This document shows, piece by piece, positions 1 through 64,000 of a stretch of DNA of 64,000 nucleotides. The notes below the pieces were generated by a model, which worked only from the letters and a program-made list of their open reading frames with translations, was not told where the DNA came from and ran no database searches. The translations under genes were made by a program, and so were the position numbers. Each line of letters begins with the position of its first letter. Position 1 is the first letter of the stretch. This DNA is from an uncultured Cellvibrionales bacterium (GTDB lineage: Bacteria > Pseudomonadota > Gammaproteobacteria > Pseudomonadales > GM7GCV1), in contig CAJXYP010000019.1 in the NCBI GenBank assembly GCA_913063225.1, forward strand, positions 1,178-65,177. The letters are read 5' to 3'.

Positions 1-2
1 AA

Positions 3-662
3 GATAGAGTAGAAATTAGGACAGACAAAGCAGCAGAAAGTACTGGAACAAAAGCAAAATTGGAAATGCCTGCGGAAGCCGTCGAAGTTCCGGGCGCAGA
101 TGTTGCCGAAGGTTCTGCGCCTTCAGTTCTCACTCAAGAGGAATCATCCGCCGTCTCGGAGTCGAGTTCTGAAGAGTCGATAGTTCCTGCCAAGATTGCT
201 TTGCCTCTAGCAGAGCCGCTTTACTTTCTTTGGCATCAGGTAGGCGAGTTACTCTTTCTGACAGCTGCTTCACAACAACAAAGTACTGAAGAAGCAAAAC
301 TTTTGGGTGCCATAATTGGTTCCTTGTCGAGATCGGAAAAACTGGAACGAGGCACTGGTAATTGGCCCTTGGTAGGATCAGAACCCACTAGTCAAAACGA
401 AGCCCAGGACTTTCTTGCAAGTTTTGTGGCAGGTCGCGGAGAGCTTTGTGGCTCGGCTATGACCCTAGTTCTTTTTGGGGAAGAGTCGAAAAATCAATTT
501 ACCGAAATCAAGGGTGATTTTGAGGACATTCTTGGATCCAAAATACCCTCTCAGAGTGAATTGAAGGAATATAGATTGGTGCCATCTCTAGCTGACATGC
601 TGAACAAGCCTTATATAAAATCCATCGCATGGCAAAGCCTTAGAGATCTGCGTACCTCCTAA
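3..662 (+). CDS. hypothetical Ser/Glu-rich protein, probably the 3' part of a gene that starts left of the window; possible HolD (Pol III psi)-like by position only
   Basis: The frame is open from nt 3 to the listed TTG at 60 with no stop, so the 200-aa ORF is likely a fragment. No recognisable motif. It lies 23 nt upstream of rimI, where holD sits in many gammaproteobacteria (synteny argument only). Confidence 0.5.
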   Translation, partial: DRVEIRTDKAAESTGTKAKLEMPAEAVEVPGADVAEGSAPSVLTQEESSAVSESSSEESIVPAKIALPLAEPLYFLWHQVGELLFLTAASQQQSTEEAKLLGAIIGSLSRSEKLERGTGNWPLVGSEPTSQNEAQDFLASFVAGRGELCGSAMTLVLFGEESKNQFTEIKGDFEDILGSKIPSQSELKEYRLVPSLADMLNKPYIKSIAWQSLRDLRTS

Positions 663-685
663 TCCCGAATGTCTAATTTCAATTT

Positions 686-1180
686 GTGACTCAAGTGACA
701 GAGAAAGCCGAAGCATCCGAATCAATTAAATTGTCTCCTATGCGGGAAGTACATTTGTCTCAGATTGCAGAGATGCATCGGCAGATTAACCCATCGCCCT
801 GGTCTTTGGATCAATGGAATACCTGCTGTGAAGCGCCGCTATACTCGAACTGGATCCTAGAAGATAAAGATTTGGATGTGGGGGAGCAGGTAGTTGGCTT
901 TTCCTGCTCTATATGTTCTGGACCCGAAGCCGAGCTGCTCAATATCGGCGTCGCCCAGGGTAAACAAGGTAAGGGCCTTGGCGAAGGTTTACTTCGCTCT
1001 AGCCTTTTATTGCTTCCTGAGACTGCCGAGCATTGTTTTTTGGAAGTGCGACGATCAAACATTCCGGCTATAAACCTCTACGAAAAACTGGGTTTCGAAT
1101 CTATTGCGGAGCGCAAAGACTATTATCGACATAGCAGCGGTGTCGTTGAAGATGCATTGATTTTTCGAAAAACGTTGTAA
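686..1180 (+). CDS. rimI: ribosomal-protein-alanine N-acetyltransferase (GNAT family)
   Basis: GNAT acetyl-CoA loop QGKGLGEGLL and LEVRRSNIPAINLYEKLGF. The length of about 160 aa is typical of RimI. Confidence 0.85.
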   Translation: MTQVTEKAEASESIKLSPMREVHLSQIAEMHRQINPSPWSLDQWNTCCEAPLYSNWILEDKDLDVGEQVVGFSCSICSGPEAELLNIGVAQGKQGKGLGEGLLRSSLLLLPETAEHCFLEVRRSNIPAINLYEKLGFESIAERKDYYRHSSGVVEDALIFRKTL

Positions 1181-1301
1181 CAACACTTCCACTTCTCCTC
1201 AAATGGAATTCGATCAAGATTGACACCGGTCAATGCTATTCTCTGACTTAATTGGTAGATTAAGTCTCAATTCAAAATTCTATTTTGGTCGAGGTTTGTT
1301 T

Positions 1302-1785
1302 ATGCAAAAAATATTAGTGGTTCCTGTTGATGGATCTGAGCAATCGAAAAAATCACTAGATTTTGCCGCGGATTTGGCGGTTCATTATCGAGCGCAATTG
1401 AAGCTGATATATATCGCGCAGCCATATTATGTCGAAGATATATTTGCCATGAGCACTATTCCTGTGCCGATTGATATTCAGGATATGGGATTGGAAAAAT
1501 ATGGTGGCAAAGGCAAAGGCAAAGGCAAAGGCAAAGGCAAAGGCAAAGGCAAAGGCAAAGGCAAAGGCAAAGGCCATTGCCGTTGAAGCGGGGGTAAATG
1601 ACTTTAGTGACAAAATCCTCAAGGGAGACCCCGTCAGAGCAATTCTTGATTATGCCGAGGAAGTTGACGCGGATATGATAGTAATTGGTACGCGCGGGAT
1701 GGGTGACTTCTCCAGTTTGATGCTTGGAAGCGTATCTCACAAAGTCGCTCACGACGCCAAGTGCACCTGTATTACCGTTAAATGA
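1302..1785 (+). pseudogene. universal stress protein (UspA family) split over two frames, with an internal (GGCAAA)11 repeat
   Basis: The N-half MQKILVVPVDGSEQSKKSLDFA... is in the frame of 1302. The C-half ...DADMIVIGTRGMGDFSSLMLGSVSHKVAHDAKCTCITVK is in the frame of 1471. Both are classic Usp segments. Deleting one A from the A5 run 1495-1499 fuses them into a 160-aa protein carrying an (AK)11 segment. Confidence 0.7.
1506..1571. repeat. perfect hexanucleotide tandem repeat (GGCAAA) x 11
   Basis: Counted directly: 11 identical units, then GGCC. It reads (GK)n in the upstream frame, (AK)n in the downstream Usp frame, and (FA)n or (LC)n on the opposite strand. Confidence 0.97.
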
Positions 1786-1860
1786 TCTGGCAGAAATTGG
1801 CTTAAATAGGGCTAAAAACGCCATATATTAGTGTGCTAGGGGGATATCTGCGGGAAAGTG

Positions 1861-1888
1861 TTGACGGCGGAATGCATCCTTGTATAGT
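1861..1888 (+). promoter_or_regulatory. candidate sigma70 promoter of the cold-shock gene
   Basis: TTGACG, a 16-nt spacer, then TATAGT. This leaves a leader of about 120 nt before the ATG at 2015, and long leaders are typical of cspA-type genes. Confidence 0.4.
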
Positions 1889-2014
1889 CATAAGTGCCAG
1901 AAAATCGGCTTTACCTGAGTTCAGTGTTTCGAAGTTTCATGTACTACCTCGTCCTGTAATTCTTACGTTACACCAATTTTCAGCATTACCTTAAATTACA
2001 GACAGGACAGTACT

Positions 2015-2224
2015 ATGTCAGACAAAGTTACAGGAACTGTGAAGTTCTTCAACGAATCAAAGGGCTTCGGCTTTATTTCACAAGAGAATGGAGATGACGT
2101 TTTTGTTCACTTCTCAAGCATTCTTGGCGACGGGTTTAAAACTCTTGCTGAAGGCCAAAAAGTAGAATTTACCGTTGGTCAGGGCAAAAAAGGCCCACAA
2201 GCGGAAAACGTAATTGGTCTCTAA
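2015..2224 (+). CDS. cold-shock protein, CspA family
   Basis: 69 aa with RNP1 KGFGFI and RNP2 VFVHF motifs. Confidence 0.95.
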
Positions 2225-2240
2225 TTTTTAGAGATCGAAT

Positions 2241-2277
2241 AAAAAAAGGCCGATGCGAATGCACCGGCCTTTTTTTA
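2241..2277. terminator. bidirectional rho-independent terminator
   Basis: AAAAAAAGGCCG ... CGGCCTTTTTTT: a GC stem flanked by an A-run and a T-run, between convergent genes. Confidence 0.8.
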
Positions 2278-2300
2278 TGCCTATAGAAAATGAAGTTCGG

Positions 2301-2594
2301 TTATGAGACTTCTATCTCCAGTTTCTTCAGTAGCCCATGACGGTCTAGTCTGTCTTTAACCAAAATTTCTTTTTCAACCTTAGTAAGTTGCTTTAGCCGG
2401 TACTCCGCTCTCGAAGCAATAGATCGGTCTCCAAGCGCGCATTGATAAACCAAGGTTAGGTCTCCTTGCGCCCTAAGGAATTTCGAGCCACGTCCGAGGC
2501 AATGTGCTTCAAAGCGTTTTTCGACGTTATTGCTTATGCCGGTATAGAGTGCGCCAGATTCAGTTCTGACCATATAGACATACCAATCAGACAT
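2301..2594 (-). CDS. GIY-YIG nuclease family protein (UPF0213-like)
   Basis: WYVYMVRTESGALYTGISNNVEKRFEAH matches the GIY-YIG motif spacing; 97 aa. Confidence 0.85.
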   Translation of the reverse strand: MSDWYVYMVRTESGALYTGISNNVEKRFEAHCLGRGSKFLRAQGDLTLVYQCALGDRSIASRAEYRLKQLTKVEKEILVKDRLDRHGLLKKLEIEVS

Positions 2595-2628
2595 GTCTAA
2601 TGGCCAGATTCTATCTCGCGCTTCGGGC

Positions 2629-2907
2629 TTATGTGCGGCTGGTTACTTCCAGAAGATGGTAACCAAACTGAGTTTTCACTGGGCCCTGAACCTGATTCAA
2701 GTCAGCGGAAAAAACCACCTCATCAAACTCACGAACCATCTGGCCTGGGCCAAACTCACCCAAGTCACCACCATTTTTGCCGGATGGGCAGCTAGAGTGC
2801 TGTTTTGCAATGTCGGCAAAATCCGCGCCTTGTTCGATTTGCATTTTTAGGTCGAGGCATTTTGCTTCGTCATTTACTAGGATGTGTCGTGCTGATGCTT
2901 TGCTCAT
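2629..2907 (-). CDS. ppiC: peptidyl-prolyl cis-trans isomerase C (parvulin)
   Basis: 92 aa; ARHILV..., CPSGKNGGDLGEFGPGQMVREFD and GYHLLEV are parvulin hallmarks. Confidence 0.9.
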   Translation of the reverse strand: MSKASARHILVNDEAKCLDLKMQIEQGADFADIAKQHSSCPSGKNGGDLGEFGPGQMVREFDEVVFSADLNQVQGPVKTQFGYHLLEVTSRT

Positions 2908-2997
2908 AAGGGTTTCTTGTAGATTTAGTTGATGTGGGATTGTAACAATTCCTAAAGACCTAATGCCACCTGCACTCTTACCGCGGGATTGGCGTCG

Positions 2998-3315
2998 TCA
3001 CCCGGGTCGTGAAACAGGCCAGATGCGATGCTTACTGAAACCGCTGATCGTCGTTCCACGCAGACGGCTGAGGCCTGTGCCTTCTATGGCATCTAGCCCA
3101 TGATAGGCAGACAGTATGCTTGCCGGTTTTTTTGCTCCTTGGTATGCATCATTAGCTGACATTTCAGGATATTGGGATATTGGGATTTCTGTCGCACAGC
3201 CGGATGCAAAAGCTAGAGTTAGCGTAAAGGCTACCCAGATTGGGAGTTTTTATTTGGTTGTGATAGGCCTCGAAAATGTCTGTTTTCTGCTTTCTATGTA
3301 AGTAAGATATTTCAT
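2998..3315 (-). pseudogene. lipoprotein-like ORF with an in-frame TAA between the ATG and the signal peptide (or a non-canonical start)
   Basis: My codon-by-codon minus-strand translation gives MKYLTYIESRKQTFSRPITTK*KLPIWVAFTLTLAFASGCATE...RPG*. The lipobox is LAFASGC. The stop is at 3250-3252. There is no ATG, GTG or TTG between that stop and the lipobox. Confidence 0.3.
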
Positions 3316-3368
3316 AGGGCAATCCTCGTACCATCGGTTACAAATTACAGCTTGGTGAGCTTACGGAT

Positions 3369-4010
3369 TTAGATTCTTGAGGTAGTTTCCGTCATCAAAA
3401 CAGAAATTTTTGTCATAACTTTTTTAACGGTGGGAGGAAACTCAATACCACCGGCTTGCAGAGCCGCGGCCTGATGTTCTGCTTCGTCCTCTCTCATTTG
3501 CTCGACGATAGCGCGGCTTTTTTTATCGGCTTCAGGTAGCCGGCCCATGTGGCTGTCTAAATGGCTGCATACCTGATCTTCAGTTGCGGCTACAAAGCCA
3601 AGTGATATACGGTCAGATACGGCTCCGGCGATAGCTCCGATCACGAACGATCCCGCATAAAACAAAGGGTTTAGGTAGCTGGTATGGCTTTGCAGCTGAT
3701 CCAAGCGCTCATCGCACCAATTCAGGTGATCAATTTCTTCTTGGGCAGCAGTTTCCATTTCTTCGCGAATTTCCGGAAGCTTTGCAGTCAGTGCTTGACC
3801 TTGATACAGGGCCTGTGCGCATACCTCGCCCGTGTGATTAACGCGCATTAGACTGGCGGAAAGCTTTCTTTCGCTATCGCTAAGATGCGGTTCATCAAGA
3901 GAATTGGCGGGTGATTGTCGCGAGCCCTTAGGGCGTGCAAATAGTGTGAGAAGTGCGTTATCAGCGCATTCTATTAGCTGATCCAGGCCGCTGTAGTTTC
4001 TGTTGCTCAT
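3369..4010 (-). CDS. coq7: demethoxyubiquinone hydroxylase (di-iron carboxylate, Coq7 family)
   Basis: [17 protein letters not shown] and the repeated E...EEIDHL / EDEAEH di-iron motifs; 213 aa. Confidence 0.9.
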
Positions 4011-4033
4011 AACGTTATTCTAACAGCTCTCGC

Positions 4034-4840
4034 CTAGTTGGCATTATCAAAAAGTGACAGACGAGCGGCTTCCAGCCAAAGTTTTTCTAGAGAGACCACA
4101 ATGGTTTCTGCGCTTCGAACCTGATCAATCGAGCATTTGTGCCTTGGGTAGTGGCTCAAAAGTAAATCAAGATATTTATCTGAAAGCTCTAAGTGTTTTG
4201 AGAGCGAGGCCAAATCAAAGAGGGGGTGCGCCACGCGGGCATATTCCCAATCGATAAAGGTGCAGTGAGTGCCATCCCACAGAATGTTTCCGGGATTTAG
4301 ATCGTGGTGACAGAAACGAATTTCGTCGCTTTGATCCCATCTGTCGGTCTGTTTAAAGAGTGCATCGAGGTCGATATCATTTGCCCTGATCCAGTCAGAA
4401 TCTTCGCCAACAATACTCAGATAATTTTCGATAGTTAAACGGTAGCTAACTTGTGCTACCGGAGGTTCTATACAGTGCAGAAGAGACAGCCTGTAGGCAA
4501 TTTCTCTGAGTAAAGGCGTAGTTAGCTTTATGCGGCTTAGAGGGTCGCCGCACCAAGGATAAATTGCCGCGAGTGAACCCTCATCAACAAATAGCGGCAT
4601 AGGAGCGAGTCCAGCATTGGCTGCAATTTGGTTGGCCTCAAGCTCTGATCTCCAGGTGCTTAGAAACTCTTCGGGTAGATCACGACCTAGCCGCGCCAGA
4701 TATTGGGCTTCGCCGCAGTACAGTACCCAGCATTCATTTACCGTGCCCCAATCTATGCGAGAGCCTATCGACAATTCCCGATCTGCAAAAAAGCCAGATT
4801 GTTGACTTTTTTCAATTAGTTTATTGATCCGTTGTTTCAT
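4034..4840 (-). CDS. APH/choline-kinase-family phosphotransferase, thiamine kinase (ThiK)-like by context
   Basis: Brenner motif HHDLNPGNILW and IDWEY. I placed the start at the internal ATG (MKQRINK), which overlaps the pnuC-family stop by 20 nt. It is the last gene of the TPP-riboswitch operon. Confidence 0.7.
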   Translation of the reverse strand: MKQRINKLIEKSQQSGFFADRELSIGSRIDWGTVNECWVLYCGEAQYLARLGRDLPEEFLSTWRSELEANQIAANAGLAPMPLFVDEGSLAAIYPWCGDPLSRIKLTTPLLREIAYRLSLLHCIEPPVAQVSYRLTIENYLSIVGEDSDWIRANDIDLDALFKQTDRWDQSDEIRFCHHDLNPGNILWDGTHCTFIDWEYARVAHPLFDLASLSKHLELSDKYLDLLLSHYPRHKCSIDQVRSAETIVVSLEKLWLEAARLSLFDNAN

Positions 4841-5414
4841 TAAATATGCGTTTCCAGCTGTACCAACCATAAATTGCGACCACAATATAGCCGAAAAACA
4901 GTGCGCTGGTTAAGTATAGCTCTCTGTCAATGTAGAGATATACGGAAACTGCGTCAATAACCACCCAATATAGCCAGTTTTCAAGGACCTTACGCGTCAC
5001 CATGTAGGTAGCTATTACGGCGGCCCAAGTCGTCAGAGAGTCAAGAAAGGGCAGAGCGGCTTGGGTATAGCGACTTAACAGAATTCCGGAACTGATCGCC
5101 AAGATGACTATCAGCGAGACGCTAATCAAATGCTGTTTAAGGCCCCAGGAGTGAATCTTCTGCGGGCTGTGATCTTTTGACCCTTTGGTCCATTGCCTCC
5201 AGCCGTATACCGCCATAAATAGGTAGTAAACGTTCAGGGCCGATTCCATCAGTAGGCTTACATCCCAGAATAGCCAAGAAAATATTGCAGTAGAAAGTAG
5301 AGCCGCGGGCCAGCACCAAATGTTCTCGCGGGCAGCAAGCACCACATAGGCAATGCCGAAAACCACAGCAATAGCTTCCCAGGGGCGTGCAAGTATCAGG
5401 TCGACGAGTAGCAT
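4821..5414 (-). CDS. pnuC: PnuC-family vitamin transporter (PnuT-type thiamine transporter by context)
   Basis: 197 aa, multi-TM, with conserved Trp-rich PnuC segments (WCWPAALLS, YGWRQW, YGWYSWKR). Confidence 0.8.
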   Translation of the reverse strand: MLLVDLILARPWEAIAVVFGIAYVVLAARENIWCWPAALLSTAIFSWLFWDVSLLMESALNVYYLFMAVYGWRQWTKGSKDHSPQKIHSWGLKQHLISVSLIVILAISSGILLSRYTQAALPFLDSLTTWAAVIATYMVTRKVLENWLYWVVIDAVSVYLYIDRELYLTSALFFGYIVVAIYGWYSWKRIFNETTDQ

Positions 5415-5427
5415 GGGGGCTTCTATT

Positions 5428-5691
5428 TTAATCGTTTAAAACTGAGTGCTCTCGATCCAGATTAAGGAACTTGGTTACCAAAGACATCGGCACGCCAGAT
5501 TCGAAAGGTATTTTTAAACACTCAGTGATGGACGACATCACTAGGTCGTATTCGCCGTGAATCTGGGTGCTCATGGTATTGGTTTTTAGGCTCAAACCTT
5601 CAATTTTCTTAAGCGCATTTATAAAGCCAAGTATTTCGTCCACATATTCACTTTGCAGAGGATACAGGCTCATTTCTACAGATATTCGCAT
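5428..5691 (-). CDS. MTH1187/YkoF-family thiamine/HMP-binding protein
   Basis: 87 aa; the MRISVEMSLYPL... ferredoxin-like fold signature of the YkoF/DUF77 family. It lies within the TPP-riboswitch operon. Confidence 0.7.
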   Translation of the reverse strand: MRISVEMSLYPLQSEYVDEILGFINALKKIEGLSLKTNTMSTQIHGEYDLVMSSITECLKIPFESGVPMSLVTKFLNLDREHSVLND

Positions 5692-5749
5692 ATTATGTTC
5701 CTCGGTTATGGGTAAAAGCCGGAACCTGGGTTCCGGCTTTCAAAAAGAC

Positions 5750-7909
5750 TTATAGACGATATTGGATACTTAGACCAATTTCTCTTGGCTCACCAAATTG
5801 AAAATAGTTATTTGTTGCATAGCCATCTCTAGGATCATTTCCAAAAGAACCGAAGCCTCGAGTTGTATAGTCCTCGTTGGTTAGATTGCGGCCCCACAAT
5901 GACACTTCGATGTCGTCGCTGGCGTTCCATATCATGCGAGCACTAAGGAGACTGTAGGCTTCAGCTTCAGCAAAATGTCGATTGGAGAAACGGAACTGAT
6001 CCTTAGAGTCCACAGAAAGCCAGAAACCTAAATTGTCAGAGAACGAATAATCCAGGCTTAAGCTGAGTTGATACTCTGGCGACTGAGCCAAAGGTTCTCC
6101 TGACATATCGTAAGGCACAACGGATCCGCCAATATCGACAGCATTGATGTGGCTAAAGCTGTCATATGTGCCAAAAGCAGTTCGCATTAGCCCCAAGCTA
6201 GTATTGACACTGAATCGATCAGTTACAGGCCAATATGCTTCTGCCTCCATTCCGTAGCTGTGTGCCTCTGCGGCGTTATCTACAAAGTCTTCAAAGGAGC
6301 ATGCGCCAACACCGATCGGGCAGCTTACAAGAGACTGCTTTACTTGAGCGTCGCGGCGATCCTGATAGAAGACAGAGATCTGACTGACTACCCCGGAGTC
6401 CAAAGTGCTCTTAAGGCCGAATTCATAGTTCCAAAGGGTTTCTGTTTCATATTCCAGAGGAATAACCGCGCCACGAGAAACGTTCACACCGCCAGTTTTA
6501 TAACCGCGAGCAATACGAATATAGGTGAAATATTTGTTGAGTATTTTTACTTCGTAGGTGAGATGCCCGCCCAGCAGGGTCTCGTCCGTATCAGTAGATT
6601 GGGCGAGGCTGTCACCATATTCAGAGCTGAAGTTTTCCGCTCTTAGGCCTAAGCGAATTTGTGTGGCAGTGGTGGCCGTAGGTAGCGTTATTTCTCCATA
6701 AACCGCAGTATTTTGCGACTCATATTCGCTTGAAAAAGAGGTCGTAGATTCGGGCGTAAAGGGGTCTGAATATTTGTAGTTTCGGGTGAGGTCGGCATTC
6801 TGGCTTTTTCCGTACAATCCTAAAATCCAACCAATGCCATTGGGTGGCACCTCTGAGATTAATCTCAGGTCCAAGGTATTCGTATCGGTATCGCGCAGGT
6901 ATTTATCGAAACTTGAGTACCAATAGCAATCCGACGGATCAGCGCCACCACATAAATCTAAATTGGCCCAGTCTTCGTCAAAACTATATTCTGAGTCAGA
7001 TTGAGCTGTGGAAAGTAGGACATCCAGATCGAGCGTGCTGGTTAATTCCAGAGATGCATCGCTCGAGAGCGCAAAAGAATCTAAGGCATCAGTGCCGGGT
7101 TCATCTGAAATTGTTTCGCGCAGGTTGTCGAGTGTGAAGCTGTCATAACCGTTGTCGATATCCAGTTTTATTGCAGTAAAGCTAACGTCTAAGACATCAG
7201 AAACTTCCCAATCAAGCTTTCCTCGAACCGTTAGTTCATCTATATTTTGAGTATCATCACGGCTCAAATAAACGTTCTCAACAAAACCATCGCTTTTGGT
7301 ATTTTGGATAGCCAGTCTTCCATTGAACGAATCCGCCAATGGACCACTTAATACTAGGCCAAGATTTGAACTGTCGGTGGTACCCTCATTTCCAGATATA
7401 TCACCAATGCCGGCTGTAAGTATTACTTCCGGACTATTCGATGGGTCATTGGACTCAATGTTGATCATACCCGCCAATGCATTAGCTCCGAAAAGGGTTC
7501 CCTGTGGGCCACGTAAAATCTCCACCTGATCGATATCAAACAAAGTGGCTGCAGCTCCTAAAGTGCTGTAGTCGATACCATCGATGATCAAGCCAACTCC
7601 CGGATTGAGTGGGTCAATAAATTGGCTGCGTTCTCCAATACCGCGGATTTGAAAAAATCGGCCGCGCGATGCGCCTGAGGAATAGTTTAGATTTGGTGTG
7701 CTAGCCAAAGCTTCAGTGAGGAAGTTGGCGCTGCGGTTGGAGATCTCATCAGCAGATATAAGGCTAATGCTGTTTGGGGTTTCCATCAGATTGATGGGGC
7801 GAAACTCTGCCTGAATAATAATGTCTTCGATATAGACTTGTGCGGGAAGGTAGGTGCTAAAGCCTATTAAGCTTAAACAGCCAATTTTTGCGGTGTTTGA
7901 TAAGTTCAT
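5750..7909 (-). CDS. TonB-dependent outer-membrane receptor
   Basis: Signal peptide, plug-domain motifs (FFQIRGIGERSQF, VEILRGPQGTLFGANA) and a long beta-barrel; 719 aa. First gene after the TPP riboswitch. Confidence 0.9.
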   Translation of the reverse strand: MNLSNTAKIGCLSLIGFSTYLPAQVYIEDIIIQAEFRPINLMETPNSISLISADEISNRSANFLTEALASTPNLNYSSGASRGRFFQIRGIGERSQFIDPLNPGVGLIIDGIDYSTLGAAATLFDIDQVEILRGPQGTLFGANALAGMINIESNDPSNSPEVILTAGIGDISGNEGTTDSSNLGLVLSGPLADSFNGRLAIQNTKSDGFVENVYLSRDDTQNIDELTVRGKLDWEVSDVLDVSFTAIKLDIDNGYDSFTLDNLRETISDEPGTDALDSFALSSDASLELTSTLDLDVLLSTAQSDSEYSFDEDWANLDLCGGADPSDCYWYSSFDKYLRDTDTNTLDLRLISEVPPNGIGWILGLYGKSQNADLTRNYKYSDPFTPESTTSFSSEYESQNTAVYGEITLPTATTATQIRLGLRAENFSSEYGDSLAQSTDTDETLLGGHLTYEVKILNKYFTYIRIARGYKTGGVNVSRGAVIPLEYETETLWNYEFGLKSTLDSGVVSQISVFYQDRRDAQVKQSLVSCPIGVGACSFEDFVDNAAEAHSYGMEAEAYWPVTDRFSVNTSLGLMRTAFGTYDSFSHINAVDIGGSVVPYDMSGEPLAQSPEYQLSLSLDYSFSDNLGFWLSVDSKDQFRFSNRHFAEAEAYSLLSARMIWNASDDIEVSLWGRNLTNEDYTTRGFGSFGNDPRDGYATNNYFQFGEPREIGLSIQYRL

Positions 7910-8009
7910 GTTGGTTCCTTTTATTCAATTAAGAACATTTTCAAAAGAACCGGTTGCAGTGCTATAGGGGGTAAAGGACGAGCTGGTCAGATATTCGCAG
8001 CTTGATATT

Positions 8010-8106
8010 CCTATTCCTACGCCGGTGCTAACCGGATCAGGTTCAAAGGGTTTATCAGCTCTGCTGAATTCTCAGGCTTCGATATTGTCGAAGCCACCCC
8101 TCAGGA
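8010..8106 (-). promoter_or_regulatory. TPP (THI-box) riboswitch
   Basis: The minus strand reads GGGGUGGC..CUGAGA..ACCCUUUGAACCUGAUCCGGUUAGCACCGGCGUAGGAA, matching the conserved THI-box core. Downstream, GGTTCTTTT can pair with AAAAGGAACC across the Shine-Dalgarno of the receptor gene. Confidence 0.9.
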
Positions 8107-8150
8107 TTGTCTTCCAAAACTGCGACTGACAGTGGAAGATGCGGGGGATT

Positions 8151-9428
8151 CTATCGGTTGATCGCTCGCCAAGCAATATCACGTCGCAAAGTCATACCTT
8201 TCCAGCTAATACTGTCGGCCAATTCGTATGCCTTTTGTTGGGCTTCAGCGACATCAGCACCTAGGGCGGTTGCACAAAGAACCCGACCTCCGCTGGTAAA
8301 CACTTTTCCGTCGGTCTCAACCGTGCCCGCCTGGAATATTTTTTGGTCGGCGTTTTCAATATCGCCCAGCCCGGAAATCTCCCGGCCTTTCTCATAACTT
8401 GCCGGGTAGCCCTCGGCAGCCAATACCACTCCAACAGAAGCTCGACTATCCCATTGCGCTTCCGCTTGGTCTAGCTTGCCATCAAGAGCTGCATTGCAAA
8501 GAGCAACAAGGTCGGATTGAAGCCGCATCATGATCGGCTGTGTTTCAGGGTCGCCGAAACGGCAGTTGTATTCAATTACCTTGGGTTCGCCCTGAGCGTT
8601 AATCATCAATCCAGCGTAGAGAAATCCTGTGTAGGGCATTCCTTCAGCAGCCATGCCGGCTAAGGTCGGGTAAATAACCTGACGCATAACTCGTTGATGG
8701 ATTTCCGGAGTAACCACAGGCGCGGGTGAATAGGCTCCCATGCCGCCAGTGTTAGGGCCAGTATCGCCTTCTCCAATTCGTTTGTGGTCTTGGCTGGTGG
8801 CCATAGGCAGTACATTCTTGCCGTCGGCAATAACAATAAAACTGGCTTCTTCGCCATCCAAAAACTCTTCAATCACTACACGGCAACCTGCTTCACCAAA
8901 GGCGTTACCGGATAACATGTCTTGCACTGCGTCTTCCGCTTGCTTAAGAGTTTCTGCAACAATTACGCCTTTACCTGCTGCCAGACCGTCGGCTTTTACC
9001 ACTATTGGCGCACCCTGTTCTTGCAAATAGGCCAATGCGGGGTCGACTTCCGTAAAGCTTTTATAAAAGCCGCTAGGAATATTATGTCGTGCTAAAAAGT
9101 CTTTAGTGAAGGCTTTGGACCCTTCTAGCTGCGCTGCTTTAGCCGATGGGCCAAAGCAGCGTAGACCGGCTTTTTTAAATGCATCAACAATGCCTTCAAC
9201 CAAGGGCACTTCAGGGCCAACGATAGTTAAACCAACCGCATTGGACTGAGCAAAAGAAATCAGACCATCAAAGTCGTCGCCTGAGAGATCAATGTTTTCG
9301 ATGCCAGCTTCGGCTGCAGAACCGGCATTACCCGGCGCAACATATACTGTTTCAACCAAAGGGCTTTGAGCCGCTTTCCAAGCCAGTGCGTGTTCGCGGC
9401 CGCCTGAGCCAATCACAAGTACATTCAT
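8151..9428 (-). CDS. purD: phosphoribosylamine-glycine ligase
   Basis: MNVLVIGSGGREHALAWK N-terminus and an ATP-grasp body; 425 aa. Confidence 0.95.
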   Translation of the reverse strand: MNVLVIGSGGREHALAWKAAQSPLVETVYVAPGNAGSAAEAGIENIDLSGDDFDGLISFAQSNAVGLTIVGPEVPLVEGIVDAFKKAGLRCFGPSAKAAQLEGSKAFTKDFLARHNIPSGFYKSFTEVDPALAYLQEQGAPIVVKADGLAAGKGVIVAETLKQAEDAVQDMLSGNAFGEAGCRVVIEEFLDGEEASFIVIADGKNVLPMATSQDHKRIGEGDTGPNTGGMGAYSPAPVVTPEIHQRVMRQVIYPTLAGMAAEGMPYTGFLYAGLMINAQGEPKVIEYNCRFGDPETQPIMMRLQSDLVALCNAALDGKLDQAEAQWDSRASVGVVLAAEGYPASYEKGREISGLGDIENADQKIFQAGTVETDGKVFTSGGRVLCATALGADVAEAQQKAYELADSISWKGMTLRRDIAWRAINR

Positions 9429-9477
9429 TTGCTTTGTATCTTTGTTATTTATATTTCAGTTAAAGGAGTTCTGCCGC

Positions 9478-11064
9478 TTAGTGGCGGAAATGCCTCATGC
9501 CGGTAAAGATCATAGCCATTTGATGCTCATCTGCCGCGGCAATTACCTCGTCATCCCGAATAGAACCGCCGGGTTGTATTACGCAGGCCACGCCCGCGGC
9601 TGCGGCGTTATCTATGCCGTCACGAAAAGGGAAGAAGGCGTCCGAAGCCATTGCGCTGCCTTCAACTTGAAGACCAGCCTGCTCTGCTTTAATTACTGCA
9701 ATACGAGCTGAATTTACGCGGCTCATTTGGCCTGCACCAACACCAATAGTTCTCAAGTTATTGCCGTACACAATGGCATTGGACTTAACGAACTTAGCAA
9801 CTTTCCAGGTAAACAACGCATCTTTAATTTGATCTTCTGTTGGCTGTTTTGCACTGACAATTTTTAGATCAGATTCGCCGATTACACCGGTATCTCTGTT
9901 TTGTACCAGCAATCCGCCGGTAACTTTTTTGAATTCAAATCCAGTGCTCTCTACCTGCCACTCACCGCAGGCCAATACGCGAACATTTTTCTTTGCCGCG
10001 GTAATTTCTAATGCGGCTTCGCTGATACTTGGCGCGATTATTACTTCCACAAACTGCCTGTCTACTATGCTTTTTGCGGTATCGGCATCAAGTTCGCGGT
10101 TGAAGGCAATAATCCCACCAAAAGAGGATTCAGGGTCGGTAGCAAAGGCTTGCTCGTAGGCGGTGCCAATATTCTCAGCGACGGAGACCCCGCAGGGGTT
10201 GGCGTGCTTCACAATTACACAGGCTGGTTGGTCAAATTGTTTTACGCACTCCAAGGCCGCATCGGTATCAGCAATATTGTTGTAAGAAAGCTCCTTGCCT
10301 TGAAATTGCTTGGCAGTAGCAATGCAAGCTTCAGCGGGGTTGTGCTCGCGATAAAAAGCGGAGCTTTGGTGCGGGTTTTCGCCGTAGCGTAAATCTTCAC
10401 CCTTAAGGAATTGAAGGTTAAAGGTTCGAGAGAAGTTCTCGCTTCCGCCAGTAACTAATTTGCCGAAATGGTTGGCGATAGCTCCGTCGTAAGCTGCCGT
10501 ATGTTCATAGGCTCGAATTGCCAAATCAAATCGTGTCTCATAGCTAAGCTTGCCGTCGCATTCTGCGAGTTCAGCCAATACACGAGAGTAGTCAGAACTG
10601 TTTACCACAATAGTGACGTCTTTGTGGTTTTTGGCTGCAGCGCGCACCATAGTCGGGCCGCCAATATCTATATTTTCCACAGCATCTTCGAGGCTACAGT
10701 CGGGTTTTGTTACGGTAGCTTCAAAGGGATAAAGGTTAACGATTACCATATCGATAGCGTCTATGCCGTGATCTTGCATGATCTGATCGTCAATACCTCG
10801 ACGACCTAGAATTCCTCCATGAACTTTAGGATGCAGCGTTTTTACACGACCATCCATCATCTCGGGGAAGCCCGTATAATCAGAAACCTCAGTTACGGCT
10901 ATTCCAGCGCCTTTGAGAAGTCGGTAGGTGCCGCCTGTGGATAGCAGCGCTACACCGGTGTCGGTTAGCTGCTTGGCAAAATCTTCAATCCCAGTTTTAT
11001 CAGATACGCTGATTAGCGCGCGGCGAATAGGCTTTAGTTCGGTTTTGGTGTCAGAGGAGGTCAT
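9478..11064 (-). CDS. purH: bifunctional AICAR transformylase / IMP cyclohydrolase
   Basis: [23 protein letters not shown] and the C-terminal MRHFRH; 528 aa. Confidence 0.95.
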
Positions 11065-11344
11065 ATTGCTTTAGCTTTTTTCTCAGTGTACCGCGGTTAA
11101 GACCTAGTATTTCAGAGGCCTGGCTTTGGTTATTGGAAGTATGTTCAAGGACAGATTTCAGCATGGGCGCTTCAACTTCTTTGAGCACAAAGTCGTATAG
11201 GTTTGAGGGGGTTTCTTCGCCCAGATGTTCAAAGTACTGTTCTAATGATTCGGTTACGCACTGAGACAAAGCCATATATTTTTTTGACTTTCCCTTTTTG
11301 CTTGCCTTTTTGACACCTAAGTCAGTCTTAGATTTTTTACTCAT
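11051..11344 (-). CDS. fis: DNA-binding protein Fis
   Basis: C-terminal [28 protein letters not shown]; follows dusB as in the dusB-fis operon. Confidence 0.9.
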
Positions 11345-12387
11345 GCGGCCATCATTCTATTTACAGGTTCCTGTGTTGCTAGTTGCTGAATAAATTCAGA
11401 TTGCGCTTCGGTGCTTTGAAGACTATTGAAGTCTTTGCGTTGAACTCCTGAGTCATCCATACGTTCAAGATACCAACCCATATGTTTACGTGCGATACGC
11501 ATACCTTGCAGATCACCATAGAGCTGATGAATTCCCTCAAGGTGAGTAGTCATAGTTTCGAACTGTACTTTTAATGAGGGTGTAGAAAGCAATGAAAAAG
11601 TTGAAGACGCTATGCCAGATTGGATTCCAGATTGAGTTTTAGATGGGATTGTAGCGTCTAGGTATTCGCGAATTTGCTGGAATATCCAGGGCTGGCCCAG
11701 AGCACTCCGACCGATCATCACTGCCGCGGCGCCAGTCTGCTTTAGCACCGCTTCGGCTTGTTCTGGTGTGCCAATATCTCCATTGGCAATTACCGGCATA
11801 GCTACTTTGGCTACGATTTCGGCGATGGTGTCGTACTCAGCCTGACCCGAAAATTTGCATGCTCTGGTTCGGCCGTGCACCGTTAAGGCCTGAATTCCTG
11901 CCTGTTCTGCAATTTCGGCTATTCGCAGCCCGTTCTTAGCTTCTGTACTCCAGCCGGTTCGTGTTTTTAAAGTAACGGGAACCGATACTGCGTTTACAAC
12001 GGTATTTAAAATATCTTCAACCAAGGCTTCGTCTTGCAGGAGGGCACTTCCTGCGGCGCGTTTACAGACTTTTTTGGCCGGGCAGCCCATGTTGATATCA
12101 ATCATTCCGGCGCCCAACTGTTCGCAGGCCATGGCCGCATCAGCGAGCATTTTCGCGTCATAGCCAGCTATCTGAACTGGACGGGGAAGTGGATCTTCTG
12201 ATTGAGGCAAACGGGTTTTGGACTTATTGCTAGTCCAGAGATCGGTTTGTGATGTCAGCATTTCAGAATAGGTGAGGGCTGCGCCCCAATGTCTAGCCGC
12301 CTGTCTCAGAGGCAAGTCGGTAATGCCAGCCATAGGTGCCAATAGCACTGGGGCATCAATTGTGTAGGGACCGATTGAGAAAGACAT
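11341..12387 (-). CDS. dusB: tRNA-dihydrouridine synthase B
   Basis: LAPMAGITDLPLR, the DINMGCPAKKV catalytic Cys loop and HGRTR; 348 aa. Confidence 0.9.
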   Translation of the reverse strand: MSFSIGPYTIDAPVLLAPMAGITDLPLRQAARHWGAALTYSEMLTSQTDLWTSNKSKTRLPQSEDPLPRPVQIAGYDAKMLADAAMACEQLGAGMIDINMGCPAKKVCKRAAGSALLQDEALVEDILNTVVNAVSVPVTLKTRTGWSTEAKNGLRIAEIAEQAGIQALTVHGRTRACKFSGQAEYDTIAEIVAKVAMPVIANGDIGTPEQAEAVLKQTGAAAVMIGRSALGQPWIFQQIREYLDATIPSKTQSGIQSGIASSTFSLLSTPSLKVQFETMTTHLEGIHQLYGDLQGMRIARKHMGWYLERMDDSGVQRKDFNSLQSTEAQSEFIQQLATQEPVNRMMAA

Positions 12388-12452
12388 TGGTTTTTAAGTC
12401 GTTTTTGAAGTGCTGAAAAAGGTGGGTAATTCTACGCCAGACCCACGGCAGG

Positions 12453-13703
12453 TCAATTCAAATAAAGCAGATTAAATTCATAACTTATGGCCGAAGCTCC
12501 CGGATCATAAAGTTCCATTTCGATCTGTATTCGCTGGAACGGCTGAAGTAGCGTTCGTCCGGCAGTTTCGGAACGCAAATATTCCTGCGGACTAAACCTT
12601 CGAAGGGAAATCTTTTCGCCTCGTAGGTCAGTAAAAGCGAGCTCAATATGTGGAAATCGCTGGGATAATTCGGCTCTGTTACGCAGCTCGACCTGAACTG
12701 CTAGCGAATTATTATATTCCGTTGAGGGTCGAACTATGCCGGTTACGGAAAGCAGAGAAAGGTCTTGAAGTACCAATTTTCGGCAGGGCAGCAGGACACA
12801 AAAATTAATCGAAACCCGATTATAGAAATCAATCTCTCTTAACGAAGCCGCCTGCCAGTAAAGGCTCTGGGCTAAAAGGGCGACAAACAATGTTGAAATG
12901 CAAATAGTCCAGGGAGCGCTAATTTTTTTATAAGCTTTACGGTTTTTCGATCCGACAAATAGCTGTTCTGCGAGTTTTTCTTCCGCTGCCTGTTCCGGCT
13001 CGACAAGATCTGATAAGAGCGGTTCTTCTTCAGAACCCGGGCGAACAGCAACAACCGATTCCCATGTATTTTCGGATTCGGTTTCTGAAGGCTGGTGCGT
13101 ATCTGATGATGCATCAGATAAATTATCTTCAAGGCCGGCGAAAGATGCTTTCAAAATATCGGAAATTTCCTGATCTGCCTCATCTTGATATTCATCAGCG
13201 GAAGCGACTATCGTTTCATCTTCTGATGAAGCTTCCGATTCCCTGTGTTCTTCGTCTAAAGCTTCTTTCTCTGGGGTTTCCTCATACTCATACTCGTCAT
13301 CGTCATCGTCATCGTAACCGCGATAAATAGACTCCATTTCGTTTTGATAAATAGAATCTTCAGGTTCGGGTTCATCAGGACTAGCTATGCCCGATGCAAT
13401 TTCTGCCCCGGCATCACGTTCTTCAACATCAGAAAGCTCCTGATCATCAGCTAGAATATCGTCGTCATCCGCGCGCGGGTTAAAAAACTCCGGTTCAGGT
13501 TCGGTCTCTTTAGTTGCTGCCGCTTCAGTAGCTTCACCTCCAAATAAAGGTTTTTGCTCAATAATAAAATGTTCCAGCGCATCAAATACTTTCAGGCATC
13601 CACCGCAGCGCACAGCACCATTTGCCGCTTCCAGCTGAATAGGCCCCACATGAAACGAAGTCTTGCAGTGAGGGCATTGTGTTACTGAACCGTATTCACT
13701 CAA
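12453..13703 (-). CDS. zinc-ribbon (MJ0042-type) protein with an acidic linker, one TM segment and a DUF3426-like C-terminal domain
   Basis: CPHCKTSF...CGGCLKVF zinc ribbon, a long D/E-rich stretch and a TM segment. It occupies the position between prmA and dusB that DUF3426 proteins occupy in Pseudomonas-type genomes. Confidence 0.75.
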   Translation of the reverse strand: MSEYGSVTQCPHCKTSFHVGPIQLEAANGAVRCGGCLKVFDALEHFIIEQKPLFGGEATEAAATKETEPEPEFFNPRADDDDILADDQELSDVEERDAGAEIASGIASPDEPEPEDSIYQNEMESIYRGYDDDDDDEYEYEETPEKEALDEEHRESEASSEDETIVASADEYQDEADQEISDILKASFAGLEDNLSDASSDTHQPSETESENTWESVVAVRPGSEEEPLLSDLVEPEQAAEEKLAEQLFVGSKNRKAYKKISAPWTICISTLFVALLAQSLYWQAASLREIDFYNRVSINFCVLLPCRKLVLQDLSLLSVTGIVRPSTEYNNSLAVQVELRNRAELSQRFPHIELAFTDLRGEKISLRRFSPQEYLRSETAGRTLLQPFQRIQIEMELYDPGASAISYEFNLLYLN

Positions 13704-13760
13704 CGGTACTAATACTCTTGAATGTAATTGATAGAGGCGCCCTTAAGTCTGAATGGTGGT

Positions 13761-14645
13761 TTATGATCGGATTCCCGTAATTCTAAGCCAATCTTCGCTT
13801 TGTTTAACTGCTAAATTATTAAACCAAGGTTGGTAGGCACCCAGAATTTCTTGCTTTTGGCTGTGCAATATTCCCGAAAGGCAGAGGTGTCCGCCATTTT
13901 TGACCAATCCGGCAATAGATTCGGCAAGCTCTACTAGGGGGCCTGATAATATGTTTGTCAGCAGAATATCGGCTGGTTCTCGCTCAAATGAAGCGGGCAG
14001 ACAGATATGATATTGCGTTGCATTCACTTGATTTCTTTCAAGGTTTTTCTTGGTTGCTGTTAGGGCTTGGGGGTCGATATCTACAAAGGAGCCATAGCTA
14101 GCGCCTCTAAGAAACGCTGCAATGCCAAGCACTCCGGTTCCGCAACCGTAATCGATAATATTCTTATTTAAACAATCATTTTCTACTACCCATTCAAGAC
14201 AAAGGGCTGTGGTTGGATGGGTGCCCGTTCCAAAGGCTAGACCCGGGTCTAAGAGTAAAGTGGTTGCTCCGGGCTCTGCTATCGGTTCAGTTACCTTTTC
14301 AGCGTATACCCAAAAGTTATCGCCAAAGCACATGGGCTGGAAGTGTTCCATCCATTCTGTTTCCCAAACCCTGTCTTCCAATATTTCCCAGCGGAAATTC
14401 GATTCGGACAGGTTGCAAAAACTTAACAACGCTTTCTGGATCGCTGCGCTGTCAACATCGCTGTCAAATAGACCGACCAGAATAGGGTCCGGCCAGATTG
14501 GCGGTTGATCGGGGTCTGGTTCGTATATTGGAGAGTCTTTAGCGTCGATGGTGGTAACAGATAGCGCACCAACCGAAAAAAGAGCGTCTTCAATAGATTG
14601 ATACTCTTGAGCCGTTGTTTCGACGCGCAGCTCTAGCCAGGGCAT
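13761..14645 (-). CDS. prmA: ribosomal protein L11 methyltransferase
   Basis: MPWLELRV start (internal ATG at 14645), PGLAFGTGTHPTT and DYGCGTGVLGIAA SAM motifs. The upstream 46 codons of the listed ORF overlap the accB stub and are probably not translated. Confidence 0.9.
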   Translation of the reverse strand: MPWLELRVETTAQEYQSIEDALFSVGALSVTTIDAKDSPIYEPDPDQPPIWPDPILVGLFDSDVDSAAIQKALLSFCNLSESNFRWEILEDRVWETEWMEHFQPMCFGDNFWVYAEKVTEPIAEPGATTLLLDPGLAFGTGTHPTTALCLEWVVENDCLNKNIIDYGCGTGVLGIAAFLRGASYGSFVDIDPQALTATKKNLERNQVNATQYHICLPASFEREPADILLTNILSGPLVELAESIAGLVKNGGHLCLSGILHSQKQEILGAYQPWFNNLAVKQSEDWLRITGIRS

Positions 14646-14664
14646 GAGGTTAAAAGACCCTGAC

Positions 14665-14835
14665 CTAAGCTTGAGAATCAGGTTTTTTTCTAGGGCCCTC
14701 TCCAGCGCGAAAGGGCACGCTATCCTGAGTAGCACGTGTGAGGCGAACGGATTCGTCGCCCTCACGTATCTCAATTTCACCAATATTGGACTCTTCCAAT
14801 ACTTCGATAAGCTTTTTAATCTTTCGGATGTCCAT
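14665..14835 (-). pseudogene. accB: 5' stub of accB (biotin carboxyl carrier protein); the biotinyl domain and accC are absent
   Basis: The minus-strand translation [35 protein letters not shown] matches the AccB N-terminus almost residue for residue. It then reads 21 unrelated codons to a TAG at 14665-14667, and prmA starts 20 nt later. Confidence 0.75.
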
Positions 14836-14850
14836 CGAGCGTGTAGTTCC

Positions 14851-15288
14851 TTATTTGGCTAATTGGTCTATGGCAAAGTCGAGCGCATATTCGTAACCTT
14901 TGGGCCCGAAGCCACAAAGTACCGCCTCAGCAATGCCAGAGAAGTAGGAAAGATGCCTGAACTCTTCACGTTGGTGAACATTGGAAATATGTATTTCAAC
15001 AAAAGGGATAGCAACCGCTGACATGGCGTCGCGGATAGCAACGCTAGTATGAGTAAATGCTGCCGGATTAATCAGTATGTAATCCACTTTATTTTGCGCC
15101 GCTTGGATCTTGTCCACCAGCTCGTGCTCGGCGTTGCTTTGGAAGCTCGTCAGGCTGTGGCCGGCGGCTTTTGCGGCTGAGGCCAGGCTCTCATTTATTT
15201 GTTCCAGAGTTACCGCCCCGTATACGTCGGGTTCGCGCGTACCCAAAAGGTTTAGATTGGGACCGTGAAGTACAAGAATATTAGCCAT
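14851..15288 (-). CDS. aroQ: type II 3-dehydroquinate dehydratase
   Basis: [32 protein letters not shown] and [12 protein letters not shown]; 145 aa. Confidence 0.95.
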
Positions 15289-15404
15289 TGCAGTGATCTA
15301 CACCCTAATTAAGAGACTACTTAATGTAAGAAATTAAACAGGTTTCGGAGTAAAGCTAACTTAGTGCAAAAAAGCAATGAGAGCTGGCAAAAATCGACTG
15401 ATTG

Positions 15405-16469
15405 TTAGGCTGAATGGCCTACCCAGTGGTTATCCCAAAAGATCCCCGAAGGAATATTCTTGCCGGCACGGGAAACCTCGCCAACGCCGCTACTTAACCA
15501 CCAGTTTCCATCCACACTGGTGGCAGCGGAAATATCCAAAGAATGCACTGATTCAATCGGTTGGCCTAGATGATCCCAGCGGCCATAAATATGCCCCTGT
15601 GGTGAGGTAGCTACAACTTCGGCATCAGATACCGCGACGCTGGCTATATAACCGTTAAAGCTTGGCCAGCCGGATTTAGGTTCATCAGCTACCTTCCATC
15701 CCTTGGGCGCTGAATAGCTATAGAGCAAGGCATCTTGGGTGGGGGCCGGGTCAGCAAGCTGCATCCCTACCCATAAGGTTTCTCCGTCAGAATCTAGATG
15801 GCGGGCACTTAAATTACTGCCAGGCGCAGGAACAAAGGAGCTTATTGAAGATACTTCTGGATCAAAAAATACTAAACCGGACTCAAAGTTATCGGCGTTC
15901 AAAATGGTGCGGCCGACGGATTGCCATCCGCCAACGGCAATAACTATCTGGTTAGATATCGATAGCATTTGGTGGGGGCCTAGTCCGGCGATTGAAATCT
16001 GCTTGGGTGGTAGGGATAAGTCCGCCAGTCTGTATCTCAATAGAATTGATTCGCTTGTCTCGATCGGAGAAGCAGTAGCCCAAAGTTCGTCTTGGCCCTC
16101 TTTATTGATTTGGAATAGGGCGTGGCCCTCAAATATCAACCCTTCCGGGACCACAATCTGGCCTAGGTCTTTACCGTCCGCGGGACTAAATAGCTGAATA
16201 AACTTGCCAGGACGTCGTGCCACAACCGCACCGACGGATAAATCATCGCTTAGGCATAGTTCGTGCACCCGAGCAGGCGTATCTAGCTTCCAAACCAGAT
16301 CGCCTCTCTGGTCGATACAGGCGGCGCCATAAGTATTGCCATAGCTGCGAAATCCACCATACAGGCGAAGAGCTGGCTCGCCAAATTCACCAAGGGAGCA
16401 GGCGCCTAGTTGCAGTGCCGCTAAACTAGTACCACTTAACTTAATAAATTCGCGACGCTTAAGCTGCAC
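15405..16469 (-). CDS. DUF1513-family periplasmic beta-propeller-like protein with a Tat signal
   Basis: Twin-arginine leader MQLKRREFIKLSG...LGAC. Last gene of the imelysin / DUF1111 cluster. Confidence 0.8.
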   Translation of the reverse strand: MQLKRREFIKLSGTSLAALQLGACSLGEFGEPALRLYGGFRSYGNTYGAACIDQRGDLVWKLDTPARVHELCLSDDLSVGAVVARRPGKFIQLFSPADGKDLGQIVVPEGLIFEGHALFQINKEGQDELWATASPIETSESILLRYRLADLSLPPKQISIAGLGPHQMLSISNQIVIAVGGWQSVGRTILNADNFESGLVFFDPEVSSISSFVPAPGSNLSARHLDSDGETLWVGMQLADPAPTQDALLYSYSAPKGWKVADEPKSGWPSFNGYIASVAVSDAEVVATSPQGHIYGRWDHLGQPIESVHSLDISAATSVDGNWWLSSGVGEVSRAGKNIPSGIFWDNHWVGHSA

Positions 16470-16472
16470 TTT

Positions 16473-17465
16473 TTAGTCGCCATCAAAATTGTTAAAACCA
16501 ATCAAAATGCCAAAGTCTTGCGCAAGATCAGTTTCTAGAAAATTTGCCAGTTGCGTAAACAGGGTTTGCAAATCATCCAATGTTTCAGGGTTTTGTTGAT
16601 GGGCAGCTAAGTTTTCAAATTCGGCCAATATGTTATTCGCGTCCTGCGCATAGGCTTGAAGTTGTATTTCGTTTTCCGTAGATATGGTTGATGCCTGACC
16701 GGTATGCTCGAGCATTGCCGCTAGGCTTATTAAAGATTGCTGGTATACCAGCCAGGTATTTTCCGACCGCCATCCCTCCGCCAGGTAACTTACCCAAAGC
16801 CCTTCTTCATTCCGACTTTGTCGTAAGTGGGATTCCAAGCGCGAAATTTGTGAGTAGAGCAGGTTAAGGGCAATTGAGCGCCCGGCAATTACATCTGAAT
16901 CAAGCGTCCATTCATCGAGTACTACCGGCGCAGCTTGATGATACTCACGCAGGGTAGTTACATCGGCCAAATATACCTCGCTAACCGCTACCAAGGTGGT
17001 GCAACGCTGGGCTTGAGTTAAGCCTTCTTTATAGAGCAACCACTCAAGGGCTGGGATGCCTTTCTCAGCGGCAATTAGCTGGTTGTAAGCGTCTGATGTT
17101 AAAGGCTGGCCGGATTCAGCGCGTGCACCCAAGCGGATCTCGGTCATATTGCGCTTGTCTGGCCAAAAGTAGAGAGAGAACGACAGGGCTTGCTCGTCGA
17201 TTGCCTTATAAGGATAGCCATTAATATAAGCCCATTGGCCCAGTGTTTCTGTGAAGGCCGATCTTGCCGCATCAATATCCGCTGATCCCGCGCAATAGTT
17301 CTGATTAATTGCGAGCATCTGGCCGGAATTTTCTAGCCATGTATCAGCTTGGGCATTAGCCCAGTTTTTCCAGTGCAGAGAGAGAGAAGCCTCTTTTGAT
17401 GTGCAGGCAAAGAGTACTGAGGCCATCGCGGCCGCGATTATTATGCGGTAAGCGTTTTTGTACAT
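16473..17465 (-). CDS. imelysin-like (peptidase M75 fold) lipoprotein
   Basis: Lipobox VLFAC, helical composition and conserved cluster position. Confidence 0.7.
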   Translation of the reverse strand: MYKNAYRIIIAAAMASVLFACTSKEASLSLHWKNWANAQADTWLENSGQMLAINQNYCAGSADIDAARSAFTETLGQWAYINGYPYKAIDEQALSFSLYFWPDKRNMTEIRLGARAESGQPLTSDAYNQLIAAEKGIPALEWLLYKEGLTQAQRCTTLVAVSEVYLADVTTLREYHQAAPVVLDEWTLDSDVIAGRSIALNLLYSQISRLESHLRQSRNEEGLWVSYLAEGWRSENTWLVYQQSLISLAAMLEHTGQASTISTENEIQLQAYAQDANNILAEFENLAAHQQNPETLDDLQTLFTQLANFLETDLAQDFGILIGFNNFDGD

Positions 17466-17466
17466 T

Positions 17467-18894
17467 TTAGAGAGAGTCTAAAAAGAGAAGCAGCGAGTTT
17501 AGTTTATCTTCGGAAAGTTGCGCTACTTCATTTTTTGCCACAGCCGCTTCGCCGTCGTGCCAAAGTATGGCTTCTAGTGCATTGCGGGCGCGTCCATCGT
17601 GCAAAAACTGGGTATGGCCGTTAACGGTTTGGTACTTGCCCAAACCCCAGAGAGGAGGCGTTCTCCATTCTTGTCCAGTCGCGTCAAAGTCAGGCCGGTT
17701 ATCCGCCAAGCCTTCACCTAAGTCATGCAGTAGCAGGTCCGTATAGGGGTAGATGGTCTGATTGCTTAGGGCTGGGCTGATTCCAACTCCAGTTTGCCAG
17801 TTAGGCGTGTGGCAACCTGCACAGCCAACATCGGTAAATACTTGTTCTCCCGCTACCACTTCCGGATCCATTGCGTCGGTCCGAGCAGGAACCGCAAGGT
17901 GGCTGGAATAAAAGCTCACCAGTCCTAATAGCTCATCGCTGATTTCGGGGTAGCCTCCGTCAGGAGCCTGTACACAGCTAGTTTGCGCCGGCATGCAGCT
18001 TTCGTTGGGTGACAGGCTAGAGGTAATGCCAATATCACCAAAAAACGCAGCCGCACTTTGTTGTTCTACGGTTGGTTTACTGGCTTTCCAGCCAAATCGG
18101 CCCAATACCAACTCTTCGTTGATGCCGTCCCAAACTGTATTTGGCCTGCCTGAGATACCATCCATGTTTGTATCTTCAGCATCGGCATTGGCGAGAATAT
18201 ATTCGGCTGGGATAGCTTCCAGTAATCCTAGCCCGATCATGGCAGGGGCTACCCTTGGACTTATCATTAAGTCAGGGTGCATTGGGCCGTAAGCCAAATG
18301 AGTCAGCTCAATAAGGGGCTTACGCAGCTCTACCACTCGGCCATTAGCCATTTCGAAATTTGAATATTCGTATTCCCACTGAATACGTGCCTCGGGTTCT
18401 ACGCCAGCTACAGAGAAGTCCTGTAACTGATCTCCGTAAGTCGGTTCGGCAATTACTCCATCCGAGGGAGATCTAGGGTTGCTATCGGTTTCAGGAATAC
18501 TCAATCGAATCAGGGTTGAAACAGCTTGCGCCTGACCCGGTAGAGGCGGATGACCTCGACCATCTTTGATATGACAGCCCTGACAGCTATTGGTATTGAA
18601 TAGAGGGCCCAGGCCGTCTCGTGCGGTGGTCGTTGCTGGTGCCGCTATCCAGGGGTTCCGAAAGAAACTATTGCCGATACTAAAATTCATACGGCCCTCA
18701 AGATCGAGATTGGAGGCCGGTTGCGAAAAGGCATTTGCGTCCTGAAACTGCGTAGTAGTAGCACCACCGGGGAGGCTCGGGTCCGCAAAGGCCGGTGCGG
18801 TGGATAATGAACTAACAAGAGCTGTCGTACCAACAATCGCAAACTTTCGGAAGCGATGACGCAGCAAACGAAAGTTCAGGTATCGAAATTGCAC
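17467..18894 (-). CDS. di-heme c-type oxidoreductase (DUF1111, cytochrome c peroxidase-like)
   Basis: Two CxxCH motifs (CQGCH and CAGCH) and a signal peptide; 475 aa. Confidence 0.8.
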   Translation of the reverse strand: MQFRYLNFRLLRHRFRKFAIVGTTALVSSLSTAPAFADPSLPGGATTTQFQDANAFSQPASNLDLEGRMNFSIGNSFFRNPWIAAPATTTARDGLGPLFNTNSCQGCHIKDGRGHPPLPGQAQAVSTLIRLSIPETDSNPRSPSDGVIAEPTYGDQLQDFSVAGVEPEARIQWEYEYSNFEMANGRVVELRKPLIELTHLAYGPMHPDLMISPRVAPAMIGLGLLEAIPAEYILANADAEDTNMDGISGRPNTVWDGINEELVLGRFGWKASKPTVEQQSAAAFFGDIGITSSLSPNESCMPAQTSCVQAPDGGYPEISDELLGLVSFYSSHLAVPARTDAMDPEVVAGEQVFTDVGCAGCHTPNWQTGVGISPALSNQTIYPYTDLLLHDLGEGLADNRPDFDATGQEWRTPPLWGLGKYQTVNGHTQFLHDGRARNALEAILWHDGEAAVAKNEVAQLSEDKLNSLLLFLDSL

Positions 18895-18896
18895 TC

Positions 18897-20165
18897 TTAG
18901 AAATGTCCTTCCGTGTTTGCCGCAAGTGAAGTTAGCCCAAGGGCAATGGCTGAAGCTTCGATAGCTCTTGTTTGAACTACCAAGGCATCAATAGCATTTT
19001 GGATCATTGCTGTGCCTTCTGAATTTCCAAAAGATATTAGCTGATCAAAGGCTACGCCAGACTGTGCTGAATCAACTATTAGTCCAATAATTTGAGTCGT
19101 GCTGTTAAGCGCCGCCGTTAACTCCACAGCAAGAGCCGGGTCGTGTTTCTCCAATAGCTCAACGACCGATAAACCGCTGCTAAGGTTTCTAGTAAAGTTG
19201 GACTGGCCCATCAATACGTTTGATATGCCAATTTGATCGTGCAAAAGAGTGAAGTGCGTATTGTCAGAGAAACAATCGTGCTCGTCTTCGGGAGAGTTAG
19301 CGTAGAGAGCAACCTTCATACGTTCGCCCGCCAATTCACCTAGGGAAAGGCTACCGACTCCAAAAAGAATACGACGCAGCTGCTCCTTGGCATACAGTGC
19401 CGAAAATTCATTGCTATAGCTGTCCGCGGATGTAGCGTCCCATTGGGTAATAACCCATTCAAGATCTTCAATTAGCAGCTCCGTTACCGACTGCAGATAG
19501 TCGCGTCGGCGGTCGCAATTGCCATTTGTGCACTCAGTTGTATCAAGAGCAAAGTCTGTAATCGGGCGGTTGCCAGCTCCCGGACCCGTACCGTTTAAAT
19601 CTTGGCCCCAGAGTAGAAATTCTATGGCATGCCATCCAGTAGCAACATTCGCTTCCGTGCCGCCCAGTTCGTTTAGGCTAGCTAGGAGCTCAGAGTTCAA
19701 ATCGGTTAGGTCGAGAGTTTGAGGCCCAAAGCTCAAACTGGTATTCGCAATCAGGTTTGCCTGGCCGACAGGATTTCCGAGCTCATAGAAATAGTTGGTG
19801 TGGTCTACGTAGTCGATAAATCCTTCATCCAAAGGCCATGCATTCAGCTGAGGTTCCCAGTCATCAATAATTACATTGCCAAAACGGAAGGCTTCGATCT
19901 CAGCGTAAGGTTTGCGCGCTTCTGTCCAGCTATTTTTTGCGGTCTGAAGGCTAGCTTCGCTTGGAGATGCCAAGAAGGCTTGAACGGCATTTTGCATGAC
20001 AAGAGCTTCATTCAAAGATGCACCGAAGGCTTCTGAGGCGAGTTCCAGATAGCGTTCGCCAACGGATTCAAGTTCAGAATCTGTAGGTGCAGCCTGACCA
20101 GCCGGACTGAAGGATAGGCATATAGCGGCAAGCGCGCTTAATAGAGGAAGGTTCTTAATAGGCAT
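18897..20165 (-). CDS. imelysin / IrpA-like peptidase M75 family protein
   Basis: Signal peptide, GWHAIEFLLWGQD (HxxE-type imelysin motif) and cluster context. Confidence 0.75.
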   Translation of the reverse strand: MPIKNLPLLSALAAICLSFSPAGQAAPTDSELESVGERYLELASEAFGASLNEALVMQNAVQAFLASPSEASLQTAKNSWTEARKPYAEIEAFRFGNVIIDDWEPQLNAWPLDEGFIDYVDHTNYFYELGNPVGQANLIANTSLSFGPQTLDLTDLNSELLASLNELGGTEANVATGWHAIEFLLWGQDLNGTGPGAGNRPITDFALDTTECTNGNCDRRRDYLQSVTELLIEDLEWVITQWDATSADSYSNEFSALYAKEQLRRILFGVGSLSLGELAGERMKVALYANSPEDEHDCFSDNTHFTLLHDQIGISNVLMGQSNFTRNLSSGLSVVELLEKHDPALAVELTAALNSTTQIIGLIVDSAQSGVAFDQLISFGNSEGTAMIQNAIDALVVQTRAIEASAIALGLTSLAANTEGHF

Positions 20166-20193
20166 ATTGAATAATTCACTAATTGGTCTAAAT

Positions 20194-20212
20194 ACGAATG
20201 AGAAATATTATC
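20194..20212. promoter_or_regulatory. candidate Fur box upstream of the imelysin cluster
   Basis: ACGAATGAGAAATATTATC matches the 19-bp consensus GATAATGATAATCATTATC at 13 of 19 positions. It lies 29-47 nt upstream of the start at 20165. Confidence 0.4.
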
Positions 20213-20248
20213 ATTTAGAAATGGGGAAGAGCAATGTGTTAATCGGAG

Positions 20249-20932
20249 TCAGCTATCTTTTCTTAGACTAAAAATGACAATTCCAGATAAAACGAGCAGG
20301 CCGGATAAGAATCCTATTAATAGAGTGATGGGTAGCCCATCTTCGTCAGCTTGCATAGTTTCATTTGGGGCTGGAATTATGTCTGGTTTAGATGCAAGGG
20401 ATTGAACTGGCGGTCCATTGGATAGCTCGCCCATATATCCGGCCGATCCGGTACTGGTATCTATATCAAACCCGATCCAGGTTGGCGGGTAGCAAAGTCC
20501 GGCTTCTGCGCAGCCTTGAAATTGCACATACAGGTTTTGTGTGTCTTCGGGAATATCCAAATTAATTAGCAGATTACTGTAATAGACCTCCAAGTCTTCC
20601 TGAAAAAAATCGTCGAACTTAGTTACTCCCGTCGGGTAACTGGCACCAACCTCGAGGCCAGAGTCAGTCTGATATGCAAAACGAGCGCGATAGAGGTAGT
20701 AGTCTGGTTCTATATACCACTCAACTTGAGCATCTCGATCCATGCCCCATATCAAAGTGGGAATAAATGCATCCATAACGCGCAGAAAAGGGCTTTCATC
20801 CAAAGCACTAGAAAAACTATTTCCGCCGAAGAGGTCGTCCGTCTGAGCTGATGCCGGGTTGACAGAAAATAGAAAGATCAGCATCAATAGCGCTGATGGG
20901 ATCGGTAGCGGAGAGAAAAGGTGTTTTGCCAT
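20249..20932 (-). CDS. DsbD N-terminal (alpha) domain-like protein with a C-terminal membrane anchor
   Basis: FQGCAEAGLCYPP and the preceding beta-sandwich segment resemble the DsbD alpha domain. It has a signal peptide and a terminal TM segment. Confidence 0.7.
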   Translation of the reverse strand: MAKHLFSPLPIPSALLMLIFLFSVNPASAQTDDLFGGNSFSSALDESPFLRVMDAFIPTLIWGMDRDAQVEWYIEPDYYLYRARFAYQTDSGLEVGASYPTGVTKFDDFFQEDLEVYYSNLLINLDIPEDTQNLYVQFQGCAEAGLCYPPTWIGFDIDTSTGSAGYMGELSNGPPVQSLASKPDIIPAPNETMQADEDGLPITLLIGFLSGLLVLSGIVIFSLRKDS

Positions 20933-21006
20933 ATTGAGTTTCGCGCAAAAGTTGGTAAATCAAACTAGAACCGAAATTTTACCCTTTTCCTTGGGTTGTT
21001 ACTTGC

Positions 21007-21513
21007 TTGCTCGACTATAATCTCATCATGGTAATTTACTTCTTCCCTAAAATCGGTCTCAAAAGCTGCTCCATTTTTTTTGCGGCACTACCTCTTATAG
21101 TGGTTTTTATACTGAGTTCAGTTGTTAGCACTCAAAGTTTGGCTAACCCCAGGCTAAATATTGAATCCGCGTACGTTACTGCCTTGATTCCCGGCCAAGA
21201 GACTTCTGCAGGTTATTTGAGTATTACCAACTCTGGGGATCAAGATCAGGTTCTGCAAAGCTTCAGCACATCTGCTGCGCAGATGGTGCAGTTACATACA
21301 ACCACCATGAGCAACGGCATGATGAGCATGGATAAGGTTAATGATTTAGTGGTGCCCGCCGGTGGCAGTATCGAAATGCAACCCGGTGGCCTGCATCTAA
21401 TGATTATGGGTGTCGACAAAGAATCCTTCGCCGGTGAATCACTTGATATGCAAATCAGCTTTGTCAGTGGTGACGTCCTGGAAATCAATGTGCCAATAAA
21501 GAAGAGCTTTTAG
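21007..21513 (+). CDS. copper chaperone PCu(A)C (DUF461)
   Basis: GYLSITNSG...LHTTTMSNGMMSM...GGLHLMIMG is the H/M copper-binding pattern of PCuAC. The true start may be the ATG at 21028. Confidence 0.8.
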   Translation: MLDYNLIMVIYFFPKIGLKSCSIFFAALPLIVVFILSSVVSTQSLANPRLNIESAYVTALIPGQETSAGYLSITNSGDQDQVLQSFSTSAAQMVQLHTTTMSNGMMSMDKVNDLVVPAGGSIEMQPGGLHLMIMGVDKESFAGESLDMQISFVSGDVLEINVPIKKSF

Positions 21514-21544
21514 TGGTTCTACAAAACAGAGCTCAAGAGTCGCT

Positions 21545-22588
21545 TTGACTAGCCCAGTGTCTCTTAGCGGGATGGGTTGGCAGCCCTTCTTTCAACAACA
21601 ACTTAGCCTTGAAGAGTGGGATGCGGTTACGCCAGCGCGCGTTGTTGAACAGCACAAATCCAATATTGAAGTAATTACCGAACAGGGCAAGCAAACCTTG
21701 CCCGTTACCAGCTCTACGCCAGAATTAACGGTGGGTGACTGGGTTCTGTTGGAGTCCGATGGGCGCTTACTGCGCGTTATGCAAAGGCAAAGCTGTTTTC
21801 GTCGCAAAGCTGCGGGCCACAAGGTAGCCGAACAACTGTTAGCCGCCAACGTGGATACGGCGTTTATCGTGGTCTCCCTCAACGATGACTTTAATTTAAA
21901 CCGCATTGAGCGGTATTTAAGCGTGATCAATCAGGCAGGTTCTGAACCTGTGGTCGTGCTAACCAAAATGGATCTTTGCCCGGATCCTGAGTCCCTAAAA
22001 GCGGAAGTCCAGGGCCTCGATAATTTACTTTGCGTCGAGATGGTTAACGCTAGGGATACTGATAGTATTTCGGCGCTATTACCCTGGTGTTTGCCCGGCA
22101 AGACAGTAGCGATGTTGGGTTCTTCGGGCGCCGGCAAGTCGACATTGACCAATGGCTTGTTGGGAGAAGAGCGTCAAGCTACTGGAGAGATTCGGGACGA
22201 GGACGAAAAAGGTCGGCATACCACTACCCATAGATCGCTTTTGTCGATGCCAAGTGGCGCGATGATTATTGATACACCCGGTATGCGAGAGTTACAGCTT
22301 TCGGAATGCGAAGCGGGAGTTGCCGCTACTTTTGCAGATATAGAAGAGCTATCCAGAACCTGTAAGTTTAACGATTGCCGGCACGATAGTGAACCAGGCT
22401 GTGCGGTTCAAAAGGCAATCGAAGATGGCAATCTAGATACCCGGCGTTTTGAAAACTACAGCAAACTGAATCTAGAGCAGGCTTTCAATGCGGCCAGCAT
22501 GGCGGAACGTCGAGCAGTCGGCAAAAATACAAGCCAGTATCACAAGCGGGTGCAAAACGAATCCCGTAAGCACAAGGGCAACAAATAG
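21545..22588 (+). CDS. rsgA: ribosome small-subunit-dependent GTPase A
   Basis: Circularly permuted GTPase motifs (TKMDL, GSSGAGKSTL, DTPGMRE) and the zinc knuckle CKFNDCRHDSEPGC. Confidence 0.9.
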   Translation: MTSPVSLSGMGWQPFFQQQLSLEEWDAVTPARVVEQHKSNIEVITEQGKQTLPVTSSTPELTVGDWVLLESDGRLLRVMQRQSCFRRKAAGHKVAEQLLAANVDTAFIVVSLNDDFNLNRIERYLSVINQAGSEPVVVLTKMDLCPDPESLKAEVQGLDNLLCVEMVNARDTDSISALLPWCLPGKTVAMLGSSGAGKSTLTNGLLGEERQATGEIRDEDEKGRHTTTHRSLLSMPSGAMIIDTPGMRELQLSECEAGVAATFADIEELSRTCKFNDCRHDSEPGCAVQKAIEDGNLDTRRFENYSKLNLEQAFNAASMAERRAVGKNTSQYHKRVQNESRKHKGNK

Positions 22589-22609
22589 AGAGTTTTAGCG
22601 GTCGCTAGG

Positions 22610-23413
22610 TTATCTAGCGCGAACGTAGATTTGTTTGTTGTTAGTGCCGGGTTGAGTGCGCTCTTCAGTTATAAAAAGGTCCGAATTGTCACTCACTAGA
22701 TTGGATAGCTTGGAAAACCCAAAGTTTCTTGGGTCAAAGTCTGGCTGCAGTTTGTTTAAGTAGCTGCCAAAGGTGCTTAGCATTGCCCAGCCAACATCAT
22801 CACTCGATTGCTCCAGAGCATCCAACATAAATTGCTTAGGGAAGTTCGGTTTAGACTTTCGAGGCGCTCTCGGTTTTTTGGTTTCTGAGGTTTTCGTGTT
22901 TTCCACTTTTTGCGCGACTACAGATGGCTTCTTGGCGCGAGAAGGTCGTAACACCTCGGTAAATATAAACTTGTGGCAGGCGTTCTTGAAGGCCGCTGGA
23001 GTTTTCTGTTCGCCAAACCCGAGCACGGTCAAACCTTCTTCCCGAATACGCATGGCTAGCCCGGTAAAGTCACTGTCGCTGGTAACCAGGCAGAAGCCGT
23101 CAAATTTGCGAGTGTAGAGCAGATCCATAGCGTCAATGATCATGGCGCTATCGGTAGCATTTTTACCGGTCGTATAGGCAAATTGCTGAACCGGCTTAAT
23201 GGCATGTTGTTGAAGTACGTTCTTCCAAGAACCGCTTTGAGGCGAGGTAAAGTCGCCATATATGCGTTTTACTGTGGCCTCGCCAAAGCGTGCAACCTCT
23301 GCAAGTAGCCCTTCAATTACTGCGGCTTGAGCGTTGTCCGCATCAATCAGCACCGCCAGTCGAAGTGAGGATTCTTCCGAATCGGTTTTGGCAATCGTTC
23401 GTGGTGAAACCAT
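22610..23413 (-). CDS. NYN-domain (LabA-like) ribonuclease-fold protein with a C-terminal OST-HTH/LOTUS-like domain
   Basis: LAVLIDADNAQ...KRIYGDF...CLVTSDSDF is the NYN acidic-residue pattern. A basic linker is followed by a small helical C-terminal domain. Confidence 0.8.
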   Translation of the reverse strand: MVSPRTIAKTDSEESSLRLAVLIDADNAQAAVIEGLLAEVARFGEATVKRIYGDFTSPQSGSWKNVLQQHAIKPVQQFAYTTGKNATDSAMIIDAMDLLYTRKFDGFCLVTSDSDFTGLAMRIREEGLTVLGFGEQKTPAAFKNACHKFIFTEVLRPSRAKKPSVVAQKVENTKTSETKKPRAPRKSKPNFPKQFMLDALEQSSDDVGWAMLSTFGSYLNKLQPDFDPRNFGFSKLSNLVSDNSDLFITEERTQPGTNNKQIYVRAR

Positions 23414-23506
23414 GGTTTTGCTCCCCTTATCTAGGCTTCTGTCTAGTTTAATGGCTAAGCCTATGCCTAGACTTTAGAGCATCAGACCAGAAGAACGCAC
23501 GTTTTT

Positions 23507-23989
23507 TTAGAGGTTAAGCCTAATAAGGCTTTGCCGAGTCGCCAATAAGGATAAACACGCATCCGCAGCTTCTTGTCCTTTAACTTTGAAGTGATTCAGA
23601 AAAAACGCTACATCTTGGTCGGAATCGCTAAAGCTCTTTGGTGTTAATACCACTGACAAAATGGGTAATCCTGTGTCTAGCTGCGCCTGCATCAAGCCGG
23701 ATATAACCGCATCCGCCACAAATTCATGACGATAAATCGCACCATCAACCACTAGGCCACAGCAGATAATCGCTGAATATTGGCCAGCCTTTGCAAGATC
23801 TTTTGCTAGCAATGGAATCTCAAATGCGCCCGGAACGTCAAATGTATCAACGCTGGCGGTGCCATTAGTGAGGCGCGCCATTTCTTCAGCAAAGCCTTGA
23901 TGTCCGCTATCGACAATATCTTGATGCCAAGCCGCTTTGATAAAAGCAACGCGGAGGTTGGGGATTTCAGGTTCGAAACCCTGATTCAT
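23507..23989 (-). CDS. ribH: 6,7-dimethyl-8-ribityllumazine synthase
   Basis: VAFIKAAWHQDIV...VPGAFEIPL...CCGLVVDGAIYRHEFVA. I placed the start at the ATG at 23989, preceded by GAGGAG. It lies directly downstream of an FMN riboswitch. Confidence 0.85.
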   Translation of the reverse strand: MNQGFEPEIPNLRVAFIKAAWHQDIVDSGHQGFAEEMARLTNGTASVDTFDVPGAFEIPLLAKDLAKAGQYSAIICCGLVVDGAIYRHEFVADAVISGLMQAQLDTGLPILSVVLTPKSFSDSDQDVAFFLNHFKVKGQEAADACLSLLATRQSLIRLNL

Positions 23990-24073
23990 AGCTATCTCCT
24001 CAGAGGAATAGTAAATAAATTCAGGGCGACACAAATAGGCCACACCGTCGCATCAGACAGTGGTTACCAATTT

Positions 24074-24217
24074 GTTCTCTTTCATCCGGACTTTAACCGT
24101 CGGTTTCGGAATCTAACCGAATCTGCTGACCTCTTTGGCATAGAAACCAAAAGAGCGCTCGCGGACTTAAGCAAAAGCTCTTACCGCCGGTGGGGAATTA
24201 CACCCCGCCCCGAGAAC
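24074..24217 (-). promoter_or_regulatory. FMN riboswitch (RFN element)
   Basis: The minus strand reads GUUCUCGGGGCGGGGUGUAAUUCCCCACCGGCGGUAAGAGC...GUCCGCGAGCG...GGUCAGCAGAUUCGGUUAGAUUCCGAAACCGACGGUUAAAGUCCGGAUGAAAGAGAAC, the canonical RFN core with a closing P1 helix. Confidence 0.9.
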
Positions 24218-24340
24218 AGGCGGCATCTTACTGCGCAGTATGAGAAGTGTCTATCGGGAGGGGCGCAAAGATAACTAGATCGTCGGCTTGCCTATTGTAT
24301 TCAACAAAGCACCTTCAACAAGGTGTTTCAAAAAAGTTCC

Positions 24341-24781
24341 TTAGGGTAAGTCACCCATAAGGTAGCGCGGGCCAGAGCCAAAGCCTTTGGCGCGATCTTC
24401 AGGATTGTAGAGAGCGCAATTGGTTAGGGATAGACACCCGCAACCAATGCAGCCATCAAGTCGGTCACGCATCTGTAACGCAGTTTCGATGCGTTGATCC
24501 AAGGCCTCACGAAAAATGGTGCTTATGAGGGCCCAATCCGTAACCGTGGGAGTGCGACTCTCCGGTAATGATTTGAGTAGTTCAGAAATCTCTTCCAGTG
24601 GAAAGCCAAGCTGCTGAGCGATAAGTACAAATGATAGCCGCCGAATATCCGACTGGCGGAAGCGGCGCTGTTTGCCATTGTTCCGAATAGGCCGAACCAG
24701 ACCCTGAGTTTCGTAAAAGCGAATAGCCGAGACCGACAATCCCGTTCTATCCGCTATCTGTCCAATGCTTAGTTGAGCCAT
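24341..24781 (-). CDS. soxR: redox-sensitive MerR-family activator SoxR
   Basis: N-terminal HTH plus the [2Fe-2S] motif CIGCGCLSLTNC; 146 aa. Confidence 0.9.
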   Translation of the reverse strand: MAQLSIGQIADRTGLSVSAIRFYETQGLVRPIRNNGKQRRFRQSDIRRLSFVLIAQQLGFPLEEISELLKSLPESRTPTVTDWALISTIFREALDQRIETALQMRDRLDGCIGCGCLSLTNCALYNPEDRAKGFGSGPRYLMGDLP

Positions 24782-24817
24782 AGATTTTTACCACCTTCTT
24801 GATAGTCAAAAATAACC

Positions 24818-24848
24818 TTGACCTCAAGTAAGCTTGAGGTTTTAGAGT
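24818..24848 (+). promoter_or_regulatory. SoxR box inside a 19-bp-spacer promoter
   Basis: TTGACC (24818-24823), palindrome CCTCAAGTAAGCTTGAGG (24822-24839) and TAGAGT (24843-24848). The over-long 19-bp spacer is the MerR-family hallmark. Confidence 0.8.
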
Positions 24849-24889
24849 GCTCCTCGTCAAGTAAAACAAATTAATGACAGGAGATCGAA

Positions 24890-25270
24890 ATGAGCAATGC
24901 AATTCTTGAACATGTGAATGTCACAGTGTCAGATCCAGATAAAACCGCAGCGGTCTTAGGGCGGTTATTCGAGTGGCATGTGCGATGGGAGGGTGCCTCA
25001 AAAAATGACGGAAGAACGGTGCATGTAGGCACGGAGAGCAGCTATCTAGCGCTATATACTCCACCAAAAATGAAAAATGGCAGTATCGCCAGTTACCTCA
25101 CTTCAGGAGGGCTCAATCATATAGCCGTCGTTGTTGATAATCTCGACGAGATAGAGGAACGGGTTTTGACAGCTGGGTTTAAGCCGTACAATCAGGGTAA
25201 CTATGACCCTGGTAGACGCTTTTATTTCCTAGATCATGACGAGATTGAGTACGAGGTAGTTCAGTATTGA
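24890..25270 (+). CDS. VOC (glyoxalase/bleomycin-resistance/dioxygenase) family protein
   Basis: 126 aa; the LEHVNVTV...LNHIAVVV paired beta-alpha-beta-beta-beta pattern. Divergent from soxR and downstream of the SoxR box. Confidence 0.8.
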   Translation: MSNAILEHVNVTVSDPDKTAAVLGRLFEWHVRWEGASKNDGRTVHVGTESSYLALYTPPKMKNGSIASYLTSGGLNHIAVVVDNLDEIEERVLTAGFKPYNQGNYDPGRRFYFLDHDEIEYEVVQY

Positions 25271-25287
25271 TAACCGGCAACAAAAGG

Positions 25288-25328
25288 TAGGCCACACCAC
25301 TCCGAGAAAAGCCGGCATCTTACTGTGC
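25288..25328. repeat. aptamer-less copy of the two flanks of the ribH FMN-riboswitch leader
   Basis: TAGGCCACACC (25288-25298) is identical to 24036-24046. CCGAGAAAAGCCGGCATCTTACTGTGC (25302-25328) matches 24210-24236 at 24 of 27 positions. Here the two pieces are 3 nt apart instead of 163 nt. Confidence 0.7.
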
Positions 25329-25393
25329 TTGTTCTGTCATCTGCATAATACTCGTATACTTGTCCGCTATAACTACAGATACAGCGGACCGGG

Positions 25394-25918
25394 ATGAGCG
25401 ACGACATCGGCTACAAAAATAACCCCCTGCATGGTTTAAGCCTGAAAAACATGTTGATTGAGATAGTCGATCACTACGGATTCGAACTTTTGTATGCGTA
25501 CTTAGCCCTCAATTGCTTTAAAACAAACGCTGATATTGCTTCTAGTATTAAGTTTTTGAAAAAAACGGATTGGGCGCGAGAGAAAGTCGAAATCTTTTAC
25601 TTATATCAGTTTAAAAATTTGCCCCGCTGTTCTAGTGAACAATTTGAACTACCCCCGCGAGCCCGACTTATTCCTGCGGATCAAACCCCGGGAGAGCCTG
25701 CTCAGCTAAGTTTAGAAGATGCTGAGCGCTTACAAGAAAAACGTGAGCGCAAGGCCGCTGAGCATGACCGCGAGCGCAGCGGCGTTCGCACTAATGCTTA
25801 TCAACGTTCGTCTAAAGCCAAGGCTCAACCCAGATCGCAACCTAGAACTGAGTCCAGAGCTGAAAAAAAGGCTCCTTCGGATGTTTGGGCTAAGGCAAAG
25901 TCCAAAAAGTTTGATTAA
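25394..25918 (+). CDS. DUF2132 (VF530-like) small DNA-binding domain protein with a basic C-terminal tail
   Basis: NPLHGLSLKNMLIEIVDHYGFELLYAYLALNCF...FLKKTDWAREKVE resembles the VF530 four-helix domain. The C-terminal half is low-complexity and K/R/E-rich. Confidence 0.7.
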   Translation: MSDDIGYKNNPLHGLSLKNMLIEIVDHYGFELLYAYLALNCFKTNADIASSIKFLKKTDWAREKVEIFYLYQFKNLPRCSSEQFELPPRARLIPADQTPGEPAQLSLEDAERLQEKRERKAAEHDRERSGVRTNAYQRSSKAKAQPRSQPRTESRAEKKAPSDVWAKAKSKKFD

Positions 25919-26114
25919 CGCCTCCATCTGACGGTACGAGCCGTATTTATAGAACTTTAAATTTTTCGAGCTAAGCAAAAAGACTGGCTATAAAAAGCTG
26001 GCCTTTTTTGTGAGCAACTGCAATATGTCTAAGAGACATAGGCTAGTAGTTTAGACGTAGAGAAAAATGAAGCCGGTTGTTGTCGACGGTATCACTACGG
26101 CCGCTATTGGCAAA

Positions 26115-26399
26115 TTATTGTCCCCAAGCTGCATCAGCGGGATTGTCTGGAGCCGTGAGAATAATGACAGGGGTAAGTAATCCGGTTTTTTGTATTTTTT
26201 CGAGCAATCTAAAGCCATCGACTCCAGGAAGCCGTAAATCCAGAAGCACAATACCCTATAGGTTCTGACTTAAGCTTTTGAGGACATCATTACCTGTATA
26301 TAGAAAGTCTATTTTCGCATCTGGCTTATAACTTTTTAATATGGTGCTGATGCCTTCCAAGAAGAGCTTGTGATCATCAGCAAGCAATATTTCCAACAC
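26115..26399 (-). pseudogene. NarL/FixJ-type response-regulator receiver remnant (in-frame TAG, no output domain)
   Basis: My minus-strand translation gives (V)LEILLADDHKLFLEGISTILKS...SQNL*GIVLLDLRLPGVDGFRLLEKIQKTGLLTPVIILTA...GQ*. The stop is at 26256-26258. The frame ends at 26115 without an HTH domain. Confidence 0.7.
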
Positions 26400-26879
26400 T
26401 GTCTCCTGCACTTATTTAGGACAGAACAGCAAAAAATAGCCAATTCCATTGGTTATAAACTAAGCATTAAAATTGCATCTAATCAAAAAATATTTACTGC
26501 TGATTAGAACTCCATATATCAAATATTTTAGGGCATATTCAAAGCATAGGGATGAACCTTACTGATTGTATCTATCGCTGACTATATCTGAATCTCTAGT
26601 TGACTCAATCTGGTAAGTGAAGCTCTCGCGGTCAATGAGTCTAGTTTCGCTGTACGGATGACTAGCGAACTGTTTGAGCCCGATGGGTTCTTGGAAGAAC
26701 TGCGAAATCTCGGCTATAGCGTCAAAGAGGGTCAGTAAGTCTGACTGGGCTGCTATTTAGTTTGTGGCATCTCAATTTCCCCTCTAAGGCTTTACACTTC
26801 TTGACTCGAATTCAGGTCCACCCTGCCAGATGTAACTATTTGCTGTGCTAGCATCAGTCTAAATCTATCAAGGGGGATA

Positions 26880-28277
26880 TTGGTAATGAGGAATATAGCT
26901 AGCAGAAGTTCCGTAGGTATCTTGTGTGCTTGCGCACTCTGGGTAAGTAGCAGTGCCCTGGCGGGAGATCCAATTCCTGAGGGTTGGTTGGCGGAAAACG
27001 TTGAGCCAATAGGTTTCTTGGACTACCAGGACCGTTACGCTGGCAAGTTCACTATTAAGGAACAAGACGGTCGATGGTATCTCTATATGACCGTTCAGAA
27101 GACTCAGGAAGGTCGTGGACCTATCCATGCTCCAATCTTGAGAGTTGTGGATGTTACCGACCCCACAAACCCCGTTATCGTCAACGACATTATCTATCCG
27201 ATGGACGGCAATATGGCCCAGGTTACCTCTCAGGGTGATTTGCTAATGGTCGGTATGTCTAGAGAGTTGACTCAATTTGATACGCAGAATGCGATTAACT
27301 TTATGGCGGAGTTCCAGCCGGATGAAGTTCCAGTGGATAAGTTGACCTACGAAGGTGTGCTTTTATTTGATATTAGTGATCCGGTAAATCCGGTTGAGTT
27401 ATCTCATTGGGAAACTGGTGCTTATGGCGTACACAGAAATATCCTGCACGAGGGTTATGCTTATTTATCCGCCAGTGCGCCGGGTTACCGAGCCCAGATC
27501 TTTAAGATTCTGGATGTTCGTGATCCCAGAAATCCTAAAGAAGTTGGCCAATGGGCCCAATTTGGGCAGCAACTTGGCGAGGTACGCGAGGACGGCGTAA
27601 TTCCGAGCTTCCATGGTCCCGCCATTATCAGTCCGGACGGAAATACCGCAATCTTGGGCTTTACCCCAGACATGGTATCTCTGGATATCAGTGATAAATC
27701 TAACCCTAGGGTTATTGGTCGGTTGCAGATTGTTCCGCCCTTTGTGAATAACGTCACTCAGTCCGTTCATTCGGTAATCCCTTATTGGGATAAAGGCTTG
27801 GTCTATGTAAATGGTGAACCGAAAATCGCGCAGTGCGGTGAGTCCTTATCCGCCAATATTATGGTGCAAAACGCCGATCCAACTAAGCCTTACATGATGT
27901 CGACTTTCCCGATTCCGGAAGTGCCCGAAGGCTTCGCTTGGGACAATTTCTGTGATCGTCCCGGACGCTTTGGTCCGCACAACGTCAATAATGAAATCCA
28001 TAACCAAGACGTTATGCAGGCAAATAATCTGATTCACTTGGCCTACTTCAACGCCGGAGTGCGTGTTTATGACGTAAGCGAGCCTCGCTTGCCTAAGGAA
28101 GTGGGTTGGTTCCTACCGGGTGACCCCGAAACGCCTAAGCGTTCGCAGTCTGGCTATATGCCCATCTCTATTACTCAGGAAGTTATGATCGATACTCGAG
28201 GTAACATCTTTACTTCCGGAGCAACCGGCATGTATGTCTTGCGAAATAGTGATGAATTAGCAGACAGTTGGGATTAA
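26880..28277 (+). CDS. secreted LVIVD-repeat beta-propeller protein
   Basis: Five repeats of the LVIVD type (LRVVDVTDPTNP, LLFDISDPVNP, KILDVRDPRNP, VSLDISDKSNP, VRVYDVSEPRLP) and a signal peptide. The ATG at 26886 is probably the true start. Confidence 0.75.
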   Translation: MVMRNIASRSSVGILCACALWVSSSALAGDPIPEGWLAENVEPIGFLDYQDRYAGKFTIKEQDGRWYLYMTVQKTQEGRGPIHAPILRVVDVTDPTNPVIVNDIIYPMDGNMAQVTSQGDLLMVGMSRELTQFDTQNAINFMAEFQPDEVPVDKLTYEGVLLFDISDPVNPVELSHWETGAYGVHRNILHEGYAYLSASAPGYRAQIFKILDVRDPRNPKEVGQWAQFGQQLGEVREDGVIPSFHGPAIISPDGNTAILGFTPDMVSLDISDKSNPRVIGRLQIVPPFVNNVTQSVHSVIPYWDKGLVYVNGEPKIAQCGESLSANIMVQNADPTKPYMMSTFPIPEVPEGFAWDNFCDRPGRFGPHNVNNEIHNQDVMQANNLIHLAYFNAGVRVYDVSEPRLPKEVGWFLPGDPETPKRSQSGYMPISITQEVMIDTRGNIFTSGATGMYVLRNSDELADSWD

Positions 28278-28282
28278 TATAC

Positions 28283-28309
28283 AAAGGGCTCAATTGAGCC
28301 CCTTTTTTT
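28283..28309 (+). terminator. rho-independent terminator
   Basis: AAAGGGCTC AATT GAGCCCC followed by a T7 run. Confidence 0.75.
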
Positions 28310-28342
28310 GTCCTTAATTTAAGGATTTCATATCGGAGCACG

Positions 28343-29593
28343 ATGTTGATGAAAAATTGGTCTTTAGCCTTGCTTACGGCAATCGTTCTGGCAGCTTGCA
28401 GCCCGATGGAAGTTGCTGGTACTTCTGATACAGCACCCAGTCAGGCCGATGAGTTGGCCCTAGAAGCATTGCACCAGTCACTGCTTACGGTAGATACCCA
28501 TATAGATATCCCCATTGAGTTGGGTACTGATCTAGCCGATCCCGGATTAGACGGCCCCATGCAGGTCGATTTTCCAAAAATGCGCAGTGGCGGTTTGGAC
28601 GCTGGCTTCTTTATCGTCTACGTCGGTCAGACCTCAGTAACGCCCGAAGAATATGTAGCTGCTTACAGCAAGGCTCAGGATAAGTTCGCCGGAATAGAGC
28701 GCATGTTAGCGCGGTATCCAGAGCAGATATCTCTCGCGAGAAACCCGGATGAAGTTAGACAAATACTCGCCGATGGAAGGTTGGTGGCCGCAATAGGTAT
28801 TGAGAACGCTTTCCCGCTTGGGCCAAATCTGGAACATCTTCAAGAGTTCTACGATCGCGGTGCTCGCTATATTTCGCTCACGCACTTTGGTCATAACGAC
28901 TTTGGCTCCAGCTCTGATAGTAGGGGTGGTGCTGAAGGATATGTAGAGCCTGAACATCAAGGGTTAAGTGACTTAGGCAAGCAGCTTATCGATAAGATGA
29001 ATGCCCTAGGCATTATGGTGGACGTATCCCATACCTCCCCAGATAGTACCCTGCAGGCAGCGGCATATTCCAAGGCACCGGTTATTGCATCCCACTCCGG
29101 TGTTAGAGCTTTATACGACCATCTGCGCAATTTAAGAGATGAAGAAATTATTGCCATTGCAGACAGCGGCGGGGTAATTCAATTGGTAGCATTTGATACC
29201 TATATGCGCAGCGTTAGTGAAGAGAATAGCGCGGCGATAGGTCAGATCCGTGAAGAGCTAGGCTTTGGTGGTGGACAGACAACTACCCAAGAAACTGTCA
29301 ACCAATATCGAGCAAGGCTTGCGGCTTTGGATGCCACATTCCCTCGGGCTTCTGTAAGCACTCTAGTCGACAATATTGACTACGTGGTTAACTTGGCAGG
29401 TATAGACCACGCGGGCATATCCTCTGACTTTGGTGGCGGCGGTGGCATCAAGGGTTGGGATAATATTAGCGAGTCTTCAGCGGTTACTGCAGAGCTTGTC
29501 AGTCGCGGTTATTCCGAAGAAGATATCCGGAAAATCTGGGGCGAGAATCTACTGCGGGTTTGGAAGGGAGTAGAAGAGGCAGCGTCTCGATAG
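28343..29593 (+). CDS. membrane dipeptidase (peptidase M19), lipoprotein
   Basis: Lipobox LAAC; VDTHIDIP, LTHFGHNDFG, VDVSHTS, IASHSG and SSDFGGGG are M19 zinc-ligand segments. Confidence 0.9.
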   Translation: MLMKNWSLALLTAIVLAACSPMEVAGTSDTAPSQADELALEALHQSLLTVDTHIDIPIELGTDLADPGLDGPMQVDFPKMRSGGLDAGFFIVYVGQTSVTPEEYVAAYSKAQDKFAGIERMLARYPEQISLARNPDEVRQILADGRLVAAIGIENAFPLGPNLEHLQEFYDRGARYISLTHFGHNDFGSSSDSRGGAEGYVEPEHQGLSDLGKQLIDKMNALGIMVDVSHTSPDSTLQAAAYSKAPVIASHSGVRALYDHLRNLRDEEIIAIADSGGVIQLVAFDTYMRSVSEENSAAIGQIREELGFGGGQTTTQETVNQYRARLAALDATFPRASVSTLVDNIDYVVNLAGIDHAGISSDFGGGGGIKGWDNISESSAVTAELVSRGYSEEDIRKIWGENLLRVWKGVEEAASR

Positions 29594-29612
29594 CTAGTTG
29601 AAGACACTTCTA

Positions 29613-30077
29613 TTACAGGGATTTACTCATAAGGGTTATGGCTGTGTCTTTGTATTCGCACTGTTCCATGATCGACCAGCCCAAACCCTCATATAGCGGT
29701 GCTTCACTGGGCGTGTAGAGATATAGCGTATCGGTACCCAAAGATTTAGCTTCCTGTTCAATACGCGTAACCAGCGCAGAGCCAAAGCCTTTTTTCCGGT
29801 ACCCCTGCTTTACGTAGACGCTCGCCAACCAGGGCGTTAGTTCCTTGCGTGAATCCATATCCGCCGGCACCAATGCGGCTGAGCCAACTAGATTTGAGCC
29901 ATCTAATGCGATCACCGCGCAGGGGACTCCCGAACGCTGACACTTTTTAGTTAGCCTGAGAGTTCTTTGTTCTAGTGTTTCACCGGGGTTTAGATAGCTC
30001 CATTCAGCAAAGTGCAGCGCTGCAAGTTCGGCAATATGCTGGCGATGGTCTGCTAGATACTCTATGTGCATAATCAA
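29613..30077 (-). CDS. GNAT-family N-acetyltransferase
   Basis: VYVKQGYRKKGFGSALV acetyl-CoA binding loop; 154 aa. Confidence 0.8.
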   Translation of the reverse strand: MIMHIEYLADHRQHIAELAALHFAEWSYLNPGETLEQRTLRLTKKCQRSGVPCAVIALDGSNLVGSAALVPADMDSRKELTPWLASVYVKQGYRKKGFGSALVTRIEQEAKSLGTDTLYLYTPSEAPLYEGLGWSIMEQCEYKDTAITLMSKSL

Positions 30078-30078
30078 C

Positions 30079-30717
30079 CTACTTCGGGATTTGCATATCC
30101 TGCCTCACAACAGCACAGAGTTCTCGACTAGCGCAGCCTTCTATATGGTCGTTTACCAATCCCATAGCCTGCATAAATGCATAGGCGGTGGTTGGTCCAA
30201 AAAACTTCCAACCCCGTTTCTTCAGGTCTTTGCTTAAAGCTATAGAGGTCACTGTCGTATTTGGTATTGGCTGGGTGCTGGCAATTTTTCCAGCGTCTGA
30301 TTCACGAACTGAAGGTTCCCACTCCCAAAGATAGGCACCAAGGCTGCCAAATTCTTCAACCATTTCTATAGCGCGATGAGCATTGTTGATAGTGGCTTCT
30401 ATTTTTCCTCGGTGCCGCACAATGCCTTTATTTTGCAGCAGTTGAAGGGTGTTATTTTCATCAAATTTAGCAATCTTATTGAAATCGAAGTTTGAGAAAG
30501 CTTCTCTAAAGTTTTCACGTTTACGGAGAATGGTTAGCCAGGAAAGCCCAGACTGAAAACCTTCAAGACAAATCTTCTCAAACAGGCGGAAATCGTCGGT
30601 TTCAGGGTGGCCCCACTCGTCGTCGTGGTAAGCGCGGTAATCTAAATGGTCTTGGCCCCACCAGCAGCGGGTAATGCCGTCTTCGGCTGTGTGCAGGTAT
30701 TGAGATTCATCGCTCAT
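30079..30717 (-). CDS. tag: DNA-3-methyladenine glycosylase I
   Basis: RCWWG...YHDDEWGHP...FEKICLEGFQSGLSWLTILRKRENFREAF is a near-canonical Tag signature. Confidence 0.9.
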   Translation of the reverse strand: MSDESQYLHTAEDGITRCWWGQDHLDYRAYHDDEWGHPETDDFRLFEKICLEGFQSGLSWLTILRKRENFREAFSNFDFNKIAKFDENNTLQLLQNKGIVRHRGKIEATINNAHRAIEMVEEFGSLGAYLWEWEPSVRESDAGKIASTQPIPNTTVTSIALSKDLKKRGWKFFGPTTAYAFMQAMGLVNDHIEGCASRELCAVVRQDMQIPK

Positions 30718-30817
30718 TTTGGATTCACCTTATTTTAGGACAAAGGTTAGAGAGTGACAGAAGGGGAGTGGATACTTTCCAATTGATTGGTACCCTGACC
30801 CTGATTTTTATTTAGGA

Positions 30818-30846
30818 CAAAAAGCCCCGCATTTGCAGGGCTTTTC
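30818..30846. terminator. possible bidirectional terminator hairpin
   Basis: AAAAGCCCCGC ATTT GCAGGGCTTTT: a short imperfect stem flanked by A and T runs, just downstream of the 30-codon ORF on the minus strand. Confidence 0.45.
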
Positions 30847-30878
30847 TATAAGGCGTTCTAATTATATTCAGAGATAAG

Positions 30879-30971
30879 CTATTTTTTAGATTTTTTCTCA
30901 GCGCGTTTTTCTTTAAGGGATTTGGCGGGCTTTTTCTTCACTTGCTTCTTCTTATCCATACCTTTTGACAT
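30879..30971 (-). CDS. 30-aa lysine-rich microprotein (MSKGMDKKKQVKKKPAKSLKEKRAEKKSKK)
   Basis: An ATG preceded by AGAGGAA at good spacing and followed by a hairpin. It is below the ORF-track length cutoff, and the composition alone could arise by chance in A-rich DNA. Confidence 0.35.
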   Translation of the reverse strand: MSKGMDKKKQVKKKPAKSLKEKRAEKKSKK

Positions 30972-31215
30972 ATCGATTTCCTCTTTTTATCTGCATAGAC
31001 TGTAACCTTAATCAGACTAATAGAGCAGTAATATTTCTGGGGGCCTTGCTATCCGTGCTACGTCCCCTATTTTTATTTGGTATTATCAAAAAAACCAAGC
31101 TCACAACCACAAAATGAGTGTCAAGAGGCCGTTGCTTAGGCTTCATTTCTAGCGCTTTTAGATTAAAGGGCTCTGATGCGTTAATTCTCATCTCTCAATG
31201 AAGTAAATCCTACCT

Positions 31216-31884
31216 ATGTCGTATCAAGATAAAACTATCCAACTCATTCATGGCAGCGATGACCTTAATCACGCCGTCATCTGGCTGCACGGCTTGGGCG
31301 CTAGCTCCGATGATTTTCCACCGATTGTGCCGGAGTTAGGATTGAGTGCTGATCGAGCGATTCGTTTTATCTTCCCCCAAGCGCCCGATCGTCCAATTAC
31401 GATAAACGGTGGCATGCAGATGCCCGGCTGGTATGACATCAAAGGGATGGATATCGCAGATAAAGAAGATGCAGAAGGAATGGCGGAATCTCAGGCGATT
31501 CTGGAAGGTTTGATTGACGAGCAAATCAATCAGGGTATTCCGAGCGAAAACATCATTATTGCGGGTTTCTCTCAGGGTGGGGCGGTGGCCTATCACACAG
31601 GTGTGCGTGGTCAGCGCAAGCTAGGCGGCATAATGGCCCTGTCTACTTACCTACCATTCTCTGAACAGATCGAGCAGGAACAAAGCAAAGTAAATATGGC
31701 GACGCCAATATTAGCGAATCACGGAACCTATGATCCGGTCGTGCCTATCCAGCTTGGAAAGAAGAGCGCCGACCGGTTGCTTGATTTGGGTTACCCCTTA
31801 ATTTGGAAAGAATACCCCATGGAGCATCAGGTGATAATGGAGCAAATTAAGGATATTGGGGATTGGATCAATAAGGCGTTCTGA
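31216..31884 (+). CDS. carboxylesterase / phospholipase family alpha/beta hydrolase
   Basis: VIWLHGLGAS, nucleophile elbow GFSQGGAV, and later Asp/His segments; 222 aa. Confidence 0.85.
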   Translation: MSYQDKTIQLIHGSDDLNHAVIWLHGLGASSDDFPPIVPELGLSADRAIRFIFPQAPDRPITINGGMQMPGWYDIKGMDIADKEDAEGMAESQAILEGLIDEQINQGIPSENIIIAGFSQGGAVAYHTGVRGQRKLGGIMALSTYLPFSEQIEQEQSKVNMATPILANHGTYDPVVPIQLGKKSADRLLDLGYPLIWKEYPMEHQVIMEQIKDIGDWINKAF

Positions 31885-31928
31885 CTGTGCTTACTCGCTT
31901 ATTTTAGTTCCCTATAGAAAGGCTAGGC

Positions 31929-32393
31929 TTATTGATAGGATCTGCCCTGGTGTTTAAGCCATCCGCCTGTATGTGAAGCGTTTGGGTCATGATGTGTCCA
32001 GTGAATTACACCACCTTGGTCATTCCACTCATATTCACCGAAGAATTCCACCGTATCTCCCGCAGAAAGGCCGGCGATTCGAGGCGCAATGTCAATATTG
32101 TGTGCTACCAAAAGAGTTTGATTTGACGACAGCTGGAGAATAAATCGCTGATGGCGACTACCGTCGTTATCGTCAGCAAGAACCCGAATGACTCTTCCAC
32201 TCCCTCCGATCTGAATATTGCTTTTGCGGGTTTTATAGGCGTTGGCGATAGCCGAATCTGAGGTAGTAAACTGACGATCAATAGATGAATCAGGTGCAGA
32301 AATTTCGCTAACGGCAACGTTGGTGGAATCCCTATTAATCTGGACGAAGTAACCAACAGCCACGACGAGTAGAAGAATAATAATTTTATGCAT
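31929..32393 (-). CDS. DUF3465-family protein
   Basis: N-terminal anchor, then GSGRVIRVLADDNDGSRHQRFILQL...VIHWTHHDP, typical of DUF3465. Confidence 0.75.
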   Translation of the reverse strand: MHKIIILLLVVAVGYFVQINRDSTNVAVSEISAPDSSIDRQFTTSDSAIANAYKTRKSNIQIGGSGRVIRVLADDNDGSRHQRFILQLSSNQTLLVAHNIDIAPRIAGLSAGDTVEFFGEYEWNDQGGVIHWTHHDPNASHTGGWLKHQGRSYQ

Positions 32394-32430
32394 TAGGCGT
32401 CCTTAGTTAAGCCTACCCGCCAACGAATTG

Positions 32431-32650
32431 TTAGGCGACGTTGCCACGAATGACCGCCGCCAAGATGAGCCCACCAATTGCCAGCGAACAAATGCCAATA
32501 ACTTTGATATAGGAAATTGCCCGAGGGACAGCCTGTTGGGCAAACCAATGATGCCACCGCCATGGAAGAAGGAGAATGCAAGCCGTGGTGATGAGGAGAA
32601 CCCAGCCAAAGGCAATAAATCAAAAAGGCAATAAATGGGGTCAGACCCAT
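32431..32650 (-). pseudogene. small two-TM membrane protein gene disrupted by a 16-bp tandem duplication
   Basis: Removing one 16-nt unit gives a single ORF: MGLTPFIAFGWVLLITTACILLLPWRWHHWFAQQAVPRAISYIKVIGICSLAIGGLILAAVIRGNVA*. As sequenced, the ATG frame and the TM frame differ by +1. Confidence 0.55.
32608..32636. repeat. 16-bp-period tandem duplication (AAAGGCAATAAAT x 2, 3-nt spacer)
   Basis: AAAGGCAATAAATCAA then AAAGGCAATAAATGGG, read directly from the sequence. Confidence 0.85.
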
Positions 32651-32892
32651 TTAATTCTTTAATTAATTAAAACGCATTATAGGAGCAAGTTTTCGCACAG
32701 GGTAGATACAATACTGTAACCATGGGCTCAGAATCCCCGCCTTTCTATCGACATATTGGACCAGTGTCTTTTTAGATGGAACGCCATATTGTCGACAGCC
32801 TTTGTCAGCTGATGGCTCAAACGTTAGAAAGCGTGGTCCATAAACACGAACATTGATCTTTTTAGCTAACGTTGAGTCACTAGAGTAATCCT

Positions 32893-34050
32893 ATGCCAAA
32901 TATTCGATACAACAAACGATGTAGCCATCTAACGACATGCTTAGGCGGTGTGTTACTCCTGTCTCTCCATTGGCTAGCATTTGCCGAAGATGAAGTGACA
33001 GCGCAAAATTGCTCTCAAAACAATCAATTTACCTTTAGCTGGCAGTTTACCGATAACTGTAGGCTTGAGCCCCGAGGCGGCACTAGCACGGGTATCGAGG
33101 TATCGCTAGCCCCCTCCCCACGAGCTGATTGGTTAGCCATACAGGAAGAGGGCATTAGCGATTTTGAAAAAGATAGACGCGCGATATTAGCCATGGCTGG
33201 CCCCTATCGTGTTAGTTTCGATTTTATAGAAACTGTGGGATATACCGCGGGTTATTTGCCAAGCCGACCCTACCAGTCGTGGGGCACTGAATATGTCTAT
33301 GTTGCGGATGACAGCAATGAGTACATTAGTTTGCAGCATATTATGGTGATGTATATCCGTCAGGAAGACGGTTCCGCATCGTCACCCATTATCATGAAGC
33401 ATTGGCGCCAAGACTGGGAGTATCAAAAGCGTACACAGTTTGTTTACGCAGGGTACGACCGTTGGAATAAGCAAAAACAACACCGCGAAACGATCGAAGG
33501 AACATGGTCACAGGCGGTCTTTCAGGTAGATGACTCACCCCGTTACGAGTCTTTCGGTAAGTGGCAGCATGCCGCCAATGTATCTACCTGGATTAGCGTA
33601 AAAACGTCGCGGCCCTTACCTAGGCGCGAAAGCAGTGTACGCGATGACTATCAGATTCTTGAAGGCACCAATCGGCATAGCATATTAGCCAATGGCTGGG
33701 TGCAAGAAGAAGAAAACATGAAGCTTGTATTGGATGACCCTAATGGCCCCGTTTACCTAGCTAAAGAGCTAGGTATCGCCCGTTATGAACGTATTGTTGA
33801 CCATGATTTCTCTGGCGGTGATGAGTATTGGAATAAATCTAAGCACTATTGGGCAGATGTTCGCGATGTTTGGAAAACACTGATTGACGAACAAGACGCG
33901 CTGACCATTCATAAGAAAACCGGTCAGCAATATATGTTTATGCCATTTTTTAATCAGGCCCAAGCCATTGTAGACGGTGAGCCTTATGATTCAGAACTAG
34001 GAAAGATCAAAATTAGAGAGATGCTGACGCCGTTTATTGAATTAGAGTAA
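32893..34050 (+). CDS. hypothetical secreted protein (385 aa)
   Basis: Long ORF with a hydrophobic leader (LGGVLLLSLHWLAFA) and coding-like composition. I cannot assign a family with confidence. Confidence 0.7.
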   Translation: MPNIRYNKRCSHLTTCLGGVLLLSLHWLAFAEDEVTAQNCSQNNQFTFSWQFTDNCRLEPRGGTSTGIEVSLAPSPRADWLAIQEEGISDFEKDRRAILAMAGPYRVSFDFIETVGYTAGYLPSRPYQSWGTEYVYVADDSNEYISLQHIMVMYIRQEDGSASSPIIMKHWRQDWEYQKRTQFVYAGYDRWNKQKQHRETIEGTWSQAVFQVDDSPRYESFGKWQHAANVSTWISVKTSRPLPRRESSVRDDYQILEGTNRHSILANGWVQEEENMKLVLDDPNGPVYLAKELGIARYERIVDHDFSGGDEYWNKSKHYWADVRDVWKTLIDEQDALTIHKKTGQQYMFMPFFNQAQAIVDGEPYDSELGKIKIREMLTPFIELE

Positions 34051-34467
34051 TGGTCTACCGCGGCAACCGATCATCTGACGGACGGAGAAGGTCTAAAGGT
34101 TTAAAAGGACACACACTTAATCATACTTGGATATACAAACAATCCAATGCACCTGCAGTCAAAACCATTAAACCTGCCACGGTGCTCGACGAACAGTCCA
34201 TTGCGAGTCGAATACTGGCCTGATCAAGAGTACTGAAGTAGTCTAAATGGCGGTTTAAGTCGTCACTATGATCCTGCTGCTGTATGTTCATGGGCCGCTG
34301 AAAAGGCTGCCGCCACATTTTACTAATTCCAAGCCTTACTCAGGCCGATAGGCGATATTTTCAATTGTATTGATGCTCGTCATACTGCTCTTCCAACGTT
34401 TGTTGATGACCCTATCAGATAACTCGTGGTCAGTGAATGATAGAAAGTTGATGTTGGTATCGTGTCG

Positions 34468-34558
34468 TATAACGCTTTGCTAAGCGGAAATTAATGGTTG
34501 GCTAAAATCGCGTAGCGATGGCCAAATGTTAATTTTCCGTTTAAGCAACTTGTTATAT
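34468..34558 (-). repeat. attC-like imperfect palindrome (copy A)
   Basis: The minus strand reads ATATAACAAGTTGCTTAAACGGAAAATTAACATTTGGCCATCGCTACGCGATTTTAGCCAACCATTAATTTCCGCTTAGCAAAGCGTTATA. The ends TATAAC/GTTATA pair with each other. It overlaps the stop codon of the methyltransferase gene. Confidence 0.65.
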
Positions 34559-35143
34559 ATATTTTGTAGCAATGACCTGAACAACTGAGGCCTTACCCGT
34601 ATGATATATACCCTCAACCACATTACGTTCAAGCTCTTCGATATGATTAAAATTCAATTCTTTAAACTCATCCATCAAAGATATTTTAGATTGCATAAAC
34701 TCTACCGTATTTCCACCACCAGTGCTAAACATTAACTGCTCAGGAGTATAGGCTTCGAGCAAAAATACCCCCTTTTTCTTTAGTCCGTTAATTACTTTTT
34801 TATGTAACGTTTTCCTCTGCAATGACGACAGAGGGAAAAATATAGATATTATTCCATCCCACTGATTCAGCCCTAGATTATATTCAACTAAGTCTGCATG
34901 AATAAATTTAACTTCAACACCGTTACTCTTTGCTAATTTCATCCCTTTATCTATACCTGCTAAAGATGAATCTATAGCAGTTACAGAGTACCCCTGCTTT
35001 GCTAGGAACACCGCATTTCTACCTTCACCTTCTGCTAAGCTTAAAACCTTTCCTTTTGGAATAAAGTTAAAATTATTTTTTAAAAATTTGTTAGGTTCTG
35101 TTCCATAAACATACTCGTCTGTGCTGTAACGTTTATCCCACAT
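34553..35143 (-). CDS. class I SAM-dependent methyltransferase (TehB-like)
   Basis: VLSLAEGEGRNAVFLAKQGYSVTAIDSS is SAM motif I; 196 aa. Confidence 0.85.
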   Translation of the reverse strand: MWDKRYSTDEYVYGTEPNKFLKNNFNFIPKGKVLSLAEGEGRNAVFLAKQGYSVTAIDSSLAGIDKGMKLAKSNGVEVKFIHADLVEYNLGLNQWDGIISIFFPLSSLQRKTLHKKVINGLKKKGVFLLEAYTPEQLMFSTGGGNTVEFMQSKISLMDEFKELNFNHIEELERNVVEGIYHTGKASVVQVIATKYI

Positions 35144-35183
35144 TTGATTACCCTGTTGTTGATTGAAATTAAGTTATGTAATC

Positions 35184-35214
35184 TATGTTACAACCTAAAG
35201 TCAACTTGAGGTCA
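35184..35214 (-). promoter_or_regulatory. MerR-type promoter/operator for the methyltransferase gene
   Basis: The minus strand reads TTGACC TCAAGTTGACTTTAGGTTG TAACAT. The spacer is 19 bp and contains the palindrome ACCTCAAGT-TG-ACTTTAGGT. Confidence 0.6.
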
Positions 35215-35226
35215 ATAGATGAATTT

Positions 35227-35631
35227 ATGGATATAGGTCAAGTTTCAAAGATTTGTAAATTACCAGTTTCAACATTAAGATTCTATGAAGAAAAAGGACT
35301 CATTCAGTCAATTGGCCGTAAGGGTTTAAGACGATATTTTTCTAAAAATGTGGTTGATACTCTTAACCTAATTTCATTAGGGCGCAATGTAGGGTTATCG
35401 TTAGATGAGATAGGAAAAATGCTACTTCCTCAAGGCCTTCAAATTGATAGGAACTTACTTCTATCTAAAGCAAATGAATTAGATATAAAAATTATGGAAA
35501 TGACAGCAATGAGAGATGGGCTTCGCCATGCCTCCGCTTGCAAAGCACCTTCTCATATGGAATGTCCGAAATTCCTTCGCTTGCTAAATGTTGCAGGCAA
35601 AAGATGGGGCAGGCCTAAGAAGAAGCTATAG
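35227..35631 (+). CDS. MerR-family transcriptional regulator
   Basis: MDIGQVSKICKLPVSTLRFYEEKGLI HTH. The C-terminal region has two Cys residues (CKAPSHMEC). The listed ORF starts at 35185, but the ATG at 35227 fits MerR N-termini better. Confidence 0.85.
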   Translation: MDIGQVSKICKLPVSTLRFYEEKGLIQSIGRKGLRRYFSKNVVDTLNLISLGRNVGLSLDEIGKMLLPQGLQIDRNLLLSKANELDIKIMEMTAMRDGLRHASACKAPSHMECPKFLRLLNVAGKRWGRPKKKL

Positions 35632-35952
35632 CCGATAAAATATAACACCCTACTAAGGGGCCGCTGCGAAGCTGCCGTCCCGCGGAGCCAGCGATAGCTG
35701 GCACAAAGATTGAAGCTGTCGTCCCCGATGTCGAAGGCACAATCAACACTCGGCTGCGCAAGCGAACACCGGCCGGGGACTATGACGCAACGCTTGAGAT
35801 GGACTCGTCTACCAGAGCCAACCGCTATCAGGGGTTAATGGCATTTGCGGTGAGGGGGCCACAACACGCTGCCCTTGGCTGCGTGCCAACGGACTTCACC
35901 GGAAACATATAGAAAGATCGGGACACCCATCAACTTAATCGCTAGAGATAGT

Positions 35953-36152
35953 AACGCAGGGCATTAGGCCAAAGGCTAGTAAACCATGAGGGTAGTAGTG
36001 GATGTCCTGAACTTCGCAAGAATGTAGGCCATTAGCACAAGGACTAGTAAACCGTGACCGTAATAGTGGATGTATAAAACTTCGCTGACGTTGTGGTTTA
36101 CTCTGGCACTTTACACTGACCCTAAAGACCCCAAGTATTACTTGCTTATATG
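35953..36152 (-). repeat. long attC-like element containing an internal tandem duplication
   Basis: The minus strand starts ATATAAGCAAGTAATAC (overlapping a stop codon, as in copy A) and ends CCTGCGTTAC. It has the internal inverted repeat AGTAAACC/GGTTTACT. Confidence 0.4.
35959..36085. repeat. 68-bp-period tandem repeat, about 1.9 copies
   Basis: GGGCATTAGGCCAAAGGCTAGTAAACCATGAGGGTAGTAGTGGATGTCCTGAACTTCGC versus GGCCATTAGCACAAGGACTAGTAAACCGTGACCGTAATAGTGGATGTATAAAACTTCGC. Confidence 0.8.
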
Positions 36153-36301
36153 TTGAATTTTTGTTGAATTAAATTTTCCTGATTTAGCCATAATGAGATT
36201 GATAATGGATTATCAGGTTCCTGACCAAAACGGATTTTATTGCGGATAAGGCTCAAGTCAGGATTATTTTTGTAACTATATTGTTTATCCACGTCCTTCA
36301 T
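36146..36301 (-). CDS. possible 51-aa ORF overlapping the sodX 3' end
   Basis: MKDVDKQYSYKNNPDLSLIRNKIRFGQEPDNPLSISLWLNQENLIQQKFNI. No recognisable motif. It could be non-coding. Confidence 0.25.
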   Translation of the reverse strand: MKDVDKQYSYKNNPDLSLIRNKIRFGQEPDNPLSISLWLNQENLIQQKFNI

Positions 36302-36611
36302 TAGTGCACCACCTCGTCGATCGTGACACCTGCCCAACAACCCGACCTAAGACTTGCGCAGGTTGGATACTACCCAAAGTCAAAGTGTCGGTTGAAGCGG
36401 CAAGATTATCGCCCACTAATAATAGGGTGCCACCGTTTTCTATTGTGATGATTCGTTTAATTATCTTTCCATACTGAGCATGTTCGACCACCACCACATC
36501 GCCTTGTTTAAAGACTGAATGGAGTCGTCGATATGCTATTACAAAATCACTGCAGCAGAAGCTAGGCTGCATGCTATCTCCGGCGACTTTATAACAGCCA
36601 AGCCTAATCAT
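36285..36611 (-). CDS. sodX: S26-family peptidase, NiSOD maturation protease SodX-like
   Basis: GDSMQP (catalytic Ser), GDVVVV, IKRI (Lys) and the GDN box. It lies immediately downstream of sodN. Confidence 0.75.
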   Translation of the reverse strand: MIRLGCYKVAGDSMQPSFCCSDFVIAYRRLHSVFKQGDVVVVEHAQYGKIIKRIITIENGGTLLLVGDNLAASTDTLTLGSIQPAQVLGRVVGQVSRSTRWCTNEGRG

Positions 36612-36650
36612 GTTCTGCTACACATACCAATCATGTGGGTTAGATCAAGG

Positions 36651-37151
36651 TTATTTAAGCTTTGGATAAACAATCATTTCTGCAGGAAGGTAAGGGCTTG
36701 TTGCTGTATACGTTGCAACTTTTTTAGTGCTCCAATAAGCCGCCGCGAATTCATTCACCAAGGCTAATAATTTTTCACCTTTCTCGCGCTCAAGCCCTTG
36801 CTTACACGCAGAACCAGCCAGCATGATGTCGTGTACTAGTGTATGAATATTAGGAAACTGATCAAGCTGAGGCTGTTTAAAATAATCACCCCAGATAATT
36901 CTAATTTCATGCTTAACTTTTTCTGCATGCACTTCTTTCTCAGCCACTAATCGACCTAACTTGGCCTGGTCAGCCAGTGACAGTGTTTCTGTGCTCGCTA
37001 ACTCGTTGATCAAGTCCATAAAGCGAACAGTGCTTAATGTTGCTATTTGTGCCGTAATTGGATCGTAAACTTTACAAGGAATATCACAATGAGCGGAAGC
37101 CGTGTCTATACCTACCAACTTATCGTACAAGCTAATTAGATTGTGCAACAT
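36651..37151 (-). CDS. sodN: nickel superoxide dismutase precursor
   Basis: A pro-peptide followed by the Ni-hook HCDIPCKVYDP. WGDYFKQPQLDQFPNIHTLV parallels Streptomyces SodN WSDYFKPPHFESYPELHTLV. Confidence 0.92.
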   Translation of the reverse strand: MLHNLISLYDKLVGIDTASAHCDIPCKVYDPITAQIATLSTVRFMDLINELASTETLSLADQAKLGRLVAEKEVHAEKVKHEIRIIWGDYFKQPQLDQFPNIHTLVHDIMLAGSACKQGLEREKGEKLLALVNEFAAAYWSTKKVATYTATSPYLPAEMIVYPKLK

Positions 37152-37154
37152 AAT

Positions 37155-37367
37155 TTATTTTTCCTTATTTACAGTTTTAATATTTTTTGATTTGCGTAAA
37201 TAGAACCAGATTCCGGTCCCAATAGCGTAAGCCAATGCCGCTAAAAGAAAAGAATGAACCGCAGGGCTTGCCCAGTGTCCGTGGTCATGGCCTGAATGTG
37301 CTGCTACGAAACTTGCAGGTGTTATCAGCGCTACCGCTAGAGGGAGAGATTTTTTAAATGACATCAT
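37155..37367 (-). CDS. 70-aa membrane protein with a His-rich segment (HSGHDHGHWASPAVH)
   Basis: Hydrophobic N-terminus, His cluster, a second TM segment and a basic tail. Its start overlaps the upstream stop (TAATG), and its stop is 3 nt from the sodN ATG. Confidence 0.65.
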   Translation of the reverse strand: MMSFKKSLPLAVALITPASFVAAHSGHDHGHWASPAVHSFLLAALAYAIGTGIWFYLRKSKNIKTVNKEK

Positions 37368-37810
37368 TATGCAGTGTCCTTAGAAAGATGAAGTATAGGT
37401 TGGAATTCCAACTCGAAAAAAACATTAATGACCTTTTCTTCATGCGCGCTAAAAATGCCTAAGCGTTTAACGTTCGCAGCCAATTCAGTGCCTGCACGTC
37501 GGCTTGCACCGTGAAATGCACTGGTGATGTTAGACGTACCCACATTAATTAAATAATAAGATTTTAACTGCTGATAAAGGTCTTGGTAGGTATTAATAGC
37601 CTGTGAATTATTGTGCTTTCTAAAATGCACATTCGCGATATTTTGATAGCTAATAACCAACGCAACAATTGCTGCTTCAGTATCATCCCAATGAGGCAGC
37701 AACAGGCGTGCGCGCTGGCAAGCCGTTGTATAATGCCGTATCGCGACACCGTCTTGACCTTCGTTAAAGGCTGTATTGCCTTGCAATATCTCTTTTTTCC
37801 ATTGCTCCAT
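37367..37810 (-). CDS. hypothetical 147-aa helical protein, first gene of the NiSOD operon
   Basis: GGGAG Shine-Dalgarno before the ATG at 37810. Translationally coupled to the next gene. I cannot assign a family. Confidence 0.7.
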   Translation of the reverse strand: MEQWKKEILQGNTAFNEGQDGVAIRHYTTACQRARLLLPHWDDTEAAIVALVISYQNIANVHFRKHNNSQAINTYQDLYQQLKSYYLINVGTSNITSAFHGASRRAGTELAANVKRLGIFSAHEEKVINVFFELEFQPILHLSKDTA

Positions 37811-37830
37811 GACTAACTCCCAAAAACTGC

Positions 37831-37876
37831 CTGAATGATAATGATAATGATAATGATAATGATAATCATTATCATT
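37831..37876. promoter_or_regulatory. extended Fur-box array: five tandem GATAAT hexamers plus an inverted CATTATC
   Basis: 37837-37866 is (GATAAT) x 5. 37855-37873 is GATAATGATAATCATTATC, identical to the 19-bp Fur consensus. It overlaps candidate -10 hexamers (TATCAT on the minus strand) 27-66 nt upstream of the operon ATG. Confidence 0.8.
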
Positions 37877-37984
37877 CGTGGTTGTCTATGGATAATTAGT
37901 TTTTTTGAGCAATTTTGGAGGAAAACACGTAAAAATAAATTTAGATTCAAAATAAATCCACCAAATGGCTAAATTTTAGTGAGT

Positions 37985-38440
37985 TAATCTCTCTTTTTCA
38001 TCCAATGTGAACTCAATTATTTTAATGATTTTGCTAAATTCGATTACATCTTGCTCTGAGCCATTCATTTCATAGCCAGATGATCGTGCAACACCTTTTA
38101 TAGATTTAGGGTGTGCCTTCACATACCTTTTCTGCCTGATCTTCTGATAAGACGTTTGCAGTCGCTTTATACTCAGAATTTTTTAATGTAACAAATACTG
38201 AGTTGTTCGCCAAAATGTTCTTAAATCACTGAGATTCCTCACCAAAACCGGATGCTGAATATATCTTTCTGCTGGTTTCATCCTGATCTATGACTTCTAT
38301 TCCAGCTTCTTTAAGGTCTCCAGGTTTTCTTCCCTAATGCTTCAAATGGATAAATCTGTCGCCTAGTAAAAAACCGAGATGAAATCTGTAGAGACATAGT
38401 GGAAGTCTAAATAATTTTAGTTTAAAGCCTTTGGGTAGAG
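37985..38440 (-). pseudogene. decayed cassette ORF (pieces in three frames)
   Basis: Minus-strand fragments MSLQISSRFF..., GRKPGDLKEAGIEVIDQDETSRKIYSASGFGEESQ*, FKNILANNSVFVTLKNSEYKATANVLSEDQAEKVCEGTP* and KSIKGVARSSGYEMNGSEQDVIEFSKIIKIIEFTLDEKERLTH* follow one another in shifting frames. There is no ORF of 60 aa or more in about 600 nt. Confidence 0.4.
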
Positions 38441-38490
38441 TAGGCTCACCTATTGTAGTTAGCATACTAAATTATCCAGATAATTGATTT

Positions 38491-38585
38491 TAACGCCACA
38501 ATAAACGGCAGAAAATAGTTGGCTAAAATGTGAGGCACGAACGATGGCCAACTATTTTATATCCGATTTAATTACCTTGTTATAT
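38491..38585 (-). repeat. attC-like imperfect palindrome (copy B)
   Basis: The minus strand reads ATATAACAAGGTAATTAAATCGGATATAAAATAGTTGGCCATCGTTCGTGCCTCACATTTTAGCCAACTATTTTCTGCCGTTTATTGTGGCGTTA. It has a perfect 12-bp inner stem AAAATAGTTGGC/GCCAACTATTTT and shares its ends and centre with copy A. Confidence 0.65.
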
Positions 38586-38589
38586 GCTT

Positions 38590-39438
38590 TTACTTTTCAT
38601 TGAGTGACTGGAAGTATCGACTTAATGTCTGGGCGCCAAATTTAGGTGCATTCATATCCATAACCAATACATTCAAGAAAAATTCAATAGAGCCATACCT
38701 CTTGGCGTTCAAAAACAACTTACACAAGGTTAATAAAAAAATACGTATCCAATTGGGAATAAACGTTATTTTGACGGGTTTACCAACAGCCTCAAATGCA
38801 ACCTTTGCAAGTTCAACTTGAGTGAAGACTTCAGGTCCGCCAACTAAAATCTCTTTTTCAATATTGGCGATGGCATCTATGCAAACTTTAGCCAAATCAT
38901 CTCCATGTATAGGATTTGATTGATATTCCCCTCTACCAAACAAATAAACCCGACCGTTATCTGCCATCTTGTAAAACTCAGTCATGTCTGAGAAAAAACC
39001 TGTTGGCCTCACTACACAATAGTCCAAACCTGATTCACTCAGCTCTTTAACAAATTTTTCTTTAGCCTCGAAAATTTTAAGTTGTTTAAGTTTGTCTCCA
39101 TGTAAAGCAGATACATATATAAATTTTTTAACACCACTACGCTTAGCTTCGTTAAGTAGGTTTAAGTTTGCTTGATAATCAACATCCATATAAGACAAAC
39201 CATCTTGCTGCCTTGTTATTCCAAGTGAAGAGATTACGACATCTACTCCATCACAGCAGTTAACTAGGGCGCGTGCGTTGGTCGCTTCGGCTTCAAAGAT
39301 ATCAATGTCTGGTTGGAACTCTTCCAGTTTCACCGAGCTACGAGCTAAAGCAACAAGTCGGATTTTTTTTGCGATAAGGTTTTGGACAATAAACTTACCC
39401 AAATAGCCAGTTGAACCTGCTACTAATACTCGTTTCAT
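38590..39438 (-). CDS. NAD(P)H-binding (NmrA/atypical SDR-like) protein
   Basis: MKRVLVAGSTGYLGKFIV Rossmann motif; 282 aa. Confidence 0.85.
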   Translation of the reverse strand: MKRVLVAGSTGYLGKFIVQNLIAKKIRLVALARSSVKLEEFQPDIDIFEAEATNARALVNCCDGVDVVISSLGITRQQDGLSYMDVDYQANLNLLNEAKRSGVKKFIYVSALHGDKLKQLKIFEAKEKFVKELSESGLDYCVVRPTGFFSDMTEFYKMADNGRVYLFGRGEYQSNPIHGDDLAKVCIDAIANIEKEILVGGPEVFTQVELAKVAFEAVGKPVKITFIPNWIRIFLLTLCKLFLNAKRYGSIEFFLNVLVMDMNAPKFGAQTLSRYFQSLNEK

Positions 39439-39499
39439 CGTCTATACCCACAAGTTAATATTGAGCCGGATGGCATATAACAGTGTGTTTAGCCGCTAA

Positions 39500-39859
39500 T
39501 TACTGCACACCATCATTTTTAGGCATTAAATACCAAAGGACAAAACCAGCTAAAAATAGTGCAGGAATATCGCCCAGCATATTTGCGTGTTCGGTTTCAT
39601 CAACAATAGCTTGAGCAAGCATGATTCCTGCGTGAACAAGACTAGACCAAATAGTGAACCAGATGAGACTCGCATTGGCCATTGGGTCTTTCGCAGCGCG
39701 TATCAAAAATATTCCCAATGTTATATAAATACCCATAACCATCTGTTCATATTCTGGTTGTGCCGGGGACCAGCTCCAACCAGAAGGCCAGATGAACATC
39801 ATCATTGCCGGGACACCTACAATAAAAATAGCACCAAACATATAAAGTGCAATTTTCAA
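39500..39859 (-). CDS. small integral membrane protein (about 4 TM segments)
   Basis: Hydrophobic throughout. The listed TTG start has no Shine-Dalgarno. A well-placed AGGAG plus ATG at 39885 is out of frame by one nt across an A7 run. Confidence 0.7.
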   Translation of the reverse strand: MKIALYMFGAIFIVGVPAMMMFIWPSGWSWSPAQPEYEQMVMGIYITLGIFLIRAAKDPMANASLIWFTIWSSLVHAGIMLAQAIVDETEHANMLGDIPALFLAGFVLWYLMPKNDGVQ

Positions 39860-39915
39860 ATACTTTAGTTTTTTTCTTTCTTCATGACATTCTCCTATAG
39901 CTATTTATTAACTGC

Positions 39916-39982
39916 TAACGCCTTACATAAGTTGTAGTTTTGAAGTGCAACGGAAAAACTATCCACTTCATGTATTTTTTAT
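39916..39982 (-). repeat. degenerate attC-like hairpin ending in GGCGTTAGC
   Basis: The minus strand reads ACATGAAGTGGATAGTTTT...AAAACTACAACTTATGT followed by AAGGCGTTAGC. The 5' TAAC box is not preserved. Confidence 0.35.
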
Positions 39983-40443
39983 GTACTCGTTCGGAGTGCA
40001 TAGCGATAACCATAAAAGAATAATAAGCCGGTAACAAACCAAGTAATTCCTGCTACTACACTGACTGTAGTTGTTCTTTCAGGGTAGATGAATGATAACG
40101 GCAATATTACTATTCCTCGAAGTATGCAAATTGTAGCAATAGTATTAATTCCTAATTTCAAAAAAGGAAATTTCCTGATAATGTCAGCACCAGATAAGGC
40201 ATAACATGCACATAACAAAAATAGAGATGAGATGAAGATATTGCCAATAGGTGCTAACCAAGTGCCATCAATGGCGGATTGAAAAACTTCATTTGGAGCC
40301 AACTGAAGTTCATAGCATTTAGGTCCAAAGTAAAGGCAAGATAGATGAGCTATCGCTGTAAATGTAGCGATACCAGAAGCTATGACTAATAGTAGTTTAC
40401 CTTTAAGATTCAGAACTAACTCTCCTTGAGTACATAACGCCAA
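39979..40443 (-). CDS. integral membrane protein (four TM segments, DUF3995-like guess)
   Basis: Hydrophobic 154-aa ORF. The listed TTG start lies inside the upstream attC-like element, so the true start is uncertain. Confidence 0.65.
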   Translation of the reverse strand: MALCTQGELVLNLKGKLLLVIASGIATFTAIAHLSCLYFGPKCYELQLAPNEVFQSAIDGTWLAPIGNIFISSLFLLCACYALSGADIIRKFPFLKLGINTIATICILRGIVILPLSFIYPERTTTVSVVAGITWFVTGLLFFYGYRYALRTST

Positions 40444-40503
40444 GCTTTACGGCTGGTTTGGAGCGAAGCGTAAAACCAGTCTGGTAATAGCGCATTGGTA
40501 TAT
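40435..40503 (-). repeat. short attC-like imperfect palindrome
   Basis: The minus strand reads ATATACCAATGCGCTATTACCAGACTGGTTT TACGCTTCGCTCC AAACCAGCCGTAAAGCTTGGCGTTA. The arms pair with bulged bases. It starts right after the hydrolase stop codon. Confidence 0.45.
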
Positions 40504-41001
40504 TCAATTTTCAAAGAACATCCGTATCTCAGCTACTAAAGTAGCAGGATCTTCTTCAATAACTAAGTGACCTGAATCGGGCACGGTTACGAGTTTAGAA
40601 CCCTTTATTTTACTTTGAAGTACATAGGCCTGCTCGCAAGGTATCCACTGGTCTTCCTCACCCCACAATATGAGAACAGGTGAATTTATCTCATCAAATT
40701 TTTCTTGAAATTCATCAGTGAATTTTGAGTCTGCTTGCGCAATTTGCCTGTAAAATGCATATTTACCCTGTTCGCTACTCCATGGAGCTAATATGCCATC
40801 AATTGTATCCTGCGCTAATTTTTGATGAGCAGCAGTTTTTACATATGCGTCTACAATAGCAGAGTGGATATAGTCAGGCACTCCAGCAAAAGCGCTTTCA
40901 TATTTTTCAATATGCTTGAAAAGAGGGCTGGGTGATCTGATTATTTTTTTTAACGTACCAGACTTGACTAGCCTAGAACTTGATGAAAAATGGCATAGCA
41001 A
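40504..41001 (-). pseudogene. C-terminal fragment of an alpha/beta hydrolase
   Basis: ...SPVLILWGEEDQWIP...VPDSGHLVIEEDP are the Asp and His ends of the catalytic triad. No nucleophile-elbow region is present, and the first codons overlap another gene fragment. Confidence 0.6.
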
Positions 41002-41203
41002 GAAGTGCGAGACCGATAACCACTAGCAGAATAGTGTTGGTGACAAAGTAGGGGGAAATCATCAGTGCCAGACCGGCAGCAAGAGGAGACATCGAACCCT
41101 GATTTTTGCCGTACAGAAAGTAACCGAAGCCAAAAGACCCCAGAACATAGTTGACGAATTCAATCGAAACTCGCGAGTATTTGAAACGAGGTGCAAACCA
41201 ACT
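40973..41203 (-). pseudogene. 3' fragment of a membrane transporter gene (no start codon)
   Basis: 76 open codons: SWFAPRFKYSRVSIEFVNYVLGSFGFGYFLYGKNQGSMSPLAAGLALMISPYFVTNTILLVVIGLALLAMPFFIKF*. A TAA lies immediately upstream. Confidence 0.35.
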
Positions 41204-41430
41204 TTATTTTGAATTCATCCGTCATCTATTTCTCTACTAGTGCAACCTGGATACTGGGTGTATTAACGTTTCACCAATATGCAGCTTAGTGGCAACTATA
41301 GCTAATTAATCGTTCCACCGGCCTACAGGTGTTTTTCAATTGGGACCGGTTGAACTAGCTGGACGTCCTATAGAGGTCGATAGGTCTAATAGGCTAGAAT
41401 CTAGGTATCCAAAAACTGAATCGACGAAAT

Positions 41431-42456
41431 ATGATCAATTACGAGTCACTTTTGTTCGCGTTTATTTTTGCTGTTGTGACCGCTTTTCCCGCGCAGGCCC
41501 ATCACAGCGATGTGGGTATGAATATGGAATCTATGGTCACCATTAACGGTGTGGTCACGGAGTTTAATTGGCGAAATCCTCATGTGTATCTGCTTATTGA
41601 AGTAACTGACGAGCAGGGTGAGACCGAGGAGTGGGAAGTACAGATGGGTTCGGTAAGCGTCTCCCAGCATCGTGGTTGGTCATCTGATTATGTTGCGCCC
41701 GGTGATCGCGTAACGGTTGAGGCATTTGCCCGTCGTAATGGCGATCCCTACGGAATATTGGAGACCCTTGAGCGAGACGGCGGACTCGGTCTTGGTAGAG
41801 ACCTCACGACTCCCGACGGGTTAGCTGTTTCGGAAAGCGTGGCAGGACAATGGATTGCGGATACCTCCTCCTTTCCCGATTATCCGGGTGGTTATGATGG
41901 ACTATTTATCGCCCTGCTGTCCTTAAACGATGCGGCGCGCCAGGCGGCCGCAGATTTTGATCCGCTATCCGACGAAAACCCTAACGCTTCTTGTATGGGT
42001 CGTCCAACGCCAGGTTTTTTTGTTTCTACGGGGTTGTACATGATGGAGATAGAGATCGAAGAAGACGATCTGATTGTTATCCGCAGTGAGCGTGATGCAG
42101 AAGAACGCATGGTCTATATGGATGGCCGTGCGCATCCACCAACTGACCAAATAGTGAATACCGGCCATTCTATTGGTTGGTGGGAAGATGATACCTTGGT
42201 GGTTGATACTACTAATTTCCCATTTCACAGATCGCCCTACCAGACGGGCGTGCCTTCAAGCACGCAGAAGCATGTAGTGGAGCGCTATCGTTTAAACGAT
42301 GCGGGTACTCAAATAGAAGCGGAATTTATGCTGGAAGACCCCGAATATCTCGCAGAGCCTATGACCCACGCAAGGCTGCTAACTTATTCGCCGGAAGCGG
42401 AAATGTTTCTTAGTAAGTGTGATCCGGAATCGGCCAGTAGATTTTTAACGCATTAA
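41431..42456 (+). CDS. secreted protein with a DUF6152-like N-terminal domain
   Basis: Signal peptide, then AHHSDVGMNMESMVTINGVVTEFNWRNPHVYL; 341 aa. The family call is from memory. Confidence 0.7.
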   Translation: MINYESLLFAFIFAVVTAFPAQAHHSDVGMNMESMVTINGVVTEFNWRNPHVYLLIEVTDEQGETEEWEVQMGSVSVSQHRGWSSDYVAPGDRVTVEAFARRNGDPYGILETLERDGGLGLGRDLTTPDGLAVSESVAGQWIADTSSFPDYPGGYDGLFIALLSLNDAARQAAADFDPLSDENPNASCMGRPTPGFFVSTGLYMMEIEIEEDDLIVIRSERDAEERMVYMDGRAHPPTDQIVNTGHSIGWWEDDTLVVDTTNFPFHRSPYQTGVPSSTQKHVVERYRLNDAGTQIEAEFMLEDPEYLAEPMTHARLLTYSPEAEMFLSKCDPESASRFLTH

Positions 42457-42541
42457 GGTACTAATAAGAGGAAAAATAAAGGCGTGACAGCAAGGGGGTA
42501 CCGCCACGCCTTCATTCTTTTCACACACTTAGGGGGAAGTG

Positions 42542-43006
42542 TTATTTAGCAGAAACTTCTTCCGTAGCCTCTGCGTTGTTCTCAGTATCAGTACTAGATT
42601 CACTACTAAGAGTATCGGCACCTAGGTCGATTCTCTTGAAAGATCTGAAGTGACACTCTTGTCCTCGTAACATTATGGAGGAGTATTTATTCAGTTCTCC
42701 GTTGTGTTCGGTGACAAAGCCGATAGTGTTAGCAAAGTTTAGCCCATCGCAATAACTGAAGATCTCAGCCTGAAACCATTGGTTATTGCGGGCCTGAATT
42801 TGAATGGTTTCGTCGTCTATGGCGTTCCAGTTTTTAATTCCACCCTGGTTAGCAAAGTAGATGGAGGCGCGGCGCTCTGTCACTAGGGACTCTGGCGCAG
42901 CTTCGGCCTCTGGATCCGTCGTTTTGGCATAGGCGGACAGGGGTGACGCTATAGCGACGCTAAGTAGCCCGAGATACATATATTTTGAATACTTTAAAAG
43001 ATTCAT
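42542..43006 (-). CDS. small secreted protein (DUF6491-like)
   Basis: Signal peptide, two conserved Cys residues (YCDGL, QECHF) and an acidic tail. The family call is tentative. Confidence 0.7.
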   Translation of the reverse strand: MNLLKYSKYMYLGLLSVAIASPLSAYAKTTDPEAEAAPESLVTERRASIYFANQGGIKNWNAIDDETIQIQARNNQWFQAEIFSYCDGLNFANTIGFVTEHNGELNKYSSIMLRGQECHFRSFKRIDLGADTLSSESSTDTENNAEATEEVSAK

Positions 43007-43273
43007 AGCTGTCTCCTCGATAAGGCTTTGCAGAAAGGGTTTCTATTAAAGTCTCTCTACCTTCTCTTTTCCTTATCTATAGGACACAGGTATGTGAGGA
43101 AAATTCCCTTTAGGCAGTCAGTTCCATAATGTATCCACAATCTGGTTAAAGCCTAGGGGGTATTTGTTTCTAGCCAACCACCGATATATTCAGCAATTTC
43201 TTTGCTAGTCGATTCCTAGCAGATAGCTACCCTATCGAGGACGATTGTTAGGCGTCCGGTTCGCGCAGCTATA

Positions 43274-44164
43274 TCAGCGGTCGTTGCGAAGCTCGGTTAG
43301 GCTGTCCATGAGTGATTGATGGGCAGCATGCTCAGTGGCAGACATGGTTTCTTCTAATAAAAGGTTTTGCTGCTCCCAGGGGGCAGCTTCCAGGTCGTAG
43401 AACTCCTCTGCACCACCAGCTCTAAGTAGCTTGTAGCGCGTTCCTCGAATCGCATAGTTCGCTGTTTCGACACCCGCGAAGCTGCCAAAAAACTCATCAA
43501 CCTTGTCCGTGGGCGCGCAGCCCTCTATAGAAGTTACTTCGCCGTTGATAACTTTGTTCCAAGTGGAGTATGTCTCGGTACTGCCGCCCCAGCCGCCTGC
43601 GAAATAATCGAAGCCCACCAGGTTAGTGTGGCTAAGCCAGCCATTTTCTGCGTCAGCCAGATGCCATTTGCCAATGGCGGCAGTTGCGTAATCTGAACCG
43701 CTATCTGCAAAGGCTAGTGGCAATGCATATTCGTCGCTTCCAAGTCCATTGCGGGCAAGGCTTCTGAGTGGATTTGCGTTAGCGCCTCCGCCTCCGCCAC
43801 CACCGCCATTTGCAGCCGGCGCTGGAGGTTCAGGCACTGGCCCTGAAGTGGTAACTGGTCGTCCTACGCCGGTTCGAAAACCGTAACGGCCCGATACGAT
43901 GGTTGCCCGTGTTGGTGAGCAGACAGGCTGTGACCAGAACCCGGTATACCGAACGCCTTGCTGCGCCATCTCGTCGATGTTTGGGGTTGATGGCGGGTTC
44001 TCTGAGAGTCCGTAAGACGCCATAGTATCTGTGCCCATGTCATCGCCAATGATCAGCAAGATATTAGGCGCTGCCAGTGCCGCTGGCCCACAGGCAAGCG
44101 CGCTTAGAGTTATGATGAATAATGCGGTAGATTTTGAAAATTTGCAGCCCCCCGAAACAATCAA
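43274..44164 (-). CDS. sulfatase-family protein lacking the central catalytic region, with a poly-Gly insert
   Basis: PNILLIIGDDMG, the formylglycine motif CSPTRATIVSGRY, GKWHL and GFDYF are present. The sequence then jumps to the C-terminal FYDLEAAPWEQQNL. At 296 aa it is well short of typical sulfatases. It contains a G8 run. Confidence 0.7.
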   Translation of the reverse strand: MIVSGGCKFSKSTALFIITLSALACGPAALAAPNILLIIGDDMGTDTMASYGLSENPPSTPNIDEMAQQGVRYTGFWSQPVCSPTRATIVSGRYGFRTGVGRPVTTSGPVPEPPAPAANGGGGGGGGANANPLRSLARNGLGSDEYALPLAFADSGSDYATAAIGKWHLADAENGWLSHTNLVGFDYFAGGWGGSTETYSTWNKVINGEVTSIEGCAPTDKVDEFFGSFAGVETANYAIRGTRYKLLRAGGAEEFYDLEAAPWEQQNLLLEETMSATEHAAHQSLMDSLTELRNDR

Positions 44165-44285
44165 TGTTGATGACCTGACTATTAAACACTAGCATTGCTG
44201 GCCAGTTTGGAATGTGGGCTTTGATTAACTATGTCTATCAGCCGCAATGGCAGTAAGCTCTTAATGGATAGCTTAGGTTGAAAGC

Positions 44286-45284
44286 CTAGTCAGTACCTAC
44301 CTGATACTTGTCTACCGCAATTTTCAGTCGAACGGTTTCAGACTGCAGATATTCAACAAAGTCCGCTGGTGATTCATTCAAATCAACTTCCATACCGAGG
44401 TCGTTAATACGCTTCACCGTGGCCGGATCACTTGCGGCATGTCGGAATGCCTGAAATACCTCCTCAACATCTTCATCGGAAGTGCCAGCAGGAACAAAAA
44501 GTCCAGCCCATGAACCGTTGGGCATAGTCGTTACGCCTTTTTCCAGCAGGGTAGGTACCCCTGGATAAAGCGGCAGTCGAGTGGGATGAATTACTACTAA
44601 GGGTGTCGCAGAGCCTTCGCCAATCATAGGGATTGTATAGGGCGAGGTAAGCACCAATAGATCCAGCGTACTGTTTCTGATGGCTTCGATTGCACCAACG
44701 GGGCCGTTGCCGACTCTGGTATCTAGCTTCACATTGTCGATTCCGAACTCATTAAATATGGCGGCAAATTCGACCCTATGAATGCTGGTAGGCGCGATAT
44801 GCCAGTAGCTTAATGGCTCCAAGGAGTTGGCGGCGTATTCGACAAGTTCCTGAATAGTTTTGATACCTAGGCTAGAGCGCACTATTAGAAAATCTGGTGT
44901 GGTGATTACGCGGGTGACGGGCCGTAAATCCGTAAGCGGGTCCATATCAAACCCGGGAATAAGTACCGGATTCAGTGCCATGACGCCGATAACGGACATC
45001 AGCATGGTATTGCCGTCTGGTGCGACGCCAATTGCTGCGGTAGCACCCTGGTTGTGCTTAAACTCAATGGGGCGTTGCAGAGACGCTTCGAGCAGGGGTT
45101 TCATAATACCGGCGGCTGCACCGGATGATCCCAGCGCGCCATGGGAGGTAAGAAACACCATGGGTTCGGGTTGCACAACCTCAGCGTCAGTAGTAACCGG
45201 ACTAGTACCCTCTGAGCAGGCCATAAGTAGACCGCCCAAAACAGCACAAAGTGCTGCAGTTCGAATTTGATCGAATACTTTCAT
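44286..45284 (-). CDS. tripartite tricarboxylate transporter substrate-binding protein (TctC/Bug family), lipoprotein
   Basis: Lipobox LLMAC; GVPTLLEKGV...WAGLFVPAGT is the Bug-family signature. No tctA or tctB lies next to it. Confidence 0.8.
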   Translation of the reverse strand: MKVFDQIRTAALCAVLGGLLMACSEGTSPVTTDAEVVQPEPMVFLTSHGALGSSGAAAGIMKPLLEASLQRPIEFKHNQGATAAIGVAPDGNTMLMSVIGVMALNPVLIPGFDMDPLTDLRPVTRVITTPDFLIVRSSLGIKTIQELVEYAANSLEPLSYWHIAPTSIHRVEFAAIFNEFGIDNVKLDTRVGNGPVGAIEAIRNSTLDLLVLTSPYTIPMIGEGSATPLVVIHPTRLPLYPGVPTLLEKGVTTMPNGSWAGLFVPAGTSDEDVEEVFQAFRHAASDPATVKRINDLGMEVDLNESPADFVEYLQSETVRLKIAVDKYQVGTD

Positions 45285-45390
45285 TGATAGCCCCCAGTGG
45301 TGAATCGCAACTCTATACCTTCGCGCGAATTCTGACAAAGGGCGGCGCCTACCTCAATAGGGCTTCTCCGCGAATAGGGAGAATCTGCTT

Positions 45391-46380
45391 TTAGCCAAGC
45401 AGTTGGTCCGCATCCGCTTTGCTTAAGCGTGGGCCCATTCGGCTGACAACAATGCCAGCGGCTTTACAGGCAAACGCTGCAGCGTCTTCTGCGGTTGAAC
45501 CTTTGCTGATAGCGGCCAAATAGGCGCCCGCGAACGCATCGCCGGCGCCATTAGTATCTATAGCTTTAACGGGTTCGCCAGCAACTTTCCATTGACTGTC
45601 TGCATTGCCGACAACAGCGCCTTCAGCACCCAAGGTAATAGCGTATTCGGAGCAGAATGAGGTTATTGCCTGGGCTGCAGATTCGAAGTCTTCTGTTTGG
45701 GTAAAGGTTTTGGATTCGTCTTCATTGGCGAAGATTAAGTCGACGCCGGGCTCTGCTATGTAACGCAGGGCATCTCCAAAATATTGAACAATGCCTGGGT
45801 CGGACAGACTAAATGCCACTTTGGTACCAAGCGCTTTAGCGCGTTCGCAGATAGCGCGGGCCGCTTCCTTTCCAGTTTCCGATGTTGCCAGATAGCCTTC
45901 GATATATACCCAACTTGCTTGGGCAATGGCTTCGTCATCGATATTGTCGACACTCAGAGTTTCACTAATTGCTAGACAGGTATTCATGGTGCGCTCGGCA
46001 TCCGGCGTAATCATTACCAAGCAGGTACCAGTTATGCCATCGCGGCTTTGGTTGTTCTGGTTGTATGCGACGCCTGCCCTACTCAGGTCTGATAGAAAGA
46101 ATTCACCGTCTTGATCGTCGGCAACCTGGCAAGTTAAGTGGCTGTTACCGCCAAGTAGAGAAACCGCGATCATTGAGTTTGCAGCGGATCCGCCACAAGC
46201 GCGTTTGGCACTGTCGATATGTTCTCGTAGATGAGTAAGGTTTTTTTGTTGCTGTGCGGCATCGGAAAGAGTCATTAAGCCCTTTTCCAGCTGAATATCT
46301 ATTAGGTCTTGGTCGGTTACCAGGACTTCGGTATCTACCAGCGCGGCGCCGATAGCGGCAACATCATATTTTTTGGTCAT
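45391..46380 (-). CDS. PfkB-family kinase (adenosine kinase-like)
   Basis: GGSAANS and DTNGAGDAFAGAYL PfkB motifs; 329 aa. Confidence 0.85.
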   Translation of the reverse strand: MTKKYDVAAIGAALVDTEVLVTDQDLIDIQLEKGLMTLSDAAQQQKNLTHLREHIDSAKRACGGSAANSMIAVSLLGGNSHLTCQVADDQDGEFFLSDLSRAGVAYNQNNQSRDGITGTCLVMITPDAERTMNTCLAISETLSVDNIDDEAIAQASWVYIEGYLATSETGKEAARAICERAKALGTKVAFSLSDPGIVQYFGDALRYIAEPGVDLIFANEDESKTFTQTEDFESAAQAITSFCSEYAITLGAEGAVVGNADSQWKVAGEPVKAIDTNGAGDAFAGAYLAAISKGSTAEDAAAFACKAAGIVVSRMGPRLSKADADQLLG

Positions 46381-46535
46381 TCGGATTCATGTCCAAGACA
46401 GAGTTAAAGAGCGCAGAAGGTGAAACTTAATAGTTAAAGAGCTCAATTGTGATGAATTATGTTTTTTTCGAGGCGCGATTATTTCATCTTGGAGGCTGAG
46501 TTAGAATAGCCGCTGACCATTCATTTACTAAACCC

Positions 46536-48803
46536 ATGCCGCGCGCCTTAAAGATTTTTAAGTTCTTCTACCAGCTTGGTTTGATCTGCCTATTGGCATT
46601 GGTCGGGTACATGATTTGGCTGGATTTTCGGGTGACTGCAGAATTTAGCGGCCGCAAGTGGGATTTGCCTTCACATATATACGCCCGGCCTCTTGAGATA
46701 TTTGCCGGTGCATCGGTTAGCCAAAGCGAGCTCATTTGGGAATTGGAGCAGCTTGGGTATCGACGCGTTAGCTCCGCGCAATCTAAAGGACAGTTTTCGG
46801 TAGCCAGTAATAGAGTGCAGCTCTTCGCCCGAGGTTTTGAATTCTGGGATGAGGCAGAAGATTCCAAATTGCTGCTGGTGGAATTTGCCGGAGAGCAAAT
46901 AATTGCCCTTAGTGACGCTGACTTTAGTCCTATGGCTATAGTCAGATTAGAACCCTTGCGCATAGGTGGCGTATTCCCCGATACCATTGAAGATCGGTTA
47001 CCTGTTGCGCTCGAAGATGTTCCGCCATTACTAGTGGAAACGCTGCTCGAGGTCGAAGATCGCGGCTTTTATGATCATTATGGGTTTTCTATTCGAGGCA
47101 TTACCAGAGCAGCTTTAAGCAATATTTTTGCGGGTGAAATTGTCGGTGGTGGCAGCACTATCACTCAGCAGCTGGTGAAAAACTTTTATGTTGGCAATGA
47201 GCGAACTATTAGTCGCAAAGTGAAAGAAGTGCTTATGTCCGTGCTGCTTGAGTTTCACTATAGTAAGAACGAGATTCTCGAAACTTACCTAAATGAAGTA
47301 TTTCTCGGGCAGTCTGGTGATCGCGCAATTCACGGGGTGGGCATGGCCAGCTGGCATTACTTCCGACAACCGCTGGATGAATTGGAAGCGGAGCAGGTAG
47401 CTTTCTTGGTCGGCATATTAAAAGGCTTTTACGACCCCTGGTCTGGAACCGAGCGAGCTACTGCAAGACGCAATGTGGTTTTACAGTTGATGGCCAACGC
47501 CGAAATTGTTGATCCAGACGATTTAGCTGCACTTCAGGCTAGCACTCTGAGCACGGTCGACAGACCTTTGCGGTCTCTCAATCCTTTTCCCGGATATATG
47601 CGCCTAGTATTAGATGAGCTGGGCGAGCAATACGACAGCCTTGATACCCAGAACGAAGGCTACGATATTTTCACCTCTCTGGATCCTTGGTTGCAGAATC
47701 AGTTGGAAAACAGCATCAGCAGAGGCGTTGATTCTCTAGAGTCTGGGTATCGTATTGAAGAGGGTAAATTGCAGGCTGCTGGAGTGCTTACCCGTATTGG
47801 CAGCGGACAAATTACGGCGTTGGTAGGCGGGCGCGATCCAAAGTTCGATGGCTTTAACCGGGCACTTTTTGCCGATCGGGCCATCGGTTCATTGATCAAG
47901 CCCGTGGTCTATCTAACGGCTTTGCAAAGTGCTCATGAGTACACACTATCGACACTAATCGAAGATGCACCCTTTATATTAGAAGAGCCTAATGGCGAAA
48001 GCTGGGTGCCGCAGAACTATGATGGTTTAGCCCGAGGTCCCACCGCGCTTTATTCCGCTATGGCCAACTCACTTAATTTGGCGACCGCCCGTTTAGGGCT
48101 GAATCTTGGTGTGCAGACCGTAATAGATACACTGACTGTTTTGGGCGTAGAGACCGATTGGCCGGATTTTCCCGCCTATTTGCTAGGCGCGGGTGGATTA
48201 ACACCCTTGGAAGTGTCAACGCTCTACCACAGCATTGCGGCGGACGGGTTTTATTCACCGCTAACCACGATACAGGGCATATACGATTCGACTGGTGATC
48301 AGGCGGATATCCCGGTTCGCGAGATAGAGCAACGAGTCGACCCGGCCTATGTGCACTTGATTCAGTACGCCCTGCAAGTGGTTATGCTCGAAGGCACTGG
48401 TAGATCTTTGATAAGTCGCTTTCCAAACACCGCTCTTGCCGGCAAAACGGGCACTACCAACGATTCCAGGGACAGTTGGTTTGCCGGTTTTGATGGACGT
48501 TATCTTGGTGTTTTCTGGGTTGGCAGAGATGACAATAAACCTATGCCGCTAACCGGCGCAACCGGCGCGCTGCAGCTTTGGGCTTCTACTTTTCAGGCGA
48601 TTGGAGCGGAATCTATTAACTATGTTCGTCCCCCAGATGTGGAGTATTTTTGGATAGATCCAAAATCTGATGCGAGAACAGATGACAATTGCTCCGGTGC
48701 TGTTTATCTTCCCTATGCGTATGGCAGCGAACCTGATCAACGGGTGCGCTGTGACGGAACCGGGGTGACCGAGAATTGGCTAACCCGTTTCTTAGGCTTA
48801 TAA
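46536..48803 (+). CDS. mrcB: penicillin-binding protein 1B
   Basis: N-terminal TM segment; glycosyltransferase motifs EDRGFYDHYGF and GGSTITQQL; transpeptidase motifs SLIK, SLN and KTGT. Confidence 0.9.
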   Translation: MPRALKIFKFFYQLGLICLLALVGYMIWLDFRVTAEFSGRKWDLPSHIYARPLEIFAGASVSQSELIWELEQLGYRRVSSAQSKGQFSVASNRVQLFARGFEFWDEAEDSKLLLVEFAGEQIIALSDADFSPMAIVRLEPLRIGGVFPDTIEDRLPVALEDVPPLLVETLLEVEDRGFYDHYGFSIRGITRAALSNIFAGEIVGGGSTITQQLVKNFYVGNERTISRKVKEVLMSVLLEFHYSKNEILETYLNEVFLGQSGDRAIHGVGMASWHYFRQPLDELEAEQVAFLVGILKGFYDPWSGTERATARRNVVLQLMANAEIVDPDDLAALQASTLSTVDRPLRSLNPFPGYMRLVLDELGEQYDSLDTQNEGYDIFTSLDPWLQNQLENSISRGVDSLESGYRIEEGKLQAAGVLTRIGSGQITALVGGRDPKFDGFNRALFADRAIGSLIKPVVYLTALQSAHEYTLSTLIEDAPFILEEPNGESWVPQNYDGLARGPTALYSAMANSLNLATARLGLNLGVQTVIDTLTVLGVETDWPDFPAYLLGAGGLTPLEVSTLYHSIAADGFYSPLTTIQGIYDSTGDQADIPVREIEQRVDPAYVHLIQYALQVVMLEGTGRSLISRFPNTALAGKTGTTNDSRDSWFAGFDGRYLGVFWVGRDDNKPMPLTGATGALQLWASTFQAIGAESINYVRPPDVEYFWIDPKSDARTDDNCSGAVYLPYAYGSEPDQRVRCDGTGVTENWLTRFLGL

Positions 48804-48829
48804 AAGAATTCAGATAATAAAAGGGTCAA

Positions 48830-49276
48830 ATGAAAGGCTATACATACCTAGGTTTGGGATTTGCGATGCTACTAGCGGGCTGTGCAACAACGCCTCCGGC
48901 AGTCACAGTTCCTGCATCAACCAGCCCAGCGGTAGCTGCTCCGGTGCTGGAACCAGCGGAACCGACATATATTCCCGAGCCTCCTAGAGTAGTTGTACAA
49001 GAGCCCAGGGTAGTCGAGAGCAATCAAAACCCTGCGCTGGATCAGTTGGTTGATTTGGCCCTGCGCTATTTATCGCAAGAAGATTATCCGCGCGCCATCA
49101 CTACGGCTGAACGCGCAATGAGCATTGATCGATACGATCCACGAGTATATTTACTGCTGGCTCAGTCACACCGTCTGTCCGGTAACTTGGCGCTTTCACG
49201 CCAATACGCCGAACGTGGTTTGGCAATTTCTCAAGCGGGTACCGAGACTGCTCGGGCGCTAGAAAGCCTGAAATAG
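48830..49276 (+). CDS. TPR-repeat lipoprotein
   Basis: Lipobox LLAGC, a Pro/Ala-rich linker and a TPR-like helical pair. Confidence 0.75.
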   Translation: MKGYTYLGLGFAMLLAGCATTPPAVTVPASTSPAVAAPVLEPAEPTYIPEPPRVVVQEPRVVESNQNPALDQLVDLALRYLSQEDYPRAITTAERAMSIDRYDPRVYLLLAQSHRLSGNLALSRQYAERGLAISQAGTETARALESLK

Positions 49277-49309
49277 GCTATAGAACATGCTCTTTTCTTG
49301 ACGAGATAC

Positions 49310-50593
49310 TTAGGGCATAGATCCCATAATTCGGTCGGCTTGCTCAAGCGTAAAATCCAGGTCTTCCTGACTGTGAGCAGCAGACATAAACCCGCACTCG
49401 TAGGAAGCCGGCGCCAAATAAACGCCTGATTCCACCATCTGCCGGAAAAAAGATTTGAAGCGATCGTCGCGGCAAGCCATCACTTGTTGGTAGTTGCTGA
49501 CTTGTTCTTCTTCGCTAAAGAAAAAGCCAAACATGCTGCCGCGTTGATTGGTTGAAAGCGGAATGCCGTGGCTGGATGCTGCGCTGCGCAGACCGGACAT
49601 TAGGTGATCAACCTTCTCGGTCAACTTCTCGTAGAAACCTTCTTCTTGAATAAGTTTTAGGGTTGTCAAACCAGCTGCCATAGCGACAGGGTTTCCAGAC
49701 AGCGTACCCGCTTGATAGACCGGACCGAGAGGAGAGATCATCTCCATAATTTCTCGCTTGCCGCCAAACGCGCCAACGGGCATTCCGCCGCCAACCACTT
49801 TGCCTAGACAGGTTAAATCCGGGTCGATTCCGTAATAGCCTTGCGCGCCGCCCAAGCTAACTCGGAAGCCAGTCATAACCTCATCAAAAATTAAAACGGC
49901 ACCATGCTTTGTACAGAGTTCGCGCAATTTTTCCAAAAAACCCGGCACAGGGGGTATTAAATTCATATTGCCAGCAACGGGTTCAACGATTATGCAGGCG
50001 ACTTCATCACCAGATTTGGCGAAGTATTCTGATACCGCTTCCAAGTCGTTATAGGGCAAGTTAATAGTGTGTTCTACCGTTCCAGCGGGGACTCCAGGCG
50101 AACTAGGAGTGCCCAAGGTAAGCGCACCAGAACCAGCCTTAACCAGCAGGCTGTCTGAATGACCGTGGTAGCAGCCTTCGAACTTAATTAGCGTATTGCG
50201 ACCGGTATAACCACGGGCCAGTCTAATCGCGCTCATGGTGGCTTCTGTGCCTGAACTAACCATGCGCACTAACTCGATGCTTGGCACGAGCTTGCAAATC
50301 TCTTTGGCTACTTCAGATTCGATAGCGGTAGGTGCACCAAAGCTTAGGCCGTGCTGGATTTTCTCTGCTACGGCTTGAATCACCTGCGGATGGGCGTGAC
50401 CCAACACCATAGGACCCCATGACAATACATAGTCGACATAGCGTTTACCTTCTACATCGTAAAGGTATGCGCCTTTGGCTTTTTCGAAAAATATGGGAGT
50501 TCCTCCCACTGCGCGAAATGCTCTAACGGGCGAGTTAACGCCGCCAGGAATGTATCGTTGGGCTTCTTGGAAAAGTTGTTCTGAAACTGACAT
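49310..50593 (-). CDS. hemL: glutamate-1-semialdehyde 2,1-aminomutase
   Basis: [10 protein letters not shown], class III aminotransferase body and the PLP-Lys region LGKVVGGG. Confidence 0.95.
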
Positions 50594-50628
50594 TAATGGG
50601 CCTGTAATTACTAGCTGAACTGCAATAT

Positions 50629-51078
50629 TTAGAAGGGTTTAACAATTACCAGTATGGTAATAAGAATAAGTAATAGAATCGGAAACTCGTTGAACCAACG
50701 GAAATAGACGTGAGTTTTGGTATTCTCGCCTTCCGCCAGTTTCATCATATGTCCACTGCAACTGATGTGATAGAGCACCACAATGGTTACCAAAAATATT
50801 TTTGCGTAAAACCATCCGCCCTGTATCAGGCTGGGCACTGCCATAACGATGAGTGAGCCGAGTAAAATGGTCGCTATCATGGCAGGGGTGGCAATACCGT
50901 TATAGAGTTTGCGCTCCATAATTATGAATCGTTTTTTGCTTATCTCGTCTTCTGCCATGCTGTGATAAACAAACAACCTAGGTAAATAGAAGAGGGCGGC
51001 GAACCAGCACACAACGGCAACCAAATGGAATGCCTTGAGCCAGAGATATATTGATGCAAGAAAAGGTGAACCTTCCAA
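50629..51078 (-). CDS. hemJ: protoporphyrinogen oxidase HemJ (UPF0093)
   Basis: [27 protein letters not shown] is the HemJ signature; four TM segments; adjacent to hemL. Confidence 0.8.
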
Positions 51079-51196
51079 AGGAAATAGCCTGTCTGAGTTA
51101 AGCGAGGCGACATTCTAGCAATTGTACGCATCTAATGGTCAGAGACCGCCGGTTAAGGGATAATGCGCTGCTTTTCAGGCTAAACTGAGCGATATA

Positions 51197-52252
51197 GTGA
51201 TTAGAACAGCGATTATAGGTGGGACCGGCTATACAGGAGCAGAGCTCTTGAGATTGCTTGTGTGTCATCCAGAGGTAGAAATAGTCGCTGTCAGTTCTCG
51301 CTCGGAAGCTGGCAAGCCGGTTACTGAGTTGTTCCCTAACCTAAGGGGGCACTTGGATATTGCCTTTTCAGAACCATCTGACTTGTTTCAGGCAAAGCCT
51401 GATGTGGTATTTTTTGCCACGCCTCATGGTGTCGCTCAGGCGATGATGAAACAGGTGGCAGCCCAAGGAATAAAAGTAATCGACCTTTCCGCCGACTTCC
51501 GAATTCGAGATCAAAAGCTTTGGGAACATTGGTACGGTCAGCCACATCAATCTCCAGAATATATTGCGCAAGCCGTTTATGGTTTGCCTGAAGTAAATAG
51601 AGCAGCCATTGCTGAGGCAAACTTGATTGCCTGCCCCGGCTGTTATCCGACTAGCGTGCAGCTGGCCATGATTCCATTACTGGAAAATGGACTGATCGAT
51701 CCAGCGAGCATAGTTGCCTATTCCGGATCTGGTGTAAGTGGCGCTGGCCGAAATGCCAAGGTTCCCTATTTGTTGGCCGAAGCTTCTGAAAATTTTCAGG
51801 CTTACGCTACCGCTGGACACCGACACGAACCTGAGATTATTCAGGGCTTGAGGGATGTCCAGAAGGATACTGATGTGCCTGCGGAAGTTTTATTTTTGCC
51901 GCACTTAGTACCGATGATTCGAGGTATTCATTCAACGGTAGTGGCTGATTTATCTAGCACTGATTTAGCCGACTCTGGTTTAACTGATATTCAGTCGATA
52001 TTTGAAAGTCGATATAGCAGTGAACCCTTTGTTGACGTTTTACCCAGTGGATCGCAGCCTCAAACCCGTTTTGTAAAAGGCACAAATCAGTGCCAGCTGG
52101 CGATTCATATTCGAGGCGATAGGGTAGTGGTTCTGTCCGTAGAAGATAATCTGACCAAGGGTGCTGCCGGACAAGCAATACAGTGCATGAATCTGATGTG
52201 TGGTATTGATGAAGGCACTGGTCTTAAGTCGCCAGCAATGCTTCCAGGTTAA
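51197..52252 (+). CDS. argC: N-acetyl-gamma-glutamyl-phosphate reductase
   Basis: [14 protein letters not shown] and the catalytic Cys loop ACPGCYPT; 351 aa. Confidence 0.95.
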
Positions 52253-52260
52253 AATCAGAA

Positions 52261-52998
52261 ATGCCTAGACGACATCGAATTCATGCCGAGCGGGTTTACG
52301 TAGTACGCGTAAATATTTGGCATCGTTGGTATCGCCGTTTTGCAGTTTTGCTGTTTATTCTGTCTTTGCCAGTGGCCGCTTATTACGGAGCCCAATGGTA
52401 TCTCGGCGGAACACAAAGAGTGCTGTCGGACCAGAATCTCGATTTGCAAACCAGACTTTCGATATTGCGCACTGATTTGGACCTTACCGAGCAGGAAAAC
52501 GCCAATTTACTGATTGCAGCGCTCTTGGATGATGAGGCAGAACAGCATCTGCAAAACGAACTAGTTAATTGGCGTGAGCGCAACGAGCTACTTCAGTCTG
52601 AAATCCAGTTCTATTTATCTCTGATGGAGCCCTCTATCAGCAGTCAGGGTGTTTTTATTCAGTCGGCCGAGCTCGTAGCTATGGCAGAGTCCGGCTCGTA
52701 TAGGTATTCCCTGGTAATTGGGCAAAAGTCTCAAGACCACCCGCGAGTGACTGGTGCAGTGCGACTTCAGGTAATTTCCGAAAATGAGAACCAGTATACA
52801 AATTTGGGGCTAGCGGACTTGACCGATGGAGGCGCAGAATTAGCTCTTGGGTTTATATTTTTCCAACAGATGGATGGGATCATCTATTTATCAGCAGATT
52901 TTAAACCTACCGAATGGATGGTTGAAGTGGATTTGGCGAGTGCGAACAGTGGCTCGATTACAGAAACCTATGACTGGCCGTTCCCGGCTAGCAGATAA
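52261..52998 (+). CDS. membrane-anchored coiled-coil protein (DUF6776-like guess)
   Basis: One TM segment, then a heptad-rich segment. It precedes the bactofilin gene. Confidence 0.65.
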   Translation: MPRRHRIHAERVYVVRVNIWHRWYRRFAVLLFILSLPVAAYYGAQWYLGGTQRVLSDQNLDLQTRLSILRTDLDLTEQENANLLIAALLDDEAEQHLQNELVNWRERNELLQSEIQFYLSLMEPSISSQGVFIQSAELVAMAESGSYRYSLVIGQKSQDHPRVTGAVRLQVISENENQYTNLGLADLTDGGAELALGFIFFQQMDGIIYLSADFKPTEWMVEVDLASANSGSITETYDWPFPASR

Positions 52999-53008
52999 GG
53001 GTAACTAA

Positions 53009-53449
53009 ATGTTAGGCAGTTCAAGTAAAAATAGTGGCACAAAATCCGTAACGCTTATCGCGAGAAATACCTCGGTACATGGCAAGGTTAATTTTTCCGG
53101 TTTCCTGAATATCGAAGGCAGTGTCATAGGCGATATTTCCTCTGATGAGGGTGCAAAATCAGAGGTGGCTATTCTTGAGTATGGAGTAGTCGAAGGTCAG
53201 GTTCAGGCTCCTAGAGTTATAGTAAACGGGCGTGTCAATGGAGATATTTACGCAACAGATAAACTCTATATCGCGGCCAAAGCGGTCGTTGAGGGCAGTG
53301 TTCATTACCGCCTGATTGAAATGGAAAAGGGCGCTCAAATTAGCGGCAACATGGTGCATCGCTCCGGGCCGTCCAAGGACTCCAATCCTTCCTCTGGCAT
53401 ATCAGATGCAATTGATAGTGGCGTCAATAAGGTTCTAGCGAATACTTGA
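53009..53449 (+). CDS. bactofilin-family cytoskeletal protein
   Basis: Repeated beta-helix pattern (G.V.G.I...L.I...G.V.G.V) throughout residues 25-115. Confidence 0.85.
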   Translation: MLGSSSKNSGTKSVTLIARNTSVHGKVNFSGFLNIEGSVIGDISSDEGAKSEVAILEYGVVEGQVQAPRVIVNGRVNGDIYATDKLYIAAKAVVEGSVHYRLIEMEKGAQISGNMVHRSGPSKDSNPSSGISDAIDSGVNKVLANT

Positions 53450-53505
53450 CTAAAATACTCAGGTAATGAGAGAATTCTACGCCTAGAAATAAAACGTTAG
53501 AAAAT

Positions 53506-53856
53506 ATGTCTGCCGAGGTTTATACCCCCACTCCAATTAATGTAAGTCCTTCCGCTGTAGCCAAGGTACGTGCTTTGGTGGAAGAAGAGGGCTGCCCGGA
53601 ACTGAAGTTGCGGGTTTTCGTGACTGGTGGCGGCTGTTCGGGCTTTCAATACGGATTCTCTTTCGACGAAGCCCTAAACGAAGACGATACTTTGGTTAAC
53701 AAAGATGGTGTTTCGGTAGTGGTAGATTCTTTGAGCTTCCAGTATCTAGTTGGATGTCAGCTGGATTACCAGGAAGGACTTGAAGGCGCGAGGTTTGTGG
53801 TTACCAATCCAAATGCCAGCACAACATGTGGGTGCGGGGCTTCTTTTTCTGTCTAA
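53506..53856 (+). CDS. erpA: iron-sulfur cluster insertion protein ErpA
   Basis: GGGCSGFQY and the C-terminal CGCGASFSV. Confidence 0.9.
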
Positions 53857-53879
53857 CTAGACAAATTTGTTTCAGTAAA

Positions 53880-54240
53880 ACGTTTTCTCTTTGTATCTCT
53901 GACTATTTCCGCTGCCACGGGTGGCGTTCTTTTCTTTGCTTGCCCAAAGAAACGAACCAAAAGAAAAGGCATCCCGGTCACTTGGCCTGACGGCTGCCCT
54001 CGCTCCGAGCCATTTATTAGGGTCGTGCTCACTCGCTCCTGCTCGGGTCGCACTTTCGCGCACTTCCCTGTGCGCTCAACCCCAATAAATACCTTTCCGC
54101 TCAGCAAGCTCAAACGGGGCCCTGATCTCATCTCGACGAAAATCAGCCTAATTCTTTTGTCTTGGTTATTGATTTGGGATTTGAGCGCAGCGACTGATTG
54201 CGACCCGGAAGCGCCAAGAAGCGGAAATGTTTAGGTTGAT
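53880..54240. other. GC-rich non-coding block with nested hairpins (unclassified element)
   Basis: It contains only short overlapping ORFs on both strands. Hairpins include GCGCAC-TTCCCT-GTGCGC and CCGAGC...GCTCGG. There is no coding periodicity that I can see. Confidence 0.3.
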
Positions 54241-54328
54241 TGACTAATCAAGAGAATGTCTACTAAAGCTGGCGTGCTTCTAATTGGTCAACAACAAAAC
54301 CAGATAGCTTGATAAGATACAAAGGCAG

Positions 54329-54844
54329 TTATGATTTACTAACTATATCTTCATACCATGTTTGTATAAGCAAGGCCCTACTTCTAATTATTGGCGTGAT
54401 TATCTTAGAGGCATCACCTGCTCTCATTGCCGTATACATTGTGCCTCGCTTTTCTGCATATACTCTATCTAGCAATACCGAATTAAACGCAATAGTCACG
54501 TCCCGATAATTGATCGATACGAGCTGGGTAGATTCCAATAACTCCAGATTTTTCCCTTCAAGCTCGGTAATCAAAAGTTCATAGTAATAATTCATCTCGA
54601 ACTGCCAGGAATTATAGTATTCAGAGTAACAAGACACCGCTCTAGTAGCACCCATAGACCGGTTGAGACAATCAGATTTACTCTCATCCAAATATTCTTC
54701 GAATAAATCTACGCTAGGGAAATCGCGTAGATGGCTATCAATACCCTGTGAAAACGAACTGATCGAAAAGCATACTAAGTATACGAATACTACGAATCTC
54801 ATCTTTCTTACCTCGTGTGCAGTAAAATCACGGTACAAGCTCAC
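54329..54844 (-). CDS. DUF1311 (LprI-like) secreted protein
   Basis: Signal peptide, a Cys pair (DCLNRS...VSCY) and Y..W...Y..L helical motifs. The gene is AT-rich relative to its neighbours. Confidence 0.6.
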   Translation of the reverse strand: MSLYRDFTAHEVRKMRFVVFVYLVCFSISSFSQGIDSHLRDFPSVDLFEEYLDESKSDCLNRSMGATRAVSCYSEYYNSWQFEMNYYYELLITELEGKNLELLESTQLVSINYRDVTIAFNSVLLDRVYAEKRGTMYTAMRAGDASKIITPIIRSRALLIQTWYEDIVSKS

Positions 54845-54903
54845 CGATCGTTATGCGACTTTACGATATAAAAGGTTCTAGCACCCTTGCCAAAGAGCTC
54901 AAA

Positions 54904-56037
54904 TCAAGCGGAGTAGATGGCACCCAATACGCGATAACCTTCAGCACCTGTAACCGCGGGAGAGTTACCCACTTCATTCTCGATACGTTTTTTTGCCAAC
55001 CAGGCAAAGGCCGCCGCTTCTACCTGTTCAGGTTTTAACCCGTAGGCAGCGCAGCTGGTTACCTGAGTGTTTGCGAGCGCCTCAATCCGCTGGAACAGTG
55101 TGCCGTTGTATACCCCGCCGCCACACAAAATGATTTCTCCGCAAACCGGGGCGTAGGCTTTGATTGCCGCACAAATGCTTTGTGCGGTTAGTTCTAGCAA
55201 AGTGGCTTGAACATCTTCAGGGGATACATCTCCGCTGATTTTTTGTTCCAACCAGCCGGAATTGAAAAGCTCTCTGCCAGTACTTTTTGGCGCAGATAAG
55301 TCGAAGTAGGGAGCGGACAGAAGTCGGTCGAGTAGCTTCAGGTTTACCTTACCCTGAGCTGCCCACTCACCATTAATGTCTATAGCTGCCCCGGTATTTT
55401 TTTCACACCAATAGTCCATTAGCGCGTTGCCGGGGCCGGAATCAAATCCTGCGGTACATCGATCACTTTCGAGCACACTGATATTTGCCATACCGCCGAT
55501 ATTTACCGCCACCTTGCGTTGTTCAAACTCGCCAAACCAATGCGCATGAAAAGTTGGCAGTAGCGGCGCAGCTTGCCCTCCTGCAGCTATATCTCTTCGT
55601 CGGAAATCTGCCACTACTTGTATGCCGGTGCGCTCTGCAATTATGTTGGCGTCACCAATTTGTTGGCTATAGCTTGATTGGGCGAGATTGGATCCCGCAA
55701 CAGGGGGTCTGTGGCGAATAGTTTGACCGTGGCAGGCTATGGCCTGCACGTCAGAGGCTTTTAGTTCGAGCTGTTGTATTAAATCCAAGGCGCAATCCGC
55801 AAAAAGATGCCCAAGCAGGTAATCCAAGTCCAGATTTTCTGACAGGGAATCGGTCGCTTGTGAAGACAAGGCGATTACTCGGGATTTTATATCTGCGGGG
55901 ATGGCAAGGGAGCAGTGGCCCAATATCCTTCCATCGTGGGCAATAGCCTCATCGGTTAAATCTATGGCTACCGCATCAATGCCGTCAACACTGGTGCCGG
56001 ACATTAAGCCTAGGTAAATCGCTGGTCTGGCAGGCAT
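54904..56037 (-). CDS. anmK: anhydro-N-acetylmuramic acid kinase
   Basis: GLMSGTSVDGIDA N-terminal motif and an ASKHA-fold body; 377 aa. Confidence 0.9.
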   Translation of the reverse strand: MPARPAIYLGLMSGTSVDGIDAVAIDLTDEAIAHDGRILGHCSLAIPADIKSRVIALSSQATDSLSENLDLDYLLGHLFADCALDLIQQLELKASDVQAIACHGQTIRHRPPVAGSNLAQSSYSQQIGDANIIAERTGIQVVADFRRRDIAAGGQAAPLLPTFHAHWFGEFEQRKVAVNIGGMANISVLESDRCTAGFDSGPGNALMDYWCEKNTGAAIDINGEWAAQGKVNLKLLDRLLSAPYFDLSAPKSTGRELFNSGWLEQKISGDVSPEDVQATLLELTAQSICAAIKAYAPVCGEIILCGGGVYNGTLFQRIEALANTQVTSCAAYGLKPEQVEAAAFAWLAKKRIENEVGNSPAVTGAEGYRVLGAIYSA

Positions 56038-56045
56038 GTTAGGGC

Positions 56046-57476
56046 TTAGCTTCGGTTTTCTTGAGACGAGGAATCTTCTGCGTACTGAATAGCTGGATTG
56101 TCTAATAGGGTTATCAAATCGGTTGAGGCTTGTTTAAACACCGACAATTGTTCCGCGGAAAGTGCGATACCGTTTGGCAGGTCAACAGTCACTGGGTTTC
56201 GTACAACACCATTCACTTCAAACTCATAGTGAAGGTGATAGCCTGCCGCTAAACCAGTTTGTCCGACATAGCCGATAATTTGGCCTTGTTGAACACTTGA
56301 TCCGGTACGGATGCCATTTGCAAAGTTCTTCATGTGGGCATAAAGGGTTCTATAGTTTTGCCCATGCTGAATTTCAACAACATTCCCATAGCTCGAGCTA
56401 TACCTCGCTGAAGCCACTCTGCCGTCACCGGTTGCTCGAATTGGAGTGCCGCTATTAGCTGCGTAGTCTGTACCTTGGTGTGGGCGTGTGACGTCTAAGA
56501 CGGGGTGTTTTCGGTTGGGATTGAAATGCGAACTGATCCAAAAAACATCCAGTGGAGTACGCAAAAAGGCCTTACGCATACTCTCGCCCTCAGGCGTGTA
56601 GTAAGCACCTCTGCCTTCATCGTCTGTATGGCGAATAGCACGGTAATTACGTCCTTGGTTAGTGAACTCGGCGGCTAGGATATTACCCTGGCCAATAGCT
56701 TCACCATCAAGGTATTGGTCTTCATAGATGACACTAAAGGTATCGCCGCTTCGAATTTCTAAAGCAAAGTCGATATCCCAGCCAAAAATTCCCGCCAGTT
56801 CCATAATTAGACTGTCGGACAAACCGGCATCTAAACCGGCTAGATAGAGGCTCGATTGAATCTCGCCGCTTTTTAGAACCGAATAAGACTCCGGCTGACG
56901 AATTTCATGATACGACTCATACCCGGTTTCAGTTTTGTCGACCAGATAAGCTTCGAGCGCGTTAATGCGATATTCAAAATGAAGCAGGTCACCTGATTCA
57001 TTAGAATAAAAAGTTAGTTCTCGTCCAGGATAAAGTCGGCCCAGTTCATTCCCGTGTTCTGACTGAGAGACTACTTCGTAGAGTTGTCTCGGCGTAAAAC
57101 CAGAGCGGTCAAAAATCAAGGATAGGGAGTCTCCTGATCGAACCTTGGTGACCTGTTGATCCAAATTTGCATAAGGATCCAGATCAGCGGGTTCAGGGCT
57201 AGAGGCTAGCGGTACTTCGATCTCAATCGGGCTAGATTGACTCTCGTCGGAAGAAATTACTAATTGCGAAGATACATACTCCGGGGAGATGTTTTCTGAA
57301 GGGAACCCCTGGACTACCAGTGCGGTTAAGGCGATTAACGCTACACCAGAAAAACCAGCGCCTATACGCAGTTTATGTGGAGTAAGCAGATGTAATATTC
57401 TATTTCTCCCGCGCACAAAAACAGCGAAATAATCTATTTCGTTTCGCTTTTTGAGTTTGGTCGCTTGAGACTTCAT
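56046..57476 (-). CDS. M23-family murein DD-endopeptidase (MepM/YebA-like)
   Basis: HQGTDYAA...GDGRV...LYAHM...GLAAGYHLHYEF zinc motifs and one N-terminal TM segment. I placed the start at the ATG at 57476 (MKSQATK). Confidence 0.85.
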   Translation of the reverse strand: MKSQATKLKKRNEIDYFAVFVRGRNRILHLLTPHKLRIGAGFSGVALIALTALVVQGFPSENISPEYVSSQLVISSDESQSSPIEIEVPLASSPEPADLDPYANLDQQVTKVRSGDSLSLIFDRSGFTPRQLYEVVSQSEHGNELGRLYPGRELTFYSNESGDLLHFEYRINALEAYLVDKTETGYESYHEIRQPESYSVLKSGEIQSSLYLAGLDAGLSDSLIMELAGIFGWDIDFALEIRSGDTFSVIYEDQYLDGEAIGQGNILAAEFTNQGRNYRAIRHTDDEGRGAYYTPEGESMRKAFLRTPLDVFWISSHFNPNRKHPVLDVTRPHQGTDYAANSGTPIRATGDGRVASARYSSSYGNVVEIQHGQNYRTLYAHMKNFANGIRTGSSVQQGQIIGYVGQTGLAAGYHLHYEFEVNGVVRNPVTVDLPNGIALSAEQLSVFKQASTDLITLLDNPAIQYAEDSSSQENRS

Positions 57477-57674
57477 GAAAATTCGTGGTTGCTGGTTTAA
57501 GTGATTGTAATTAAGAATAAAAAAATACACAAAACATTATCTGTATTTTGAGCCCTAGGTATTTCAGGTCTAAGTGTTGAATTTCCAAGGGATTCGGCTA
57601 ATGTAGCCGCCCCAATCACTGATTATGCGAATCATTCGGTGGTTTAATACGCAAGTAGCATTGGATACCAATAA

Positions 57675-58958
57675 ATGACCAATAGCCTTTTACGGGATCT
57701 TGAAGCACGTGGGCTAATCGCGCAGCGCACGGCGGAAGCAGAATTAGATGAGCATTTGGAGCAGCCACGACTTGTCTATTGTGGTTTTGACCCCACTGCA
57801 GACAGTCTGCATATAGGTACTTTGGTTCCTCTAATTATGCTGCGTCGATTCCAGTTGGCTGGGCACCAACCTATAGCCCTGGTGGGTGGTTCCACAGGAC
57901 TTATTGGTGACCCAAGCTTCAAGGCGGCAGAGCGGCAGCTCAACGGAAAGGAAACGGTCGACCTTTGGTGCGCCAAATTACGCACTCAAATAGAACAATT
58001 TATTGAATTTGATGGCGACAACACTGCCATCATGGCTAACAACTATGATTGGACAGGTGACCTGCCCGTGCTCGACTTTATGCGAGACATAGGCAAGCAC
58101 TTTTCGATCAACAGCATGATCCAAAAGGAATCCGTAAAACAACGCATCGACCGGGAAGGTAGCGGCATATCCTTTACCGAGTTTTCTTACATGCTTTTGC
58201 AGTCCTTTGATTTTGCCGAACTCTATAAATTGCTCAGTTGCACCATACAGATCGGTGGTTCGGATCAGTGGGGCAATATTACTGGCGGTATAGATTTGAC
58301 TCGGCGCATGCACGGCGCTCAAGTTTTTGGCGTGACTATGCCCCTGATCACAAAAGCTGATGGTACAAAGTTCGGAAAAACCGAAGCCGGAACGGTGTGG
58401 TTGGATCCAGCTAAAACTTCTCCCTATAGCTTTTATCAGTTCTGGTTAAACGCCGCTGACGCTGACGCCTATAACTTTTTGAGATATTTCACCTTCTTAA
58501 CTGTCGATGAGATAACTGAAATAGAGCGTGCCGACAAAGAAGCTGAAGGTAAGCCTCAGGCGCAATCAATATTGGCTGCTGAGGTAACTAGGCTAGTACA
58601 TGGAGAGGAGGCCCTGGCCGCGGCTCAGCGTATTACGCAGGCGCTCTTTTCTGGCGAGCTCGACTCTTTGACAGCATCAGACTGTCAACAATTGGAACTT
58701 GATGGTCTGCCCGCATCGCAGTTGGGCCCTTTGCAAGGTCAACCGCTTACCAGTCTTTTTGTAGAGTCTGGACTGGCTAAAAACGGTAGTCAGGTAAAGG
58801 ACGCTCTTCAGCGAAATGCCGTATTGGTGAACGGCAAGTCAATCGGAATGGATCAAAATATGGCGGCGCCAGAAATATTCACCGCCGCGAACGCGCTTCA
58901 TGACGCCTATTTTGTAGTGCGCTTAGGTAAGAAGAGCTATCACCTTTACAAGTTTTAG
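57675..58958 (+). CDS. tyrS: tyrosine-tRNA ligase
   Basis: HIGT (HIGH) and KFGKT (KMSKS) motifs and a C-terminal S4-like domain; 427 aa. Confidence 0.95.
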   Translation: MTNSLLRDLEARGLIAQRTAEAELDEHLEQPRLVYCGFDPTADSLHIGTLVPLIMLRRFQLAGHQPIALVGGSTGLIGDPSFKAAERQLNGKETVDLWCAKLRTQIEQFIEFDGDNTAIMANNYDWTGDLPVLDFMRDIGKHFSINSMIQKESVKQRIDREGSGISFTEFSYMLLQSFDFAELYKLLSCTIQIGGSDQWGNITGGIDLTRRMHGAQVFGVTMPLITKADGTKFGKTEAGTVWLDPAKTSPYSFYQFWLNAADADAYNFLRYFTFLTVDEITEIERADKEAEGKPQAQSILAAEVTRLVHGEEALAAAQRITQALFSGELDSLTASDCQQLELDGLPASQLGPLQGQPLTSLFVESGLAKNGSQVKDALQRNAVLVNGKSIGMDQNMAAPEIFTAANALHDAYFVVRLGKKSYHLYKF

Positions 58959-58968
58959 GCATTCGTTT

Positions 58969-61860
58969 TTAGGTATTTACTAAAATACGAATAGCATCTA
59001 ATTTAAAGTCGAGTCTTTCTAGAGACTGAATGGTTTGGGTCAGTAGTTCTTCTTCATGAAGGATCTCATCGTCGCGTACATTGGGGTTTACGCGTTTTAG
59101 AGCGTGTAACCGCTCAATTTCCGATTGCATATCCTCTTTAGCGACTTCCAATGCTTGCTGGCGAATTACCTCAGCTTGCTTTGATGCGACTCTTTTACTG
59201 GTATTCAATAGATCTTCAATTACTGGTCTGTGAGCGGCTACAATTTTCGCCCCGATAGAGCGTTTTACCGGCTGCTTGTGTTTCTCCAGCAGTTCACTGG
59301 TCAGCCCAGTGTGCAGGCGTTTTTGTTGATCTAATACGGTGCGAATGCTGGTGCTGGCAAGGTACCTTGCGGATTGATTACTTCTGCTTGAGATACCTTC
59401 GATGGTAAAAATACATTCCACCAGCAAGGTTCCTTTGGGAACTCCCTTGTAATTGATGGATACAAGAGAAGTACTTCCCGTTTCACTGGTTAGGATGCTA
59501 TCCATTGCTTGTATAAGCAACGGATGCTCTGCTGTCATAAAGTGCAGGTCTTCTTGAGCTAGGGCAATATCCCGTTCGTAGGTAATAGTCAGGCCATCAT
59601 CAGGCAAGGCCGGTAAAGGCGCCATCATGTTGTCACTTGGGTGCAGTACAACGGTTTGATTGGTTTGAATCTCGTGCTCGATTCCAAATATATCCGAGAA
59701 CTCTTGTATAAAAGCTGATACTTCGGATCCATTGTCTTGTTCGAGTGCTTGTTGCATAAGGCGAGACGCTTTGCCCGGCCGACAAGAATTGTATTCAAGC
59801 AAGCGGTCTCTACCTGCAAGAATCTCTTGTTCGAGTTCGTCATGGCGAGCGCGCAACGTGGCGAGCAAGCCTTCTTCAATCTTGCTCTCGCGAAGGCTTG
59901 TCTCGATTTCGGAGCGATATTCGCCAAATACCTTGAGGGCAGCGACGCTAATATTTTCAAATGCGTTGGTACCCTGATGGTAGATAGTTACCAACGTTTC
60001 CTGAGCGGTTCCTTCTAAGAAAGGCATATGGATATTTATAGTATCGGTTTGGCCTATGCGATCCAGGCGACCTATTCTTTGCTCAAGCAGATCCGGGTTT
60101 AAAGGCAGGTCAAACAACACAAGGTGGTGTGCAAATTGGAAGTTGCGGCCTTCTGACCCGATTTCAGAACATACAAGGCTTTGGCTGCCGTATTCGGTGT
60201 CGGCAAAATAGGCCGCCGCCCGGTCTCTTTCAACTATGCTCATGTCTTCGTGAAATACGGCGGGCGGTTCTCCAGTCTTCATGCGGATGGCGTCGGCTAT
60301 ATCCAGGGCAGTGATCGCACTAGCTGCTATCACCAATACTTTTTTCTTGCGATTGGCAGATAGGAAATCTAAAAGCCATTTCAATCTGGGGTCAAAACTT
60401 GTCCAACCTTGTGCGCCACTATCTTCATCGCTCAGTTGATACAGTACCTCTGGGTGCAGCAGTGCCTTAAGCGGTATTTCAGATCTTGTTTCTTGGTCCA
60501 ATGCATAGGCGTCGGGGCATTCGAGAGCGTAAGTATGTAGCTTGCGCCCGGGAAAGCCTTTAATAGTATTGCGGGTATTTCTGAACAAAACTCGCCCGGT
60601 GCCATGACGATCTAAAAGATGATCTACTAGAGATTCTCGATGATTCTCAGAGCTTTCTTCTGAATTCTGATCAGATTCACTAACGAGTCGCTTGGCCTCA
60701 TCCGCTAGTTCAGAGTCGAATTGGGTTAGCTTCTGCTGCCACTCGTCTTTGGCAAGGTCTTTCAATTCCATTTCTTCGAGCTGATCAATCAGCTCCGCGA
60801 TAACGCCGTAGGATTGTTCTTCTTTTACAAAGGTCTCGAAGTCGTGAAAACGACTTGGATCAAGCAGGCGAAGACGGGCAAAATGAGCGGACTTTCCGAG
60901 CTGTTCTGGAGTTGCCGTAAGTAGCAACAAGCCTTCCGAGCGCTGCGATAATTCTTCTACCAATTGGTATTCAGTGCTGACGGATTCTTCCGTCCATTCT
61001 AGATGGTGTGCTTCATCGACTATAAGAAGGTCCCACTCAGCATCACAAGCCAGCTGATGAGCTTCGGGGTTTTCGACAAGAAAATCTATGCTGCAAATTA
61101 CAAGCTGTTCTGTTTCAAAAGGGTTCTCTTGAGTGTCAATTTCTTCGTCTTCGCTATAAATCCGACCTTGATCAAAGAGACTGAAGTGCAAGTTAAACCG
61201 GCGCAGCATTTCTACAAGCCACTGGTGAATCAGTGTTTCGGGTACAAGTATTAATACACGCTGCGCTCTACCGGAGGTCAGCTGATAGTTAAGAATCAAT
61301 CCCGCTTCAATAGTTTTGCCCAGACCAACTTCGTCAGCGAGCAGTACTCTGGGTGCATGGCGTTTAGCTACCTCGTTGGCTATATATAGTTGGTGCGGTA
61401 TTAGGCTGGTGCGGCTGCCGTTTAAACCACGAAGTTCAGAGTGAGCCAGGTGATCGGCTAGTTGCGCAGTTTTTCTGCGCAGCTCGAAGTGTGATGGTCG
61501 GTCAATCTGACCAGTGAAAAGCCGTTGGTTGGGCAAATTAAACTGCGTGTGGGGATCGAGAGTTCCTTCCGGGATTGTGACTTCTTCGCCTGTTTCGGTC
61601 TGACCCTGATAGCTGAACAGCCCCTGATATTCTTGAATCAGAGCAATAGTGATCTCTATTCCTGTCTGATTTCTGATTAGTTCGCCCACTTCAAACCTTA
61701 CTCGGCTTAAAGGCGATCTATGGGTTGCATATGTTCTTGTTTCTTCGGCAGCGGCGAACATTAAGGTAATGGTTCGACCCTCGTGGGAAATCAGTGTCCC
61801 TAAGCCTAATTGCAGTTCTGCGTCGTTCACCCATCTCTGGCCGATTACGAAGGATTCCAA
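58969..61860 (-). CDS. rapA: RNA polymerase-associated SNF2-family ATPase RapA
   Basis: FVIGQRWVNDAELQLGLG N-terminus, LLADEVGLGKTIEAG, the DEAHH box and helicase C motifs; 963 aa. Confidence 0.95.
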   Translation of the reverse strand: MESFVIGQRWVNDAELQLGLGTLISHEGRTITLMFAAAEETRTYATHRSPLSRVRFEVGELIRNQTGIEITIALIQEYQGLFSYQGQTETGEEVTIPEGTLDPHTQFNLPNQRLFTGQIDRPSHFELRRKTAQLADHLAHSELRGLNGSRTSLIPHQLYIANEVAKRHAPRVLLADEVGLGKTIEAGLILNYQLTSGRAQRVLILVPETLIHQWLVEMLRRFNLHFSLFDQGRIYSEDEEIDTQENPFETEQLVICSIDFLVENPEAHQLACDAEWDLLIVDEAHHLEWTEESVSTEYQLVEELSQRSEGLLLLTATPEQLGKSAHFARLRLLDPSRFHDFETFVKEEQSYGVIAELIDQLEEMELKDLAKDEWQQKLTQFDSELADEAKRLVSESDQNSEESSENHRESLVDHLLDRHGTGRVLFRNTRNTIKGFPGRKLHTYALECPDAYALDQETRSEIPLKALLHPEVLYQLSDEDSGAQGWTSFDPRLKWLLDFLSANRKKKVLVIAASAITALDIADAIRMKTGEPPAVFHEDMSIVERDRAAAYFADTEYGSQSLVCSEIGSEGRNFQFAHHLVLFDLPLNPDLLEQRIGRLDRIGQTDTINIHMPFLEGTAQETLVTIYHQGTNAFENISVAALKVFGEYRSEIETSLRESKIEEGLLATLRARHDELEQEILAGRDRLLEYNSCRPGKASRLMQQALEQDNGSEVSAFIQEFSDIFGIEHEIQTNQTVVLHPSDNMMAPLPALPDDGLTITYERDIALAQEDLHFMTAEHPLLIQAMDSILTSETGSTSLVSINYKGVPKGTLLVECIFTIEGISSRSNQSARYLASTSIRTVLDQQKRLHTGLTSELLEKHKQPVKRSIGAKIVAAHRPVIEDLLNTSKRVASKQAEVIRQQALEVAKEDMQSEIERLHALKRVNPNVRDDEILHEEELLTQTIQSLERLDFKLDAIRILVNT

Positions 61861-61987
61861 TGATGATTACTCCGATATTTGGGGATATGCGTATAAATGC
61901 GCATTTGAGTCTCTATTTGGTCGACATTGTAGGTGATTCTGGACCAAGTTCGTTATCCGCAGTTGTAAATAGGGTTTTCTCGGGGTT

Positions 61988-62530
61988 ATGATCAGGGCAA
62001 GCCTGTTGTTTCAGGTAGTATCAGGTGGCAAAAGGAAAGCGTCACTATCAGGTCTTGATAAAACGGATATTTTTTATAAAAAATATTGGAGAATAATAAT
62101 CAAAAAATTGAAGCTTTTTAGCTTAATCGCACTTATCCCATTTATCTCGTCAGGCCTGCAGGCGCAAAGTTATGCAGATGATGTTTGGGATCAGCTTCAA
62201 GACTGGCACGACGACTACACTGACGACGGCTACAGTGTTGAAAGCTATGTGGTTGGCAAGCTGGATGAAGATGATACGTATTCCTGGACCTTCTGGTTAG
62301 ACGGCGGAACTGATTACACCATAATCGGTGTATGTGACGAAGATTGCGACGATATCGATTTATCCATAATGGATGACGATGGAGATATGGTCGATGAGGA
62401 TTTTCTTGAAGATGACTATCCCATCGTCAGTGTTTCACCTCGCAGAGATGGTGCTTATACCATTGATGTTGATATGTATGAGTGTAACGTTGAGCCTTGT
62501 TTCTTCGGTATAGCTATTTTCTCTGACTAG
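61988..62530 (+). CDS. very acidic secreted protein with a pre-peptidase C-terminal-like beta-sandwich segment
   Basis: The hydrophobic leader LFSLIALIPFISSGLQA is internal to the listed ORF, so the true start is probably downstream of 61988. D/E-rich with CDEDC and CNVEPC pairs. Confidence 0.6.
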   Translation: MIRASLLFQVVSGGKRKASLSGLDKTDIFYKKYWRIIIKKLKLFSLIALIPFISSGLQAQSYADDVWDQLQDWHDDYTDDGYSVESYVVGKLDEDDTYSWTFWLDGGTDYTIIGVCDEDCDDIDLSIMDDDGDMVDEDFLEDDYPIVSVSPRRDGAYTIDVDMYECNVEPCFFGIAIFSD

Positions 62531-62559
62531 GGCATGGCTAGGATATAGTCGAAAAATAG

Positions 62560-62588
62560 AAAAAGGTCGGCATTAGCCGACCTTTTTT
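62560..62588. terminator. bidirectional rho-independent terminator
   Basis: AAAAAGGTCGGC ATTA GCCGACCTTTTTT. Confidence 0.85.
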
Positions 62589-62595
62589 GTAGCCG

Positions 62596-63340
62596 CTAAA
62601 AGTGGAAAGTGGCTGATGCAAAGAGCCCCGATATATCTAGGTCGGCGCTAATACCATCAAAGTTTTCAACCTGTAGCGACATCTCGCGGTAGCCGATGTT
62701 TAAGCCGAAATCTGCCAGAGGGTGCATTTGCCAGCCGAATTTACCGGCACTGCCGGTATACCTACCACCGTCATATTTAACCAAGTGGGGTCGCCCTCTA
62801 TATACCAACCAGTAAAAGGGAGATCAAAGCGGGCACACATAAAGGCCAATGGTATAGCTGAAGACAATTCAGCAGTATCTTTACTTAAACCATCGTTCGC
62901 TGTCTGTCTAGCGTTCATATAGCTACCAGTTCTTTCGACGTCAGCGCCAAAAAACGCCGTCCGCTAGCTGCCAATACAGAATCAGATTGGTGGTTGCTGA
63001 TTCAAAATGAGTTTCAAGCATCGGCTGATGCCGGATGTGAATTGTCCACCGGATTGAAGGTCCCGCTGCTTTTTCCTTTGGCGACTGTAGGCAATATCTA
63101 TGAAAGAGAGCTGAGCTTGTGGAAGGCCGGTCAGCTCACTATCTAAGTAATAGCAATGGTAATCACTGGCGTTAAATCTGAGGCCCTCGAAGCTATATGG
63201 GTCGCTATCCATTTCTGCGGAGTGATCCTGAAACCAGTGGCTTTCTCCCTCGGGTATGCCTGAGAATAGATCCGCCTGAGTCGATGTAGAGCAAAGGGTG
63301 ATGCATATTAGTGGAGCTGTCTTGCCGATTAGATCGATCC
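62596..63340 (-). pseudogene. outer-membrane beta-barrel protein gene with at least two frame disruptions
   Basis: C-terminal ...GLFASATFHF* is a typical OMP terminus. The adjacent ORFs 62596-62808 and 62700-62918 join if one T is added to the T3 run at 62776-62778. The signal-peptide-like segment LIGKTAPLICITLCSTSTQA at about 63300 has no start codon. Confidence 0.45.
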
Positions 63341-63705
63341 GGGGCTCCTTGAGCGAACCTAAAAGTTGTTCAGTGATTCCGAAAAACCAATATATCTTCT
63401 ACTGAGGACTGTCTCGTAGTACTGGTTCTCAGAATTGTTTTTTAGTTTTTTCACTAAGGGCGAAAGGAATAGGGCAAGCAGGCGAGTTGGGAATAGTAAT
63501 ATTTGGTTAATAAAAAGAGCTGATATCACTTGCTTTTGGGCTGAGTAACGAAAGCTGAATTTTTTTTGCAAAAAAACTACAAAAACTTGGGTTGAGGGGT
63601 TCCCAAATCGAAATTTGAATGTATGATGCGCGCTCTCCGAAACAGAGCTAGCTGCACCGTTTAGGAATTAGGATTTTTCATCCTAGAAATAAATGTATTT
63701 TTTGG

Positions 63706-63733
63706 TTGACTCCAGAGCCGACCTGACTAGAAT
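63706..63733 (+). promoter_or_regulatory. candidate rRNA operon promoter
   Basis: TTGACT, a 16-nt spacer, then TAGAAT, preceded by an A/T-rich UP-like tract. It lies about 230 nt upstream of the 16S start. Confidence 0.6.
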
Positions 63734-63763
63734 ACGCAGCCCTCACCGCAGTAGCGAATGAGA

Positions 63764-63776
63764 CGTTCTTTAAAAA
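63764..63776 (+). promoter_or_regulatory. boxA-like antitermination element in the rrn leader
   Basis: CGTTCTTTAAAAA matches the consensus TGCTCTTTAACAA at 10 of 13 positions. Confidence 0.4.
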
Positions 63777-63959
63777 TTTGATCAAGCAATGCGTGTGGGT
63801 GCTTGCTGAGATGTTTCGAACAATACGAAATATCAGACGCAAGAATCCATATATGTCATTCCGAATATATGGCCAATTCGTTTGGCCAAGTTCTTAGATA
63901 GTGCCACGGGCAACTGTGAAACTGTCTCCTCTTGCCTCTTCGGCAGAGGTTAAAGATAT

Positions 63960-64000
63960 AAACTGAAGAGTTTGATCATGGCTCAGATTGAACGCTGGCG
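63960..64000 (+). rRNA. rrs: 16S ribosomal RNA, 5' end (continues beyond the window)
   Basis: AAACTGAAGAGTTTGATCATGGCTCAGATTGAACGCTGGCG is the universal bacterial 16S 5' terminus, and the ATTGAACGCTGGCG variant is typical of gammaproteobacteria. Confidence 0.95.

Follow-up and report, generated by a model that had tools for sequence, protein, structure and literature searches.

[quoted passage not shown] The same end of the protein is sufficient for regulation in E. coli, where AccB residues 1–68 alone repress accBC (James and Cronan 2004, as that work is reported in PMC11160672 and PMC3896788); AccB has no DNA-binding motif, and the manner in which it represses transcription is unresolved (PMC11602165). 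BCCP residues 1–30 form an alpha/beta/beta motif, and a preprint has recently proposed that the core of ACC filaments is formed by this domain: inside the lumen of the active tubes about ten BCCP N-termini would make a beta-barrel that anchors the mobile biotinyl domains (PMC11160672). A rather different arrangement is found in Shewanella oneidensis, which has no AccABCD but carries AccS, a single chain of 1517 aa, and in addition an orphan AccB homolog, SO_0511 (PMC4793157). Single-chain AccS is documented in related marine gammaproteobacteria (PMC4793157, PMC11602165), and Pseudomaricurvus and Exilibacterium likewise carry accS (PMC11602165). We found no earlier account of a natural protein in which the AccB N-domain stands alone.

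In the window (the whole 64-kb stretch of DNA analyzed here) the slot that follows aroQ is occupied by what appears to be just such a protein. According to the sequence and the ORF list, every relevant gene lies on the minus strand, in the order aroQ, a 56-codon stub ORF and prmA. The upstream gene of the operon, aroQ (14851–15288), encodes a type II 3-dehydroquinate dehydratase (Pfam PF01220 on the identical protein) and ends in GCC AAA TAA. The stub ORF, a putative free-standing AccB N-terminal-domain mini-protein, spans 14665–14835 and consists of 56 codons and a TAG stop (14667–14665). The downstream gene, prmA (13761–14645; Pfam PF06325), encodes the ribosomal protein L11 methyltransferase; its ATG is at 14645 and the MPWLELR with which it starts is common to its homologs. 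The spacer between aroQ and the stub (14836–14850, minus strand) is 15 nt long, and a Shine-Dalgarno-like AAGGA precedes the stub ATG (14835), both as the preliminary description of this DNA had stated; the AAGGA overlaps the aroQ stop and lies 12 nt upstream of the ATG. The spacer between the stub and prmA (14646–14664, minus strand) is 19 nt and not 20 nt as given there. The prmA Shine-Dalgarno is weak or absent, and no promoter or terminator was found between aroQ, the stub and prmA, so that the stub is a member of this operon and is probably translationally coupled within it. The order of genes in the window is DsbD_N, imelysin-type genes, DUF1513, aroQ, stub, prmA, DUF3426 zinc-ribbon, dusB, fis, purH and purD, which is the order of this region in Pseudomonas as well, except that accBC is absent here.

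Intact aroQ-accB-accC-prmA loci are present in other gammaproteobacteria (L017 and L031), which agrees with the conserved arrangement from which the preliminary description started, and relative to these two about 1.7 kb is missing here. There is no doubt that the biotinyl domain and the whole of accC have gone from the ancestral locus, and the linker appears to have been lost with them. When E. coli AccB was compared with the 64 kb by tblastn, its residues 1–36 were matched at 72% identity (E = 5e-12), which supports the earlier assignment of the first 36 codons to the AccB N-terminus; no further AccB or AccC match and no biotinyl domain were found in the window, and these had been reported missing. 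The one weak AccC match in the window is the ATP-grasp domain of purD, not accC. With E. coli AccA, AccB, AccC and AccD as tblastn queries against the window and all retrieved loci (see below), the matches were confined to the stubs and to L017, whose locus is intact; accC is absent from the window and from every stub locus retrieved, and neither a dnaE/accA nor a folC/accD neighborhood lies within the 64 kb.

Three segments can be recognized in the stub. Codons 1–35 (14731–14835, minus strand) correspond to the AccB N-terminal domain that gives the match to E. coli AccB 1–36, and a helix at residues 3–15 and a beta-like stretch are predicted for them. Codons 36–44 (14704–14730, minus strand; TQDSVPFRA) are homologous to the start of the AccB linker. 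They contain the motif DS[VIL]PF (residues 38–42), which is kept in the window-type, P0022-type and P0025-type stubs and aligns with the linker start of full-length AccBs (...SRHSENMVPIP... in P0413 and ...NSGTTQYFTA... in L017). Homology to AccB therefore reaches approximately residue 44, which leaves no more than about 12 lineage-specific residues; the description of the last 20 codons as unrelated applies to those 12 or so but not to the codons before them. Codons 45–56 and the stop (14665–14703, minus strand) form a variable hydrophilic tail that is predicted to be disordered (pLDDT <50 for residues 45–56). From codon 36 to the end pN is 0.27–0.59 between lineages, and the tails of window-type, L007-type and P0063-type stubs are unlike one another, which means that the tail does not matter or that truncation took place independently more than once. 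An origin of the tail in the 3′ end of accC or in the accC-prmA spacer was looked for, and no DNA similarity to L017 was found, these loci having diverged to ~65% in aroQ.

The AF2 model made from the family alignment has a confident helix at residues 3–15, then a beta-like stretch of lower confidence as far as residue ~34, and a tail that is disordered. The monomer is of moderate confidence overall (mean pLDDT 70, pTM 0.46), with a pLDDT of ~87 for residues 1–20, and the modeled fold matches the alpha/beta/beta N-terminal motif of BCCP. The sole PDB sequence match of the stub is the E. coli BCCP N-terminus in the BC-BCCP complex 4HR7. TIGR00531, the NCBIfam model for BCCP, aligns with the window stub at profile positions 1–37 only and scores 36 bits against a cutoff of 115.2; five members of the stub family score 33–38 bits over profile positions 1–37 to 1–43 of 156, also below the cutoff. 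Pfam has no match on the stub, and the PF00364 biotinyl domain with its (E)AMKM lysine is absent, the ORF stopping at residue 56. Among the features by which a BCCP is recognized, then, the N-domain (residues ~1–35) is present, and the biotinyl domain, an adjacent accC and a score at the cutoff are absent. Lacking a biotinyl domain, the protein cannot carry biotin and so is not a BCCP.

Relatives of this locus were obtained by scanning the GTDB species representatives with PrmA as the anchor (L005, L006 and L007), and more loci came from contigs that encode proteins of the family and from a metagenome scan. The comparison with the same locus in relatives that had been called for shows aroQ-stub-prmA in all three of the former: L005, whose PrmA is 68% identical to that of the window, has a 57-aa stub; L006, a Porticoccaceae MAG (PrmA 65–66%), a 59-aa stub; and L007 (PrmA 51%) a stub of 56 aa. 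L018–L020 and L028 have the same order. In L014–L016 the order is DUF1513-stub-prmA, aroQ being gone and the upstream genes truncated, and the ORF of 60 aa is kept. In the Tara-abundant P0063 lineage, aroQ and the stub are followed by leuS-lptE-holA. The stub frame is intact, at 53–60 aa, in all lineages compared. The upstream spacer is 0–30 nt in most of the relatives' loci and 71 nt in L014, the aroQ stop and stub start have a TAAATG overlap-type coupling in L007 and L010, and the downstream spacer is 5–26 nt. PrmA identity among the stub lineages is 43–88%, a range that overlaps their 41–44% identity to E. coli PrmA; the most distant of these lineages, at 43–49%, are no closer to one another in PrmA than they are to E. 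coli. The 35-residue N-domain is 60–100% identical to that of the window-type stub and 51–100% over all stub pairs; for comparison, the N-domains of the full-length AccBs of E. coli and L017 are 83% identical. Sixteen positions are invariant in an alignment of 24 family members, and at 16 of the 16 the E. coli AccB residue is identical.

A large protein database contains about 25 clusters of window-type homologs of 55–60 aa and a second group of 48–65 aa, to which belongs the P0063 cluster (53–56 aa), found on hundreds of marine contigs including those of Tara Oceans. All of the loci confirmed in the metagenome scan with the clade words IEVLE[ED]SN and IGEIEI[RH]E (six of six) have stubs of 55–60 aa at this position. 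When 1.84 billion cluster representatives were searched exhaustively with phmmer, P0017 (59 aa; E = 4e-18) was recovered, followed by generic AccB N-termini at ≤55 bits. The match ranked first, P0375 (2344 aa, 32 stretches), was discarded as no homolog: it is a spurious ORF across a tandem repeat with a 73-aa unit, and its score is the sum of weak matches. Neither the six metagenome loci nor the 1.84 billion representatives include a full-length AccB with a stub-type N-terminus.

By Nei-Gojobori counting, codons 1–35 comprise ~24 synonymous and 81 non-synonymous sites (~77% non-synonymous). In these codons the window differs from L005 by 24 synonymous changes (saturated) and no non-synonymous change, from L006 by 25 and none, and from L014 by 19 and one (pN 0.012), that one amino-acid change being the difference from a lineage with 49% PrmA identity. 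In the same genome pairs pN is ~0.15 for aroQ and 0.21–0.37 for prmA. On the Nei-Gojobori counts, 24 changes of which none is non-synonymous have a probability of ~5e-16 under neutrality. Purifying selection on the stub protein exceeds that on the flanking housekeeping genes, and since the synonymous sites are saturated, the constraint is on the protein and not on the DNA or RNA. An RNA element was considered and rejected: there is no Rfam match, an inverted repeat in codons 24–33 is not conserved, and fold z-scores for the whole ORF scatter across lineages from −3.3 to +1.05, with no conserved fold. Judged from these comparisons the stub ORF is almost certainly a selected coding gene. The idea, one of three put forward in the preliminary description, that this N-terminal remnant continues to be expressed thus receives strong, although indirect, support from selection at the protein level.

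It seems rather likely, from the sequence comparisons above, that the stub is a translated small gene that has kept the AccB N-domain after the loss of accBC and acts in trans on the supply of ACCase. Its conservation suggests that the AccB N-domain has a function of its own. The peptide would fold or assemble as the self-associating alpha/beta/beta module of BCCP (the helix at residues 3–15 and a beta hairpin), with a charged, disordered tail behind it, and it would no longer carry biotin. The free N-domain could then sense and regulate the supply of acetyl-CoA carboxylase in trans, by binding a biotin-carboxylase partner, by repressing transcription, or by both; the partner that it binds besides itself could also be the transcription machinery. 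In E. coli the N-terminal fragment of AccB is enough for such regulation. Against this reading, no accBC operon adjoins the stub, so there is none at this location to autoregulate. The catalytic carboxylase itself would be encoded elsewhere, either by an accBC that has moved or by a gene for a single-chain, AccS-type enzyme.

Several other explanations have to be weighed against this one. Assembly collapse or a sequencing artefact at the locus would fit its a priori oddity, and frameshifts do make short accB calls elsewhere: P0028 (in L017) and P0047 (in L031) are short "AccB" calls of this kind, and both were left out of the stub family. In those cases, however, the remaining part of accB lies downstream, as do accC and even prmA, all broken by frameshifts, whereas prmA begins 19 nt after the window stub with no remainder of accB or accC, so an artefact looks different. 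In addition, the window is 100% identical over 12.2 kb to the ENA assembly ERZ534234 (NODE_1, 1.98 Mb) and over 7.4 kb to a 13-kb contig of JGI metagenome 3300027704. The identical 56-aa protein (P0001) was called on at least six contigs of independent assemblies, among them a contig of 2.33 Mb, and >15 further contigs have versions of 53–60 aa, with the same architecture across many assemblies and species and different projects and assemblers. The collapse that had been considered earlier is refuted by these identities and by the recurrence of the architecture, and it is hardly conceivable that any other artefact made the locus. A second suggestion, that of a neutral deletion scar or pseudogene which has yet to decay while functional accBC lies elsewhere, is correct in so far as the biotinyl domain and accC have been lost here; the ~1.7 kb lost relative to L017 and L031 and family-model scores far under the BCCP cutoff both speak for it. 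The remnant itself is not neutral, however, since it shows 0–1 amino-acid differences against 19–25 synonymous ones, and its frame and length are kept across 43–68% PrmA identity. It has moreover survived independent rearrangements of both of its neighbors, and recent horizontal transfer of the segment is excluded by the saturated synonymous sites. A neutral scar is thus very improbable, and it and assembly error are effectively excluded. The ORF could instead be a translational-coupling device, its peptide irrelevant and its frame kept only to bring ribosomes to prmA or leuS, as the short downstream spacers (5–26 nt), the weak or absent prmA Shine-Dalgarno and the lack of a promoter or terminator between the genes would allow. 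For this purpose any open frame would suffice, yet the amino acids are nearly frozen while the synonymous sites are saturated, the conserved residues are exactly those of real AccB, and the downstream gene varies (prmA or leuS). Coupling may be an additional role of the ORF but not its explanation, and as the latter it is improbable. Only slightly easier to accept is a split AccB, in which the N-domain encoded here reassembles as a BCCP with a linker and biotinyl protein that is encoded with accC elsewhere. The break does lie at a domain boundary (about residue 44), and no full-length AccB has the clade-specific N-terminus; on the other hand, the N-domain is proposed to tether the biotinyl domain by a covalent linker (PMC11160672), a tether that the split would lose, no N-terminally truncated BCCP turned up among the matches of the searches described here, and the stub tail is variable and disordered, with no obvious docking element.

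The main rival makes the stub an accessory subunit of a single-chain ACCase, in a lineage that would, like Shewanella, have replaced AccABCD by an AccS-type enzyme; the peptide would bind the AccC-like biotin carboxylase (BC) domain of AccS or nucleate its oligomerization. This rival is less favored than a trans-acting N-domain, from which it differs only in the partner. We regard it as unlikely, and split AccB, coupling ORF, scar and assembly error follow it as progressively less likely. It has in its favor that S. oneidensis, with AccS and without AccABCD, still has the orphan SO_0511, and that Pseudomaricurvus and Exilibacterium, which have accS, are Cellvibrionales close to Porticoccaceae. 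AccS-type proteins are, in addition, present in marine MAGs. A doubled composite query of E. coli AccD+A+C+B (2456 aa) retrieved AccS-type proteins of 1500–1645 aa from many such MAGs (Pseudomonadales, Gammaproteobacteria, Ca. Azotimanducaceae), Oceaniserpentilla and Psychromonas; the carboxyltransferase (CT) is N-terminal in them, BC is at ~1050–1500 and the biotinyl domain at ~1540–1600. These proteins are without an AccB-N-like segment (the best scores are 3–5 bits, versus 68 for E. coli AccB), which, like the absence of a full-length AccB with a stub-type N-terminus from the collections searched, favors an accessory subunit. The 1228-aa composite AccD+A+C+B query found only CT or BC fusions of 675–1026 aa, none of them on a contig of a stub genome. 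Against the accessory subunit, no AccS was tied to any stub-bearing contig or genome: none was on stub-bearing contigs among the best 120 matches, the 8000 most-word-sharing candidates and the members of 10 AccS clusters, a word-limited retrieval that says little either way. The neighborhood of one accS (L027) has nothing in common with the window. The Shewanella AccB, moreover, is full length and not a stub, and binding of the AccB N-domain to the BC domain of AccS is hypothetical. By analogy with the AccS-bearing bacteria, the functional carboxylase of the stub lineage may not be accBC at all.

If the preferred reading, in which a free AccB N-domain acts in trans, is extended in this direction, one can imagine a history in which these lineages swapped their multi-subunit ACCase for AccS and accB was whittled down to a ~55-aa regulator or assembly factor for the initiation of fatty-acid synthesis that works without biotin and without a stand-alone AccC; we offer this history tentatively, as possible but doubtful. 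It might cover the Porticoccaceae/SAR92-like bacteria and the Tara-abundant clade, in which the function of the N-domain would be essential or strongly beneficial, and we are just as tentative on this point. Should the exchange for AccS be real, the stub would serve as a minimal model, provided by nature, of AccB autoregulation, the mechanism of which has gone unexplained for ~20 years, and the free N-domain offers a system of ~55 residues in which to find the partner. An N-domain that is frozen across diverged and abundant marine bacteria, apart from the biotinyl domain and accC, also has a value of its own. In the databases the stub ORFs are unnamed or missed, or are labeled "biotin carboxyl carrier protein" (JGI), and in metabolic reconstructions the latter label would wrongly credit these genomes with a BCCP.

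Among known proteins the stub is to be compared first with E. coli AccB/BCCP (b3255, TIGR00531, 4HR7 chain B), with which it has in common the N-domain, the slot after aroQ and the predicted alpha/beta/beta fold; it differs in having no Pro/Ala linker, no biotinyl domain, no biotinylated lysine (EAMKM) and no accC after it. It also resembles the E. coli AccB 1–68 fragment, in that both are a free N-domain without a biotinyl domain, the stub having ~44 homologous residues and a tail. That fragment is active alone, but it was engineered and acts beside accBC, whereas the stub is natural, is under selection and has no accBC adjacent to it; by this analogy the stub would be essentially the natural equivalent of the fragment. 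The third comparison is with SO_0511 of S. oneidensis. Both proteins are derived from AccB and are kept without an adjacent accC in marine gammaproteobacteria, and in the window lineage, too, the carboxylase may be otherwise supplied, but SO_0511 is full length (152 aa) and has a biotinyl domain, and the window stub is 56 aa and has none. If the window lineage does use AccS, the two would represent steps in a stepwise replacement of ACCase, the full AccB having been kept in Shewanella and only its N-domain here.

Upstream of the stub (the 56-codon AccB N-domain reading frame), the window carries an imelysin-type cluster in the order Peptidase_M75-DHOR-Peptidase_M75-DUF1513, at approximately positions 15405-20165. 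In the lineage with the P0022-type stub, all that is left of this cluster is a pair of short fragments, a Peptidase_M75 of 107 aa and a DUF1513 of 149 aa (9194-9929 in locus L014 and 5381-6116 in L015); aroQ is also gone from these two loci, and the stub is still there. Reductive evolution seems to have a hotspot here that spares the stub. A second stub lineage, represented by the Tara/ENA marine contigs L010-L013, is AT-rich and very abundant in the environment (hundreds of contigs). Here the stub (10001-10171) is fused head-to-tail to aroQ with a gap of 0 nt and is followed by leuS, not prmA; this lineage is possibly a streamlined pelagic gammaproteobacterium.

Downstream of prmA on the minus strand lies the gene for a DUF3426/zinc-ribbon protein (window 12453-13703), which contains a very long insert, acidic and of low complexity, with numerous E/D/S runs (for example, DDDDDDEYEYEE). 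The protein has 416 aa in the window and just 259 aa in L014; the insert therefore differs greatly in length among relatives. Farther along the same strand, fis (97 aa; window ~11051-11344), whose product has an HTH_8 domain in the identical ENA locus, lies between dusB and purH and overlaps both of them, by 4 and 14 nt, respectively, in the L001 gene calls; it is absent from the 120-aa ORF listing of the window. Such tight packing is typical of a streamlined genome. The genome has a GC content of 46.5%, and its largest contigs are 1.98-2.33 Mb.

Within the stub itself, codons ~24-33 contain an imperfect inverted repeat, GTGAGGGCGAC...GTTCGCCTCAC (window 14740-14767, minus strand), with a folding energy of -17.9 kcal/mol. 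The repeat recurs only partially in relatives, and it seems to result from the EGDESVRL codons rather than to represent a conserved RNA element.

The phmmer search of cluster representatives placed P0375, a library protein from outside the window, first (E = 4.5e-34). This 2344-aa sequence is a 73-aa unit repeated 32 times without change, and it ranks at the top purely because weak per-repeat matches sum up; it is probably a spurious ORF over a tandem DNA repeat, and it cautions against rankings by summed score.

The single-chain (AccS-type) carboxylase P0254 is encoded at 10001-14899 of locus L027, where its gene adjoins those for a 613-aa ketoacyl synthase and a thiolase. The Pfam Biotin_lipoyl model scores below threshold on P0254, and the expected biotinylation motif reads EAFKIF in this protein, compared with EAMK(Q/I)F in the AccS-type proteins P0229 and P0278.

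Follow-up and report, generated by a model that had tools for sequence, protein, structure and literature searches.

On sequence evidence, the AT-rich island at 34.3-41.3 kb of the window (the whole 64,000-nucleotide stretch analysed) is very probably a CALIN, a cluster of integron gene cassettes without an integron integrase. It appears to hold about seven cassettes, carrying a truncated hydrolase, a membrane protein, a DUF6632 protein, an NmrA-like protein, a nitroreductase-like pseudogene, a NiSOD operon, and a MerR regulator with a methyltransferase. The window composition was 32-42% GC across 34.3-41.3 kb compared with 46-50% in both flanks, in agreement with the 7-kb AT-rich island of the preliminary description. 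The minus-strand bias reported there was also found, with all family-matched ORFs on the minus strand except that of the MerR regulator.

Two strong attC sites and their family

Homologous palindromes had been proposed at 34468-34558 and 38491-38585, with compensatory changes between their arms and RYYYAAC...GTTRRRY-like ends at stop codons. Their positions, common start and common core were all borne out, as were the ends, and the following sites were assigned.

34464 to 34567, minus strand: attC_A, last attC of the array; R1 98.7 bits (E 1.7e-23), R2 91 bits
38485 to 38594, minus strand: attC_B; R1 71.7 bits, R2 81.4 bits

R1 and R2 are covariance models made solely from foreign copies, the sites of the window being excluded. 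The two sites are imperfect palindromes of ~95 nt belonging to one family; both open with ATATAACAAG, both contain TTGGCCATCG...ATTTTAGCCAAC, and the final bases are AGCGTTA in copy A and GGCGTTA in copy B. The gapped palindrome pattern occurred twice in the window and in none of 100 shuffles. On the minus (top) strand, attC_A runs from an R'' box ATATAAC (34558-34552) to an R' box GTTATAC (34473-34467), and attC_B, located immediately past the stop of the NmrA-like ORF, from ATATAAC (38585-38579) to GTTAAAA (38494-38488).

The recombinogenic bottom strand of attC_A is predicted to be the window plus strand, which folded at -21.8 kcal/mol (z -5.6), the minus strand reaching -15.7. When folded as DNA, the plus strand showed 2-nt spacers together with a bulged A and a bulged T on the 3' arm (R''/L''). 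Paired L''/L' boxes, extrahelical bases and an unpaired R-L spacer, by which an attC is recognized, were therefore all present in copy A, and the same box and bulge layout recurs in the family consensus. The consensus fold was -21.5 kcal/mol for the bottom strand and -9.5 for the top, with conserved G-U pairs. Among 36 foreign family members, the arms differ yet stay complementary: 20 of 30 pairs were changed on both sides and 90% of cells were paired, values reached by none of 500 shuffles, and slid controls were 30-52% paired.

When 185,579 species genomes were scanned for the pattern, 11 true homologues were recovered from 10 marine gammaproteobacterial genera, all carrying RYYYAAC...GCGTTA ends. 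With R1, a Pseudocolwellia chromosome (L010) yielded about 15 same-strand copies in 8 kb, and a Colwellia MAG (L007) about 14, at intervals of 300-1000 bp in both arrays. In Agarivorans (L012), a family attC lay within an array diverging from an adjoining integron-integrase gene (TIGR02249 1.6e-73, frameshifted). These matches showed that Colwellia, Pseudocolwellia and Agarivorans carry the attC_A/attC_B family in their chromosomal integron arrays.

The models match the DNA strand opposite to that of the cassette genes, as attC sites should. In calibration, R2 detected 10 of 11 known class 1 attCs, with scores of 14.1-32.4 bits; the highest score of anything else in those 30 kb was 15.0 bits. 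Class 1 mobile integron cassettes (aadA1, arr-3, dfrA27 and others) share the attC architecture with the window and are cross-detected by the family model at 14-32 bits, but the window has no IntI1, 5'-CS, 3'-CS or resistance genes and its setting is chromosomal and marine.

Hairpins placed after ORFs are also reminiscent of terminators, and the repeats could be ordinary intergenic palindromes (terminators or REP-like elements) unrelated to integrons. This was judged highly improbable, given that no T-run follows the hairpins, that the better fold is on the strand complementary to the mRNA, that the ends are of the RYYYAAC/GTTRRRY type, and that the family forms cassette arrays, one adjoining an IntI gene, and yields a model that recovers class 1 attCs. 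Assignment of the repeats as attC sites is supported by every test applied in this analysis, because the architecture, the folding strand, the covariation, the same-strand arrays in foreign genomes and the junction complementarity described below all point to it.

Weaker sites, junctions and cassette genes

Three further R2 matches were present in the window, at 19.7-24.8 bits, all lying on the same strand within the island; outside it, the highest score was 14.0 bits. Their whole-window E values are only modest (0.001-0.02). All five model matches lie on one strand, and four of the five begin at an ORF stop or within 5 nt of one. The weaker sites and junctions, with one tandem repeat that was rejected as attC, are as follows.

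40429 to 40512, minus strand: probable attC1, about 69 nt; R2 20.1 bits
39910 to 39993, minus strand: probable attC2, about 70 nt; R2 19.7 bits
39473 to 39514, minus strand: putative attC remnant, short or decayed, following the DUF6632 ORF and ending in an R' box GTTATAT (39481-39475)
35640 to 35646, minus strand: R'-type junction GTTATAT, preceded by CCCCTTAGTAGGGT; 7/7 complementary to the attC_A R''
41261 to 41267, minus strand: heptamer GTTAATA, possible first junction (attI remnant or secondary site)
35953 to 36085: two tandem 68-nt direct repeats, copies 77% identical

The score of attC1 (E 0.018 over the full window and 0.002 over the island) falls within the class 1 attC range. This site begins at the codon that terminates the truncated hydrolase ORF, has a degenerate R'' (ATATACC) and an intact R' (GTTATGT), and ends in GGCGTTATGT. 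Likewise, attC2 has a degenerate R'' (ACATAAA) overlapping an ORF stop and an intact R' (GTTAGCA); 6 of the 7 bases of this R'', the three variable ones among them, agree with the complement of the R' of attC1 upstream. Two of the three weaker copies proposed earlier, at 40435-40503 and 39916-39982, correspond to these same-strand sites abutting ORF stops and were retained. The third, at 35953-36152, was rejected as an attC, consisting of tandem direct repeats that form no hairpin (fold z = +0.95) and gave no model match. The 68-nt repeats were found in same-species contigs only.

The integron integrase cuts the attC hairpin between the A and the C of the ...AAC box, and complementarity between the R' of one site and the R'' of the next is the footprint of circular cassettes. 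In the Pseudocolwellia and Colwellia reference arrays, R' matched the R'' of the following site in 17 of 22 neighbouring pairs, compared with 3 of 22 when R' was set against the R'' of its own site. In the window, the match was 7/7 from 39475 to 38585 (the R'' of attC_B, the next attC downstream), 7/7 from 35640 to 34558 and 6/7 from 40438 to 39984; it was absent between 38494 and the next site and between 39919 and the next site. The heptamer GTTATAT occurs only seven times in the window, both strands counted. Because the stretch at 39473-39514 gave no covariance-model match, we infer rather than observe a remnant there, and a 5' attC half was detected at neither the 35640 nor the 39475 junction. 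The junction at 35640-35646 marks the predicted start of the MerR/methyltransferase cassette.

At the upstream end, 122 nt of DNA without assignment separate GTTAATA (41267) from the point where homology with relatives resumes (41390), and no strong promoter-like site was found in these 122 nt. We know of no general model for attI sites.

The predicted cassette genes outside the NiSOD operon are listed below.

40504 to 41001, minus strand: 5'-truncated alpha/beta-hydrolase ORF (Pfam Abhydrolase_1/6, profile positions 137-245 only)
39979 to 40443, minus strand: cassette ORF for a 154-aa membrane protein without a family match
39500 to 39859, minus strand: cassette ORF for a DUF6632 protein (Pfam 1.9e-31)
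38590 to 39438, minus strand: cassette ORF for an NAD(P)-binding NmrA-like protein (Pfam NAD_binding_10 1.7e-24)
37976 to 38465, minus strand: decayed cassette gene with two in-frame stops, a relative of the F420H2-dependent quinone reductase family (PF04075)
35185 to 35631, plus strand: MerR-family regulator (Pfam), divergent from the methyltransferase
34553 to 35143, minus strand: TehB-like SAM methyltransferase (Pfam)
34553 to 35631: MerR/methyltransferase cassette, bounded by GTTATAT at 35640-35646 and by attC_A

The divergent regulator-enzyme pair described previously was thus recovered by Pfam. The membrane protein has a homologue (29% identical, E 9e-6) in the Colwellia cassette array (L007:5905-6177). 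Signs of decay include the truncated hydrolase, whose fold is reduced to the C-terminal third according to Pfam, the degenerate R'' boxes, and the pseudogene, for which the stop-bridged translation matched PF04075 at E 8.8e-4 with a score below the gathering score.

The NiSOD operon and its upstream element

The one unusual feature of the array is the nickel superoxide dismutase (NiSOD) operon inside it, which is predicted from its Fur box to be iron-regulated.

36285 to 37810, minus strand: NiSOD operon, four genes (Pfam Sod_Ni 9.6e-47, Peptidase_S24/S26)
37808 to 37910, minus strand: ambiguous element, predicted Fur operator/promoter of the NiSOD operon plus attC-like hairpin; R2 24.8 bits, E 0.001

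Pfam analysis upheld the four-gene content proposed for this unit, which encodes a DUF2753/TPR-like 147-aa protein, a His-rich 70-aa protein, SodN and the SodX peptidase; these four genes occur together in metagenomic sodN loci. The upstream element contains a perfect Fur box, GATAATGATAATCATTATC, at 37855-37873 inside a (GATAAT)n palindrome, its GTTAGTC abuts the ATG at 37810, and it overlaps the island's best sigma-70-like site. The Fur-box palindrome would score as a hairpin regardless of attC identity. A strong family attC flanking sodN was found in none of 80 related sodN loci, and the operon and a 650-nt non-coding stretch are atypical cassette content.

The 3.9 kb between attC_A and attC_B are probably not one cassette. 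Since this interval is split by the junction at 35640-35646, and perhaps by the site at 37808-37910, the MerR/methyltransferase pair would form its own cassette of ~1.2 kb. The NiSOD operon, if it is a cassette, would measure at most ~2.2 kb. An extended reading, entertained here only tentatively and considered unlikely, is that the Fur-repressed four-gene operon is a ~2.2-kb cassette (37810-35640) whose upstream attC hairpin at 37808-37910 doubles as Fur operator/promoter, and that the DUF6607-adjacent locus is an integrase-less landing pad kept across the lineage, with cassette turnover by an integrase acting in trans.

The island could also have been acquired in another way and have received only two independent single-cassette insertions at secondary sites (SALIN-type), the NiSOD operon and most other genes being ordinary island genes and not cassettes. 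Just two sites exceed 80 bits, the operon and its Fur box make up an independent module that also occurs elsewhere with no attCs, and insertions driven by an integrase at places other than att sites have been documented (Loot et al., bioRxiv 10.1101/2022.09.11.507474). Like the SALIN/attG insertions, the window has chromosomal cassettes far from any integrase and a GTT-type junction (GTTAATA, 41261-41267) at its upstream end; unlike them, it holds several tandem cassettes instead of one, and no empty-site relative shows the insertion. This reading is nevertheless quite improbable, considering that three more same-strand matches reach the class 1 attC level with none elsewhere in the 64 kb, that complementarity was found at the 35640 and 39475 junctions, that small single ORFs terminate exactly at candidate sites, and that low GC and a single strand are common to the whole block.

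Class of the array and its relatives

Searches for an integrase gave uniformly negative results, as the preliminary description had anticipated. In the 64-kb window, tblastn with IntI1 and the Agarivorans IntI returned nothing below E = 1, and a three-recombinase profile run against the six frames had a best E of 2.6 and detected no tyrosine recombinase; Pfam analysis of neighbouring ORFs revealed no Phage_integrase. Neither an intI, an intI fragment nor an IS was found within the 64 kb. In a complete integron, an intI encoding the IntI-specific extra domain lies next to the cassettes and points away from them; here, DUF6152 (41431-42456) occupies the expected position. A sedentary chromosomal integron has more than 19 attCs or is present in all genomes of a species, and at most 5-7 sites were found in the window.

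By definition, a CALIN has two or more attCs on one strand, separated by less than 4 kb, and lacks a nearby integrase (PMC4889954). The array conforms to this definition, as proposed beforehand, because at least two same-strand attCs lie less than 4 kb apart and the window contains no integrase. The two sites beyond doubt, attC_A and attC_B, are 3,918 nt apart (34567 to 38485), just inside the 4-kb clustering rule, and those at 39910 and 40429 are probable. As in published CALINs, no integrase or recognisable intI pseudogene is near, most cassettes have functions that are unknown or unrelated to resistance, and the ~4-7 sites agree with the published average of about 5 (PMC4889954). The window differs in having degenerate sites and an inter-attC interval with a four-gene operon, its own operator/promoter and 650 nt of non-coding DNA.

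Sedentary chromosomal integrons (the Vibrio cholerae VCR array and those of Pseudocolwellia and Colwellia) likewise have attCs of ~95-110 nt conserved over their full length, AT-rich cassettes and R'/R'' junction complementarity, and the latter two arrays use the identical attC family. In contrast to these, the window has no intI and apparently no attI or Pc, few cassettes as opposed to tens to hundreds, and heterogeneous attCs, two being family members and the others shorter and unrelated.

The host, an uncultured marine gammaproteobacterium, has its nearest named relatives in the Porticoccaceae and Cellvibrionaceae. DNA homology to the closest relatives covers 32664-34084 only and begins again from 41390, the island block being absent from them. 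In the closest relative (DUF6607 86% identical), another attC array, with toxin-antitoxin cassettes, adjoins the DUF6607 gene on the same side and in the same orientation, and two strains of that relative diverge exactly at an AAC crossover. Same-species contigs have an identical array, with no turnover seen within the species, although two assemblies are too few to judge frequency.

The array could also be half of a complete chromosomal integron split by rearrangement, with intI and attI elsewhere in the genome still servicing the cassettes. About half of published CALINs are in replicons that also encode IntI (PMC4889954), the attC family is of the kind used by large chromosomal arrays, and possible drivers of rearrangement occur in related arrays (an IS91-family element in that of a relative, IS110-family elements in those of Pseudocolwellia and Agarivorans). 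With no intI, intI fragment or IS in the 64 kb and a conserved gene abutting the upstream end, this possibility seems rather unlikely. The suggestion that the array is the distal part of a larger integron is without local support because its upstream end abuts a conserved core gene and homology resumes at 41390.

CALINs are a known kind of element, of which the array in the window is one more example. Its cassettes would be read on the minus strand, each ending in an attC whose bottom strand (the window plus strand) is predicted to form an imperfect hairpin in which the R and L boxes pair and some bases bulge out. The array may have been built in trans by an integrase, as an assembly at secondary sites or as a larger array now in decay, and such an enzyme could still mobilise it. 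With no Pc promoter apparent, expression is likely to be limited to cassettes that have promoters of their own, the candidate units being the Fur-box-controlled NiSOD operon and the MerR/methyltransferase pair.

Repeats and model scores in the AT-rich island

The GC content of the window falls from 44-51% to 32-42% at ∼34.3-41.3 kb, and the ORFs of this island that could be assigned to a family all lie on the minus strand, with a MerR regulator as the sole exception. Two imperfect palindromes, attC_A (34464-34567) and attC_B (38485-38594), are homologous and have in common ATATAACAAG, TTGGCCATCG...ATTTTAGCCAAC, and GCGTTA; the gapped repeat pattern occurred twice in the window and in 0 of 100 shuffles. 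These results bear out the preliminary description of two homologous palindromes in an AT-rich island whose ORFs are almost all on the minus strand.

The window was searched with two covariance models of the attC family, R1, trained on ten foreign copies, and the broader R2; window sequences were in neither training set. The hits were as follows.

34464-34567, plus strand: attC_A, R1 98.7 bits, R2 91 bits
38485-38594, plus strand: attC_B, R1 71.7 bits, R2 81.4 bits
37808-37910, plus strand: lower R2 hit, 24.8 bits
40429-40512, plus strand: lower R2 hit, 20.1 bits, starting at an ORF stop codon
39910-39993, plus strand: lower R2 hit, 19.7 bits, starting at an ORF stop codon

Because attC_A and attC_B match on the plus strand, the cassettes are read on the minus strand. 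All three lower R2 hits fall within the island on the same strand, and the best score in the other 57 kb was 14.0 bits. When R2 was calibrated on three class 1 integrons from plasmids (11 known attCs, 30 kb), 10 of the 11 sites were recovered at 14.1-32.4 bits (arr-3, 32.4; aadA1, 31.5; catB3, 22.7; dfrA27, 20.0; aadB, 17.8), and the best non-attC match reached 15.0 bits. Window hits of ∼20 bits thus score as genuine attCs of unrelated families do. This calibration took the place of a general attC model, since a MAFFT alignment of 19 diverse attCs was ragged in the L box, where no gaps had been set for the 5- or 6-nt left spacers. A home-made scan for R-box/L-box pairing, at 185 hits per strand, proved far too permissive and was abandoned. 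Rfam contains no attC family, and searches of it with gathering or E-value cut-offs returned no relevant match in the island. Elsewhere in the window, an FMN riboswitch (24070-24221, minus strand, 119 bits) and a TPP riboswitch (7997-8111, minus strand, 75 bits) are ordinary.

Two of three weaker copies proposed earlier (40435-40503 and 39916-39982) held up, coinciding with the 20.1- and 19.7-bit hits on the same strand at ORF stops. The third (35953-36152) was rejected as an attC by fold and R1 model tests and contains instead two tandem 68-nt direct repeats (35953-36085) present only in same-species contigs. These repeats and a GC-rich block (35640-35950) occupy ∼650 nt of non-coding DNA (35632-36284) with no ORF, no Rfam match, and no significant fold; blastn found no plasmid counterpart of 35632-36160. 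Read as one long attC, GC-rich 35640-35850 folds no better than shuffles (z −0.8, +0.7), and the ends of 37805-37995, read as a 178-nt attC, fail to pair. The 24.8-bit R2 hit lies on the predicted NiSOD operator and may be a mere palindrome. Two attCs of the array are certain, and two to three more are probable.

The reported absence of an intI-like ORF was confirmed for the 64-kb window: tblastn with IntI1 (query sequence matched to a plasmid record) and Agarivorans IntI returned nothing below E = 1, and the best E was 2.6 for a three-tyrosine-recombinase profile searched against all six-frame segments.

Spread and fold of the attC family

A scan of 185,579 species, each represented by a single genome, for the pattern TTGGCCATN{5,20}TTTAGCCAAN{18,26}GCGTTA yielded 12 loci. 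Eleven are clear homologues, all with RYYYAAC...GCGTTA ends, from Psychromonas, Paraglaciecola, Psychrobacter, Colwellia, Marinomonas, Ferrimonas, Pseudocolwellia, Shewanella, and Agarivorans; the twelfth was a chance match within a coding region. R1 revealed ∼15 same-strand copies within 8 kb of a Pseudocolwellia chromosome (sp. HL-MZ7, NZ_CP187926.1) and ∼14 in a Colwellia MAG, spaced at 300-1000 bp as in a chromosomal integron array. In Agarivorans, a family member lies in an array diverging from a gene that matches TIGR02249 (integron integrase, 1.6e-73); this gene is frameshifted, its C-terminal part running on in another frame. IS110-family transposase genes adjoin attCs within the Pseudocolwellia (L010 519-1514 and 2745-3740) and Agarivorans (L012 5451-6557) arrays, insertions reminiscent of the attC-targeting IS1111 group.

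The family consensus folds at −21.5 kcal/mol on the strand complementary to the genes, compared with −9.5 on the other, and the better-folding strand forms 30 pairs, including invariant G-U pairs, with bulged bases in one arm. Since the bottom strand of attC is the substrate recombined by integron integrases, this asymmetry is as expected for attC. Across 36 foreign members, 90% of cells were paired and both sides had changed in 20 of the 30 pairs, values reached by 0 of 500 shuffles; slid controls were only 30-52% paired. The heptamer GCGAAGC (or GCGNAGC), of which GCGAAGC forms a very stable DNA mini-hairpin, caps the bottom-strand hairpin of many unrelated attCs (aadA1, catB3, arr-3, dfrA27, aac(3)-Ia, and one site in the array of a DUF6607 relative) and of the present family.

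Cassette junctions and the NiSOD operon

In a cassette array, the final six bases of the R' box come from the following cassette and should therefore complement R'' of the next attC. In the Pseudocolwellia and Colwellia arrays, 17 of 22 neighbouring pairs show such complementarity at the three variable positions, compared with 3/22 for a site's own R'' and 21/244 for other pairs. In the island, GTTATAT at 39475-39481 and at 35640-35646 is complementary at 7/7 positions to ATATAAC of the next attC, attC_B and attC_A, respectively; five of the seven occurrences of this heptamer in the window, both strands counted, are within the island. Between the 40.4-kb and 39.9-kb sites, R' of the former (GTTATGT) and R'' of the latter (ACATAAA) are complementary at 6/7 positions. 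A junction at 35640-35646 divides the 3.9 kb between the strong sites, giving a predicted ∼1.2-kb cassette of MerR and methyltransferase genes and, upstream, a putative ∼2.2-kb unit with the NiSOD operon. The cassette candidates, in minus-strand order, are as follows.

Cassette 1: alpha/beta-hydrolase, 5'-truncated
Cassette 2: 154-aa membrane protein with a homologue within the Colwellia array
Cassette 3: DUF6632 protein
Cassette 4: NmrA-like NAD(P)-binding protein
Cassette 5: F420H2-quinone-reductase-like pseudogene with two in-frame stops
Cassette 6: NiSOD operon
Cassette 7: MerR and TehB-like methyltransferase

The truncated gene, the pseudogene, and degenerate R'' boxes indicate decay of the array.

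Ahead of the NiSOD operon (36285-37810, minus strand) stands a (GATAAT)n palindrome (37833-37877) containing an exact E. coli-type Fur box, GATAATGATAATCATTATC (37855-37873); the island's best sigma-70-like site overlaps this palindrome, 45 nt upstream of the operon. At 37828-37872, a JGI metagenome assembly of this organism splits into two contigs overlapping only in the Fur-box repeat, and a single 24-nt indel, likely placed in the repeat tract, distinguishes an ENA assembly from the window over 21 kb of alignment. In a dozen unrelated metagenomic loci, sodN has a similar Fur box 590-810 nt upstream, and a check of 80 sodN loci for cassette context turned up no strong family attC; the operon is therefore a self-regulated module that also exists outside integrons. 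Comparison of these loci suggests that iron-repressed NiSOD is a conserved module. No paper joining NiSOD with an integron was found in the literature.

Turnover beside DUF6607 and meaning of the array

By ArgC, the host stands near Teredinibacter, Porticoccaceae, Halioxenophilus, and Microbulbifer, whose proteins are 58-62% identical to its own; the figure for other relatives reaches 77-88%. Contigs from the same species match the window at 99.9-100% identity, and their array is identical. The locus L104 of a relative with 76% nucleotide identity aligns collinearly as far as 24778 and resumes at 41390, 122 nt beyond GTTAATA (41261-41267), and lacks the 16.6 kb between; the block is likewise absent from a second relative's locus, L108. 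Besides the array, the segment missing in L104 (24779-41389) takes in the LVIVD, peptidase M19, and DUF6607 genes. In its place are 415 nt (L104 9543-9958) holding a palindrome, ACTAACGCC-N8-GGGCGTTAGT, ∼130 nt upstream of DUF6152.

In the closest DUF6607 relatives, DNA homology is limited to 32664-34084; relatives do not share the small ORF at 34121-34318. In the closest of the DUF6607 relatives (86% protein identity), the same flank of DUF6607 is occupied by another cassette array of like orientation (L100 2360-5240), whose toxin-antitoxin cassettes (Phd/YoeB, HigBA-like, CcdAB, and RHH/ParE) are separated by canonical, GC-richer attCs. In two strains of this relative (L100; L103 2203), 99.5% identity extends as far as ...CCTAAC and breaks off at precisely this position, the attC crossover point. 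Conserved synteny of the block was not seen, L104 and L108 being without it, and its absence, the different array, and the divergence at the crossover point together imply that the block is not stable core DNA. From these alignments, the lineage shows apparent integrase-type turnover beside DUF6607.

L100 also encodes a 301-aa tyrosine recombinase (5321-6525) with a SAM_4-like N-terminal domain, which overlaps the start of the next gene, an IS91-type zinc-binding transposase. As the lineage's missing IntI it was rejected, given a score of 150 bits against a cut-off of 265, no IntI-specific insertion, and the transposase that follows; it is probably an IS91-family accessory integrase adjoining an attC.

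The island is an integrase-less cassette array fitting the CALIN definition (PMC4889954), partly decayed; the CALIN reading of the preliminary description stands, less the supposed attC at 35953-36152. It provides a clear example from an uncultured marine lineage near Porticoccaceae and Cellvibrionaceae. CALINs are common, poorly understood cassette reservoirs. A single ∼95-110-nt attC family is tied here to at least 10 marine gammaproteobacterial genera, which implies cassette traffic among them, and predicted metal and oxidative-stress functions, an iron-regulated NiSOD operon and a MerR-controlled methyltransferase, are placed in a cassette array. The known working of integrons is unchanged by these findings. 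Should the NiSOD operon indeed be borne by a cassette, integrons could transfer entire operons, regulation included, by which cells replace iron with nickel; this would be relevant to iron-limited oceans.

Follow-up and report, generated by a model that had tools for sequence, protein, structure and literature searches.

A probable Fur-repressed nickel superoxide dismutase operon with a hexamer array at its predicted promoter in an uncultured Cellvibrionales bacterium

Is the nickel superoxide dismutase (SOD) operon of an uncultured Cellvibrionales bacterium switched by iron through Fur, and what does the repeat array at its candidate operator contribute? Both questions arise from a 64,000-nt stretch of DNA (the window) in which positions 37837-37866 consist, on direct reading, of five GATAAT hexamers followed by CATTATCATT. 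The whole period-6 run, (GATAAT)5 on the plus strand and (ATTATC)5 in the direction of transcription, spans 33 nt (37834-37866), and the array was scored as 100% perfect by TRF. The core Fur box, the 19-mer GATAATGATAATCATTATC at 37855-37873, has no mismatches to the 19-bp Fur consensus and encloses most of the 7-1-7 core TGATAATCATTATCA at 37860-37874, which likewise matches the 7-1-7 inverted repeat TGATAATnATTATCA at every position. The chance expectation per window is 0.01 matches for the 19-mer with up to three mismatches and 0.31 for the 15-mer with up to two. According to the hexamer model of the Fur box, Fur binds to arrays of GATAAT hexamers, and the site in the window, which reads F5-x-R, extends the classical F-F-x-R arrangement.

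The candidate Fur box overlaps a promoter on the minus strand that is predicted by consensus match. Its -35 hexamer TAGACA (37888-37883), 18-nt spacer, and -10 hexamer TATCAT (37864-37859) scored 10/12 in a consensus scan, the top promoter match of the region, and the -10 hexamer falls within the core Fur box. A Shine-Dalgarno sequence, GGGAG (37817-37821, minus strand), was read 6 nt ahead of the ATG at 37810, and with the array the operator would reach over the predicted start of transcription and on into the 5' UTR. The repeat, the perfect 19-bp consensus, and the TAGACA/18 nt/TATCAT promoter had all been put forward in the original prediction; the first two were confirmed as sequence features and the third, as the best consensus hit, keeps the status of a prediction. 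An Rfam search of 35500-38700 gave no match.

The genes behind this promoter, all on the minus strand, are tightly packed as previously described. Gene 1 (37367-37810) and gene 2 (37155-37367) overlap by one base in TAATG, a 3-nt gap separates gene 2 from sodN (gene 3, 36651-37151), and a 39-nt gap separates sodN from sodX (gene 4, 36285-36611). The 147-aa product of gene 1 had been listed as an unknown protein; the gene is present, but its product is a TPR-like member of the DUF2753 family, to which Pseudomonas OrfX belongs. By itself the sequence matched Pfam weakly (17.8 bits). The PF10952 assignment is carried by its identical database protein and by 66 of the 66 homologues with a precomputed Pfam hit (68 homologues were found), the orthologue in locus L033 exceeds the Pfam cut-off (30.2 versus 28.7 bits), and the family profile matches consensus TPR proteins. 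An ORF upstream of sodN in L045 fitted the family poorly and was excluded from the OrfX alignment. The 70-aa product of gene 2 is a small membrane protein that combines a signal peptide, a conserved AH-x-GHDH-x-HW His cluster, one transmembrane helix, and a basic tail; it matched DUF6732 weakly. In about 60 of the 80 loci a gene of this type directly precedes sodN, and its His motif is nearly invariant. A database look-up for other contigs encoding identical proteins returned one ENA contig only, and the 70-aa protein was without a record.

The identities of the two remaining products also agree with the original prediction. The SodN precursor carries a 20-aa leader ahead of the Ni-hook HCDIPCKVYDP, that is, the H-C-x-x-P-C-x-x-Y pattern behind a cleavable leader, and it was matched by Sod_Ni of Pfam (9.6e-47) and by TIGR02753 (166 bits, cut-off 90). 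Of 86 sequences compared, from 85 related loci and the window itself, 81 have the hook HCDIPCK(I/V)YDP. SodX, an S24/S26-type Ni-SOD maturation protease with a GDSMQP serine box and KR and GDN boxes, exceeds the cut-offs of both Peptidase_S24 (35.8 bits) and S26 (36.2 bits); among NCBIfam models it scores best against that of the Ni-SOD maturation protease, TIGR02754, with 58 bits, slightly short of the 63.25 cut-off. The sodX gene adjoins sodN in essentially all loci.

A truncated fifth ORF (36146-36301, minus strand) that was absent from the earlier four-gene description follows sodX. It encodes a 51-aa remnant of a protein of about 115-127 aa whose gene adjoins fumC in relatives, where it takes the position of fagA. 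The remnant shares 86% identity with the N-terminal part of the 127-aa L086 protein and then ends, and it matched the ORF upstream of fumC in L080 (blastp, 7e-07). The full fagA-position gene and fumC stand downstream of sodX in L001, L003, L005, and L086. In the 64-kb window, tblastn searches detected no fumC, fur, or sodB, the E. coli Fur and SodB queries being approximate. Since fumC is missing here but borders the cluster in L001 and L086, both close relatives, the gene was probably lost by deletion, and the 51-aa stub indicates the point at which the rest of the fagA-position gene and fumC would have been removed. The assignment of the relatives' FumC proteins is to be read with their score below the NCBIfam fumC_II cut-off (486 versus 665). 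For the fagA-position gene there was no Pfam or NCBIfam model, and a profile search retrieved unnamed marine hypothetical proteins with no match from Pseudomonas; the nearest named matches were from Thalassotalea, Litorilituus, Colwellia, and Vibrio sp. S4M6.

We consider it probable (roughly 0.85), on the basis of these sequence features and the comparisons that follow, that the locus is a Fur-repressed, iron-sparing NiSOD operon and a Mn-to-Ni variant of the known Fur-controlled operon of Pseudomonas. The single predicted promoter would drive the DUF2753 gene, the gene for the His-rich membrane protein, sodN, sodX, and the fagA-position remnant. Overlapping as it does both spacer and -10 hexamer, the core Fur box would let Fe(II)-Fur occlude RNA polymerase when iron is sufficient; when iron is scarce, Fur would leave and the iron-free SOD would be made. 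Cleavage of the 20-residue leader by SodX would then leave His1 of the Ni-hook exposed, and the periplasm-facing His cluster of the 70-aa membrane protein may plausibly aid nickel supply. In evolution, the locus would be the iron-sparing fagA-fumC-orfX-SOD cluster of Gammaproteobacteria, carrying sodN, sodX, and the His-rich gene where Pseudomonas has sodA, with the fumC end deleted in this genome.

The original prediction had proposed a comparison of the regions upstream of sodN orthologues, and Fur cores proved to be strongly enriched there, in many genera. With operon starts taken from HMM-based gene calls, 34 of the 78 gammaproteobacterial loci had a 7-1-7 core with up to two mismatches ahead of their sodN cluster, compared to 12 of 710 background windows (1.7%; Fisher p = 5.6e-28), and 22/78 had the 19-mer with up to four mismatches, compared to 16/1513 windows (p = 8.6e-21). 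About 40% of the related loci, including Marinobacter and several high-GC lineages, had no good Fur core; either Fur control is common but not universal or the operon-start calls miss some sites. Among the eight sister sequences (L001 and L082-L088), the -35 is kept as ATAGACAA in 8/8, the orthologous core as GATAATGATTATCATTAC, the TATCAT -10 inside a conserved GATTATCATTAC, and the Shine-Dalgarno sequence as GGGAG or GGGAAG, so that all four elements are common to sequences whose OrfX proteins are only 53-83% identical. The gene content of the related clusters links the locus to canonical Fur-regulated iron-sparing genes: DUF2753/OrfX is present in 46/80, fumC in 15/80, a fagA-position gene in 19/80, and flavodoxin in at least four.

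Elsewhere in the window, a second Fur-like site (20199-20213) lies ahead of an imelysin/di-haem oxidoreductase operon. Genes of this class are iron-regulated.

The regulatory logic has precedents in well-studied bacteria. In E. coli, with which the original prediction drew its parallel, the non-iron SOD gene sodA is de-repressed when Fe-Fur dissociates; that gene is monocistronic, is also controlled by SoxRS, ArcA, and FNR, and lacks DUF2753, fumC, and protease partners. [quoted passage not shown] Shared with that operon are a candidate Fur box on the predicted promoter, an orfX gene of the DUF2753 family that directly adjoins the gene for an iron-free SOD, the class II fumarase and small fagA-position gene held by relatives (L001, L003, L005, L086, L033, L059, L080, and others), and the logic of swapping out Fe-dependent enzymes when iron is scarce. 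The window differs in that its SOD is the Ni-type SodN rather than the Mn-type SodA and is accompanied by SodX and the His-rich small membrane protein, in that the order is permuted (orfX comes first, and the fagA-like gene and fumC are found upstream or downstream), and in that fumC is missing and the fagA-position gene, likened to FagA by position alone, is reduced to a 51-aa stub. Since the SOD belongs to Sod_Ni/TIGR02753, the locus is a variant of this operon type and not a member of it.

Transcriptional data for a comparable locus come from Alteromonas macleodii ATCC 27126. In RNA-seq under Fe limitation, the log2 fold changes were 5.67 for MASE_02355 (S24 peptidase), 5.34 for MASE_02360 (Ni SOD), and, for two adjacent genes annotated as hypothetical, 4.88 (MASE_02365) and 5.50 (MASE_02370) (PMC7190382 supplement), an induction of about 30-50-fold for all four genes (PMC7190382). 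Like the window, this locus is a four-gene run ending in a Ni SOD and an S24 peptidase, and by the gene order in other Alteromonas loci (DUF2753, His-rich gene, sodN, sodX) MASE_02365 would be the His-rich gene and MASE_02370 the DUF2753 gene. Upstream of those other Alteromonas loci is a palindromic Fur box, GCAAATAATAACAATTATCATTTGC; it is located about 440 nt from the longest-ORF start of orfX, beyond an intervening called ORF, and in contrast to the window it is a single palindrome with no array. Manck et al. (2020; PMC7190382) reported Ni-SOD enrichment but described no Fur box and did not discuss the operon. The iron-limitation induction of a NiSOD in a marine gammaproteobacterium is thus already known (PMC7190382). 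As three independent lines of evidence, the enrichment of the box, the iron-sparing neighbors, and the A. macleodii RNA-seq data support the reading of the site as a Fur operator for an iron-sparing NiSOD switch, as originally suggested. The accompanying claim of novelty, that NiSOD control was known through Nur and not through a classical Fur box, has to be reduced in view of that induction and of the locus being a variant of the Pseudomonas operon: current understanding is not overturned, and the known Pseudomonas paradigm is extended.

The array itself calls for a separate explanation. In a second assembly (L081) the site contains nine hexamers and reads F9-x-R, and the two assemblies differ by 24 nt, in the array only, with no other differences across 6444 nt. 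A single ATTATC unit occupies the same promoter in L001 and L082-L088, and among the 85 related loci and the window, arrays of three or more units were found in no locus outside the lineage of the window and L081. An exact-pattern search of metagenome contigs for the promoter gave one match, L088, which belongs to the single-box lineage. On this comparison the array of five hexamers is a microsatellite peculiar to the lineage, whose length either varies in nature or was misjudged in assembly. An ordinary F-F-x-R Fur box would have been the starting point, its promoter-distal ATTATC hexamer having recently expanded by strand slippage. The perfect match of the 19-mer is itself a side effect of this expansion; the ancestral box has two to three mismatches. 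Such an expansion would place further Fur hexamers, in phase, across the transcription start and make the 5' UTR 24 nt longer, and the array would be dispensable for Fur control. The long array is not a conserved design feature: the sister lineages carry a single core box on this promoter, so cooperative multi-dimer Fur binding, as originally envisaged, stays a putative extra.

Whether the added hexamers do anything is a question on which the evidence is divided. We give about even odds to the reading in which the single ancestral core box carries out Fur control and the extra hexamers are a neutral microsatellite, or partly an assembly artefact, without function. The restriction of the arrays to one lineage, with one ATTATC on the same promoter in all eight sister sequences, is consistent with this reading, as is the fact that the assemblies differ by nothing but the 24 nt in the array. 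The repeat-bearing 5' UTR was also no more structured than shuffled controls when folded as RNA (z = +1.3), and the 33- and 57-nt runs equal the shortest loop-free de Bruijn lengths at k = 31/33 and k = 55, if assemblers behave as we suppose. A perfect 69-nt (GGCAAA)11.5 run at 1506-1574 is, on the other hand, retained in the window; the assembler could therefore handle period-6 runs longer than 33 nt, and the count of five units is probably real. Run lengths and this 69-nt run together leave mixed evidence for k-mer collapse as the origin of the whole array. Against a lack of function it can further be argued that in-phase hexamers would be expected to be Fur-bound, because Escolar, Perez-Martin and de Lorenzo are said to have found in 1998 that Fur binds synthetic arrays of three or more GATAAT hexamers.

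A more adventurous possibility, which we regard as unlikely, is that the array is a hypermutable contingency locus, in which slippage would change, heritably and reversibly, how many Fur hexamers (five, nine, or more) a cell or strain carries, and so tune the iron threshold of NiSOD repression or its tightness. The difference of five versus nine units amid 6444 flanking bases without mismatch would fit such a locus, each unit is as long as a Fur hexamer, which would let the operator keep its phase through slippage, and the presence of a second perfect hexamer microsatellite within the same 64 kb suggests a slippage-prone genome; the case nevertheless comprises two observations only, both from short-read-style assemblies that possibly represent one sample or different strains. 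Natural extended Fur operators, such as that of the aerobactin promoter, are degenerate and stable, whereas the array in the window is a perfect tandem repeat whose length differs between near-identical assemblies. To our knowledge, a Fur box made tunable by a contingency locus is without precedent among Fur-regulated genes.

The regulator could in principle be one other than Fur. In Streptomyces, the Fur-family protein Nur chooses between Ni SOD and Fe SOD (PMC3919588, PMC11672702); Nur senses nickel, recognizes a different box, and activates sodN indirectly via an sRNA processed from sodF, whereas in the window an iron-Fur consensus lies directly on the predicted promoter of the sodN operon and a Nur box is missing. 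No match to the Nur-type TTGCAA-N5-TTGCAA was found in 37811-38000, the nearest, at 38020, having three mismatches and a frequency expected by chance; window-wide there were 35 Nur-type boxes with up to three mismatches compared to 48.5 expected. Use of the site by a Nur-like nickel sensor, Zur, Mur, or another Fur paralogue is very improbable, even though Fur-family paralogues recognize related AT-rich inverted repeats, the NiSOD of Streptomyces is under Nur (PMC2691836, PMC3919588, PMC11672702), and nickel-responsive control would make physiological sense, for the site matches the iron-Fur consensus perfectly, the co-clustered fumC, flavodoxin, and DUF2753 genes are iron-sparing rather than nickel genes, and the genes of A. 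macleodii are induced when iron is limiting.

A Fur-repressed, iron-sparing NiSOD operon at this locus would tie nickel to iron economy in marine heterotrophs. Many Gammaproteobacteria, among them Alteromonas, Paraglaciecola, Marinomonas, Cobetia, Neptunomonas, Oleiphilus, and Cellvibrionales, appear to switch via Fur, when iron is scarce, to nickel SOD, iron-free fumarase, and flavodoxin as one module. This offers a regulatory explanation for the published induction of Ni-SOD in A. macleodii, and it gives a context to two uncharacterised families, DUF2753/OrfX and the small AHxGHDHxHW membrane protein encoded beside sodN, as good candidates for roles in SOD metallation or in iron-starvation physiology. 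It also predicts that nickel demand would be higher in iron-poor waters.

The five head-to-tail GATAAT hexamers of the original prediction were found exactly as described at 37837-37866, followed by CATTATCATT; Tandem Repeats Finder reported the period-6 array as 100% perfect, and the whole periodic run spanned 33 nt (37834-37866). Reading of the sequence likewise bore out the 19-bp Fur consensus at 37855-37873, with 0 mismatches, and even at three mismatches this consensus gave only 0.01 matches in the dinucleotide-shuffled window. The 15-bp 7-1-7 Fur core TGATAATCATTATCA at 37860-37874 was perfect too. The proposed minus-strand promoter was recovered as the top sigma-70-like match (10/12) within 35900-38600, with a predicted -35 element TAGACA at 37888-37883, an 18-nt spacer, and a predicted -10 element TATCAT at 37864-37859; the core box would thus cover the spacer and the -10 element, and the added hexamers overlie the expected transcription start and 5' UTR. 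A Shine-Dalgarno sequence (GGGAG) lies 6 nt ahead of the ATG at 37810. The ∼700 bp between this promoter and an NmrA-like gene (37900-38590 and 38590-39438, respectively) contained no ORF of >48 aa, no Rfam match, and no gene called in the ENA annotation, and could represent a gene that has decayed; a related locus, the L082 lineage, has an acetyltransferase gene upstream instead.

Eight sister promoters (loci L001 and L082-L088; DUF2753 protein, OrfX, 53-83% identical) aligned base for base with the window, sharing CCAAAATTG, ATAGACAA, GA(A/T)TG(A/G)TAATGATTATCATT(A/G)C, GGGA(G/A)G, and the ATG. Each of the eight has a single ATTATC, which indicates that the ancestral element was an ordinary Fur box (two forward hexamers, a spacer, and one reverse hexamer) with 2-3 mismatches; judged from this alignment, the perfect 19-mer of the window is a by-product of copying of the middle hexamer. 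Apart from L081, a 1.98-Mb ENA contig encoding identical proteins, at least three tandem units were seen in no other fetched locus, so the long array is not conserved, and as a conserved trait cooperative binding to it finds no support.

L081 could be aligned with the window across 6444 nt without a mismatch and with one 24-nt gap, its array having nine units versus five. Either slipped-strand mutation has made the array truly polymorphic, or the difference comes from assembly. The periodic runs of 33 and 57 nt equal what we reason, from assembler behavior, to be the shortest loop-free de Bruijn lengths for k = 31/33 and k = 55, which favors an assembly effect, but a perfect 69-nt (GGCAAA) run was kept at 1506-1574 in the same window, and its assembler thus resolved period-6 runs longer than the array. 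The true unit number in the L081 source could exceed nine. The (GGCAAA)11.5 microsatellite, the second perfect hexamer repeat in the 64 kb, lies in an apparent universal-stress-protein gene (ORFs 1233-1586 and 1471-1785, plus strand); the N-terminal half of the gene reads through the repeat as (GK)n and the C-terminal half as (AK)n in a different frame, so the gene is frameshifted at or near the repeat. It may be a pseudogene or under slippage control, or the frameshift may reflect a sequencing error.

GATAAT arrays are bound by Fur. Because the extra units sit downstream of the predicted -10 element, the -35/-10 spacing is unaltered; they provide additional in-phase putative Fur hexamers and lengthen the 5' UTR by AUUAUC repeats, for which no structure was predicted. 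Tighter repression is a putative effect; the extra hexamers may be neutral, may be adaptive, or may in part be an artefact. A Fur-hexamer microsatellite of variable length is an unusual find.

The gene junctions were as predicted: a TAATG overlap of 1 nt, then gaps of 3 nt and 39 nt. SodN (36651-37151) was unambiguous, with matches to Sod_Ni (9.6e-47) and to TIGR02753 (166 bits, cut-off 90) and a leader of 20 residues followed by the expected Ni-hook HCDIPCKVYDP. The assignment of SodX (36285-36611) as an S26-type protease also held, since it exceeded both the Peptidase_S24 and S26 cut-offs; its top NCBIfam match, the Ni-SOD maturation protease, scored 58 bits, below the cut-off of 63.25. The 147-aa product (37367-37810), previously called unknown, is a TPR-like DUF2753 protein. 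Alone it scored only 17.8 bits against the DUF2753 profile, but an orthologue exceeded the cut-off, PF10952 is assigned to its identical database copy and to all 66 homologues (of 68) with a precomputed Pfam match, and the family profile matches consensus TPR proteins. The 70-aa protein (37155-37367) combines a signal peptide with an AH-x-GHDH-x-HW cluster that hardly varies, a single TM helix, and a basic tail, and its gene lies directly 5' of sodN in ∼60 of 80 related loci.

These 80 sodN loci were fetched from species-representative genomes, nearly all titled marine Gammaproteobacteria, and their cluster genes were called by HMMs. DUF2753 adjoined (His-rich gene-)sodN-sodX in 46/80; the clusters included fumC in 15/80 (confirmed via Lyase_1 and FumaraseC_C), the fagA-position gene, which lies beside fumC, in 19/80, and flavodoxin in at least 4/80 (confirmed in L003). 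The comparison of upstream regions suggested originally revealed 7-1-7 cores (≤2 mismatches) upstream of 34/78 clusters versus 12/710 background windows from the same loci (Fisher p 5.6e-28), and 19-mers (≤4 mismatches) in 22/78 versus 16/1513 (p 8.6e-21). Many sites have extended GCAAAT...ATTTGC flanks, as is typical for Fur boxes, and where fagA-like and fumC genes stand ahead of orfX the box precedes the first of them (e.g., L080, L048, and L026). A good site was missing in ∼40% of loci, including Marinobacter and several high-GC lineages, so either Fur control is widespread but not universal or the operon-start calls miss sites.

In two Cellvibrionales MAGs (L003 and L005) a flavodoxin gene (2225-2773) precedes the DUF2753-sodN cluster, 19-mer Fur-box matches with 2-4 mismatches occur three times, at 2040 and 2160-2166, and a fagA-like gene and fumC close the cluster; taken together, this is a putative eight-gene iron-sparing "super-operon". 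The closest genome_contigs relative of the sodN cluster (L001, JBLHVV010000027.1; 87% SodN identity) is labeled a Crocinitomicaceae (Bacteroidota) MAG and a second homologue (protein P0013) Flavobacteriia. Elsewhere the cluster is entirely gammaproteobacterial, which makes wrong binning of these contigs probable.

A fifth minus-strand ORF (51 aa, 36146-36301) overlaps the end of sodX; it matches a 127-aa L086 protein at its N-terminus (86% identity) and ends there. L001, L003, L005, and L086 have the full-length fagA-position gene after sodX, then a class II fumarase-like gene, so the window has lost the 3' part of the former and fumC, which was absent anywhere in the 64 kb. At 35958-36085, between a merR-family gene (35185-35631) and the remnant, where relatives have the remainder of the fagA-position gene and fumC, a 68-bp unit occurs in tandem (1.9 copies, 78% identity) that recurs nowhere else in the window or the fetched loci; a deletion or rearrangement may have left it as a scar. 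The fumarase-like gene (L086 2724-4100 and equivalents) scored 486 bits against NCBIfam fumC_II (cut-off 665) and 482 against the aspartase subfamily (cut-off 510), and by these scores is a divergent class II fumarase/aspartase-family member and a putative fumarase.

The Pseudomonas fagA-fumC-orfX-sodA operon is described, in a passage of PMC3377617 citing Polack 1996 and Hassett 1997, as Fur-regulated and induced on iron starvation; its hypothetical gene encodes a DUF2753 protein in P. putida (PMC8360965), and a DUF2753 gene belongs to the V. parahaemolyticus Fur regulon (PMC12341060). The window cluster is thus this module in a form where a Ni SOD, accompanied by its protease and a His-rich membrane protein, takes the place of the Mn SOD; it is truncated here via fumC loss. 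Iron-limited A. macleodii induces Ni-SOD and fumarase C (Manck et al., PMC7190382). In the supplementary table, a four-gene run ending in the same SOD-protease pair was co-induced ∼30-50-fold under Fe limitation: MASE_02355 (S24 peptidase, log2FC 5.67), MASE_02360 (Ni SOD, 5.34), and the hypothetical MASE_02365 (4.88) and MASE_02370 (5.50), which gene order in other Alteromonas loci suggests are the His-rich and DUF2753 genes. That paper makes no mention of a Fur box at the locus.

Another metalloregulator at the sodN promoter is unlikely: no Nur-type box (that of the nickel-sensing Streptomyces regulator) was found, the genes co-clustered with sodN are iron-sparing, and the A. macleodii counterparts respond to iron. 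Given the conservation statistics, a nonregulatory coincidence can be excluded.

Elsewhere in the window just one more Fur-like 7-1-7 site occurs (TGAGAAATATTATCA, 20199-20213, 2 mismatches). It is placed 34-48 nt ahead of an operon on the minus strand encoding an imelysin (18897-20165), a di-haem oxidoreductase (17467-18894), a second imelysin (16473-17465), and DUF1513 (15405-16469), a gene set that is iron-regulated in other bacteria. Unlike the sodN promoter, a TonB-dependent siderophore-type receptor gene (5750-7909) had no upstream Fur core at ≤2 mismatches.

Upstream Fur-core enrichment, iron-sparing neighbors, and the A. macleodii response support the original iron-sparing reading, and we consider it very probable (roughly 0.85) that the locus is a Fur-controlled iron-sparing operon. 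It varies the known Fur-regulated fagA-fumC-orfX-SOD module by carrying a Ni-SOD. For sodN regulation, a 2024 review still names Nur alone (PMC11672702), and searches for sodN with a Fur box, Fur regulon, or fumC returned nothing for Gammaproteobacteria. The Fur box and operon homology across marine Gammaproteobacteria are apparently not yet explicitly described in the literature searched, and transcriptomics of A. macleodii has already shown the physiological output of the Ni-SOD module.

Follow-up and report, generated by a model that had tools for sequence, protein, structure and literature searches.

The question raised by this locus is one of metal supply: a nickel superoxide dismutase (NiSOD) gene, sodN, is preceded by two small, tightly coupled open reading frames (ORFs), and it may be asked whether either of them serves the enzyme with its nickel. 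Nickel chaperones are well studied for urease and hydrogenase; for NiSOD, to our knowledge, the known factors are limited to the protease SodX and to the permease SodT, which is encoded beside sodN in cyanobacteria. The preliminary description of this DNA took SodX to be the sole known accessory factor and knew of no dedicated metallochaperone; the literature that we searched likewise shows no dedicated nickel-delivery factor. Within the window (the whole stretch of DNA analysed, 64 kb long) four genes follow one another on the minus strand, encoding a TPR-like protein of the OrfX type, a 70-aa peptide with a histidine cluster, SodN, and SodX (Table 1). With a Fur box in front, the four genes form an operon of the iron-sparing type.

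Table 1. Features of the sodN operon and its flanks (positions in the window)
Feature	Position	Strand	Basis or remark
Remnant of the ORF found between sodX and fumC in related loci	36155..36301	-	tblastn, 57% identity to the L009 ORF over its first 49 residues
sodX, putative S24/S26-type NiSOD maturation protease	36285..36611	-	Peptidase_S24 and S26, ~E 7e-9
sodN, nickel superoxide dismutase precursor	36651..37151	-	TIGR02753, E 6e-49; Pfam Sod_Ni, 1e-46
70-aa His-cluster membrane peptide gene	37155..37367	-	ORF and coupling; family alignments A1, A4
Predicted TM helix (residues 39-56) and basic tail (57-70)	37158..37253	-	Sequence; cytoplasmic tail inferred from the positive-inside rule
His cluster HSGHDHGHWASPAVH, residues 24-38	37254..37298	-	Predicted periplasmic N-terminus of the mature protein
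Predicted Sec signal peptide, residues 1-23	37299..37367	-	Read from the sequence: KK n-region, hydrophobic core, V-A-A before the cleavage site
147-aa cytoplasmic TPR-like protein, OrfX/DUF2753-like, first gene of the operon	37367..37810	-	ORF; weak TPR_2 and DUF2753 matches
Fur-box array	37837..37873	.	Five GATAAT hexamers running into CATTATC
Sigma-70-like promoter, TAGACA / 18-nt spacer / TATCAT	37859..37888	-	10/12 consensus matches, best in the region; consensus match only

SodN scores 166 bits against TIGR02753 (cut-off 90), and has a 20-aa propeptide ending in A-S-A, after which comes the nickel hook HCDIPC (37074-37091); the propeptides of its relatives likewise carry small-x-A directly ahead of HCD. 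The next ORF matches both Peptidase_S24 and Peptidase_S26 above the Pfam cut-offs and scores 58 bits with TIGR02754, the model for the NiSOD maturation protease, below its cut-off of 63.25; the slot directly after sodN is conserved for sodX in 43 of 50 loci. In public gene calls, sodX is given a shorter start and a length of 95 aa. Neither SodN nor SodX carries an export signal.

The sequence facts of the preliminary description (the ORFs, their overlap and spacing, and the layout of the 70-aa product) all hold when the DNA is read again. Base 37367 is common to the stop codon TAA of the 147-aa gene and the start codon ATG of the 70-aa gene (...GCA TAATG ATG...); the stop of the latter occupies 37157-37155, and a spacer of 3 nt (37154-37152) separates it from the sodN ATG at 37151. 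The tail codons of the 70-aa gene also contain a Shine-Dalgarno-like sequence, AAGGAAAA, for sodN. Across the related loci the median distance between the peptide stop and the start of sodN is 2 nt; the distance does not exceed 30 nt in 45 of 46 loci, or 6 nt in 34 of them. Both small ORFs are intact, with their order kept, in some 50 species genomes and some 60 loci from metagenomes; the codon-position bias between close homologues is modest only. Because the ORFs are conserved across genera, the comparison identifies them as real genes and not chance ORFs.

At the other end of the operon, the small remnant beyond sodX marks the loss of a distal, fumC-containing part of an ancestral operon: fumC was not found within the 64-kb window, and the intact sodX-ORF-fumC arrangement is present in L003-L009. 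A class II fumarase gene and a small ORF occur in the same cluster in related loci L003-L009, L012, L020, L027, and L055; for example, the order in Oleiphilus (L012) is orf-fumC-TPR-peptide-sodN-sodX, which mirrors fagA-fumC-orfX-sodA. The 89-aa ORF before fumC has no match in Pfam or NCBIfam. A search for riboswitches and known RNA elements near the operon returned none.

Upstream, the Fur-box array includes a perfect 19-bp Fur consensus, GATAATGATAATCATTATC, at 37855-37873 (19/19, 0 mismatches), and the array as a whole gives 6 overlapping matches against 0.01 expected by chance; the -10 hexamer of the predicted promoter falls within the Fur box. L003 has a Fur-like box at the corresponding position, as have 24 of 50 related loci (about 1 expected). 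The preliminary description made no mention of the box directly upstream of the operon. The perfect Fur box indicates that the physiological context is iron sparing, and by its sequence the operon is a predicted member of the Fur regulon, that is, an iron-starvation operon. In Alteromonas macleodii grown under iron limitation, RNA-seq found the genes for a peptidase S24, a Ni SOD, and two adjacent hypothetical proteins raised by log2 4.9-5.7, a 30- to 50-fold rise with similar read counts for all four (PMC7190382, supplement). We confirmed the same gene order at a locus whose proteins are identical to the A. macleodii entries; the two hypothetical genes were assigned as homologues of the small ORFs by synteny. 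The co-expression with sodN that had been read from the tight spacing is thus supported in two ways, by the conserved 2-nt coupling and by these RNA-seq data (PMC7190382).

The first gene of the operon encodes a helical protein. AlphaFold2 models it as three hairpins made up of six helices (pLDDT 82.8), with residues 135-147 forming a disordered tail; a profile of its relatives matches consensus TPR proteins in the PDB, and the best Foldseek matches of the model are generic 3-TPR modules, all weak (TM 0.35-0.45). Profile search and structure prediction thus refine the helical protein of the preliminary description into a three-hairpin, TPR-like one. Against Pfam DUF2753 it scores 17.8 bits (cut-off 28.7), with its N-terminal half alone aligned; the newer precomputed Pfam annotation places PF10952 on nearly all of the listed relatives, match strengths not being stated there. 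Comparison of alignment A3 by hhalign with a sodA-linked homologue from Aeromonas caviae gave a probability of 99% (E 2.5e-18), and in Aeromonas the TPR homologue directly precedes sodA (an Fe/Mn-type SOD gene), with no His peptide between. A search of a plasmid collection with the TPR query yielded one useful match, a mislabelled Aeromonas chromosome. The orfX gene of Pseudomonas, which lies in the Fur-controlled fagA-fumC-orfX-sodA operon together with a manganese SOD, encodes a DUF2753 protein, and the Vibrio Fur regulon includes a DUF2753 gene as well.

These relatives bear directly on the earlier suggestion that the 147-aa protein is an accessory or assembly factor of NiSOD. Its gene comes first in the operon, is translationally coupled, and has a homologous ORF ahead of the His-peptide gene in some 37 of the 50 genome loci and in 44 of the 61 sodN-anchored ones (about 72% of sodN loci), all of which would suit a factor dedicated to NiSOD assembly. 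We nevertheless consider such a dedicated role decidedly unlikely, since homologues accompany SOD genes of the manganese or Fe/Mn type in Pseudomonas and Aeromonas and occur in the Vibrio Fur regulon, since the fold is that of a generic three-hairpin TPR module, and since at four sodN loci the TPR gene is present but the peptide is not, other sodN loci having neither. The protein does not appear to be nickel-specific; as it is also found in operons with an Fe/Mn-type SOD, it looks like a general component of such operons.

The second gene is of a different kind. Its 70-aa product reads, in segments, MMSFKKSLPLAVALITPASFVAA / HSGHDHGHWASPAVH / SFLLAALAYAIGTGIWFY / LRKSKNIKTVNKEK, and shares the layout of its family: a signal peptide ending in AxA, a predicted cleavage site, the motif H-x-G-H-D-H-x-H-W-x5-H, a single TM helix, and a basic tail. 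The cleavage site was inferred by direct reading of the sequence. Five residues (H24, H27, H29, W32, and H38) are invariant across 40 relatives (alignment A4), and A23 (position -1), G26, D28, and H31 are conserved in at least 90% of them. The TM helix and the tail keep their physical character in A4 and not their individual residues, so that conservation across genera is confined to the His cluster and the preceding Ala; such a pattern suggests a metal site for which the N-terminal position is important. More distant metagenomic variants retain H-x-G-H-D-H-x7-8-H, and an exhaustive profile search collected 141 cluster representatives, nearly all of 52-86 aa.

The top Pfam match of the 70-aa protein is DUF6732 (PF20506), at 16.3 bits against a cut-off of 27. 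The same family is the top Pfam match in 22 of the 40 relatives (E<0.1), with a best E of 4e-6 and a best individually listed score of 25 bits, and the Veronia homologue carries the NCBI name “DUF6732 family protein”. On these scores the peptide family is best described as borderline DUF6732, a family without known function. NCBIfam has no match for either the 70-aa or the 147-aa protein, the peptide profile retrieved no meaningful match from the PDB sequences, and the plasmid collection contains no peptide homologue. We found no mention of DUF6732 in the literature searched, and no description of the peptide in that on sodN and sodX in gammaproteobacteria and on NiSOD accessory factors.

Given the very short gaps to sodN, and a sodN ribosome-binding site lying within the tail codons of the peptide gene, the ORF could be thought to work mainly in cis: as a Sec/SRP-targeted upstream ORF it would take the mRNA to the membrane and drive coupled translation of sodN, the chemistry of the peptide being secondary. 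Such a role cannot explain why a five-residue His/Trp pattern stays invariant across several orders while the rest of the peptide drifts, and we regard it as very improbable.

The peptide, in contrast to the TPR gene, is linked specifically to sodN. The co-occurrence expected in the preliminary description is found in both data sets: sodN lies directly downstream of the peptide in 47 of 50 homologue-bearing species genomes, and of the 74 metagenomic loci anchored on a sodN of this type, 62 have the peptide directly upstream, about 16% being without it. The His peptide thus stands immediately before sodN in most of the marine gammaproteobacteria examined, and it goes with the NiSOD version of the operon. 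Two Enterovibrio norvegicus entries of 199 and 201 aa (P0177 and P0179) resemble fusions of the TPR and peptide genes; we rejected them as evidence of interaction, since the C-terminal third of their TPR part is out of frame relative to L026 and L028, making the fusion a frameshift artefact.

Three peptide homologues come without sodN. In L050, which lacks sodN, a TPR-peptide pair sits beside fur and a haem/transferrin-type TonB receptor gene, and in L014 the peptide adjoins an Fe/Mn-type SOD gene. Such loci, together with the promiscuity of metal binding by His/Asp clusters, would fit a general periplasmic buffer or scavenger of metals (Zn, Cu, Fe(II)) made during iron starvation and tied to sodN through common Fur control and the history of the operon. 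That explanation seems unlikely to us, because the linkage is specific to sodN (the sodA operon examined, that of Aeromonas, has the TPR gene and no peptide) and because the adjacencies counted above, with gaps of a few nt, are far tighter than shared regulation needs.

The His peptide is the best available candidate for a factor that supplies nickel to NiSOD. In the reading that we favour, and that we consider quite plausible while stopping short of calling it probable, the peptide exposes a nickel site with an N-terminal histidine at the periplasmic side of the inner membrane, from where it directs nickel towards NiSOD. Under iron starvation, Fur would leave the promoter and the nickel SOD would take over from the iron SOD. 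The peptide would be exported by Sec and cleaved after A-x-A, giving a mature protein of 47 residues that starts with His, and its single TM helix would hold the H-x-G-H-D-H-x-H-W-x5-H cluster on the periplasmic face; translational coupling would provide it in roughly the amount of SodN. The cluster could then bind Ni(II) through its free N-terminal amine and several imidazoles, concentrate the scarce nickel of seawater at the membrane, and pass it to an importer encoded elsewhere, so that nickel would be secured for an abundant new enzyme. Coordination by the N-terminal amine recurs in Ni(II)-specific sites, including those of NikM, HypA, NmtR, RcnR, and NiSOD itself; a cluster of His and Asp might just as well bind Zn(II) or Cu(II).

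The preliminary description had offered nickel capture and nickel hand-off as alternative tasks for the cluster. Capture, with uptake, fits the predicted topology better; direct hand-off is topologically unlikely, since the cluster is predicted to be periplasmic and NiSOD has no export signal. With the cluster across the membrane from SodN and SodX, a membrane transporter would be needed. Clustering of 735 neighbouring ORFs from 50 loci revealed no conserved transporter near the operon, the sodN, sodX, and TPR families alone recurring, and no NiCoT, HupE, or NikM motif was found within the 64-kb window. One cluster of neighbours labelled “ABC ATPase” was set aside as a candidate, being made up of unrelated genes at scattered positions. 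The sodN and sodX genes of Prochlorococcus alone reportedly give active NiSOD in Escherichia coli when nickel is supplied, which implies that no further factor is strictly essential.

An operon that has no other conserved transporter also invites the idea that the peptide is itself a minimal nickel importer, either as a His-lined oligomeric pore or as a detached N-terminal module of the HupE/UreJ type. The HupE_UreJ profile gives sub-threshold matches in 3 of the 40 relatives, one of which aligns at profile positions 4-48 (E 0.012), and the sodN locus of L126, which lacks the peptide, has in its slot a multi-TM ORF whose top Pfam match is HupE_UreJ, again below threshold (E 0.066). In marine cyanobacteria, sodN and sodX have beside them the gene of a real nickel permease, sodT, whose product has been proposed to supply the nickel (PMC4284471). 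With a single TM helix left after removal of the signal peptide, the 70-aa peptide cannot be a conventional permease, and a Pfam search with the protein of the window itself gave no HupE match. The TM helix has no conserved residue, although a pore or a specific helix-helix interface would be expected to have some, and transcript levels equal to those of so abundant an enzyme are more in keeping with a stoichiometric binder than with a catalytic channel. We therefore find an importer of this kind improbable and prefer a peptide that captures nickel for a separate one. Whether as a stoichiometric, membrane-anchored periplasmic Ni(II) antenna or as a minimal HupE-like uptake module, the peptide might be the first dedicated nickel-supply factor of NiSOD, its exposed N-terminal His cluster being required for loading the enzyme at the nanomolar nickel of seawater; this wider claim we hold to be rather less likely than not.

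If this wider claim is true, iron-starved marine gammaproteobacteria would rely on the peptide for the switch from iron SOD to nickel SOD. The candidate is short, conserved, and genetically separable, and is present in the cultivable Alteromonas macleodii, Marinomonas, and Enterovibrio; its motif is simple, and HPGHDHSHWSSPAVH is amenable to synthesis and metal titration. The operon also ties the NiSOD of marine heterotrophs to Fur and to the classic iron-sparing operon fumC-orfX-sodA, a link that aids the reading of NiSOD as a marker of iron stress in ocean metatranscriptomes and bears on the coupling of iron and nickel demand in the sea. In addition, it presents the widespread OrfX/DUF2753-like TPR proteins as companions of non-iron SODs, whatever the metal of the SOD.

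Several known systems resemble parts of this operon. As in the cyanobacterial sodT-sodN-sodX cluster, sodN and sodX have the gene of a membrane protein in their company; SodT is a UreH-family permease with six TM helices, whereas the 70-aa peptide has one after cleavage and shares no sequence relationship with it. The peptide is like the HupE/UreJ permeases in that a His-containing motif and a TM helix come straight after a signal peptide, but it lacks their other five TM helices and the HPxxGxDH signature, and it falls short of the about six TM helices (with FHGxxHGxE) by which those permeases are recognised. Short His clusters, exported or anchored in the membrane and presumed to capture a scarce metal for one particular enzyme or transporter, are found in the His-rich N-terminal extension of the periplasmic Cu,Zn-SOD of Haemophilus and in CbtB of the cobalt transporter CbtAB. 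The Haemophilus element is fused to its enzyme and shares its compartment, whereas the peptide is separate and lies across the membrane from the enzyme; CbtB has its partner CbtA encoded beside it, whereas for the peptide no partner transporter was found near the operon. The Pseudomonas operon fagA-fumC-orfX-sodA differs in having a manganese-type SOD in place of the nickel-type SOD with its protease gene sodX, in having no His-cluster peptide gene inserted between the TPR and SOD genes, and in retaining the fumC that has been lost from our window. Both operons have a Fur box in front and an OrfX/DUF2753-like TPR gene (OrfX being compared by its description) directly before the genes that provide a non-iron SOD.

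The operon consists of a gene for a TPR-like protein, a gene for a His-rich peptide (the His peptide), sodN and sodX. The stop codon of the first gene and the start codon of the second overlap by one base (TAATG), and only 3 nt separate the stop of the 70-aa ORF from the ATG of sodN. Judged from its sequence sodN is unambiguous, and sodX scores above the Pfam peptidase cut-offs, slightly under the NCBIfam equivalog cut-off. The preliminary description, which gave the 70-aa product a hydrophobic N-terminus, a His cluster, a second hydrophobic helix and a basic tail, proved exact when the ORF and sequence were checked; it also had the genes of the operon right, but overlooked the Fur box in front of them. 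In the closest relatives of the window fumC lies 3′ of sodX; since the window holds a truncated remnant of the ORF that separates the two genes in related loci, and fumC is absent from all of its 64 kb, the ancestral operon has lost its distal half in this lineage. The operon's nearest relative in the genome collection (JBLHVV010000027.1; 79-92% protein identity) is labelled a Crocinitomicaceae (Bacteroidota) MAG; this contig may be mis-binned, because every other relative is from Proteobacteria.

Features of the operon and of other parts of the window
Feature	Position	Strand	Evidence or remark
147-aa ORF (TPR-like)	37810..37367	minus	ORF reading; first of four genes head to tail
70-aa ORF (His peptide)	37367..37155	minus	ORF reading
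sodN	37151..36651	minus	TIGR02753 E 6e-49; 20-residue propeptide, then HCDIPC
sodX, S24/S26-type peptidase gene	36611..36285	minus	Pfam peptidase matches
ORF remnant	36155-36301	minus	49 residues, 57% identity to ORF separating sodX from fumC in related loci
MerR-family regulator	35185-35631	plus	C-x7-C motif (CKAPSHMEC) near C-terminus, as in CueR-type metal sensors
TehB-like SAM methyltransferase	34553-35143	minus	divergent from MerR gene, just downstream of operon
FMN riboswitch	24070-24221	minus	119 bits
TPP riboswitch	7997-8111	minus	75 bits

Directly upstream of the 147-aa gene is an unusually long array of GATAAT hexamers (37837-37873; five in tandem, then CATTATC), which matches the Fur consensus at 19/19 positions between 37855 and 37873 (chance expectation, 0.01 matches). 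It comprises six overlapping 19-mers, of which one is perfect and five are near-perfect, suggesting that several Fur dimers may bind. The perfect box and the -10 hexamer of the highest-scoring promoter-like site overlap. An operon of 61% identity in a different genomic context (L003) has boxes of this kind in the same place, and Fur-like boxes were found in 24 of the 50 related species loci (about one expected by chance). RNA-seq of A. macleodii ATCC 27126 (PMC7190382, supplementary file 2) lists four neighbouring genes, encoding two hypothetical proteins, a peptidase S24 and a Ni SOD, which have similar read counts and are each induced under iron limitation (log2 4.9-5.7); in its main text the paper describes NiSOD and fumarase C as iron-sparing replacements. 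By synteny, the two hypothetical genes are most likely homologues of the 147-aa and 70-aa genes, since a metagenomic locus encoding proteins identical to the A. macleodii entries (L074) has the order TPR-like gene, His peptide gene, sodN, sodX.

The 147-aa protein has weak TPR and DUF2753 matches, and a profile built from 21 relatives hits TPR proteins in the PDB. In its AlphaFold2 model (pLDDT 82.8) six helices form three hairpins, and the tail is disordered; Foldseek returned only generic three-TPR peptide-binding modules, with weak scores. Ahead of the peptide gene, a homologue of this ORF is present in ∼37 of 50 genome loci and 44 of 61 sodN-anchored loci. According to published work, orfX of the Fur-regulated Pseudomonas operon fagA-fumC-orfX-sodA encodes a DUF2753 protein, and a DUF2753 gene is part of the Fur regulon of Vibrio parahaemolyticus. 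Aeromonas caviae has a 141-aa homologue (hhalign probability 99%, E 2.5e-18) between a Fur-like box and sodA, which by Pfam encodes an Fe/Mn-type SOD, and the space before sodA is too small for a peptide gene. In view of these contexts the TPR-like family is independent of the SOD metal, and it is quite improbable that the protein beside sodN acts specifically with nickel. A C-terminal His with a hydrophobic residue two positions before it occurs in 28 of 37 TPR-like upstream proteins, and the sodA-linked Aeromonas protein shares the pattern (...HQLH); in the window the aligned residue is H141 (about 37388-37390), followed by six added residues.

A word-indexed search with the 70-aa protein retrieved close relatives only (≥70% identity), and an exhaustive profile search yielded 141 cluster representatives, nearly all of 52-86 aa. 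The best Pfam match is DUF6732, for which the window protein (16.3 bits, threshold 27) and most relatives score below threshold; NCBI names the members “hypothetical protein”, and one “DUF6732 family protein”. The literature searched contained neither the name DUF6732 nor a description of the peptide or its link to sodN, and no related solved structure was found. Among 40 diverse members only H24, H27, H29, W32 and H38 are invariant, and A23, G26, D28 and H31 nearly so; the signal peptide, TM helix and basic tail keep their physical character and not their sequence. The consensus is a signal peptide ending in A-x-A, then H-[PSA]-G-H-D-H-[GS]-H-W-x-[SA]-x3-H, a TM helix and a basic tail; more distant variants from metagenomes keep H-x-G-H-D-H-x7-8-H but not H31 and W32. 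With Ala conserved at -1 and His invariant at +1, cleavage is predicted to leave His as the first mature residue, and the positive-inside rule would place the cluster on the periplasmic side. SodN propeptides (37092-37100 in the window) also have small-x-Ala as their last residues before His (21 with ASA, 7 with AQA, 6 with VSA); SodX is a signal-peptidase-family enzyme, and the likeness may be just a shared S26 protease rule.

A genome scan with patterns taken from the peptide alone yielded 50 species-genome loci, from Marinomonas, Alteromonas, Psychromonas, Enterovibrio, Veronia, Methylophaga, Endozoicomonas, Oceanobacter, Ferrimonas, Hahella, Cellvibrionales and one Methylophilaceae. In 47 of them sodN follows immediately 3′ on the same strand, mostly with sodX. 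The three exceptions are a copy convergent with an Fe/Mn-type SOD gene, an isolated copy, and a TPR-peptide pair without sodN beside fur and a haem/transferrin-type TonB receptor gene in an Alteromonadaceae MAG (L050). At that last locus (L050:6823-10774) a genuine fur is divergent from the TPR-like, His peptide and receptor genes, and the peptide gene is degenerate, with Asn in place of H38. Reciprocally, anchoring on the nickel hook of sodN gave 80 metagenomic loci, 74 with enough upstream sequence; the peptide gene lies right before sodN in 62, four of the others have the TPR gene and about eight neither (∼16% without the peptide). The stop-to-start gap between peptide gene and sodN has a median of 2 nt (≤30 nt in 45 of 46 loci), and therefore the sodN ribosome-binding site lies inside the tail codons of the peptide. 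When the neighbouring ORFs of the related loci were clustered, no other gene family recurred, in particular no transporter.

We propose that the His peptide is a candidate membrane-tethered Ni(II) site that would face the periplasm, be made in step with SodN and capture scarce nickel for uptake. This is suggested by its specificity to sodN operons and by the N-terminal His kept precisely at the predicted cleavage site; use of the N-terminal amine as a ligand is seen repeatedly in Ni(II)-selective sites. Also consistent with capture are the cyanobacterial nickel permease gene sodT beside sodN-sodX (PMC4284471), a weak, sub-threshold likeness between the peptide family and the HupE/UreJ permease N-terminal module, and a possibly HupE-like ORF filling the same slot in a peptide-less metagenomic sodN locus (L126:1976-2479). 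This 167-aa multi-TM ORF lies directly before sodN behind a Fur-like box; its top Pfam match, HupE_UreJ, spans the full length but scores far under the threshold (E 0.066, 13 bits). Against nickel capture count the sodN loci that do without the peptide, and that in E. coli supplied with ample nickel sodN and sodX are reported to be enough. Two rival readings, that the peptide is a mini-importer sufficient by itself or that it buffers metals in general, are each rather unlikely, and a purely cis-acting role in coupling is very unlikely. For the missing nickel-supply step of NiSOD, the peptide is a specific candidate open to experiment.

The operon is the nickel counterpart of the iron-sparing operon fumC-orfX-sodA, which Fur controls. 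The Oleiphilus locus L012 (small ORF, fumC, TPR, peptide, sodN, sodX) has the Pseudomonas layout, but with a peptide-sodN-sodX cassette in the place of sodA; compared with fumC-orfX-sodA, the operon of the window has one extra conserved, uncharacterised component, the His peptide.
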